A DNA stretch of 63,913 nucleotides, the filler included, from Octopus bimaculoides (lineage: Eukaryota): the NCBI RefSeq assembly GCF_001194135.2. It is 5 parts of 5 records of this genome, joined end to end, with 100 filler letters (N's around TTAATTAATTAA, not from the genome) between each part and the next. Parts side by side here need not be neighbours in the genome. Positions count along the whole stretch, not along the records: positions 38,637 to 61,684 come from NC_068997.1; 4 more parts are not named here. The stretch is one strand, 5' to 3'. The notes beneath the pieces were generated by a model that searched no databases, was not told the origin of the DNA, and saw only the letters and a list, made by a program, of their open reading frames with translations. Shown here piece after piece: positions 1 to 63,913 of this stretch. Made by a program: the position numbers and the translations under genes. How positions within the stretch are numbered: the stretch's first letter is position 1; every line of letters starts with the position of its first letter.

Positions 1-271
1 GGGCCGAAGAGATGATAGTCCAGTGACGAGGAAGTGAAAACTGTAGTGAAGAAGTGGCTCAAAGAGCAGTCAACAGAATTTTACGGGGCAGGGATACATG
101 CTCTCATTCGAAGGTGGAACATTGCTATTGAGAGAAACGGTGACTATGTTTGAGAAGTAGGGATGTGATCCACAGAGGACCAGCTTCATTTTGATGCATG
201 ATACATGTTCCTGTGTTGGTAATTATATCTGTCCTAAACAAAATGGCATTACTTTTTGACTCACCCTCCTA
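1..271 (+). mobile_element. Mariner/Tc1 transposon 3' end (transposase C-terminus plus right terminus)
   Basis: Translates SSDEEVKTVVKKWLKEQSTEFYGAGIHALIRRWNIAIERNGDYV(fs)EK*, a typical mariner C-terminus. It ends in TIR-like TTACTTTTTGACTCACCCTCC followed by TA. Confidence 0.85.
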
Positions 272-329
272 TATATATATATATATATATATGTGTATAT
301 GTAAGGATGCCCTCACTGATAAATTTAAT

Positions 330-535
330 GAGAAGGAAGAATAACTACAGATTAGTGATTCTGCAAAGAAGGAGGCTTGGAAGTGCCACTATGAAAGGCA
401 GGGGAGAAGGGGAGCCTGCCCAGTGTGAATCCAACAGAGGGGCCAACTATTCGAATCAGCAGTAGCTTACTAGGTAAAGCAATTTTGGACCCAAATTTGG
501 ATCAAAGCTGTCTTGACATGGGAAGCCTATTGAAA
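330..535 (+). mobile_element. RTE-clade LINE fragment (APE-RT linker)
   Basis: SDSAKKEAWKCHYER and TEGPTIRISSSLLGKAI motifs, frameshifted. Confidence 0.65.
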
Positions 536-559
536 GTTTATATATGTGTGTGTGTGTGT

Positions 560-760
560 GTGTATGATAGGGTACTTAAGCTCAGGCAGGCATCATACAA
601 TCTGCCTTTCACTCTGAGAGAGAATCCCTTTGTTACCAGCAGAGGTAAGAACTTTCTGAATTTATCCCAACTTATTTGTATTCTAGCAGCTAAGCTCTCG
701 GTGCATCCACCCCTACTACTAACTTGGTCACCTAGGTAGTGGAAACCAGCAGCTACTTCT
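560..760 (-). mobile_element. RTE-clade LINE RT C-terminal fragment
   Basis: FHYLGDQVSSRGGCTESLAARIQISWDKFRKFLPLLVTKGFSLRVKGRLYDAC; homologous to 17750-17930. Confidence 0.85.
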
Positions 761-1262
761 NNNNNNNNNNNNNNNNNNNNNNNNNNNNNNNNNNNNNNNN
801 NNNNNNNNNNGTGAAGGAATCTATTTTCTGTACATTTATAGTGTTGATTGTATCTGTGCATCTTCCACACACAAAGACTATTTTCCCTGTTAACCTTCCT
901 CTGATATTCCTGCACCTCTTATGTATCCATTGCTTACACCAGGTACATCTTTTGGAATTTCTACCTATGCCTTTTTTTACATATCAAGCAGGGCCATCTA
1001 CCTGACTGGATTTGTGGTTTGTCTGCTTTCCTACTTATTAAGACTTTAGTTTTTGCTAGGTTAATTCTAAGGCCCATCGATTAGAAATAATTATCTTCTG
1101 TTAAATAATTAAATTTTATTTTAACTGTAAAATAATGTTACTTTACAGAAAAAAAAATCTCTTACAGGTTAATAAATTGATTATTACATTAATCCTATCA
1201 CTTGAAACAATTGCTTATGTAGGCTTCCACACAGTTTCCATTTACCATTATTCATGTTTCAG

Positions 1263-1410
1263 CTGAATTTGATTCTCCCTGGTGCTGTCAATCTGCCAGA
1301 TTCTCTTGATGATATTCTCCAACAGAAAGGTTCCACTGTATATTTCCTGAAAGGAATACCAATTTCTTTACTCATAGAACCAGATTTTTTGGAAGCTTTC
1401 TGCAAAAAAG
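1263..1410 (+). CDS. RPP40: RPP40 exon (first in window; 148 nt, phase 0 to 1)
   Basis: tttcag| acceptor and G|gtaaat donor. LNLILPG...YFLKGIPISLLIEPDFLEAFCKKG resembles human VSFLIP...YFVKNLPLHELITPEFISTFIKKG. Confidence 0.9.
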
Positions 1411-2409
1411 GTAAATGTACCTTTTTTATAATAATTTTCTCAAATGTTTCTATAATTTCTGGTTCTGTTCAAACGGATTGTTGTCTCATTGTCAGCATAA
1501 AAACTGACCAACTGACCATTATTACTCTTGATTGTTGCATCATTGTCAGCACAGACTGACCAGTAGATCCCAATGTGAATGACCCATAAGCCAATGGCGG
1601 ATCCTTTGCATTATTACTTAACCTACTAGAAATGGCAGCTAAATTTCCTTTAAATCACACTCTTATCTTAAAAAAAGAAGGGCACATTAATGTTTGGCAA
1701 ATGACAGGATGGTCAGGGCTAGAAACCCTTTCTCCAAAGGTCTGTTCTGCATGATCTTGACTAAACAATAGATGCCCCTGAGTGCTCATTGCCTAGTACT
1801 CACTTCTCAATGGCTCTGTTTTGTTTGGGCCACATTGTGAGTGCATACTGACCAACTGACCACATTTCCGTCCAAATGACTCCAATGGCTTCTTTTGAAC
1901 ATCAATTTTTTTGACTGGCCAACAGAGGGTTTTAATGACTTCATAACTTAACTTTTACCACTTAATTAGAATTTAAATATGATAAATAATATTTAGAGAT
2001 AGTTATAATATAGAAGTATTATTCACCTTTACCTACCCTCACTTCCTGTTCTTTTACTCCCAGGGTCTACACTGACCCCTCATGATACATGGCAAACTCA
2101 CTGTGCTGGTGCCACAAAAAAAATGCACCCAGTACACTGTAAAGTGGTTGGCATTTGGAAGGGAATCCAGCTGCAGAAACCATGTCAGAGCAGGCATTGG
2201 AGTTTGGTGTAGTGTTTGGACCGGTCAGACTCGGGCTAGGATGCAAAATGGGCATTAAATGATGGTGATGAAGAATTGTAATAGAGAAATATTTTAATAG
2301 GTATGTAATCCATTGTTTCATGGAAGATGGATGTTAAATGATGATGATGACGATGACGATGATGGTGGTGATGCAAACAAGAAAAATACAACTCAAAATA
2401 TGAGTATAT

Positions 2410-2411
2410 GT

Positions 2412-2443
<32 letters not shown>

Positions 2444-2670
2444 TGTTTAATGTCCGTTTTCCATGCTGGCATGGGTTGAACAGTTTGGCAGGAACTGACC
2501 AGCTGAAGGGCTGTTCGGGCATGGTTTCTATGACTGGATGCCTTTCCTTATGCCAACCACTTTACAGAATGTAGTGGGTGCTTTTACACAGCTGCTGACT
2601 CTCCAGACCTCAGTCAAACCGTCCAACCCATGCCAGCATGGAAAGCAGACGTTAAATGATGATGATGATT
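2410..2670. mobile_element. RTE-tailed SINE-like family with (GAT)n/(CAT)n tail (representative; further copies near 3280-3600, 4885-5470, 6930-7370, 8420-8770, 10520-10860, 13560-14090, 15645-15745, 20690-20897, 22230-22610, 24520-24760)
   Basis: Recurrent catcatcatttaacgtccgttttccatgctggcatgggtt...tttctacagctggatgcccttcctaatgccaaccact in both orientations. Confidence 0.85.
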
Positions 2671-4055
2671 TACTAAATAACAATGCAGTCTCCTTTTTGT
2701 GCATGCAGTAAATGTGGATGAGATTAATGGTGGGTGGTGGGGATAAGCCATAAGAGCCTTTAGGGGCAGTGGAGAGATTTCTGGTACTGGTGGTGGTGCA
2801 GAGGCGGAGTCATGAAGAGATTTCCAGTATAGGGGGTGGTGAGGTGGGCGGGGCAGGATTGGGTGGGTGCATCGCCAATAAGTAAAGAGGACAACTTGAT
2901 TGCATGAAATAGCAACCAAGACAGATAGAAATGAGAAGGTCAGAGAGAAAGAGACTTGACTGCCGAAGAAATCATTGCAGAATGCGGAAAGCCATGGAGT
3001 GTGACTCAGGGAGGGAATATTGTTGAAATGAAAGTGAGTGAGGAACATGAAGAAGTTGAAATTGTGAAAGTTAGTTTCAATGAAATTATTGTCAGGTTGG
3101 TAAAAACACAAAATAGATGAATGATGGTCAATCAAGGACAAGAGGAAAGTTTCTGAGGCTGGACAGGCCACGCATGGAATAGTAGCAAGAGCAGAGCAGT
3201 GTGAAAATTAAGGTGCCATATGGGCGAGAAGGGGTTTTATAAGTCAACAGCCAGAAGTGGACAAGAAAATAAGATAAGTTCATCATCATCATCATCATTT
3301 AACATCCGCTTTCCATGCTAGCATGGGTTGGACGATTTGACTGAGGACTGGCAAACCAGATGGCTACACCAGGCTCCAGTCTGATTTGGCAGAGTTTCTA
3401 CAGCTGGATGCCCTTCCTAATGCCAACCACTCCGAGAGTGTAGTGGGTGCTTTTTACGTGCCACCAGCACGAAGGCCAGTCAGGCGGTACTGGCAATGGC
3501 CATGCTCAAAATGGTGTCTTTTATGTGCCACCTGCACAGGAGCCAGTCCAGCGGCACTGGCAACGACCTCACTCGATCACATAAACTTGATCGCATAAAA
3601 TAGNNNNNNNNNNNNNNNNNNNNNNNNNNNNNNNNNNNNNNNNNNNNNNNNNNNNNNNNNNNNNNNNNNNNNNNNNNNNNNNNNNNNNNNNNNNNNNNNN
3701 NNNNNNNNNNNNNNNNNNNNNNNNNNNNNNNNNNNNNNNNNNNNNNNNNNNNNNNNNNNNNNNNNNNNNNNNNNNNNNNNNNNNNNNNNNNNNNNNNNNN
3801 NNNNNNNNNNNNNNNNNNNNNNNNNNNNNNNNNNNNNNNNNNNNNNNNNNNNNNNNNNNNNNNNNNNNNNNNNNNNNNNNNNNNNNGACTAAGTATATTT
3901 TTATTAATATTTAGCAGAAGTAACAGAGTGACTCGAGGTCTGAGAGTTTCATGCATTGGCACTTATCAGCTTTGGTAAGTGCCAACACAGGAAACTCTCT
4001 TGGACTTTGAATCACTCTGCTGCTTCTGCTAAATTTTAATAAAAATAGAAATATT

Positions 4056-4094
<39 letters not shown>

Positions 4095-4096
<2 letters not shown>

Positions 4097-4310
4097 CCTT
4101 TCTATTGAAGGCACAAGGCCTGAAATTTTTGGGGAGGGGACTAGTTGATTACATTGACCCAGTGCATAACTGGTACTTAATTTATTGACCCTGAAAGGAT
4201 GAAAGGCTAAGTCGACCTTGGTGGAATTTAAACTCAGAACATAGTGATGGGTGAAATACCACTAAGCATTTCGTCCAGCGTGCTAACAATTCTGCCAGCA
4301 TGCTGCTTTA
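4095..4310 (-). mobile_element. tRNA-derived SINE, family B (further copies near 18510, 29545, 49545, 50340, 50590, 53455, 58010, 58285, 62100)
   Basis: Head gctggcagaatcgttagc...gagttcaaattcc with A/B-box-like motifs, body gtcgactttgcctttcatcctttcggggtcgataaattaagtaccag, and (ATT)n tail. Confidence 0.8.
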
Positions 4311-4328
4311 ATAACTTAATAGTAATGA

Positions 4329-4373
<45 letters not shown>

Positions 4374-4382
4374 TGTTTTCAG

Positions 4383-4451
4383 GTCAGCTGTATATGATGT
4401 CCCATGGTACAAATATTGATACTCAAGACTGTATAGCATTACTGCCCCCTG
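4383..4451 (+). CDS. RPP40: RPP40 exon (69 nt, phase 1 to 1)
   Basis: ttttcag| and G|gtaagt. GQLYMMSHGTNIDTQDCIALLPPG resembles human GSCYALTYNTHIDEDNTVALLPNG. Confidence 0.93.
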
Positions 4452-4635
4452 GTAAGTTTTTACAAATCATTTAAGATTGGTGTTGTTTCTCAGCCACCTC
4501 TGTCTCATCTCATTTGTTCACCTAATATTTTTGGTCAGAGAATGAACAACACAATATTTTGTGTGTGTGTGTGTGTGTGACTATGAAGATGCTCAAAAAA
4601 ATCTGGTGGAATAGAATATGGCCCGGTTACCCCTA

Positions 4636-4885
4636 TAGTTAATCAGGTTGTTCCGGAACATCTAGTGTAGCAGCATTATAGTCAGCTGCTACAACGGCAA
4701 AGGTGATGCCTTCCACAGAAGCAATTACAGAGGAATCAAATTGCTGGACCTGGTCATGAAAATTACAGAAACAGTCGTAGGTCCAACTAATTAAGAAAAG
4801 AGTTAAGCAAACGAGATGATGTTTGGTTTTATACTTGGGAGAAACATTAGTAATGCTATCCTGATAGTAAAGCAACTGCAGAAGT
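4636..4885 (+). mobile_element. RTE LINE RT N-terminal fragment
   Basis: SIIVSCYNGKGDAFHRSNYRGIKLLDLVMKITE...EMMFGFILGRNISNAILIVKQLQK. Confidence 0.85.
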
Positions 4886-4901
4886 TATCATCATCATCAT
4901 C

Positions 4902-4935
<34 letters not shown>

Positions 4936-6149
4936 TCATCACCACCACCATCACCACCACCACCACCACTTAACATCCGTTTTCATTGCTGGCATGGGTT
5001 GGATGGTTTGACTGAGGACTGGGAAGCCAGGAGCTGCACCACGTTCTGATCTGATCTGGCAAGGTTTCTACAGCTGGATGCCCTCCCTTATGCCAACCAC
5101 TCTGAGAGTGTAGTGGCTGCTTTTTATGTGCCACTGGCATGGGCGTCATTGGCCTGACACCAGCTCTTGGCTCGACAGGTCAACACAAGCACGGTATAAT
5201 GCCAAGTGTATACTGCCTCCACGAGGCCCAACGCATGAATGGTGCTTTTTACGTGTTACTGGCACAGGTGCCCATCAGACAGTACTGGCATCGGTTACGA
5301 ATATGATTTCACTTGGCTCGACAGGTCTTCACAAGCACAGTATATCGCCCAACGATTGGAGGGCGCTTTTAATGGGCCAGTTGCGTGACACTGGCATCGG
5401 CCTCAACAATGACCTCACTTGGTTATCCAAAAGCAAACTACTGTATTTGGCATTTATCAGCATATAGGAAACCTCTCACAGGGTCCCTTACTTTCTCATC
5501 AGAGAAGACTGGGCTGGTTTGGTTAAGCAATGAGGACAGCTGCGTAAAGAAGTGCTGATTTCTAATTGGGGAGGTATAGGTAGGCCCAGGAAGATGTGGG
5601 ATGAGGTGGTGAAATATGATCTCGGATGTTGTGTCTCACAGAGTTGATAACAAGTGACCAAGACCACACACGCACGCACACACACACATGCACACACACA
5701 TGTATACAATGGGCTTCTTTTCAGTTTCTGTCCACTGAATCCACTCATAAGGATTTGGTTGCCCAGGGCTCAAAGTGCTGCACAGTGGGACTGAACCCCA
5801 AATCAGATAGTTGGGAAGCAAGCTTCTTAAGCACACAGCTATGCCTGTGCTTACCCACACTGCGTCTGTATGTCTGTCTTTTTGTCCGTCCGTCCATTTG
5901 TTTGTCCATCCATATGTCTAATGGCTTCTTTCAGTTTCCATCCACAAAATCACTTCAGAAGGCTTTGGTCAGTTTGGGGCTGTAGTAGAAGATACTTGCC
6001 CAAGGTACCACACAGTAGGACTGAACCTGAAACCATGTGGCTGGGAACTGAACTTCTTAACCTCACAGCCATGCCTGCACCTATTGTAATTATCAATTAT
6101 TTCAGCATCTTTGATTAAATAATTAATTAAATAATTTTTTTTCCTGAAG

Positions 6150-6245
6150 GCAAACTTGTGTTGAATGTAACGAAGGACACGTACGAAAGTTTGGGTCTCG
6201 ATGGGAAGAGGTCAAAGTTCATTAAACATGGACACAACAAATTTG
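6150..6245 (+). CDS. RPP40: RPP40 exon (96 nt, phase 1 to 1)
   Basis: cctgaag| and G|gtgagt. KLVLNVTKDTYESLGLDGK resembles human KLILSLDKDTYEETGLQGH. Confidence 0.95.
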
Positions 6246-7488
6246 GTGAGTTTACTTTAGCCTTCATATCCTCTCCACCCTTGACTCTCCTCCCTTTCCA
6301 CTTATCTCTGTTTTATTGTAAACTACAGTGTTACTCGTTGTATGGCAGGTAAACTGTTTTTGGAACTATACTTTTTGGCACAATGGTTAATATTAGGAAA
6401 TATGTCACACACATCATAATTATAATTTAACTTTTTATAAAATTTCTTGGTGTTTATACAAAATAATGAAATGGATTTTAATTTTCAAAAGAAAAATATT
6501 TATTGCTTTAAAATAAAACTTAAGAAAATAAATTTCTCATTTGTATAACTCCCCCCTCAACTACTCATTTACCTCCTCCTCCTTAACTATGATTCCTTCT
6601 CTCTCTCTCTCTCTGTGTAGCATTTCTCTACTCATTACCTGCCATCGAGCCTAGTATGTGCATGCCTCCTGCATCTCTCTCTATCTCTCTTTTACTCTCT
6701 TCATTTCATGTAAAGAAGTAACTGGAGAAACCAACCAAGACAACGGTACACACACACACTCACACACACACACAACACCGCCTTTATCCTCTCATTGCTC
6801 TTACACATCTAACATAACCCCTCACTCCCACATCTTTCATCTTCACACTCACCATCTCTCCTCACATTCTTATGAAACTTTCCCCTCTGTCCCCACTGAC
6901 CACTCACCCAGTTCAATCCTCTCTATCGCTTTGTCTTGTCTTGCGAGTTACTTGGCGACCCTGCTGGTGCCGGCATCACATTTGAAGCAACCAGTACACT
7001 CTGTAGGGTGGCTGGCATTATGAAGGGCATCTAGCCATAGAAACCATGCCATAACAGACAGCTGGGGCCTGGTGCAGAGCTCTGGTTTTTCCCAGCTCCT
7101 GTGAAACCGTCCAACCCATGCCAGCATGGAAAACAGACATTAAATGATGATGATGATATATATCATCATCATCATCATCATTGTTTAAGGTCCATTTTCC
7201 CGTGTTCGCTTGGTTTGGAACTGGTGAGCCAAAGGATTGTGCCTTGCTCCACTGTCTATTTTTTAGCTATGATTTCTACAGCAAGAAGCTCTTTCTCACA
7301 TCAACCACTTTACAGAGGGCACTGGGTATGCTGTAGCACCACCACAAGTGAGGTCAGCAAATACTCACAAGACAAGACTTCCTCAAGCGAACGGGGGTGG
7401 GGTGTTGAAGCGGGGTGAAGGTCAGATAGAGGGGACAGGAACAACTGTTCGAAAATTACTATTTTTAAATCTCACAACGAGAGATATT

Positions 7489-7893
7489 CAGCAACAGTAC
7501 TTTGGAGTAAAGATTGTTTGCCAACATAACATGGCAGACCTAGTTTAGGACGAATGTTGCTGTAATTTAGCCCCAGGAGACATCGTCTCCAGCTGGCTAT
7601 ACATCATGATCTGTGTCCTTATATTTTCAAACAAGGGAATCCAGCACCCCCACTCAGCTCAAAACAATATCTGTGTATCTGTGTAACCCAGAAATCACGA
7701 TACACAGATATTGTTTTCAGCTGAGGGGTCGGGGTGCTAGATACCCTTGTTCGAAGATATAAAGGACATAGATCGTGTCGTATAGCTGGATGGAGACGAT
7801 GTCTCCTGAGGTTAAATTACAGGAACATTCATCCTAAACCAGGACTGCCATGTTATGTTGGCAAACAATCTTTACTCCAAAGTACTGTTGCTG
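7489..7893. repeat. ~405-bp foldback (MITE-like palindrome) in an RPP40 intron
   Basis: cagcaacagtactttggagtaaagattgtttgccaacataacatggcag is mirrored by ctgccatgttatgttggcaaacaatctttactccaaagtactgttgctg. The arms pair inward to about 7680/7695. Confidence 0.9.
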
Positions 7894-8256
7894 TTGAAGA
7901 GGAGACACATGGCTTTTCCCAGCTAGAATGGAAGAGATGGTGAGTGCATAGCCTCATAGTACAAGGTCCATTTATGAAATAAAGACATATGTCTGTTATT
8001 TTAGCCCTTTTGATACCAACCTGGCTGAAACCACCTCTGGCTCTGAGTACAAATGTCTTGTTTTCATAAGTTTTGAATTAAACTCTTCCACCAGACCTTA
8101 GTCACAATTTATGTTCCTAACACTAGCTTAATGATAACCAAGTTATTTTACTAAAATCTTTGTTATATTTAAAATCAATTGAAAGAAACACAGAGCATCT
8201 CAACAGAAATATGGTAACGAAAGGATAATTAATCTTAGTGCAATCTTATGTTCCAG

Positions 8257-8382
8257 TGGTAACCATTCCTCTTTTGGATCCAAACTTTGTTTCTGGTAAA
8301 AAGTTCTACGAAAGAGTCAAATGGTGTTTTACAGATCGTTTGAATTTGAAGTTCAATATGTTAGCTTGTTGGATTCCTCCAG
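8257..8382 (+). CDS. RPP40: RPP40 exon (126 nt, phase 1 to 1)
   Basis: ttccag| and G|gtatgt. VVTIPLLDPNFVSGKKFYERVKWCFTDRLNLKFNMLACW resembles human KKYERISWSFKEKKPLKFDFLLAW. Confidence 0.93.
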
Positions 8383-8799
8383 GTATGTCTACCCTTCTTT
8401 CACTATATCTCTTAGAAATATCATCATCATCATCATCATCAACAATATCATTAACATCATCATTGTTTTAATGTCCACATTTCATGCCGGTAGCATGTAA
8501 AAAGCACCATTTGAGTGATCGATGCCAGTGCCGCCTGACGGCACCTGTGCTGCTAGTACATGAGCATGGTTCATGCCAGTGCCACTTGACTGGTTCCCGT
8601 GCTGGTGGTATGTAAAAAGCACCCACTACACTCTCGGAGTGGTTGGCATTAGGAAGGGCATCCAGCTGTAGAAACTCTGCCAGATCAGATTGGAGCCTGG
8701 TGCAGCCATTTGGTTCGCCAGTCCTCAGTCAAACTGTCCAAAACCCAAGCTAGCATAGAAAGTGGATGTTAAACAATAAACGATAAACGAAACAACGAT

Positions 8800-9395
8800 A
8801 TACATGCAAAATGAGAGACAGCAAAAGGTGGAGACTTTCAGATGATGAATTTATAAATATAAATATAAAGATATATCGATAGATTCCAGCTTACACAGAG
8901 TGCAGGCGACAGAGAAAATGAAAGGGGTGAAGGAAAGGTGTTATAAGTGCAACAGCTGCTTCGGGGCCTCGGAGATCCATAATAATGTTGGTAGATGTGG
9001 TTCATCACAAAATGTGGCCATACGGATGCATTTAACATAGGATGAGACAAGCCTCCATCATCAGCGTAGAAGTTCAAAGATAATTCCACCTTTGAACTTC
9101 TCTGCTTTAAGATCTGAAATGTAAGGTCTTTTCTACCCTGAAGACAGAGGCTCATCTCATCCAATCTTAATGGCATCCATACGGCTACATATTGTAACCT
9201 AAGTCTACGAACATTATTATGGATCTCTGAGCCCACAGAAGCAAAGTATTGGACTTATAACACCTTTCTTCCTTTTAATTTTCTCTGTCGTCTGCACTCT
9301 GTGTAAGCTGGAATCTATTGATACATCTTTATATTTATACTTATAAATTCCTCATCTGAAAGTCTCCACCTTTTGTTTTCTCTCAATTTGCATAT
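8800..9395. repeat. ~600-bp imperfect inverted repeat, probably an inverted Penelope pseudo-LTR pair
   Basis: 8815-8960 is the reverse complement of 9238-9385. Pairing continues to a perfect 12-bp stem (9068-9079/9090-9101). The right arm is homologous to 41790-42030 (-), which lies among Penelope fragments. Confidence 0.85.
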
Positions 9396-9951
9396 ATAAA
9401 CATATATATACATTTTGTATTTGAGGTATTTAATATATTTGATGTGTCTAATTTGCTTATCCCCATAATTGTTTATATATATATATTCGGCTAAGCCTGA
9501 CCTTTCTTTCTTGGTTCAACTACCATCCATGCAACATCTATATTCCTCCCGTTGCCTACCAAATCCTATGTCCCTGCTGTAAGGCTTCACTTCCACACAT
9601 TCTAGCTTAATTTAATTCGTCCTTAGTCGAAAGACTCCTGTTGTTAATGTCCTGTTATTTGCATTTGTATTTGTGTACCATTTCTCCGTTTTTTTTCGTC
9701 CTTGTTTTCATATACATTCGCTGCTTTCTTCCAAGGAATCTAGTGCTCTTAGCTTAGTTTTTCCTTGGGGCTGGCCAGATTGGAGCAATATCGAGAATAA
9801 CCAGCCGAAATTGCAAAGATAATCAGGAANNNNNNNNNNNNNNNNNNNNNNNNNNNNNNNNNNNNNNNNNNNNNNNNNNNNNNNNNNNNNNNNNNNNNNN
9901 NNNNNNNNNNNNNNNNNNNNNNNNNNNNNNNNNNNNNNNNNNNNNNNNNNN

Positions 9952-10003
<52 letters not shown>

Positions 10004-10068
10004 GCACAATGATGATGATGATGGCATTGTTTTGTAAACGATTTTTCATTTTGTTTTTTCTTCCCCAG

Positions 10069-10276
10069 ACGATGACATTCTCTCTTCATCTCTTGCGGAA
10101 TATTTCAAACAAAATAATTATCGGACAGTCACTGCTGGATTAAAAAAGGAGTCAAAAACTAGAACTGGTTTGAAAGTTCCAATTGTGGCCAGCAGCCAAC
10201 CACATTCAAGTATAGAATCATGTGATTTTCAAGAATTTTTTGATTGGCTGGGTTCTGTATCCTCAGATTGTCAAGA
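10069..10276 (+). CDS. RPP40: RPP40 exon (208 nt, phase 1 to 2)
   Basis: ttccccag| and GA|gtgagt. DDDILSSSLAEYFKQ...SCDFQEFFDWLGSVSSD resembles human SCRALELFDWLGAVFSN. Not present in the ORF track. Confidence 0.92.
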
Positions 10277-10544
10277 GTGAGTATCCAGAATAATTCTGTC
10301 AACATTTTCATCCGATTCTTTGTTTCCCTTCATAATCTTGGTGTCTTTCATGACTCTGGTTTCCATGGTAACAATGGTAAGGGTGTTACCATTTTAAACA
10401 GCTTTGTGGTTCCTTGATTGTCTACGTATGCTGGCAGCTGTTTCTTTAGAACTTCCTTCGACCACATCTCAGCTTGTTTATTCATTTAAATATTCACAAC
10501 TATGAATAATATTTAGTTTACTCACACATCATCACCACCATCAC

Positions 10545-10601
<57 letters not shown>

Positions 10602-11682
10602 TTAACGTCCATTTTCCCTGCTGGCATGGGTCAGATGGTTTGACAGGAGCTGGTCAGCTGAAGAGCTGCTCAGGCTCCATGTGTCTGTTGTGGCATGGTT
10701 TCTACAGCTGGATGACTTTCCTAATGCCAACCCCTTTACATAGTGGACTAGGTGCTTTTACACAACTCTGGCTTGGGTCCTTTTTAATGTTACACCAGCA
10801 CCCATAAGCCCACAAGATTAGGGATGCTCAGCTGAAGAGGGATGCAAGGGACAAACCTGTATGCAAGGACAACAGTGCTTTTGCTTTGCTTGATGTATCT
10901 TTTGAAGTACAGCAAACCACCAGAAACCTTGGTCCTCTGTCACCCCCTCTATGAATTCCAACATCCAAAGATCCTTTCTCACCACTTTGTCCCACGTCTT
11001 CCTGAGTCTTTTTTTTTATGTATCTGCATGTGTGCTTGCGTGTGCGCGTGTGATGACGTGAATCACATGATTTAAGTCACAGCTACAAGACAGCCAAGAC
11101 CACGTATACTTAGTAAAGGTGCATAACTCCAAATACGTATTTATCTCCCTTCGATCAATTTGTAAGATTTCCTCCCCCTAAATGGCACCAGTTACGACCA
11201 GTAAACGTTTGCAATATGAAATTGTCTGATATTTTATTCTCTTTCAAAATTGTTTTGTGTTGTTTATGAATGCTGAGAAAAGCTCTTTTCTGGTTTAAAC
11301 TTTCTGCTCATTCTTGAATAATCAAAGACGTTCCAACCATGCCCAACCCATCTTTTAGTCAGACACTTCATGTGGGACTACATTTTCTAATGTATCCTCA
11401 TTTCTTCCTCCTCAGATTGTAGGCATGTGATTTGAGTTGAAGACACTTGCCCAAGGTGCCATGCAGTGGGACTGAACCTGGAACCATGTGGTTGGAAAAC
11501 AAGCTTGTTAACCTCACAGCCAGGCTAATGCTTTTGTGTTTCGTGCACAATTTAATCTTTTGTTCTTTAGAGACCCTTAATACTGTTTTAAACTGAGGTC
11601 TGATGGAATCGGGTAGAAATAACAGTCAAATCATCCACAAATCACACCTTAATCCCTTAAAACATGGAAGAATGCCTTAGAT

Positions 11683-12022
11683 CATTGGTTTTCAACCATA
11701 TTTTAATCTCTGGACCCCTTTGATTACTATTTTATCCCGGTGGAATTCCCCTCCCCCAATAACCATTCAATGTTTAAAAACTGTTTTCAAAATTCCTATT
11801 TCGTTTTTTGCCCATTCCCTTCGATTAGTTTGTGATGGAACTCATCTGGAAACGTGCTTTAATTATGGAGAACAAAGAGAGAAAGAAAACCCAGCTCTTT
11901 TATGCCTCTAAAGCGGAATTTTTTCTCTCAGACCCTTAAAATGCTACCATGGACCCCTGATTTACTATTCTGTTTGCATGAACCCCCAAGAATCTTATAT
12001 GGACCCCAGTTGATAACCACTT
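11683..12022. mobile_element. hAT-like non-autonomous MITE
   Basis: Termini CATTGGTTTTCAAC...GTTGATAACCACT resemble CAGTGGTTCTCAAC. There are repeated GGACCCC subterminal motifs and degenerate 8-bp flanks ccttagat/atttaggt. Confidence 0.6.
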
Positions 12023-12175
12023 ATTTAGGTTATGTAGTTGCAAGTATCATTAAAAAGATGGGTTGGTCATGTCTGGATTGTGTTTGATGAAATTAGTTTT
12101 GTACAATCAGGGTTGACCTGGGGTTAAACAATAACAAGAAAAACCCTTTAACTTTTTTTTCTTCTTCTTTTGCAG

Positions 12176-12494
12176 CCATGTAGATGAAGACTGCCACATG
12201 TCGTTCACTCCAACCCCAAATTATACGGTGGACAGTTTGAATTATAATGTGAAAGGTTTCATTCTTCCTCAAACTATTCAAAAGATTCTCGTGGAATTAA
12301 GGACTATTGTAACCCAGTACAGCCTCAAGTGGTCAGCAATGACCATTCATGGCTTTACTGATGCACCAGTCACATGGGAGATGAGAGAACATGGATTCCA
12401 GTACAACGGAGACAATCTTTATACATATGTTGTCTTTCCTGATGATATCTACTGGCTTTACACTGCTGTTGGATCCCTTGACACATGGATTTGA
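12176..12494 (+). CDS. RPP40: RPP40 terminal coding exon (319 nt, stop TGA)
   Basis: Long polypyrimidine tract and tgcag|. KGFILPQTI...WSAMTIHGFTDAPVTWEMREHGF...NLYTYVVF...YWLYTAVG resembles human GFILPEKI...VQGFADSPVSWEKNEHGF...YWLQMAVG. The six exons sum to 966 nt in one frame. Confidence 0.96.
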
Positions 12495-25654: not shown

Positions 25655-26164
25655 CTGGAACATGAAATTGAAAATAGTGTAGATCCAAAGAATTTTATGA
25701 AAATATTTTATTCATCTAGTAAATGGTTTAGTTAGTTAAATGAAGGAGGTGCTCAAAGGAATTAACAACAGTATTACACTGACACTAAAATCCAGCATAT
25801 AGTGATAAGATATTAAATTGTGTTTGTTAATCTCATAGGAATTATTAATAGATAAAACAGTAACAATAATTAATATTATCTAAACACATAACTAGCAATC
25901 AATAAATACAAATTTTCCTTAGTTACATAATATATTATTATTTCTGTCTTTAACTTGTGTTAACATATCAATAGGGTGATAAATGTTATTGATAATAGAG
26001 ATAGTGGAATTTTCATGCTTGTGTAGGAATTTGATTTTGGCCTTAATGCTAACAACCAGACATTTCTCAAAATAGTAATACTCTGGTTTTTCTTTTTCAG
26101 TACTATACATCTAACAAATCCTCTCAGTACTGTGCCATGGTTAAAAGGGACCAAACTAATATAC

Positions 26165-26335
26165 TATGTGGTTCTTGAGTTTCTTCAACAGAGTTCATTT
26201 TGTCCCAAACATTCAGACTCCCTGATTTCTTTCCACTTGCGTTACTGACTTTCTGATTTTCAGGGTGAGCATTGGCCATATCGGTCTCACCAGTCTGTGT
26301 TGGCATGCAAAAACCACAACTGCCTCCCTTCTCAC
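26165..26335 (-). CDS. Possible linker exon of the SRCR-MAM gene (171 nt, phase 1 to 1, skippable)
   Basis: Open frame CEKGGSCGFCMPTQ...EETQEPH with compatible phases. The acceptor lacks a pyrimidine tract and also looks like a donor (cag|gtgag). Confidence 0.35.
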
Positions 26336-26594
26336 CTGATTATGTTTTATAATAGAAAACAATTATTGGAAATAGGTCTAACTCACAACTGTAAGCATAA
26401 ACATCACTGATTATGTTGGTTTACTGTGTCTAATTCAATTACTCAAGTAATAAATGCTAACTGTAATAGAACGGTACCCTGCTTACTCCCAAGGGGAATC
26501 AACCACACAGTTTCCTGTGATTTGCAAAAAATATAAGGATTATTTGATAGATAATTCACATTGATATCTTAGTGAAATAAATATTAGTACTTAC

Positions 26595-26752
26595 AGTCTT
26601 CCTGGCACTGAACATGAAGTTTGTTATATGAACAGCCATAAGAAGAAGAATAAAAATCACTGCAAGCTGATAGTGAGTTTTCATCACCTCTGCACACTAA
26701 ACCTCTGATTATGCCTGGTAAAGATGAACTACGAGATGAGTAATAAGAAAAT
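26595..26752 (-). CDS. SRCR-MAM gene, SRCR-like C-terminal half exon (158 nt, phase 2 to 1)
   Basis: attttcag|A and T|gtaagt. FSYYSS...GLVCRGDENSLSAC...GCSYNKLHVQCQED fits SRCR V.C.G.E.SL..C...C......V.C. Confidence 0.75.
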
Positions 26753-27951
26753 CTGAAAATTAAATACAAAAAGAGAATATTTCATTCAGTTTTCTCTACA
26801 TGTCAGTGTAATGTTATAATGCATTTCTTTGCTGCAGTTTACACGATGATGCATTACCAAACATTAGTGTGTATGAGTGCACACACATACACACACGCAC
26901 GCACACACATACATACACACACACACATACATACACACACACACACGAAGTTTTGAATGGAAAGAGGTTGCTCTTTCTAGGGATGTATTTCATCCAAGTG
27001 TACACCGGTTTATCTCCATATTGATTAATTTTCCTGAAATTTGTTAATTTGTGTTAGTGTTAATGTTTATTGATTGTTCTTTTGGACAGTAGTGCATAAC
27101 ACTTATAAAGTTCCAGTTGTTGGTACAGATGTTTTCATATATCCGATATAGAAGAAAAGAATTTAATAATATGACATACAGAAAATGGAGAGTGTGAACA
27201 CAGAAAAAAATCAGTTTATTTATATAATAGTCAATTTCATGTCACCTATGCACATCTCAATTCTCACTTTCATTCATATTTTACAATTAAAATTGCATTA
27301 TGAATTTAAAAGGTAAAAATCTCTTGTAAGATGTTCATATGTATTCATTTACATCCTAATGGATCGAGAGCTCCTTACGTACTGAATGTGTATGTGTGTG
27401 TCAACATGTGTGTCTTTGGATTCCATTCTAAAAACAACTAGAGTTAAAACTGCGACCATAGTGGACAATAGCTAGCTGCAGTCTTGAAAAACTAGGATAT
27501 ACTACAATTCACCCTTAATGGAATGCTACTTTTCTCCCTAATCATTTGTTAGAAGAATAATAAAATAAGAAAAAATTTAAATAAATATATATAAATATAT
27601 ATATTAGAAAGTATCCAAATCTATATAATTATTTAATGTCTACTCTTTTAATTGTGAGAATTTCAATTTTTATTATTATTATAATTTTTGTTTATCTAAA
27701 TGTACTAGTCTTATTTGTTGATAGTTTGGGTTATTATATATATATATATATATATATATATNNNNNNNNNNNNNNNNNNNNNNNNNNNNNNNNNNNNNNN
27801 NNNNNTTAATTAATTAANNNNNNNNNNNNNNNNNNNNNNNNNNNNNNNNNNNNNNNNNNNNATATATAAACACATGTCAGTATATATGTATAAATATTAT
27901 ACATATATAAGTCTATGTATGTATGTATGTATGTATTAATAGAAAAATAGT

Positions 27952-28016
<65 letters not shown>

Positions 28017-28319
28017 TGAGAGAATGAGTGAATTCGTTAGAAGTAATTTAGTAAGGGGTATAATGAAACCAGAAAGAGATAGAATAGGAAAGAAATATTC
28101 AATAAACAAGGCGAAGGCACACTGTTGTCCATTTAGGTGAACCTCTTCCACACATATGTAAACACATATGCGCACACATACGCACACTCACACGCACTGA
28201 TACTCTCTCATACACACATAATATTGCATTATATATATGAACAAACGGGGAAGGGAGGTAAGCATGAAGCTAAATTGTTAGTGAAGAGTACTGGACGCTG
28301 ATTTGGAGTGGAAAGGAGT

Positions 28320-31300
28320 GTAAAAGAAGAACGAAAGATAAAGAAACAGAAAATGCAATGGTAGAAGAAGGCACAAGAAGAAAATAAAGATATTTTAGAA
28401 GTAAAAGATGTAAGAAGATAGAGACAAAGAGAGAGAGAGAGAGTAGGGGAGGGAGAAAGGGGAAACAGAAAGAAAGAGAGCGAGAATGAGGTGGTATTTC
28501 ACTTGTACAGTAACTATGTGATTATGTAGCTAGGCCTCGTGGAAAATGCGTCAAGCTGGTTGTTAACACATTTGCCGGCCATTATGGAAGTTTTTCACCA
28601 TCTTTGTTTCTCTTTTAGACACAAGTAATTTACAGAGAGATCAGTAGCAAATTTAGGAAGTGAATGTTTGAGCGAGGGTTAAGCCAGGTCAATACTAATA
28701 CTAAATATACCATCATTAAATTCTGGCATTATTTTCCGTAACTCGGCGTGTTCTTTTGTAATCTCCACATTTTCCTTTTTCTTTCTTTGTAATTTTTGTC
28801 GCCATTGTATGAAATAAGTGTTTGATATTTAAATAAATACTGCTTCTACAAACTAAAACAAAACAAAAACGAAAAAATATAAATGACATCAAGAAATTTA
28901 TCAGGCTGTAAATTAAATAAAAAGAAATATATATTTAAAAAAAAACACATCAATTTTGTGTTAATTAGTCTGAAAGTCACCAAAACACTTCACAGTTAAA
29001 TAATTGATTAAATATAATTAATTGAAATAACGCATCAACAGCAAGAAAGATAAAAAGGAACAACACATAGAGCACAAAATAATGAAATACAGTACAAGTT
29101 AAGTAGAGTACAATGCAATAGAGGGCAATAGAGTATGGCACAATAAACAATGCTTCAACAGAGCGAAGTACATTGAAATGCCATACAATAGAGTATAGTA
29201 TAGTACAGTGCAATGCTATATGGCTGTGAAGACTACAGAGACTATAATACAAATACAAACAACCAACAAAATGGTTCGGAAAAAACAAACAAATAAACAA
29301 AACAAAACAGCTTATAGAGTACTGTAAGTAATTTAGGTTTTTTTGTACATCATTTTCACTCCTCTTTTCTCGAAAGGGGCTTAAATACATTTGTGTTCGA
29401 GGAGTTACTGTCCTTAATACAGACGTTTCTCCAGCCACACGATCTGTCACTGCATCTGTGAAAGGAGTCACAGATTTGCTGTTTATGTAGGTTAATGTTT
29501 TGCACTGTAAACCCACGGTAACTGTTCCACAACCACACAATACCATATGCCGGGCAAAATGCTTAGCGGCATTTCGTCCGTTTTTACGTTTTGAGTTAAA
29601 ATCCTGCCGAAGACGACTTTGCCTTTCATTCTTTCAGAGTCGATGAAATAAGTACCAGTTGAACACTGGGGTCGATATAATCGACTAAACCCCTCCCCTA
29701 AATTAGTGGCCTAGTGCCAAAATTTGAAATCAATATAACAGAATAATAAGTGAGTAACAGTACAGTGCAAATGCACAGACAATACAATATATTACTGTTC
29801 CGTACAGCACAATGCAATACCGTAATGTAGGTTACAATATATATGAAAATACAGAACGATGTTGTAGATAACGATGTAATTCAGTGTCATAGAATACAAT
29901 AATACAATACATCCAAATGGTACAGCACTTAATAGTACAATACAGTACCGTAGAGCATAATGCGGTATAGTATTTGAGCAAAGTCCAGTACAGTACAACC
30001 AGTAACATAGAACAGAATAAAATACTTTTCAGCACTATGCAATACAGAAGAAATTCAGTGAACACAATTGAAGCGGTATTAGAATAAAATGGTCGTCTGT
30101 GTATCATACTAAAAATATATACGCTGTGGTAAGGAAGACTGGCGTGATTTTTGTGTGACAGAAAATCTCTTCATTGACTAGTGTTAGGCACACAGCATCG
30201 AAGCGACATGAATATCGTCGCAGCAGTGACTCCTGGAAACGTTAGACGCATTTTATCCTTCTTGTGGTTTGTCAATAACGTGTACACATTTATCACATGA
30301 TTGAATGAGATTCGTGCCTCGAATATTACATTCACCGATATTGTGAGATGCTTGCCAAACAAATAGCGATCACCGAATATTTCTACAGCCCCGCAACCAC
30401 AATATATTCATTGTTTCTTATATATCGAGACAAGAGTTTATTTCAAGCACAATACAGTACAGTTCAGTATAACATAGAGCCATACGTTAGAATGCAGAAG
30501 AGGGAAATACTGTACAGAGTATTTATATTACAATCGTGAGACATTACAGTCAGTCATATTATACAGTAGAGTGCGATACAGGACAATACATTACAGTTGA
30601 ATGCAATAGACTACAAGCCAGTTCAATAAAACACAGTACAGTATTATGCTGTACAAAACATCATAAAGTTCAAAAGAATGGCGGTTGTCGATTCTACTCG
30701 AATTATCTGCTCTTGAATTAACGTTTAAGTAACTGAGCACTTCACAGACATATTTCTCAGACAGAATCAGCGTAACAAAGTGTGCGACAAAGCTGTACCT
30801 TTTGAATACCATCCAGCGAACATCTATACAGTTTCTGTCTATAGAATTTCACTCAAAAGATATGGGTTAAACTGATGCTATGGGAAATGATATTTTCCCA
30901 AGATGCTATACAGTGGGATAGAAATATGGACCTCTTACTTGCGAAGCGAACTGTTTAACTAGTTGGCTATATTGAACCTACCCAATAGCAGAGCACAATA
31001 AAGTACAATACACTGTAACACAGGACTGTAGAATAGCAAATAAGAAGAAAACGAGAAATTAGGGAAAATAATAACAATACTGGTACAAGGAACAAGGCGA
31101 AAATATAGAAAATTTGTAGATGAAAGAAGATAGAGGAAGTATGTGTATGTGTGTGAGAGAGAGAGAGAGAGAGAGAAGGAGGGGGAGAGAGAAGAAACAG
31201 AAAGGAAGAGAGCGGGAAAGCGGTGGTCTTGTACAGCGACTATGTGATTATGTAGCTAGGCCTCATGGAAAATGCGTCATGCCGGTTGTTAACACATTTG

Positions 31301-31970
31301 CCGGCCATTATGGAAGTTTTTCACCATCTCTGCTTCTCTTTTAGACACAAGTAATTTACAGAGAGATCAGTAGCAAATTTAGGAAGTGAATGTTTGAGAG
31401 GGGGTTAAGCCAGGTCAATACTAATACTAAATATACCATCATTAAACTCTAGCATTGTTTTCCGCAACTCGGCGTGTTCTTTTGTAATCTTCACATTTTC
31501 TTTCTCTTTCTTTTTAATTTTCGTCGGTTTTACATAAAATAAATGTTTGATATTTAAATAAATACCATTACTACAAGCTAAAACTAACAATAAATAAGTA
31601 TACAACCAAGAAATTTATCAGGCAGTAAATTAAAAAAAAAAAATGTATATAAAAACAAATTTCGTGTTAATTAGTCTGAACGTCAACGAAACATTTCGCT
31701 GTTAAGTAATTCATGAAATATAACCGAGACAAGACAATAACAACAATAACAAAGCAACAACGAGTATAAACAAGAGGAACAACTTTTAAGATTCGACAAA
31801 GGTAATTTTCGTTTTGAAGTGCAATAGAGTATAGTACAACAGGTCAGAGTACTTTAGAGTATAATATTCTAGAATAGAGTACAATCACAACAATATTGCA
31901 CAATACAAAACGTTGACATAGCTCAGTATAGCGTAGCACAACACGGTACAATACAATACAGTACAATATC
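28320..31970. repeat. Local direct duplication: ~28320-29330 matches ~31040-31970 (offset ~2.73 kb)
   Basis: A shared ~460-bp core (cttgtacag..actatgtgattatgtagctaggcctc...gttaattagtctgaa), roughly 90% identical by eye. Each copy is preceded by GA-rich sequence and followed by degenerate TACAG/TACAA tracts. Confidence 0.9.
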
Positions 31971-31976
31971 ATGCAA

Positions 31977-32860
31977 TCTACTACATATGTGAGAAATTCT
32001 GTCTGTTGGTGTGTTTGTAGAGTTGTTAGCTAACTCTTCCTACATCGTTTTATCGATTTTGATGAAACTTGACACGTAAGTAAAACTCAGTACTGGAAAC
32101 AGCACGGCATAGTCAGATTGTTGAAAACTCGATAATAGGGCCCCTGGAGGGATCCTTATATATGCCTATTATATTTCATTTTAACAGATAAAGGGAATAA
32201 CTCATTTGCCCAGATTTTAACAGACAAAGGGAAATAACACATTCATTTTCCTAAATCATTTGGTATAAATCAAATTGAGTATGCTTATTTCTTAGTATTT
32301 GAACTGTTAGAGTTATTTTCGCAATCTATCCAGTACAACCCTTAAACAAGTAAATAGTGTTTTCCTAAACAATAGATCCACCTATTTCGGTTACCAACAC
32401 TAGCGCCGCTGAGGGTAATATTCTCTAGGAACGCACAAAAGGACTTTTCAGAGTTATTTACTTTGAATTGTTATTATCTCATATCTGATTAGACTGTTAT
32501 TACGTAACATGCTTCACGATTTTAGTATACATACCTTATTAGTATTTCCTTCTAAGTTCCATATACTCTGGGAACGCATTAAAGCCCTTTTCGGGGCTAC
32601 TTTATTTGAATTCTTACTATCAGGTAACTAATTTCATATTATTACATAACTGACTTCCCAATTTGAGTATTCATAACTTATTGGGAATTTCTAAAATCAA
32701 GATCTTGTGTAAGACAGTTCGGTATCCTCTGTAAATGCACAAAAACCGTTTTAAGGACTACATACTTCGTATTGTTGTTATTGGATTAGCGAAACAATTA
32801 TGAGAACGAACCCAAGGGATAAGCCCCGCTTTCACGGGAATTATCGGGTACGTCAGTTAG
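31977..32860 (+). mobile_element. Non-autonomous Helitron-like element
   Basis: a|TCTACTACATAT 5' end, subterminal hairpin CCCG-ctttca-CGGG, and 3' end TTAG|t (CTAG variant), inserted between A and T. Confidence 0.65.
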
Positions 32861-33130
32861 TATATATATATATATANNNNNNNNNNNNNNNNNNNNNNNN
32901 NNNNNNNNNNNNNNNNNNNNNNNNNNNNNNNNNNNNNNNNNNNNNNNNNNNNNNNNNNNNNNNNNNNNNNNNNNNNNNNNNNNNNNNNNNNNNNNNNNNN
33001 NNNNNNNNNNNNNNNNNNNNNNNNNNTATATATATAAAACTAATATATATATAATTTACATATATATATATATACATATATACAACTGATATATATATAT
33101 ATATATATATATATAATTCATACATATACA

Positions 33131-33171
<41 letters not shown>

Positions 33172-35620
33172 CTTTGTTATAGTTTTCTGAAATATATTAG
33201 CTACTGCAACTAAATGTGTATTTGTATAAAGCTAGGATGCGCATATAAAGCGTTTATAACGGCACTGACGTGAAATTATTGTTAAAAAAGGGATCTATTT
33301 ATCTATTGTATTTGTGTAATTTGATTTTGTGTAAGAACTTTCATTAATGTATCGATGCATATATTCTTACACCTATACTACACACATACAGACACACACA
33401 CTCACAGACACACAAACATAAATGTATGCACACACACCACGTGTATGGTGCGTCTGTATTTTGATACATAAATATGGATTTGTATATATATGTACAACCA
33501 TAAATATATAGGCACACATACACATAGAAATACACACACACACATATATACACACACTCATGCACCCATAAATATAGGATGTGCATAGATGTACACATGC
33601 TAGGATATTTCTCTTTCGATAGGCCAAACGATATCATGCTACTAATTTTGCTGATTAGTTGGTTACATACATACTTACGTACACATACACACACACCCAC
33701 TTATACATACATACATACATTTACGCATACACAAGCACATACATACATACATTCATATCTATTTATATATGCATATATACATATACACATACGTATGTAA
33801 TTGTGTATATAGACACGAATGCGCGCACGTAACCACACACATACGCATAAAAACACCCAATTTATATACAGGGGAATAAATGATTTCACCATGAAAAAAT
33901 TATAAAAAAGATAAACAGCTGATAATGAAATGAAAAAAAAATTGTAATAAATACATTTCGACGACATTCTTTTTTATATTTCTATATAAAACATGTCATT
34001 GAAGGTGTCAATTTCCAGCACCTAAAGTCGGTATNNNNNNNNNNNNNNNNNNNNNNNNNNNNNNNNNNNNNNNNNNNNNNNNNNNNNNNNNNNNNNNNNN
34101 NNNNNNNNNNNNNNNNNNNNNNNNNNNNNNNNNNNNNNNNNNNNNNNNNNNNNNNNNNNNNNNNNNNNNNNNNNNNNNNNNNNNNNNNNNNNNNNNNNNN
34201 NNNNNNNNNNNNNNNNNNNNNNNNNNNNNNNNNNNNNNNNNNNNNNNNNNNNNNNNNNNNNNNNNNNNNNNNNNNNNNNNNNNNNNNNNNNNNNNNNNNN
34301 NNNNNNNNNNNNNNNNNNNNNATGATGATGATGATGATGATGATGATATATATATAGGTGTGTGTGTGTGTGTGTGTGTATGTGTGTGTGTGTGCGTGTG
34401 TGTGTATGTATATATAATGTATATATGTATCTGTGTATGTATTCATGTATCTATCTACACACACATATATAAATATATGTGCATCTTCATATTTATATGT
34501 ATCGAAATCCATTCACACACATATACATGTGTATGTGCGTATGTTTGTTAGTTCGGGCGAGTGTATGTGTGATTTCCGATACCTTTAAAAATATGTTTGC
34601 TAGTTAACGTATTTAATTATCTAAATAATGTTCGTTCCATGTACGTGGTCATATTGTACTTGGTTTTAGATTTTGTAGGCAGAAGAGAGGGAGCTGGATG
34701 AAAGGAAGAAAGGAAGTGAAAGAAAACAAGAAGGAACAGAAATAGAAAACCCGAAGAAACAAAGAAAAAAATGGAGGATATAGAAAAATAAAGTAAAGAA
34801 AAATAACAGAAATGCAGGATTAATGCGGATTTTTAAGAATATTAAAAAAAAAAAAAGAAATGATAAGAGAAATAGGCTGTCGACGTAGAAAGAAAGGCAA
34901 GAGATATGCAGAACGACATAGACATTATCTGGAAGAAATATATAGTTCGATAAACAAATAGATAACGACATTGTAACAGAAAGTAAATACCACTATAACT
35001 GCAATAAACGTGTGAAGTGACCCCCTACACAATCGTTAGACCTGTTAGAAATTACACTTAAATTGACCTCAAACTACATCTTAAATATATGACGTATTGG
35101 GCAGTGTATTTCCTATTATAGGAAAGAGAGAATGTTCACGGTATGATCGTCTTTGATTAGTGGACTGCTAAACAGGTATGAGCTTGGGTTAAATAAAATA
35201 ACATTGAAACAGGGAAACAGCGAGAGGAAGGCTTTGCAGCTATTTGGTCATCTAAAAATATTAACCAAATCTTCGCTGTACTAGAAACTACCGTGTGAAA
35301 TAAAGAAGGGCACATCGGACAATGTAGTCCACAATATAAAAATATGTGATGGGCAGTTATTCGATGAACTAGGGTTAAACAATAGCTGTAGTAACAGCAG
35401 CGTATAAAAATGGAATCAAAATAAATGAATGTTAAATATTTGTTGCAATAAATTTTCTGACTTAGGGAAATGTTTTAGAAAATAGGTGTTGAAGTTTAGA
35501 ACAGCGATAGTGACAATTAAGCAGAGAAGTCAGAGAATTTTGCTGTTGTTGTTTAGCCCAAAGTCAACTCGTATCAGGTAGATCTATCATTAGAAGCATT
35601 CTAGTTGTGTCCTATCCTTC

Positions 35621-36008
35621 TTTTTTATATTAGGGATCACATTGATCAATGTATTATTCATTAATTAAAACGATAGAGTATAATTTGAGGTATATTTGGC
35701 TATTATTCCAAAAAGAAATCCAAGTATTCACTTTGAATGTCTCCAGTCAGATGGCTAGCTACGTGTATGGTTGTGTACTGAGGTTCTGATGTTAGTAAAT
35801 TAATTTGTGTATCCTTGTTTTTATATTGGGGAGCCCATTGACCAATGTATTAATCATTATTTAAAACGGTAGAGTATTATCTGAGGTATATTTGGCTATT
35901 ATTCTAAACAAAAGTCCAAGCAATCACTTTGAATATCCCTAGTCAGATGGTTAGCTACGTGTGTGGTTGTGTGCTGGGGTTTTGATGTGAGTAAATTAAT
36001 TTGTGTAT
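35621..36008. repeat. Two-copy tandem duplication, period ~197 bp
   Basis: tttttatatt(a/g)ggga..cattga(t/c)caatgtatta...gtaaattaatttgtgtat occurs at about 35621 and about 35818. Confidence 0.85.
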
Positions 36009-37600
36009 GGTGGTGAGCAAATCAGAAACCATACAGAAGTGAATTGCGGGCATCTTGGAGAGAAAATTAAAATTAAAATATAAAAAATACTAAAACCTAA
36101 TTCCAAGGAAATACTGTAATGGTGTGTGTTGGAAAAGAATCTTTCATATAATTTAAAAAGTGATATGAGATTACATGTCGTGAGATGAGAAGAGTGCATT
36201 CTGATGTTTCAAGTCGAGATATTCTTCCGAGAAAAAGAAAAAGTAGGACAAAAATAAGAGGAAGAAGTAAAGGAAAAGAACAGCAGGAGAATAATGAATA
36301 GGCGGGAAAGAATTCGAGATTAATGATGAGGAAAATCAGATGAAGAAGGAAAAGAGATGATGAAAAGATGGAGTAAAGGGAGACGTAATAGAAAACAAAA
36401 AAGGATTGGTTGTGAATGCTATGGAAATAAGAAGAAAATGTTTGGTGAAGATAGTAACATTATCAGTTTGGTAATTCTAGTTCTACTTAACTATTTTATA
36501 TATTTCACTTTGGAGGCCATATCTAGACTTAATCTATCGGTAAGTTTAACACCCACCTGAACCTTATGCCTAAACCCCTTTGATGGAATTGCGGAGATGT
36601 GGTGGATATATCTAATAATGTTTTTCGAGACATACTAGAACGAAAATATATTAAAAATTCTTAAGAATAATAGACCTAAGTGTGTGAAAATGGACTTCAG
36701 CAAGGGCAGCTAATTCGTTGGACATCGTTGTAATTCTCGAGAGGGTATTTTATTCTCTATTGTTTATATTTCAGACAGGTATTTGAAATGTATAGCGGAT
36801 TAACTCTAAGATATACACAGCAGCTGAGAAGTAAGACTGTAGATAACCTTTGCGATACATAACTGATTTCGCAGAGACAGACACCAAATAATCTGAGAGA
36901 TAGTTAATAATCTGAAATAGGAAAGATCATCTAGAAGATAAATCGTCTGGGATATACCATAATATTTAGATGACAGAGTAGATACTCTGATAGATAAGTA
37001 ATAGTTCATATGGGAAACACCAGGTTACCGTAGAGAAACAAGATCATCCGAAAAAAAGAAAGAAACTACATGGGAAATAAGTAATCTGGAAGAGAGCAGA
37101 TTTCCTGCTGTCTTCAGATCATGTAGAAGATTGTAGAATGTCAGAGATATCAGAACATCTTGGACGACTGTGGATGACTTGTGAGAAAGTTAAATGAGAT
37201 ATTTAGACATTCACGTTGGTGCACCAACATGACCGCAGCCACTTGGCTGAAACACATAAATAAATAAATAAATAATTTCAAAAAAATTTCACGAAAATGA
37301 CTTGTATCACAAACGGATCTGATATATAGCATATATATGGTTAACGCTATCCTCATTCACCGATGTCCATATGCAAGGATTTCACTACATCATAGTCCAT
37401 AGCACTGGCGTCGATGTAGTCGACTAATCCCCACCTCAAAATTTCAGGCCTTGTGCCTATAGCAGAAAGGATTATTGTTATTATTATTTTTCTTTATAAC
37501 TCAAGTTTTGTTGGAACTCCTGAAGTCTTGCATGCGTAGTAGGTTGCTATTTGCTGCCTACGGTACCATGCACTCTGTTCTTTTCAACTACTACTACTAT

Positions 37601-37657
<57 letters not shown>

Positions 37658-37885
37658 CGCCGCCGTCGCCAAAACGACGACGACGACGACGACCACCACC
37701 ACTAGGATGTTGCAAAACATCGTTGTAAAGTATTGTTAGTTCATAGAAACCATGAAAACTACCGCCTGATATTGCATCAGGACATTTATCATCAATATTA
37801 TTATTATAGTAGACGTCGCACAGTATACAATATCGTGAAGTTGTTGATTGAAGATTTTGTGTCTACCAAGTATTTGTACTGTTTG

Positions 37886-38240
37886 TCAAATCACAACAAG
37901 GACCTCAGACAGTACTTTACGAGATATGCGTGAAGTTTCAAGTAAAGCCGACTTTTGCAATACATCTAGATTGTAGGATATTTCTAAAGTTTTCAGATGT
38001 TTTTTCAGATTGAGTGATATTGAATTCAGTGATTCGATAACAATAGGAATAAGCTTTATGTTTGACTCTCGTAGCTGCCACATCTTAGCAATCTCGATTC
38101 TCAGGTCTCCATAATTATCAACCTTTTCTCTTTCTTTCATGATATGTTGATCTCCTGGCACTGCCACGTCGACTGTTAGGCACTCTTGTTTGTCCCTCCT
38201 AAAGGTTACTATATCCGGCCTTCGGTGCTCTAATACCTTT
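37886..38240 (-). mobile_element. Dong/R4-like RLE endonuclease fragment
   Basis: RRPDIV...LTVDVAVPGD...KEREKVDNYGDLRIEIAKMW...LQKSALLETSRISRKVL (PD..D..K). Confidence 0.88.
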
Positions 38241-38636
38241 ATTATTATTATTATTTTATGTTTGACTTTTGTTTTGCATTTGTACAAGTTGGATCCAAGT
38301 CTCACCCAGAGACCTCAAGAGACAACAAGTTAGAAGTTCATGTAGGTGTTATGCCTAGAGTACCATATATTTGGATTTGTACAGTTTTGTTCAAGTGAAT
38401 GTTTAAGAAACCATAAGAAAATTATGCGTTTGCTTTAAAATTTGAGATCACATAGACAGTATTTTACGTAGGATATGGGCAGTTCCCATGAGCACTATCT
38501 TTTGAACTTCAGCCATTTTGGGGTTTCCTGGAATCTNNNNNNNNNNNNNNNNNNNNNNNNNNNNNNNNNNNNNNNNNNNNTTAATTAATTAANNNNNNNN
38601 NNNNNNNNNNNNNNNNNNNNNNNNNNNNNNNNNNNN

Positions 38637-38686
<50 letters not shown>

Positions 38687-38841
38687 CACATACATACATC
38701 TATCTATATATACACCCACATACACATACACATACACATACACCTACACCCACATACACATACATACATCTATCTACATAACAGTCCACTAACTATTCTA
38801 CTCTACCTGTGTAAACTCTGAGTATGGGGGTATGATATCTA

Positions 38842-39400
38842 CTATGTATATTTCCTATATAATATTGGGGAAGTTTCATTTATGGGGACGTACTCCCGTA
38901 TTTGTCTGAGTGTTGGGTCCTTTGGGTGCTTGGATAAGATGCGGATGTCAGGTTGACCCAGGTTGCCTCCATGTTGGTCCTTGGCATGTTGGTAGAGTAT
39001 GGAGGACTGTTTTTCGTCGTCATATTGTCTCAAATGTTCATTTAGTCGTTCTGCAATGCTCTTAGATGTCTCCTCTATGTATGTCATGTTCATGTCTTTA
39101 CAAGCACCTTTTATGCATCTTATGCTGTAAACTACATTTCTCGCTCTACAGTCGATGCCAGGGCTAATCCTACATGCCATGCAGTTATCATTGGTGCATA
39201 TGGTATTCTCAAAGCGGTACATCCTACATAGTTGTGATCTGACGAAGTTCTCTGGCTTTTCAACAATCTTAATGTTGAATTTGGTCTCCTTCAGAGCTTT
39301 CCTCAATCTATGGGCTAGTTCTCCATGGGCTGTGGCCTCTACAAACATCACTCCTTGGTATTTGTTGGTTTTATACCACGTGTTCATTCTGTTTGCTTTG
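38842..39400 (-). mobile_element. Penelope-like GIY-YIG endonuclease fragment
   Basis: CRARNVVYSIRC...TYIEETSKSIAERLNEH...RILSKHPKDPTLRQIRE. Confidence 0.8.
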
Positions 39401-40338
39401 TGGTGAGTGTGTTAAATTATAAGGCACCAAAAGAGAATGACTCTCCCCAGACACAACAGAATATGCTTCAACACACGAACTCACATAAAAAATCTTGCAA
39501 ACCAAATCTATATGAGTTGGTTATATAAAAAGAAACCCGTTACTATTTTTATCAATATCTACGAGTTTTCGCAAATCCACACACACACACACACACACAT
39601 GTATGCACATGTATGTAAGCATATGGATATGAAAATAAACAGATTAACATACAGGTGGATTGGTTCATAGGTTATATGAACAGACAAGCATACATACGCA
39701 AATGGAGACTGAAACACATGACCATATGTACATACACACTTTACTTCAAACAAGGACACATATGGAGACACACGTCCACACATATGGAGATGTACATCCA
39801 TACATACAAACACGGTACATAGTTGCAAAACACACCCACTCAGACATGCACACACAAGGAGAAGAGGTACACACGCACATATACAAACGCACACACGCGC
39901 ACGCACACATACATAAAAATACACAAACACGGACATGCAAACACATGAATATGCAGAATACATACATACAAATGTACACACATAAATAGATACATATGCA
40001 CACACACATACATACATGTATATATACATGCATACATGCATACATACATACATACATACATGCATGCATGCATGCATACATACATACATACATATGCATT
40101 TTTATACTAATGTATACACAGAAAACTACACGCACATATATACACAATACGTCTCCGTGCGTAAGTATGTGTTAATGCACTGTATACATAATACGCGTCT
40201 AACACACACAACATTTACCGTTGTTAGTTAAAGACAGAAGAAAAGAAAAGAAAGAAAGAACAAGGAGAACCAGAGAAGTGGTGGTAAGGAGGGAAGAATG
40301 AAGAATATAAAAACGTTTTAATTTTGACACTGTAGCAT

Positions 40339-40900
40339 TCATAAGAGTATTTTTCCGCTCGACATTTTATATTTCACGGCGTGTCTGCAGGAATTTAACA
40401 GTTCCAACCTTTGGTTCAGGGCGTATTTATACTGGAAAAGGATGAAAATGTTTTCAGTCAGGCACGAATTGCATCTTATTGGCTCTCTATACGCTCCGTG
40501 TTTATATGGTACTGCTCTCTCCAAGATTTCCCAGTAGATAGTGGGAACATGCTTGATGAGACTCGTTGCTGTCCTATTTTCAAGAAATCGAAATGAATTT
40601 CGATGGGAATATAACTTGGTCTTGAAAGAATTTTCTGTAGCCCTTATATATGTCTTATATGTTTGTGAGCCATCTATTTGCACCTTAGCTCTATACACTA
40701 TTCCTTTCTCCAGACAATTTCCTCCCAACGGACAGCAATTGTGGTCTTTACAATTACACTTCTGGTTATTTCTAGCACTGTGGTTATTTCTAATAGTTTT
40801 CGCGTTGTGCTGGTTAATTAAAGAGACAAAGTTCTTGCAACAAGAATAGCTAACCTTCAGCGTTCTCCAAATTAAACATTTTATGGTACTTACGGTGTAC
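40339..40900 (-). mobile_element. Penelope-like GIY-YIG endonuclease fragment, second lineage
   Basis: CNC...CCPLGGNCLEKGIVYRAKV...YIRATENSFKTKLYSHRNSF...WEIL...CNSCLTE...LNQRLELLNSCRH. Confidence 0.82.
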
Positions 40901-41077
40901 TTGAAAGTGTTTAGAAACTAGTTTCAACAATTCCTTCCCTATATTAGTTTTTATGGCAATGTTAAATGTCGGATTAAATCACAAGACTTTCCTAGTTCTA
41001 GTCCTACGTGCTCTGTTATTGTTAGTTATGCTTTGACTATACTGGATCTTCTCCGAGAATCCACTGTTTCTTAATGC

Positions 41078-41222
<145 letters not shown>

Positions 41223-41789
41223 TATAATTTTGGCCTGATTTCGTGGAACTTTCTTATGCTCCTTGGGCTTCATCCTACCATGGTTTTTGAGAAACGAACT
41301 GTTTTGATATACTTTTAATTGAGGAGAGTAAAAACATTTTTTAGTCGATTGATTTTTATTTTAGCTTTTTAGTCGCTTGACACGCTTTAGTAATTCAATT
41401 TGATTGCTTATTTTTAGTCGATTTGTATATACCTTTTCTTGATTGGCTTTTCTATATATTTTGTATTTTTATATCCATATATATATATTTATCTTCTGTG
41501 CTTTTATATATGTATTTCTTTTATACGTTAAAGGCCATAGTAACGTTTATATTAGGTGATATGTATGGAAGCTTGGTGCTGTATAAAGTCGCGGACCCGA
41601 ATTCGATGTTTGTTCTCTAATCAATGTTTTTTACATATATAGTTCATAGATAAGATCCAGATATTCACCGTATAGAATACACTTAGTAGTGCTCAAGCGC
41701 TTTAAACTTGAGCGGGTATTGAAGTCAACGTAGGGATAAGCAAGTTAGACAGATCAATATATAAAGTATAGTAAATACATGAAATACAA

Positions 41790-42030
41790 ATATACATGTA
41801 TATGTATACATATAAAAAGGTCCGACCTACACAGAATACAAATGATATACAGAATTAAAGGGGCTGGGGAAAGGTATTACAAATCTAACTGCTATTTCTG
41901 GAGGCTCGGTGATCTATAATAATGTTTGTAGATTGATTCCATCATAGGATGAGTCAAGTCTCCGTCTTCAGGGAATTTATATTTGAGTTGTTCAAGTACA
42001 GAAGTTCGAAGATGGTATGATGGAATGTGG
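41790..42030 (-). mobile_element. Penelope-like terminal repeat copy, same family as 8800-9395
   Basis: ccctgaagacggagacttgactcatcc...tctacaaacattattatagatcaccgagcc resembles 9138-9260. Confidence 0.65.
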
Positions 42031-42136
42031 AGAACTAAGTGTATTAGAGGGAGGAATTGTGGACGTATTCAGATAGGGAATTGTGAGAGGAGAATAGATA
42101 GTTCACGAGTAAGGGGTTAATAAAGTAGTTAATAGG

Positions 42137-42178
<42 letters not shown>

Positions 42179-42978
42179 AAGTAGTAGTAGCGGTGGAAGG
42201 TAGGAGGATGAAGGGAGGGTGGGGTAGGTAGTTTATGAATGGTAGTATATTTGTTAGGTTTGAATTAAAGCCATAGAATTAATGGTTAAGATAGTGAGAA
42301 ATGGAATGGTCATTATTTGAGGAAAGTAATGTGACTAGTTCAGAGACTGAAGGAGATTACTAAGGTATGTAGAGAGGTAGGGGAGAAGATAGAGGGGTGG
42401 ATTGAGTGGGGGTGAGTTTGTAGTCGATATAGTAGTGGTTAATGGGATAATGAATTTGGGTAGGTATATCCACTTGGGTTGCCATATCGATTACCAAATA
42501 ACGACAGAAACAAATCGTAGTTAGAAATCTGCCGACCAGCTAACCTTTCCACCTACTAGTCTTCTCTGGTGAACAAATTTTATCTATACTAAAGACACCA
42601 TGACTTAAACACAATTACAAAGTTCTACATATTTTACTGGATTCTGAACAATAACCTCCATCTTCCCAAAACAAACAGGCTAAATCTCCGAAATAGTGTT
42701 CAAATAACATCAGCAACAATTAAACCTAGCTGTACATCTGCTGACCAACCTACCTGAAGCTAACATGCCTGAATAGAGACGGCAAATAACAAAATTTTAC
42801 ACACATGACTGATCTCTAAACAATAAAACAACTCCAAATTTAATCAATAAAAACACTCAATAATATCTTTCAGTCAGAACTTACACTGCAACCTAATTAT
42901 CATATAAAATAGCTCCATATATCTCAGGGAAAAAAATTTGCGAGAGGCTATACAAAATCAAGATGGATTCAGATTTAC

Positions 42979-43020
42979 CAGTCCGATGAAGGCTAGCAGG
43001 CCGAAACTTCAAAGCCACTG
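42979..43020 (+). ncRNA. Degenerate type I hammerhead ribozyme at a Penelope-like 3' end
   Basis: CAGU-CCGAUGA-A-GGC uagcag GCC-GAAA-CUU ca AAG-CC-ACUG. Stems I, II and III all pair, but the core has U>C at both CUGAUGA and GUC. Confidence 0.55.
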
Positions 43021-43125
43021 TCACCTGTCCTCTTGTAAATAGATATATACACATATATATATACATATGTATGTATGTGTATGAATATATGTATATAAGT
43101 ATGTATAATATAATACATATATGAG

Positions 43126-43156
<31 letters not shown>

Positions 43157-44485
43157 ACATATATATGTGCGTGCGTACGTGTGTATATATATATATATAN
43201 NNNNNNNNNNNNNNNNNNNNNNNNNNNNNNNNNNNNNNNNNNNNNNNNNNNNNNNNNNNNNNNNNNNNNNNNNNNNNNNNNNNNNNNNNNNNNNNNNNNN
43301 NNNNNNNNNNNNNNNNNNNNNNNNNNNNNNNNNNNNNNNNNNNNNNNNNNNNNNNNNNNNNNNNNNNNNNNNNNNNNNNNNNNNNNNNNNNNNNNNNNNN
43401 NNNNNNNNNNNNNNNNNNNNNNNNNNNNNNNNNNNNNNNNNNNNNNNNNNNNNNNNNNNNNNNNNNNNNNNNNNNNNNNNNNNNNNNNNNNNNNNNNNNN
43501 NNNNNNNNNNNNNNNNNNNNNNNNNNNNNNNNNNNNNNNNAGTGTATTTTTTCTGATGTTATATCTGTTCCTGAATGATGTGTAAAGAAATTTTGATTTA
43601 AGCATCTTAATGAATTCTTTATACTGAAATATATATTGAAGAAGATAAATATGTTCTTTTGAATTTATACGTTTTTGCGTCGTAACTCCTTTATTATTAT
43701 TAATATTACCAAAAGGATCGATTCTTGAAGAGTCTGCATATCTTCACTGTCGTTTTTTTCTGCTATTTAGGTGATGATTTTTTAAGTTAGCTTACCAATT
43801 ATTTTTGTTGGTAGTTAATTTATAATATATTGTTATATGTATATGTATATATATATATATACACACGTACGCACGCACACACACACACTAACACACACAC
43901 ACACATACACACACACACACATATATATATATATATGCAAACATATATATATATGTATGTTAGTGTGTGTGTGCGTGCGTACGTGTGTATATATATGTAT
44001 AGATATAGATATATATATATATATTTACACACTTATTACACATTATCGATTTCCTAAGATCCTTTTGCTTAACGACTGTAATAATGCCTGATGGTTCATC
44101 TCCAAATATACAGACATTATAATATTGTCATTTGTTTATGAAACTCCCTCCACCTACATCTGGATCAGGAGGTGATCACTGCTTAAATAGTATGAATAAT
44201 CGGCTTGAATTCAATGCTCCTTCAGAATAGAGGAGGTGGTGGTGATGTTTATCCCTAGGTTAGCCCTGATCCAGCCGTGACTATCACGTATTTGCCTTGC
44301 ATGTAGAGAACCCGGTACCATATTATCTAATGCGTCTTTTTCGTAGGTTTGATGTATATTCGATTTGATAAATATTTGATTACTACATCTAGCAGGTTTA
44401 ACAGCTACTTAAATGCTTCCCATTTGACTCATAATGATCATAAAATGGAGGTAAATTACGAAACTTATTATTTTTTAAATTCATA

Positions 44486-44660
44486 GGCGCAGGCCCGGCT
44501 GTGTGGTAACATGCATGCTTCCCACCCACATTGTTCTGAGTTCAGTCCTACTACGTGGCACCTTCAGCAAGCGTTTTCTGTTATTGCTTCGGGGTGACCA
44601 AAGCCTTATGAGTGGATTTGGTAGACGGAAACTAAAAGAAGCCCATCGTATATTATGTGT
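44486..44660 (+). mobile_element. tRNA-derived SINE, family C (further copies near 5700-6080, 11430, 16770, 53030-53385, 61915)
   Basis: ggcgcaggcccggctgtgtggtaa...gagttcagtcc...gcaagcgttttct...gtggatttggtagacggaaactaaaagaagccc plus a (TG)n tail. Confidence 0.8.
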
Positions 44661-44670
44661 GCGCACGTGT

Positions 44671-44774
<104 letters not shown>

Positions 44775-45827
44775 TCTTTGTGCATCTGTGTATCTTTGTG
44801 TCTGTGTTTATCCCGCACCATCGCTTGATAACTGGTGTTGATGTATTTACGTCACCGTAAATTAGCGGTTCAGCAAAAGAGACCGATAGAATAAGTACCA
44901 GGCTTTTGAAAAAATTAGTACTAGGGTCGATTCATTCGACTAAAAAATTTCCAAGGCAGTGCCTCAGCATGGTCGCAGACTAATGACTGAAACAGATTAA
45001 AGATAAAAGAATGACAGTGCTGTTGCTGTTGTTGTTGTGATGATAGATATTAACCCCTGTGTGATTACATGAACTCTTCGGCGGACTCTTATAAAGCGTA
45101 ACGGGTCTCATTGGGGTAAAGAAGTCGTTGGAGTCTCGCGGGTCGGTAGTCGGAAGCTAGTCTGTGAATACATTGTCCCCCCCCCCCCNNNNNNNNNNNN
45201 NNNNNNNNNNNNNNNNNNNNNNNNNNNNNNNNNNNNNNNNNNNNNNNNNNNNNNNNNNNNNNNNNNNNNNNNNNNNNNNNNNNNNNNNNNNNNNNNNNNN
45301 NNNNNNNNNNNNNNNNNNNNNNNNNNNNNNNNNNNNNNNNNNNNNNNNNNNNNNNNNNNNNNNNNNNNNNNNNNNNNNNNNNNNNNNNNNNNNNNNNNNN
45401 NNNNNNNNNNNNNNNNNNNNNNNNNNNNNNNNNNNNNNNNNNNNNNNNNNNNNNNNNNNNNNNNNNNNNNNNNNNNNNNNNNNNNNNNNNNNNNNNNNNN
45501 NNNNNNNNNNNNNNNNNNNNNNNNNNNNNNNNNNNNNNNNNNNNNNNNNNNNNNNNNNNNNNNNNNNNNNNNNNNNNNNNNNNNNNNNNNNNNNNNNNNN
45601 NNNNNNNNNNNNNNNNNNNNNNNNNNNNNNNNNNNNNNNNNNNNNNNNNNNNNNNNNNNNNNNNNNNNNNNNNNNNNNNNNNNNNNNNNNNNNNNNNNNN
45701 NNNNNNNNNNNNNNNNNNNNNNNNNNNNNNNNNNNNNNNNNNNNNNNNNNNNNNNNNNNNNNNNNNNNNNNNNNNNNNNNNNNNNNNNNNNNNNNNNNNN
45801 NNNNNNNNNNNNNNNNNNNNNNNNNNN

Positions 45828-47833
45828 TCTGATATTGTCAGTAATGTTGAAAGCAGGCAATTACCAACCAAGCTATCCAATGTCCAGACACTTCAACATG
45901 TAAAGACCTCTTAAGTATAAAATCAATCACAATAATGAAGAGGAAATGAAATAAAATGCTGCTTTATCTCATGATATTTCAGTCGTTTTATTGGTTGATT
46001 TTAGGCCGCAGCCTAAGTTTTATATTGTGATTTAAGTATGTTGGTTATAAGGAATTCTCTTGTAACGAAATATTTCCTGCTTGGACAAGTGTTGAATATT
46101 ATCAAAGGACATTTTCTTGAGTTAGCACCATTAATGATTATTTTCCTTTGATCAGCTATGTTAGGCAACATAAGACTCTGTTCGCAATAAAATCTTATTT
46201 ATTCTTCGCAGATACAAAACTTACACTAGAATCCAAAATGTATTGTTTTTATTACAATTATATGACTGTTTGGTAAAATTTGTAAATAAAAACTTCTTCA
46301 CAAGACACCCTCACTGAATATTAAAACGGTCATCAAGAGATATATATTTGTTTCATTCAGAATATAAATCTTCAATATGTCGAATATTGCTAAACATATG
46401 AGATGGACTTAAAGTAAGAACTATATTCCATACATGAGTAACTAAACATAATTTTCTCGGTCTTTAGCAATTTCCATATTTGTCTTTCATGACAGGCGCA
46501 CTTCCTACATGAACAAAATTTCTACACTAATTCCCATCAATTATCTGTATACTAGCTTTTTTTTTCTTTTTGATTCGTCTTTGGAACATTTGAATTGGTT
46601 TCCCTCAAGATCACATACACTTCTGCAATCAATTTTTGTTTAACTAATTTTCCTTCAGATTCGTTAGAATCCTTATTTTTATTATTTGTATTGATTTATT
46701 AGAATTAGCTCTTGGTTAGAACTTTGAACTGTCTACTTATTGAACAGGTTCCCAGTCACTCTGTTGAACCATTTATCATTGTACGGTCCTTTATATTTAC
46801 CAACAGAATTTTCAATCTTTATAGTTTCCATCATCTTAAAGAATTATTAATTCTGTTCTTTTCCACATCTTCAGACTGATTAAATAATGCCTAAAACTGG
46901 GTCACGGTTTGATTGTTCTTCAACTTATCTATACCGAAAGTCTTTGTTGATTCTTGAGCATGCTAAACTTCCGGGAATTTCTATTGAATTTTAATACCAA
47001 GTATATAACTTTCGATTCTGATATCTTTAAAAAGACACCAAATGTTACAACGTACCATTATCTTGGCAACAAAATATACAGAGTCTTCAAAGAAATTATA
47101 ATATTCTTTTAATGCGATCGAATTTTTCTGAAGAACGAGAAAATTCAGCTACCAAAATCATAACAATGACAGAGATAATAAAGACCGTCATCATTTTGTG
47201 TGTGATAAATAAAAAAAAAGCAGGAACTTTATTCTGTTTAGTTAATGTATTGGTCATTAGAAATATTCTATTCAAATATTACTTGATCTTCCGTAAACAT
47301 GGAAATTGTGAGAAAATTACAAATCGTTTCACATAAAAACTTTGTTTAACTATTTCTATAAAATCCACAATAACTTGATTTCATTAAGATTACACACCAA
47401 TATGGAAATATTCGTTGTTGAACGATGTTTAGCAAAAACAAAAGCAGGGGCGACAATTTAACATCAAAAATTGAAATAAAACTGAAATGAATCGATACAT
47501 CAGCGTTTCAATTAATTAAATTTGGAAATAAGTAGTAATGAGGTGAGGGATTATGTTAGTCTGGTCTTTAGTAGATAGTGTAACATAGAAAGGGCACAAC
47601 AGTTTGAAAATGCAAGTGGATATCGGTAGCGAATTAATCTTAATATTCTAAGTAACTTTCAAATACTTATTAGTCAACCAAAACGTCTTGAAAGCCATCA
47701 ACACGTTCGCTAATTTTATGGTTCAACAGTGAAGCCATAAGACATTTTTTTTAAGTCTCTTGGAACAGGCTTCCGTTTTCATATATCTGTAGTCGTCGTA
47801 GATTTAATAAAAATTACGGTCTTACTGAAACTA

Positions 47834-47880
<47 letters not shown>
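45828..47880. repeat. Segmental duplication copy 1 (paired with 59099-61684)
   Basis: Collinear blocks 45828-46340/59099-59599, ~47385-47455/~60482-60552 and ~47511-47880/~61343-61684. The first ~200 bp appear identical. Confidence 0.93.
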
Positions 47881-47893
<13 letters not shown>

Positions 47894-48330
47894 GTGTAAA
47901 ATATTAATTGCAAAAGACAAATGGATTCTGTTGTTCTTTAAGGCCGAAGATACTGATGAGCTTAAACTTTATTAACTTTTTAATGAAATATGTTAGTAAT
48001 TTATGAAGGACTTTACATCTATACAGTATCAATATTTATGCAGTGTCCACGGCCTCACAGTAACATTAACACAGTCCGAGAATAAAGCAGTTATTGCAGC
48101 AAGGTATACACGGGTTCGATATCAATACACCGCTACCCTTTCGGGAAAATAAATGGGGCGAGATGATGCGGAAAAATTCCGGTCTAAGCCTTGTAAAAGA
48201 ACTTGGAAGGTTGGGCCTCCAACCAGGCCTTTCGTGACACCTTTAAAGTCAGGAACTTTTCAATACCTCCTCGTACACCTGTTAGAAAATGTATCTCATA
48301 TTTTACTTTGTCTTTCTTTTAATATTTCAG

Positions 48331-48424
48331 ATAAATGTTCTAAAAATCAAGCCCTAACCTTCTTAAACTTCGTTAAATGTGAAAAAGATGGATCGTTCTC
48401 CCGTGTACAGTGTTCAAACGAACT
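48331..48424 (+). CDS. Thyroglobulin type-1 (thyropin-like) gene, TY1 N-half exon (94 nt, phase 1 to 2)
   Basis: tctttcttttaatatttcag|AT and CT|gtaagc. DKCSKNQALTFLNFVKCEKDGSFSRVQCSNE contains the C..DG.F...QC motif. Confidence 0.87.
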
Positions 48425-48449
48425 GTAAGCAAAATAAGTTCAATATCTG

Positions 48450-48504
<55 letters not shown>

Positions 48505-51338
48505 TATATATATATATATATACTTTTATTCTTTTACTTGTTTCAGTCATTTGACTGCGGCCATCCACACACAAAAAAGATTAGCTACAAGAAATAACTC
48601 AGTGGCTAATGGCATGTATTTGAACAGCAGACAAATATAGACGTATCAAATATCATACAACATAAATTTCTATATATAAAATTATCTTGGCCTCTAGGTG
48701 ATGTGTCATAATTACAAAATGTTAAGACCACCTCTAGATGAGACGGGAAGATAATCTCAAGTATCAATATTTCGCCTAAGTTGACATACTAAGTAGGTAA
48801 GGGACAGGCTTATAGTCTGGACATAACGAAGTGAGTACTGTTTCTGCTTCAGTATACGTCATCAGCACGAAAATTGTCCAGTATTGCCTCTAGTGTCCAA
48901 GGGACTTAAACCTACGGGAAAAGAGTAGAACATTTTTATGTCCTAGGACATTAGCATAGTTTAAACAAAAATTGATCCAAAGAAATAAGTTCATATACAT
49001 TCCATTAGCGAATGTATGAACAACATGCACATATACAGTTATGTCAAATAGCATACGACAGAACTTTTTGATTTATTAAAATTATCTCTGCTTTTAGAGG
49101 ATGAGTAATCACAATAAATGTTCTACACTATCAGACTACAGAACAATGGAAGTATACTTCCACTTCTTAGCTGTCGATGTCGCCAACATTTCTGTTATTG
49201 TAAATGTGTGCTTTAGAAGTTCGCTTCTCAACCCCGTGGTTTCGAATTCGGATCATATTGCATGGTATTTTGAACAGTGGTTTTTTGCCATAACTTCCAG
49301 GTTACTAATATCTTGAGAATAGACTTCATCACACGTAACCTGTATGGAAGCCTACCACATATGCGCATTCCTATGCCTTTTGCCGATCTATTTCAGCACT
49401 GGATGTAGAAATTGTTGAAAACCCAATACTCTTCGAACGTAACTCCTGTCTAAAAATAAAATCTTTTTCCGCGCATTACTGACTCTCATTTGTCGCACTT
49501 GCCATAAAGGATGCTATGAACCAGTAATCGGTCCGTTTTAAACTTGTTCACGCGGCTAGCATTTTTGAGGGGAGGGAATTAATCGACTACATCAACCCCA
49601 GTGCTTCACTGGTACTTTATTTTATTGACCAACTGAAAGGGATGAAGGGAAAAGTTGACCTTGGCAGAATTTGAACTCAGAAAGGTAAAGAGCCGGAAGA
49701 AATTACTCTAATAATTTTATCCTGTGCGGTAACGATTCTGCCAGCTCACCGCCTTTTGCAAACTGCAATGCAAAATATTTTAGAAATATAAATAAAATTT
49801 ATGAATGTAACTTTTGGATGTTGTTAAATTTATTCCAACTACTTGAAGTATTTCAAATTTTCACCTGATTATTTTCAAAAACTGTGGTTTTGATGTAGTT
49901 TTGCAAACCAATGAAGAAAATTGGTTTTTTTTTTCTTGTTTTTGTAGAAATAAAGAAGTTACAAGCATTTAAAATTATGTAATGTTAGCCAATGGAAAAC
50001 CTCCATTGCTGATGTATACACAACGAAGACAAAATCTTTACGTGTCTCTCAACTTGCTAGAAATAGCTGCTCAATCTTCCTTAAACTACACGTAACGTGT
50101 TAAAAACAATAAGGATGACACAGTATATGATGTTGTTCGGACAGACTTCTGCTGAGTCTCTTAATTTATTTTTTCATTCATAATTAGGGTATCATTGCAT
50201 CATAATACGGTCCTAAATTCACAGCAGCTCTAAACGTGTCTGTTAGACGTAATCATATAAAAATCGTACGTATTAATAAGAAAAACATAGCGTGTTTCAG
50301 AGCAGTGTTTGTAATATATATACACATTTTAATTTTGGTTTCAAATTTTGGCACAAGGCCAGCAATATAGAGGGAGAGGGTAAGTCAATTACATCAATTC
50401 CCAGTACTCAACTGGTACTTATCGACCGTGAAAGGATGAAAGGCAAAGTCGACCTCGGAGGAATTTGAACTCAGAGCATGAAAACAGACGAAATGCCGCT
50501 AAGCATTTTGCCCGGCGTGCTAATGATTCTGCCAGGTTCCCTCATTTTTTTTTTTTTTTTATAACATTCAATATTACAAAACTGGCGGATTGTAAGGGAG
50601 CGAGCTGGCAGGACTGTTATCAAGTCGGATAAAATTCTTAGTGACATTTCTTTCGACTTTACGTTCTGTGTTCAAATAACGCCAAAGTCGACATTGCTGT
50701 TCGTCCTTTCGGGGTCGATAAAACAAGTGTCTGTTGAGCATTAGGATCGATTTAATTGACTTAGCCCCTCCCGAAAAACCGTTGGCCTTGTACTGAAATT
50801 TGAAATCAATATTACAAAATTGATGTAAATCATTTCAATAAACTTACTTCAATTCAGCTTTCATGGATAAAAACCAACACAGGAAACATTTATAAAGTTC
50901 GTAAATGCTTTGGAATACAACGTTGTATTACTGAAATTATAGGATACGGTTTTTAAATTCTGAGAACTGTTTACCAAACTGGGCAACTAATTCTGTTTTC
51001 AATAAAGAATTTACTTGGGCAATCACTAAAAATAGCAACTAGATTTTCCTCTAATCACACCCGTTTTATGAACCCATTTAACGACGTGCCTTTAGGTATT
51101 CAAAAAGACGTAATGCCTGATCTAAACAACGACTATGAATTCGGTTTACTTTTTTCAATAATTGTTCTCAGCTCCAAGAATTAAGGTCTAATTTATAAAT
51201 GGAACACTCACATCTTAGAAAGGTTGTATTCTAAAAAGAATTTAAAATCTTTTCCTCGTTTAATATACGGTCGCACCTAATTACTTGCATGTTGTAAGAG
51301 GAAACTACTTTAATATAAAGTTTTTTTTTTAATAACAG

Positions 51339-51418
51339 CTGCTTTTGTATTACATATGATGGACGCATGATTGATGGCCTTACTGTTAAAAAGGCTCATA
51401 AGGCAGGCATGACTTGCA
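51339..51418 (+). CDS. Thyropin-like gene, TY1 C-half exon (80 nt, phase 2 to 1)
   Basis: ttttttaataacag|C and A|gtaagt. CFCITYDGRMIDGLTVKKAHKAGMTC is a CWCV..G variant; phases match both neighbouring exons. Confidence 0.87.
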
Positions 51419-52551
51419 GTAAGTAGATTTCAAGGCAATTCTCTTGTAGATACAGAAATAAAGGTCGATAAAATAAGTATCAATTGAGTACTGGAGGTTG
51501 ATGTAATCGACTTGCCCTTTCCCCCCGATATTCTAGGACTTGTGCTTATAGCAGAAAGGAATTATATGTGGTTTAATCAGATACATATTTTTATTTGGCT
51601 TAATCAAATGAAAGAAAGCTCTTTGCAGGTCCACTAAGACTTATAAGATTGTAAGTATATACCATGGCAAAATACATTATTTGCCATAATCATAATTAGC
51701 TGGCGTTAATTACCAGGCATGGTTATATAATTAAGTTCGCTACATAATCATGTCTTCGGGTTTGGCCCCATTGCGTAGCACCCTGGGTCAACCAATACCT
51801 CGGATCAGTCAACGCCTTGTAAGTCAAATTTTGGCAGACAAAAACTGTCTAGTCAAGCACGGAATCCCATCGTGCTTGTGCGTATATATACTTATCAATC
51901 GAACTCTCTTTCTCGAAATGCTAAGTTATGAATCAATGGCTGTTAAGTGACATAAACGTAAGCCACTTAATAGCCAATGGCCCCTGACTTAGCAATTCAA
52001 CAAAAAGAAATCGATTCGAGGAAATTAGTTCAGAGTTCGGTATGATCAACTAATCCCTTCAAGACGGCACCCCAACACTGCCACGATCGAATGACTAAAA
52101 CCAGCAAAAGAATTGAAGAATATACCTATTCGTTGGTGAATTGGTGTAAGGCTGCGTTAATAAGCAGTAAAAGTTCTGTTGGGTACAATTTTTGGTTTGT
52201 ATTTTTTAACAGAAAAATTGATACCCTTCTTTTTTTTTTTTCTTAACCCATGTTAAACATAAATTCCAAGCTCCGGAAATAATACAGCAAATTTGATTTA
52301 TTATCTCAGATAAATCCTTGTCAGGTGTTTTCTGTTTAGATCCACGTTAAACAGTTAACCACGCTAACTTTTAAAAAATCTATCTAACATTCCACACCAG
52401 ATGGATTAACGCATACTTTCGCAGTATAGAAACTAAATATAATTGATCTGCCTAAATTATGCTTTAAATCTATCGATCATTGGTGTCGTTGGTCAAAATT
52501 ATTGACTATATCTGGCTTCTTTTTTCTTTTCCTTTTTTTTTATTTTTCAAG

Positions 52552-52737
52552 ACTGTGCTGTTGACAAAAGAGAAAGCGAATTGAGAGGAGATACGTCAAA
52601 AATCTTTTGGTGTCAGAAAAATGGCAATTATAAGAAAATCCAATGTCAAAATAGCAATTGTTACTGCGTAAATCCTCGGGGAATTCAAATAGGAATTGGT
52701 GTGCCTTTTACAAGAGTTCAATACCTTCTGTGCTCTG
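52552..52737 (+). CDS. Thyropin-like gene, complete TY2 exon (186 nt, phase 1 to 1)
   Basis: Long pyrimidine tract, caag|AC and G|gtaagt. CAVDKRESELRGDTSKIFWCQKNGNYKKIQCQNSNCYCVNPRGIQIGIGVPFTRVQYLLCS has six Cys. Confidence 0.9.
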
Positions 52738-53660
52738 GTAAGTAGAATGGCTTATTTACTAAGCTATAATATTCAGAAGTGATACGGCTGTGTGAATGAG
52801 TTTACAGTTGATAGGTTACAGGACTTCTCTTTTTCTTTTTACTCGTTTCCGTCATTGTGGCCATGGTGAGGCACTGCCTTGAGACAATTTTACTAAAAAC
52901 CTACTCCAGTATTTATATCTTTTGCCGAACCGCTAAGTTATGGGAACGTAAACACACCAACACCGATTGTCAAGCAGCCGTGGGGGGACAGACATGGACA
53001 CGAATACACAAATACAGATTTAAATGATGGGCTTCTTTCAGCTTCCACCTGTCAAATTCACTCACAATGCTTTGATCGGCCCAAAGGTATAGTAACCAAG
53101 ATGCCACGCAGTCTCTGTCAGGGACAAACCCTTGATATGGTGGTGCAAGTTTCGGAAGAAGATATAGAAAAGATGGTCGAGATCATCACAGTCGGAGAGA
53201 CAACATTGAAAGTCAGAGTGGAAAGGTGGATTCCGCGGTGCTATAAATGTGGTCTGAAAGGCCACATTAGAGCGGATTGACTCTGCGTAGAACCTTGGGC
53301 AAATGTCTTCTAGTGTAGCCTTGGGCCAACCAAAGCCTTGTGAGTGGATTTGGTAGACAGAAACTGAAAGAATCCCGTCGAATATATGAGTAAAATATTC
53401 AAAATGAATACTCGCAAAGATGTTATTGTTATTATCATTATTATTATTATTATTATGGTTAGCATGCCAGGCGAACTGCTTAGCGGTATTTCGTCTGCCA
53501 CTACGTTCTGAGTTCATATTCCGCCGAGGTTGACTTTGCCTTTCATCCTTCCAGAGTCAATAAATTAAGTACCAGTGAAACACTGGAGTCGATGTAATCA
53601 ACTAGGCCTTGTGCCTTCAGTAGAAAGAATTATTATTATTATTATTATTATTATTAAAAA

Positions 53661-53963
53661 GTCAAAATTAAAAGAAGAGTGCCATTTGTTATCTGGTGAA
53701 CGATATTTCGACATCTCGTGTGTCTTCAACTGGTTCAAAAAATAAATTTGTCAATCTACTTCATTTTGGTTAATATAGAAAGGATTGAGGTAACTCCTCC
53801 TGAAGATATAGAGTCAAAATTAAAAGAAGAGTGCAATTTATTTTTTGAACCAGTTGAAGACACACGAGATGTCGAAATATCGTTCACCAGATAACAAATG
53901 GCACTCTTCTTTTAATTTTGACTCTATATCTTCAGGAGGAGTTACCTCAATCCTTTCTATATT
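53661..53963. repeat. Nested perfect inverted repeats
   Basis: 53661-53748 is the reverse complement of 53835-53922, and 53772-53834 is the reverse complement of 53901-53963. Confidence 0.9.
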
Positions 53964-55986
53964 ATTATTATTATTATTATTATTATTATCATTATTATTA
54001 TTATTAGCAGCAGCAAATCTAATAATTGATAATAATAATAATAACAATAACATTAGTGGGAGCAGGCGATATTAGCATTAAACAGCTATATATTGAATTT
54101 ATAATGATATTAAAGGGTACACGAAGTAAAAATTGCAGCTTAACTACCAATTTCACTGAAAATATGTAACGGACAAACAGAAATCGGGCAAACGAGTGGA
54201 ATTTAACATATCATCTAAGCTAAAAAGCCGTAGAATAAGGTAACAGATACACCTGGATCGTGATTTCGAAATCTGACCAACGCCTCAATTCTCGTCAGCA
54301 GTTCTTGCTGTACCTAAACTGAAAAACTCATCTCGCCTCGTCGTAATCCGTTACGTCTTGAATAGTCCCGCGCCAAATTCAAAACAATTTCAAAGCATAA
54401 TACATACATACATATATATATATATAATTAACATAATATGGTAAAAATTCGATATTAATTAATATCAATTTAATACCAGGAAACTAGCACATTAAAAGAA
54501 TCAGAAGGTTCTTGAAAAAATTTTTCGAGATCCTAAAAAGATTATAGTACTTGTGTATATAATATTGACCAGTGACCGGTCTGTCAAAATGCTAGAAGAA
54601 GCTCACTTAAAAAATTCTCAAATACGGATTCAGCGGAGCAAAAACAGGCGGGCTAGACCAGTGAAAATTGTACATACCTCGATTATCTGCAGACTATAGT
54701 TTCAAANNNNNNNNNNNNNNNNNNNNNNNNNNNNNNNNNNNNNNNNNNNNNNNNNNNNNNNNNNNNNNNNNNNNNNNNNNNNNNNNNNNNNNNNNNNNNN
54801 NNNNNNNNNNNNNNNNNNNNNNNNNNNNNNNNNNNNNNNNNNNNNNNNNNNNNNNNNNNNNNNNNNNNNNNNNNNNNNNNNNNNNNNNNNNNNNNNNNNN
54901 NNNNNNNNNNNNNNNNNNNNNNNNNNNNNNNNNNNNNNNNNNNNNNNNNNNNNNNNNNNNNNNNNNNNNNNNNNNNNNNNNNNNNNNNNNNNNNNNNNNN
55001 NNNNNNNNNNNNNNNNNNNNNNNNNNNNNNNNNNNNNNNNNNNNNNNNNNNNNNNNNNNNNNNNNNNNNNNNNNNNNNNNNNNNNNNNNNNNNNNNNNNN
55101 NNNNNNNNNNNNNNNNNNNNNNNNNNNNNNNNNNNNNNNNNNNNNNNNNNNNNNNNNNNNNNNNNNNNNNNNNNNNNNNNNNNNNNNNNNNNNNNNNNNN
55201 NNNNNNNNNNNNNNNNNNNNNNNNNNNNNNNNNNNNNNNNNNNNNNNNNNNNNNNNNNNNNNNNNNNNNNNNNNNNNNNNNNNNNNNNNNNNNNNNNNNN
55301 NNNNNNNNNNNNNNNNNNNNNNNNNNNNNNNNNNNNNNNNNNNNNNNNNNNNNNNNNNNNNNNNNNNNNNNNNNNNNNNNNNNNNNNNNNNNNNNNNNNN
55401 NNNNNNNNNNNNNNNNNNNNNNNNNNNNNNNNNNNNNNNNNNNNNNNNNNNNNNNNNNNNNNNNNNNNNNNNNNAAGGATGTTTTGCCTCGTGACTGGCA
55501 CGCACTGATTAGATTTTGGGACCTGTTTTTTTATTACCCATGCGGGTTAACATAGAGGTGACAAAACAAAACATGTGGGGCATAAAACATATATTTAAAA
55601 AAATAGAAATGAATGTTATAATGTATGAAGACATGAATATGAAAAATGGAAATGGAACCACTCGTCCCACTTCCGAGTGGCCTTATTTTCTACTTTTTAA
55701 ATCCTGAACCTTCCAACACATCGATACCTGTTTCCTCCAACCACCCATCGTAAGTTGTAAAGCCTGGGAATGAGCTCCAGCTGCAGTTCACCTCCCAAAA
55801 ACAAAATCAAACCATATATTCTTGTATTTTTCCCTCCTGCTTCTTGTCTGGTATTACGCACAAGTGGTGTTCCCCCACGTTATCATACCCCGCAGTTCCA
55901 ATACACTTTATGTCCTATTCCGCCGAATCCCTTAACAGTTCGTCGCTAAGCAACATGTAAATCCTACACTTTTTCCGTCTCTTTTT

Positions 55987-56750
55987 TTATTTGGGGGAGG
56001 GGTTTTGGGTTTCTTTGTATGTGTTTGCCTCTTGTTTTTGTGTCGGATGGAAATGGATATGCCTAGTGTCTGCAGGGAGTGGGTGGGTCTGAGAGGCCGT
56101 GGGTGGGATGGGTGTGGAATGGGGTTTACAGTTTAGTTCACTTGCCTTTTTTCGTTTTCTTCCTGTCACATTTTCCCATTTATTTTTCTCTATTTCCGCT
56201 ACTTCCTTTTCTTTTTCGGTTACTTCCTTTCCGCGGCTCTCTTCTATCTTCTCTTCCATATTTTCTTGTCGCTTTTCCTCTGGTTTTCTTGGCTTTGATG
56301 TCATTCTGCTCTTATGTGTCCCTTCAGGCCACATGTAAAGCAGCGTGGAACTCTTCCTTCCACCCTGACAGTCATAATTTTTTCTTCCATAATTATTGTT
56401 TCCATAATCTTTTCCATCGTTTCTTTTGAACTCTGGACTATCATCTCCAGTGATTGACCTCTCCAGTTGACGCACTCTTTTTTCTTGGCCTGGAGCACCA
56501 CTATGTTGTCCTCATTACCAAAGAGGACCGCATCTGCCACCCAGGTCACATCAATCTCCGGTAAGATTCCTTCGACTGTGACCCTTGTTGCTCTCATGCC
56601 TCTATGCGTGGGCAACAGCACCACTTCTTCGCTCCGAATTGTCAGGGTGGTTGGTGGTTGGTGGAAGCTATTCTGGCTGCCACCGAGGAGAGTCCCGAAT
56701 TGGGACCAGTAGGAAGAACGAGCATGTTAAACTGATGGGGATGCGGTGTT
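55987..56750 (-). mobile_element. LINE ORF1 (gag-like CCHC knuckle) remnant, L1/Tx1-like
   Basis: VTVEGILPEIDVTW...VRVEGRVPRCFTCGLKGHIRAE, then a 1-nt frameshift into a K/E-rich tail. A homologous fragment lies at 53113-53283 (+). Confidence 0.7.
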
Positions 56751-57297
56751 GAGATGTGGCTTATTATATCAGCGACAAATCTAAATAATTGATAATTATA
56801 ATAACAATAACGTTTGTGGTAGCAAGCGATATTAGCATTAAACAGCTATACATTAAATTAATAATTGTATTATATATAATTATATATATGGAGTGGCTGT
56901 GTAGTAAGTAGCTTGCTTACCAACCAGAGATGAATTATTCAAACTCCAAAGAATTCCTCTCAACACATGGCTATCTGCTCATGATCAGAGATGCACATAT
57001 CGTCAGCCGCCAAGGGACATGCTCAACTGATTAAGGTCAAGCAAATGACAAGGAAATCTGTGGTATTGAGCAGAATATTTGCTGTAGCCCATCTTTTATA
57101 CCAAGACAAAACATGTACATGATAACACTTCCAATCAGTTAAGATGAGAAGCCATGAGAGCTACTGTCTGATTCTGCATCAGTTTATTTTTGAACCTGTG
57201 GAAGATACACGAGATGTCGAAATATTTTTCATTTGATAAGAGTCGCACTCTTCTTTATTGTTTCTTATTACGGTTTCTTCTTCTTCTTCTTCTTCTT

Positions 57298-57393
<96 letters not shown>

Positions 57394-59098
57394 NNNNNNN
57401 NNNNNNNNNNNNNNNNNNNNNNNNNNNNNNNNNNNNNNNNNNNNNNNNNNNNNNNNNNNNNNNNNNNNNNNNNNNNNNNNNNNNNNNNNNNNNNNNNNNN
57501 NNNNNNNNNNNNNNNNNNNNNNNNNNNNNNNNNNNNNNNNNNNNNNNNNNNNNNNNNNNNNNNNNNNNNNNNNNNNNNNNNNNNNNNNNNNNNNNNNNNN
57601 NNNNNNNNNNNNNNNNNNNNNNNNNNNNNNNNNNNNNNNNNNNNNNNNNNNNNNNNNNNNNNNNNNNNNNNNNNNNNNNNNNNNNNNNNNNNNNNNNNNN
57701 NNNNNNNNNNNNNNNNNNNNNNNNNNNNNNNNNNNNNNNNNNNNNNNNNNNNNNNNNNNNNNNNNNNNNNNNNNNNNNNNNNNNNNNNNNNNNNNNNNNN
57801 NNNNNNNNNNNNNNNNNNNNNNNNNNNNNNNNNNNNNNNNNNNNNNNNNNNNNNNNNNNNNNNNNNNNNNNNNNNNNNNNNNNNNNNNNNNNNNNNNNNN
57901 NNNNNNNNNNNNNNNNNNNNNNNNNNNNNNNNNNNNNNNNNNNNNNNNNNNNNNNNNNNNNNNNNNNNNNNNNNNNNNNNNNNNNNNNNTTAAGGCGGTG
58001 ACCTTATAGGATCCTTTGCACGCCAGGCAAAATGTTTAGCGGAATTGCGTCCGTCCTTATGTTCTGAATTCAAATTCCGCCGGGTTGACTTTGTCTTTCA
58101 TCCATTCGGAGTGAAGTAACTAGTATGTTTCAGTTTGGTTCTGAGGTCGATGTAATCGACTTACCTCCTCCTCCTCCTCCTAAATTTTTGGCCTCGCGCC
58201 AAAATTTGAATGCATTATTATTGTCGTTGTTTTTGTTGTTGTTGATGATGATGATATTATTACTATCATTATTAAGGCTTTGAGCAAGCAAAATCGTTAG
58301 CACGCCGGGCAAGATGCTTAGCGGCATTTCGTCCATCTTTACTTTCTGAGTTCAAATTCATCCGAGGTCAACTTTGCTTTTCATCCCTTGGGGTCGATGA
58401 AATAACCACCAATTACGCACTGGGATCGATGTAATCGACCAGCCTCCTCCCTCAAAATTTCAGGCCTTATGCCTGCAGTAGGGAAGATTATTACTGCTGT
58501 TGTTGTTTATCACCAATGCCGGCCATGTTTTGAAACTCCGAAAGTCTGCGCTTTGCTTTCCTTATTAGAAGTTGAATGTTATTAATTTTATTGCTGTATG
58601 TTACTTGCAAGTTGATCTGAACCATATTGGTCTCATCAACTATTTGATATGCTTGACCTACGGGCAAACAAATTGGAAGAGAAAAGTGTTTCTTCTCGTG
58701 ACATTGGAAAATTTTCAATATTGAGTCGTCTTCATCATCGAACCCAGATAAGAGAAAGGTGGAAGGAAATTTCTTTTTCGCCGTCATTTTCTCCCACAGA
58801 ATTTTACAAACACAAATAAAGTAGTAGCAAGAACAACAACAGCAGCAGTAGCGACTGCAGCTTGAAAAATGAAATATCGAGAAATGAAGCTCAAAAATTT
58901 ACCTACGGCAGCAGTGTGATTATGAAGTCAGCTTGGTAGCAAGGTCATCTGCTCTACGACATTAAGTCACTGGATGTAGATATGGTCGCCATCAGTGAGA
59001 CCAGAGTTTCCGATTCTCAAGCTTCTATACCCATCCTCAGTGTTACTGCTGCCTCTCCAAACATAAATTTTCTCAGTTACATGATTCGTCCAGAGATT

Positions 59099-61684
59099 TC
59101 TGATATTGTCAGTAATGTTGAAAGCAGGCAATTACCAACCAAGCTATCCAATGTCCAGACACTTCAACATGTAAAGACCTCTTAAGTATAAAATCAATCA
59201 CAATAATGAAGAGGAAATGAAATAAAATGCTGCTTTATCTCATGATATTTCAGTCGTTTTATTGGTTGATTTTAGGCCGCAGCCTAAGTTTTATATTGTG
59301 ATATAAGTATGTTGGTTATAACACAAAGGAAATTCTCTTGTAACTAAATATTTCCTGCTTGGACAAGTGTTGAATATTATCAAAGGACATTTTCTTCAGT
59401 TAGCACCATTAATGATTATTTTCCTATGATCAGTTGTTAGGCAACATAAAATCTATTATTCCAAGCTTATTTATTTTTCGCAGATACAAAACTCTCACTA
59501 GAATCCAAAATGTACTGTTTTTATTACAGTTATATGACTGTTTGGTATAATCTGTAAATAAAAACTTCTTCACTGAACATTAAAACGGTCAACAAGAGAA
59601 TCATCATGAGATAGCTCGATTTGCTAGTAATAACAGCCAAATGTCCTTGAGTCGCACCTTATTATCTTAAAACAACGAAAACATTGACAAAGTAATCTTT
59701 GATGTACAGACTGTCGAGATAATCACGTCTGGAATGCTTTTTATTATATATCAAATGTCCCTTGTCATCTTCATGAGGTTCAGCCAGCTGCTATTAACCT
59801 TCACCATTTGTCCCAATGTCTTCCTTGTTCTTCTTCGGTCGTAGATTCCTTCTACTTGGCTCACCACTTCTTTATCCAATTCTCAACATTCATACATACG
59901 CATCACAAACCCGTACCAGCTTAGTCTTATTTCTTAAGCACAATACCTGATGGTTCTTAAACTTAGTTTTTATTTCGGCTCATTTATGTTTCATCATTCA
60001 ATAAGCCTAAAATAATACTCACTAAAACCCTGGAGCCCTTCATTATCCAGGTTGATCTCTAATTAGTTATGTTTTTATCATCAGGTATGAAACAGTTGGG
60101 ACAGTGTAGAAAACTATTTCCGTTGATTTCAAAGTGAAAACACAATTTTCGAAACTAGTTAGATCTTTCAGATTAGGAATCATAATTTCTCATTTGAGAA
60201 AGATCTAGAAAATTGCGTGCCTTCTCTCATTTGGGAGGGGCTTGGCTCACTAATATGTTTGTGGACAAATAAAAAGATAAAATACTTTAAACACATTACT
60301 GTTCTTCAACTTCTAGTCAGGCCTAATCGGGCGGGTCCTTGATTAGATGCCTTCTAACCATAACCATCCGGAGCTTCATAATCAGTTAAAGAAATTATTA
60401 TTAAAGAAATTATTATTGTGTCCTAACCACAAAATCATACTCCTTCACACGACTTGGATAATATACATAACTTTGCGTCAATAAGATCATACACGAATAT
60501 GGAAATATTTGTTGTTGAACGATGTTTATCAAAAACAAAAGCAGCGGCGACAGAGACTTTGAAACAGCTTGCTGCCAGATGCTGGAAGGACTGATCATCG
60601 TATCAGGACCTTCCTCTTGACAGCTTTACAGCGCACCAAACAGCTCACTGGGGTGACGCTCCAACTGCATGATGAAACTCTTCAGCCAGGTTTCATCATT
60701 ACTTTTCAGCCATATCCAATGGCTATCTGGCTGGCTGACTGGCTGGCGCACTCAACTGTCACCTGGACCTCCGTCAAGATGGTGTTTGCTTGTCGGTGTT
60801 GGACACCAATTGATAGCAGTCACCGTCTCAGTCTAGTCCAAGTAAAACCTCCGAATTCAACTTATTCAAGAAAGTGTACTGCACCCCAATTAACATCTAT
60901 ATAGTCTTCCTGTAGCATTTCGTAACACTCGTCTTTCCTAACCACGGCTTGCTCGTGAAATTAACGTGCAAGTGGCGGAAATATAGTCATAGCAGATATT
61001 CTGCTCAATCCCACAGATTTGTTTGTCAGTTGTTTGACCTTAACCACTTGAGCATGTCCCTTGGTTATTGAAAATATGTGTATCTCTGATCATGAGCAAG
61101 TGTGGTGGAAGAGCATTATAGCGATGTGTTGAGAGGGATACTTTGGGGTTTCAATAAACGTAACAAAAACAAAATTTGATGGAAATATTAGTCATTTTTC
61201 ATACTTTCTTGGGGTAAGCAAATAGGAAGTAACAGTTGCTACCCAAGGACAGAAATCGTGTTACACAGTGTTATCTTATGCTCCTCACACGATATCGTCA
61301 TATCCGGTTTCTTCCTGAAATGAGTCGATATACCAGAGTTCCGATTAATTATAACTGGAAATAAGTAGTAATGGGGTGAGGGGTGACAGTAGTCTGGTCT
61401 TTAGCAGATAGTGTGACATAGAAAGGGCACAACAGTTTCAAAATGCAAGTGGATACCGGTAGCGAATTAATCTTAATATTCTAAGTAACTTTCAAATACT
61501 TATTAGTAAACCAAAACGTCTTGAAAGTCATCAACATCTTCGCAAATTTTATGGTTCAACAGTGAAGCCATAAGACTTTTTTTTTTAAGTCTCTTGGAAC
61601 AGGCTTCCGTTTTCATATATCTGTAGTCGTCGTAGATTTAATAAAAACTACGATCTTGTTGAAACTAGTGTGTGTGTGTGTGTG
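59099..61684. repeat. Segmental duplication copy 2
   Basis: Same three blocks as copy 1 with different intervening insertions; ends in (TG)n at a linker gap. Confidence 0.93.
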
Positions 61685-62289
61685 NNNNNNNNNNNNNNNN
61701 NNNNNNNNNNNNNNNNNNNNNNNNNNNNTTAATTAATTAANNNNNNNNNNNNNNNNNNNNNNNNNNNNNNNNNNNNNNNNNNNNGTCTGTCTGTTGCTCA
61801 TCTAGTTCTGGTAATGACATTATCAGCTTCCAGTAGAGGGAGCCACTGTTTTGACCTGAAAACAAACAAGAAAAATTGAGATCAAAAGTTACAAACATTA
61901 TAAATAAATATCAGAAAACAGGTGAAGGTGTGGTAAGAAGTTTGTTTGCCAACCATATGGTTCCAGCTTCAGTTCCACACCATGGCATCTTTAGCCTAGA
62001 CCAAGGATTTGCGAGTGGATCTGATTGGTAGAAACGGAAAGAAGTCCATCTCTCCCTTGGCCAGGTAACCATGTCCCCACCTCTACAGCAACACACCTGT
62101 TTCTGCCTCTCTTATGTCTTTATTGCCCACAAGGGGCTAAACATAGAGGGGACAAAAAGGACAGACAAAGGGATTAAGTCGATTACATCAACCCCAGTGC
62201 ACAACCAGTACTTAATTTATCGACCCCGAAAGGATGAAAGGCAAAGTCGACCTCAGAGGAATTTGAACTCAGAACGTAACAACAGACGA

Positions 62290-62960
62290 AACTGAATAAA
62301 AAAAGAACAGGTCAGTTACAGGTGGAAAGCCTCTGGTCATAAGATCTGGATTGACCAGAACAACAATAACACTGACCCACCCCCACCGGATGAGAAAAAA
62401 GGATGGACAGTGTAGAGGAATCTTACCTGAACGTATCTGTGTGTCGTAACTGCTGGTGCTGAGAAGGTTTGGCCCAACCGTTGCTGCTAAATCGAGCGGG
62501 TACCAAGCCTTCTGCTGTATCAGGTGACGCCTCATGTGGCAGAGGGTCAGGGCCAAGGGTAGATAGTCGTCCCGCCGGCTGATGGCGACGGGGGTCTCCA
62601 TGGAGAAGTGAGCGGTTTGGTTGATTCCCATGACCAGCGTGTCCCCTACCACACCTTCATGTTCCTTCCCACAGAGTGTCTTCAGCTGCTTATCAAGTGG
62701 AGCCAGTGACGGCCATGAAGGGACATTGTCATATCGCGCTCATGTTGGCGCTGCAATTGTCTCTGCTTCCAACATTCCAGGATTTTATTCATCTTGTAGA
62801 GTCGCACACAATGCTCAGCCTTGCGCAGGGCCTCCAGGCGCAGCTCAACATCGTTTCTGCAGAAAGCACGGCCCTCCGTCACGCACAGTTCACCAACCAC
62901 TTCAGTCACGATTTCTTCTGTTGCTCTCTAGCAACATTCTCCCACAAGTCAATCATGGAA
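62290..62960 (-). mobile_element. Probable Tx1/L1-like ORF2 3' remnant
   Basis: GC-rich with overlapping broken ORFs (ILECWKQ..., PLDLAATVGPNL..., PLHCPSF); no intact motif. Confidence 0.45.
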
Positions 62961-63039
62961 CTCCTTTTGAATGTCACTAGAATAACAGAAAAATTAATAA
63001 CAACAACAACAATAATAATAATAATAATAATAATAGTAA

Positions 63040-63223
63040 AACATACAATACAAACTGAGAGAAAAATTGACTCCAATCAACCAGACATTGTGATCAAAGA
63101 ATACAGAGGAACTTGTCTGTCCGTCCCACAAGATCAAAATGTCTCAAGAAAGGAATACGAAAAGCTTTCTCGTTCTAAAAATCTGAAAATAGAAATCACA
63201 AAAATGTGGAAGCTGAGAACTAC
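63040..63223 (+). mobile_element. Dong/R4-like RLE fragment
   Basis: IQTERKIDSNQPDIVIKE...SVPQDQNVSRKEYEKLSRSKNLKIEITKMWKLRT. Confidence 0.8.
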
Positions 63224-63913
63224 GCGCGGAATTCGAACGTACGTGCGTCCTTTCGGCCTCATTCTACACAGTTCGAGCGGAATTCAAACGTACGTGCGTC
63301 CGGTCAGGCTACATCTGCACCGTTCGAGCGGAATTCGAATGTACGAGCGTCCTTTCGACCTCCCCCTGCTCCGTTCGAGGGGAATTCCAAAGTACATTCG
63401 TCCGTTTGGCCTCCCTCTGCACCGTTTGAGCGAAATTCGAACGTATGTGCCTCCGATCGGCCTCCGTCTGCACAGTTCGAGCGGAATTCGAATGTACGAG
63501 CGTCCGTTCGGCCTCCCTCTGCACCGTTCGAGCGGAATTCAAACGTACATTCGTCCGTTTGGCCTCCCTCTGCACCGTTTGAGCGAAATTCGAACGTATG
63601 TGCCTCCGATCGGCCTCCGTCTGCACAGTTCGAGCGGAATTCGAACGGACGAGCGACCGTTCGGCCTCCCTCTGCACCGTTCGAGATGAATTCGAACGTA
63701 CGTGCGTTGGTTCGGCCTCTCACTGCACGCTTCGAGTGGAATTCGAACGTACATGCGTACGTTCGGCCTCCCTTTGCACGGTTCTAGCGGTATTCGAACG
63801 GTACGTTCGACCGTTCGGCCTCCCTCTGCACCGTTCGGCCTCCCTCTGCACGCTTCGAGCGGAATCCAAACATACATGCGTTCGTTCGGCATCCCTAGGC
63901 AATGTTCGAGCGG
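63224..63913. repeat. 51-bp CpG-rich minisatellite, running off the window end
   Basis: Unit gttcgagcggaattcgaatgtacgagcgtccgttcggcctccctctgcacc (63475, 63526). Period 51 = 17 codons, which gives repetitive ORFs. Confidence 0.95.

Follow-up and report, generated by a model that had tools for sequence, protein, structure and literature searches.

Exons at the Octopus bimaculoides locus LOC128249693 predict a small two-domain thyroglobulin type-1 protein with a tandem paralogue

Three short exons of the Octopus bimaculoides locus LOC128249693 carry two thyroglobulin type-1 (TY) domains within a 63,913-nucleotide window, the whole stretch of DNA analyzed here. These exons have a paralogue in tandem, share a conserved cysteine scaffold with it, and belong to a family of short invertebrate proteins. 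The best explanation, which we regard as probably correct, is that they represent the second copy of a tandem gene pair within a short, secreted, two-TY invertebrate family that has a layout like that of the tick protein IrThy.

An earlier note on this DNA had proposed three exons with canonical splice sites and matching phases, and all three can be placed exactly (Table 1). Each has AG just before it and GT just after it, with lengths of 94, 80, and 186 nt (exon 3 being taken to its donor at 52737) and phases of 1-2, 2-1, and 1-1, and together with one base from an upstream exon they reproduce the spliced peptide of 120–121 amino acids. Exon 1 specifies (D/N)KCSKNQALTFLNFVKCEKDGSFSRVQCSNE and part of a Leu codon, corresponding to Cys1–Cys3 of TY domain 1, exon 2 specifies CFCITYDGRMIDGLTVKKAHKAGMTC with Cys4–Cys6 of the same domain, and the phase-1 intron 2 interrupts the Asn codon in the C-N-C that links the domains. 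Exon 1 is a 100% match to RefSeq isoforms X2 and X3 and has its homologue in the paralogue's exon 1'. Exon 3 is a 100% match to isoform X1 as far as CSGK, and X1 terminates at the in-frame TAG at 52743–52745, two codons beyond the 52737 donor, where an unspliced exon 3 reads G-K-stop. The exon 2 donor is identical to that of the paralogue, and the reading frame and all three cysteines are conserved with paralogue exon 2'. The three exons are not a chance arrangement, because exons 1 and 3 match RefSeq proteins perfectly and all three, with their borders, are conserved in the tandem paralogue.

Table 1. Exons and introns of the LOC128249693 copy and the duplicated signal exon; positions are those of the window unless stated otherwise.
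Feature	Coordinates	Strand	Remarks
Second copy of the paralogue's signal exon	L001 13137-13199 (genomic locus sequence)		MKLLLVILSSVVVATQA; outside the piece
Coding exon 1	48331-48424	+	AG 48329-30, GT 48425-26; phase 1 intron before, phase 2 after
Intron 1	48425-51338	+	2914 nt, phase 2
Coding exon 2	51339-51418	+	acceptor a long T tract then AG; donor CAG/GTAAGTAG
Intron 2	51419-52551	+	1133 nt, phase 1
Coding exon 3	52552-52745	+	whole TY domain 2 (CAVDKRES...YLLCS); proposed donor after 52737

The spliced peptide matches Pfam PF00086 in two stretches (56.3 bits, E=2.2e-15), and each domain alone passes the gathering cut-off of 20.6 bits (TY1, 33.6 bits; TY2 from exon 3 alone, 35.5 bits); the HMMER search recommended in the earlier note returns both domains. 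There are twelve cysteines, six per domain with conserved spacing and all aligning with those of the paralogue and the family; the domains are linked by C58-N59-C60, and the predicted tandem of two TY domains with a CxC junction is thus borne out. The TY core G-x-[FYW]-x3-Q-C is matched by both CEKDGSFSRVQC and CQKNGNYKKIQC. The departures from the CWCV consensus that had been pointed out, CFCI and CYCV, are both present, and P-x-C occurs nowhere in the peptide. In the family alignment, the second domain typically has C[YF]CV and lacks the Pro. In domain 1 the Ile of CFCI departs from the majority family residue, Val, and V15, in place of the Pro of P-x-C (loop L1), is the sole departure at a near-invariant family position. 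The full PROSITE PS00484-type pattern (C-W-C-V, with P-x-C before Cys2) has no match in the spliced peptide; it appears to be a loose signature and not a requirement, because only 7 of the 20 other aligned sequences match it. The exons thus appear to encode a small two-domain protein of TY type 1, subtype 1A.

Structure models were made for both domains of the paralogue (AF2, pLDDT 89) and for the exon 3 translation of the LOC128249693 copy, TY2 (AF2, pLDDT 85.3). The TY fold has an N-terminal helix, a beta-hairpin, and three loops; the top 32 matches of the TY2 model in a Foldseek search of the PDB are all TY domains, and the best structural matches of the two models are saxiphilin, thyroglobulin, p41 (1ICF), IGFBP, and Trop2. 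The TY2 model shares its fold with the p41 invariant-chain fragment (rmsd 1.6 Å over 40 residues) and with the saxiphilin TY pair (PDB 6O0F, 8D6G; TM 0.60, rmsd 2.5–2.7 Å over 55–57 residues). The TY domains of p41 and saxiphilin are structural templates for the three-loop wedge mechanism. Unlike the octopus copy, however, they are inserted in large proteins (CD74 and a transferrin-like protein, respectively); the octopus copy is ~30% identical to them and keeps neither the Trp of CWCV nor the L1 Pro.

The tandem paralogue lies ~9 kb upstream and has an identical exon layout, with three coding exons, the same phases, and a C-N-C junction split by a phase-1 intron. It is named 'thyroglobulin isoform X1-X3' in O. 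bimaculoides (XP_014772367.1 / XP_014772368.1) and is a complete protein of 142–148 aa composed of a signal peptide, a TY domain, C-N-C, and a second TY domain, and nothing else. It shares 51% amino-acid identity and 12/12 cysteines with the LOC128249693 copy, and the duplicated segments are colinear over the whole stretch between signal exon and exon 3. Orthologues of the paralogue in O. sinensis (XP_029646880.1, 'U24-ctenitoxin-Pn1a-like') and O. vulgaris (CAI9734992.1) are >88% identical with a dN/dS of 0.36, and it is complete at 142 aa in the three Octopus species. The two copies nonetheless differ in several respects. Both have the same GTAAGTAG after exon 3, but the paralogue splices from this GT to a 14-nt terminal exon (tail DNRS), whereas the LOC128249693 copy is annotated only with the read-through G-K-stop; a search downstream of exon 3 for a homologue of the terminal exon or of the 3'UTR gave insignificant matches only. 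In TY1 the paralogue keeps F-P-A-C where the LOC128249693 copy has F-V-K-C, and the paralogue is acidic to neutral (pI 6.1) with two N-x-S/T sites, whereas its partner has a pI of 9.1 and no such site. Moreover, the database models of the paralogue include all of its exons, and those of LOC128249693 do not.

The piece of the window that contains the exons is 100% identical to O. bimaculoides chromosome CM046617.1, and the locus is already in RefSeq as LOC128249693, an 'uncharacterized protein' with isoforms X1–X3. The proposal of a hidden gene is therefore correct for exon 2 and the intact two-domain frame, which are missing from all three models, but not for the locus as such. In isoforms X2 and X3 exon 1 is spliced straight onto exon 3, causing a frameshift and a stop (after ELLCC), and in X1 a 5' exon is likewise spliced onto exon 3. 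The exon 2 peptide is found in no protein of a 5.8-billion-cluster collection, and two full-length candidate proteins are absent from the protein collection by exact look-up. If the RefSeq models are based on RNA-seq, they count against use of the junctions 48424/51339 and 51418/52552 in, at a minimum, the tissues from which the RNA came. The annotated 5' ORF matches no Pfam family, and it is probably a 5'UTR exon because its O. sinensis and O. vulgaris homologues contain stop codons.

There are no upstream coding exons within the piece; the annotated 5' exon is 18.8 kb upstream of exon 1, and between the two, 15.6 kb upstream of exon 1, is a second copy of the paralogue's signal exon. It has an intact AG acceptor and a phase-1 GT donor that fits exon 1, but like exon 2 it is absent from isoforms X1, X2, and X3 and is used by no database model. 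A haplotig or misassembly is an unlikely source of this second signal exon, because its flanks are only 75–92% identical. We infer that both exon 2 and the signal exon are used in the mature mRNA and that the product is secreted. The LOC128249693 exons would then encode the mature protein in the second member of a tandem gene duplication, preceded by a 17-aa signal peptide (MKLLLVILSSVVVATQA). The mature protein would be ~122 aa and 13.7 kDa, basic (pI ~9.1), and organized as TY1 (exons 1 and 2), C-N-C, and TY2 (exon 3), ending 3 residues past the last Cys. The practical gain is a corrected gene model, in which LOC128249693 probably consists of the signal exon and exons 1, 2, and 3 and encodes a 139-aa two-TY precursor, and which would replace three truncated 'uncharacterized' isoforms.

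Relatives of 140–170 aa are present in bivalves, gastropods, an annelid, and a nemertean (Owenia, Tubulanus, Mactra, scallops, and Gigantopelta), under the database names 'U24-ctenitoxin-Pn1a-like', 'equistatin-like', and 'thyroglobulin-like'. They share the junction consensus M-x-C-x-C-A-[RV]-D, which the LOC128249693 copy fits with M-T-C-N-C-A-V-D, and their chains stop at the last Cys or a few residues beyond it. By these features, and with exactly two TY domains in a TY region of 122 aa (short two-TY proteins here being those of up to ~180 aa), the LOC128249693 copy is a member of this known family, whose invertebrate proteins are presumed to inhibit cysteine proteases. Most short two-TY proteins come from invertebrates, and IrThy, from Ixodes ricinus saliva, is a secreted protein with two TY domains and a C-K-C junction that inhibits cathepsins V, K, and L (PMC10889554). 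The octopus layout is alike, in that IrThy has a signal peptide and exactly two type-1A TY domains in a mature protein of ~120–150 aa, with C79-K80-C81 in the place of C58-N59-C60. The IrThy C-domain (PDB 8R6T) matches the family profile at E=1.3e-4 (25 bits), a generic TY-level similarity that does not imply orthology, and IrThy has crossed inter-domain disulfides and altered C-domain pairing. Cathepsin inhibition has been measured for IrThy and is presumed for the LOC128249693 product by analogy only.

U24-ctenitoxin-Pn1a has been called a close homologue of IrThy (PMC10889554). The link that the earlier note drew to this Phoneutria nigriventer protein (P84032) holds because the paralogue's orthologue in O. 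sinensis bears its name at NCBI, a likeness of layout and name. Members of the spider ctenitoxin family have two TY domains in a row and a predicted signal peptide (PMC8746590), and are highly expressed in venom glands and midgut. Equistatin from Actinia equina is likewise secreted and made of tandem TY domains only, and several spiralian family members are named 'equistatin-like' by NCBI, but it has three TY domains versus two in the octopus copy; its domain 1 inhibits papain-like enzymes and its domain 2 cathepsin D (see also PMC10889554). As in equistatin and IrThy, the two octopus TY domains may differ in specificity. No open question depends on LOC128249693, but it adds a cephalopod tandem pair to the little-studied short two-domain thyropins of invertebrates, of which only IrThy is biochemically characterized, and if the two octopus copies were both active but differed in specificity, they would constitute a small natural experiment on how TY loops set protease selectivity.

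Comparison of the two copies gives a high dN/dS of 0.61–0.85. Keeping 12/12 cysteines and an open frame under neutral drift has a probability of P≤0.012 at 10% divergence and ~0 at 25%, and the observed divergence is 32%. In a relative-rate test against 18 outgroup members of the family the two copies are symmetric, so that the LOC128249693 copy is no more degenerate than the conserved paralogue. Exon identity is 70%, versus 69–73% in fixed intron flanks of 60, 100, and 150 bp. In BLAST-defined blocks the exons seemed to diverge faster than the introns (69.9% vs 83.4%, p=3e-7), which would suggest toxin-like accelerated evolution, but this difference is gone with the unbiased fixed flanks and we reject it as an ascertainment artefact. 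The invariant or nearly invariant family positions are all kept except for the TY1 Pro and the leading Met column of the alignment; the latter is impossible in a mature sequence. An orthologue of the LOC128249693 copy was not seen in the region from -48 to +10 kb around the paralogue in O. vulgaris, nor within 10 kb on either side of it in O. sinensis; in these stretches the paralogue's own orthologue is the only one present. A speculative reading, to which we give little credence, is that the copy is a divergent paralogue, either lineage-restricted or lost in these two species, in which diversifying selection on the loops has produced a new target. The high dN/dS, the move from a roughly neutral to a strongly basic net charge, and the loss of the L1 Pro, while the disulfide scaffold is strictly kept and the signal exon is conserved, may be read in this way. 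If so, the protein could act on a protease of another class, on an enzyme of prey or pathogens, or on a target that is not a protease (as claimed for U24-ctenitoxin), and it would serve as a secretory effector that had been recruited to this role, not as a housekeeping regulator of cathepsins.

The same data bear on whether the locus is a transcribed but functionally decaying duplicate, giving only mis-spliced RNAs that lack both the signal exon and exon 2 and encode truncated or non-secreted products, with the intact two-domain frame a relic that is not yet eroded. We consider this unlikely, but it deserves serious weight: all three RefSeq isoforms lack both exons and two are frameshifted, the annotated 5' ORF has no Pfam family and is probably untranslated, dN/dS is high with exons about as divergent as introns, the conserved TY1 Pro is lost, and the syntenic place in two other Octopus species shows no orthologue. 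However, an open frame, six canonical splice sites, and a full set of cysteines in spite of 32% nucleotide divergence would be improbable under neutrality, near-all invariant family positions are kept, and divergence from the outgroups is symmetric with a paralogue that is clearly functional.

Many TY domains are not protease inhibitors, including those of IGFBPs, nidogen, and thyroglobulin, and inhibitory and non-inhibitory TY domains cannot be separated from sequence alone. The product could thus be a functional secreted two-TY protein with a role other than cysteine-protease inhibition, such as a toxin-like ion-channel modulator, an inhibitor of aspartic proteases (as is equistatin domain 2), or a binder of ligands or toxins (as are IGFBP and saxiphilin), although we think this rather improbable. 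The versatility of the TY scaffold, whose PDB neighbours here include non-inhibitory IGFBP, EpCAM/Trop2, and thyroglobulin domains, is consistent with such a role, as are the charge shift from the paralogue, the fast-evolving loops, and the lost L1 Pro. Insect Nav channels reportedly responded to a Latrodectus venom fraction in which U24-ctenitoxin-like peptides were present (PMC8746590), but the fraction was a mixed chromatographic one, and the sole biochemically characterized protein of the same layout, IrThy, inhibits cathepsins, as do equistatin, p41, and saxiphilin, the classical thyropins (PMC10889554); thypropins as a class (MEROPS I31) are the TY proteins with peptidase-inhibiting activity. 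Salivary expression, sought through the O. vulgaris posterior salivary gland proteome, is a candidate that we set aside, the TY protein there being a different, saxiphilin-like protein of 227 aa, which also counts against this alternative. That the exons belong to a bigger modular extracellular protein resembling nidogen, SMOC, testican, or saxiphilin, with its other exons outside the piece, is close to refuted. Most TY domains in databases do sit in multidomain proteins, the best distant HMMER matches to the paralogue are multi-TY proteins of 400–3000 aa, and the 5' end lies outside the piece. But the stand-alone layout favoured in the earlier note is upheld because the paralogue, with the same exon structure and twelve shared cysteines, is complete with a signal peptide and two TY domains only, and because an in-frame stop directly follows exon 3, much as family members end near their last Cys. 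Neither the piece nor 43 kb of the genomic locus sequence contains another Pfam domain or TY-like frame, and EGF, Kazal, EF-hand, transferrin, and IGFBP N-domains are absent from the stop-to-stop frames of the piece and from the paralogue proteins.

Rfam, tRNA, and Pfam scans of both strands of the surrounding piece gave only a sub-threshold zinc knuckle. Intron 1 opens with an (AC)n microsatellite at 48454–48500 and contains several copies of a dispersed repeat of ~170 bp.

The NC_068997.1 part of the window matches chromosome CM046617.1 of Octopus bimaculoides (GCA_001194135.2) at 100% identity, with the locus inside the 41.68-41.76 Mb region, and the three exons that the earlier note assigned to a hidden gene for a protein with two thyroglobulin type-1 (TY) domains lie where it placed them, with AG/GT at every border and matching phases. 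Spliced together with one G from the upstream exon they give exactly the peptide it quoted, which matches Pfam PF00086 (Thyroglobulin_1) with E=2.2e-15 (56.3 bits, in two stretches); scored singly, TY1 reaches 33.6 bits and TY2 35.5 bits, the cut-off being 20.6 bits. There are 12 cysteines, and the domains meet at C58-N59-C60, where the Asn codon is split by the phase-1 intron separating exons 2 and 3; TY2 is therefore a single-exon module and TY1 is split after Cys3. The deviations from consensus (CFCI, CYCV and the missing P-x-C) are also real. The observation was correct and careful and its interpretation is partly supported: the gene adds one more ordinary member to a known family, its locus is already annotated, and the main value of the finding is a probable correction of the gene model there.

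RefSeq lists the locus as LOC128249693, an 'uncharacterized protein' with three isoforms, none of which includes exon 2. Isoform X1 (XP_052830007.1, 145 aa) goes straight from the 5' exon to exon 3, with ...LLCSGK as its C-terminus; X2 (XP_052830008.1, 121 aa) runs from the 5' exon through exon 1 to exon 3, and because exon 2 is skipped its frame is shifted and stops after ...SNELLCC; and X3 (XP_052830009.1, 116 aa) is like X2 but uses another 5' donor. Read support for these models would be evidence that some transcripts, at least, skip exon 2. Neither of the intact candidates (203 aa and 139 aa) was found in a collection of 15 billion proteins. The gene is not hidden as a locus, but its intact two-domain frame is missing from the databases reached.

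Features of the locus and its surroundings (window = L001 + 19549; L001, L002 and L004 are the locus sequences of O. bimaculoides, O. sinensis and O. vulgaris, and L003 carries the other signal-exon copy)
Feature	Coordinates	Strand	Remarks
Exon 1	window 48331-48424	+	94 nt, phases 1-2, AG before, GT after
Exon 2	window 51339-51418	+	80 nt, phases 2-1, AG before, GT after
Exon 3	window 52552-52737	+	186 nt, phases 1-1, AG before, GT after
Stop codon	window 52743-52745		two codons past putative donor
Annotated 5' exon	L001 10001-10243		would be ~window 29550, outside the NC_068997.1 part
5'-exon homologue, O. sinensis	L002 8890-9225
5'-exon homologue, O. vulgaris	L004 47769-47891
Second signal-peptide exon	L001 13137-13199		would be window 32686-32748, outside the NC_068997.1 part
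Signal-exon copy	L003 34977-35039
Paralogue coding exons	L001 486-3628		~9 kb upstream of the NC_068997.1 part
Direct-repeat match	window 45828-46340 and 59099-59599
Direct-repeat match	window 47482-47850 and 61315-61684
CCHC frame	window 52897-53277	+
CCHC frame	window 56304-56726	-
Cys-rich frame	window 38845-39411	-	~190 aa
Cys-rich frame	window 40342-40917	-	~190 aa
~170 bp repeat	window 49573-49756, 50381-50535, 50594-50763	both	intron 1

The strongest support for exon 2 and for a stand-alone layout comes from a tandem paralogue, which shares with this copy its three-exon structure, phases, splice-site sequences and C-N-C junction; a modular protein of the nidogen, SMOC or testican type is effectively excluded by it. 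The paralogue's proteins (P0003, XP_014772367.1, 148 aa; P0160, XP_014772368.1, 142 aa), each complete and named 'thyroglobulin isoform X', are made up of a signal peptide and two TY domains, with the four residues DNRS as a tail. The paralogue has orthologues in O. vulgaris (CAI9734992.1) and O. sinensis (XP_029646880.1, 'U24-ctenitoxin-Pn1a-like'). Identity between the two O. bimaculoides copies is 51%, with 12/12 cysteines in common, and they are colinear all the way from the signal exon to exon 3 inclusive. They differ markedly in charge (pI 9.1 with 19 K+R and 9 D+E in this copy, pI 6.1 in the paralogue) and in N-x-S/T sites, of which the predicted mature protein of this copy has none and the paralogue two. 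IrThy, a two-domain thyropin of the tick Ixodes ricinus, is modulated by glycosaminoglycans, and the charge shift between the copies may bear on function.

The annotated 5' exon most likely belongs to the 5'UTR and has been mistaken for coding sequence. The 80-aa N-terminal ORF that it contributes to all RefSeq isoforms matches no Pfam family, and its homologues in O. sinensis and O. vulgaris lie ~0.8-1 kb upstream of the paralogue's start codon and contain stop codons. Between this exon and exon 1 is a duplicate of the paralogue's signal-peptide exon, which encodes MKLLLVILSSVVVATQA. Its acceptor is intact, and its phase-1 donor (GCAA|GTAAGT) fits exon 1 in frame, which would give ...TQA-N-KCSKNQ. 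Splicing of the 5' exon to this duplicate would terminate the upstream ORF and leave the signal-exon Met as the start of translation. At the other end, exon 3 reads TCT GGT AAG TAG; in the paralogue, a 14-nt terminal exon entered via GTAAGTAG supplies the DNRS tail, and the same GTAAGTAG follows exon 3 of this copy. We infer a precursor of 139 aa, with the putative signal peptide MKLLLVILSSVVVATQA followed by NKCSKNQ...CSGK, whose mature form would have 122 aa, 13.7 kDa and a pI of 9.1; the signal exon is used by none of the accessible models or transcripts of this copy. The two signal-exon copies are 100% identical, including at least 60 nt of the downstream intron, while the remainder of the duplication is 69-75% and its flanks 87-92% identical, which suggests gene conversion or strong constraint on the signal exon.

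The omission of exon 2 from the database isoforms speaks against a functional copy and for a decaying duplicate. Measured against the paralogue, the dN/dS of this copy is 0.61-0.85, whereas the paralogue and its O. sinensis orthologue give 0.36, and the exons of this copy are conserved no better than fixed intron flanks. Moreover, a search for an orthologue of this copy gave none within -48/+10 kb (O. vulgaris) or +/-10 kb (O. sinensis) of the paralogue's orthologue, the only two-TY gene found in those ranges; the second copy is either lost from these species or further away. The dS between the O. bimaculoides copies is 0.42-0.60, 4-6 times higher than that between orthologues of the different species (0.10). 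However, despite 32% nucleotide divergence the frame is open, 6/6 splice sites are canonical and 12/12 cysteines are kept, an outcome (all cysteines, no stop) with a probability of 0.012 in a neutral simulation at just 10% divergence and of approximately zero at 25%. All invariant or near-invariant family positions are also retained save Pro15->Val (setting aside the leading Met column, impossible in a mature sequence), and relative to 18 outgroup members its divergence is symmetric with the paralogue's. We regard decay as rather unlikely.

Used as query in a full HMMER scan, the paralogue retrieved 330 proteins at E<=1e-3, among them many secreted two-TY proteins of 140-170 aa that end at or just past the last cysteine, with a conserved junction, M-x-C-x-C-A-[RV]-D. 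Members occur in Owenia (annelid), Tubulanus (nemertean, 'equistatin-like'), scallops, Gigantopelta (gastropod) and Mactra (bivalve), the last with a pair at adjacent locus tags. AF2 models adopt the TY fold (pLDDT 89 for the paralogue, 85 for TY2 of this copy), and their best PDB matches are saxiphilin, thyroglobulin, p41-cathepsin L (1ICF), IGFBP and Trop2. By analogy, the predicted product would most likely act as a thyropin-type inhibitor, with three loops per TY domain wedged into papain-like cathepsins at the active-site cleft; this remains an analogy because many TY domains are non-inhibitory. Most short two-TY proteins come from invertebrates (PMC10889554), and the same layout is seen in spider 'ctenitoxin family' proteins (PMC8746590) and in IrThy, whose C-K-C junction carries crossed inter-domain disulfides and which inhibits cathepsins V, K and L via both domains (PMC10889554). 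The IrThy C-domain (PDB 8R6T) matches the family profile only at the generic TY level (E=1.3e-4). A salivary link was sought through a TY protein of the O. vulgaris salivary-gland proteome, which proved to be a different protein of 227 aa.

The three exons are flanked by a direct repeat of ~2-2.6 kb (~91% identity) with copies 13.3-13.8 kb apart, the upstream one beginning and the downstream one stopping at an assembly gap; the gaps in this part are at window 45189-45827, 54707-55474, 57394-57989 and past 61684. The repeat is far more alike than the two gene copies (~70%), and could be a dispersed element or the mark of a younger further duplication with exons past the gap at 61685. Downstream of exon 3 are two related open frames in opposite orientations, each ending in a CCHC zinc-knuckle-like motif (RCYKCGLKGHIRAD and RCFTCGLKGHIRAE); the plus-strand frame scores 17 bits with Pfam zf-CCHC, below cut-off, the other has no Pfam match, and both look like retroelement gag fragments. 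Two further open frames with Cys-rich stretches, also lacking Pfam matches, presumably resemble the GIY-YIG region of Penelope-like elements. Intron 1 contains a dispersed repeat of ~170 bp, many copies of which occur in the O. sinensis and O. vulgaris loci at 72-82% identity, and it is therefore SINE-like.
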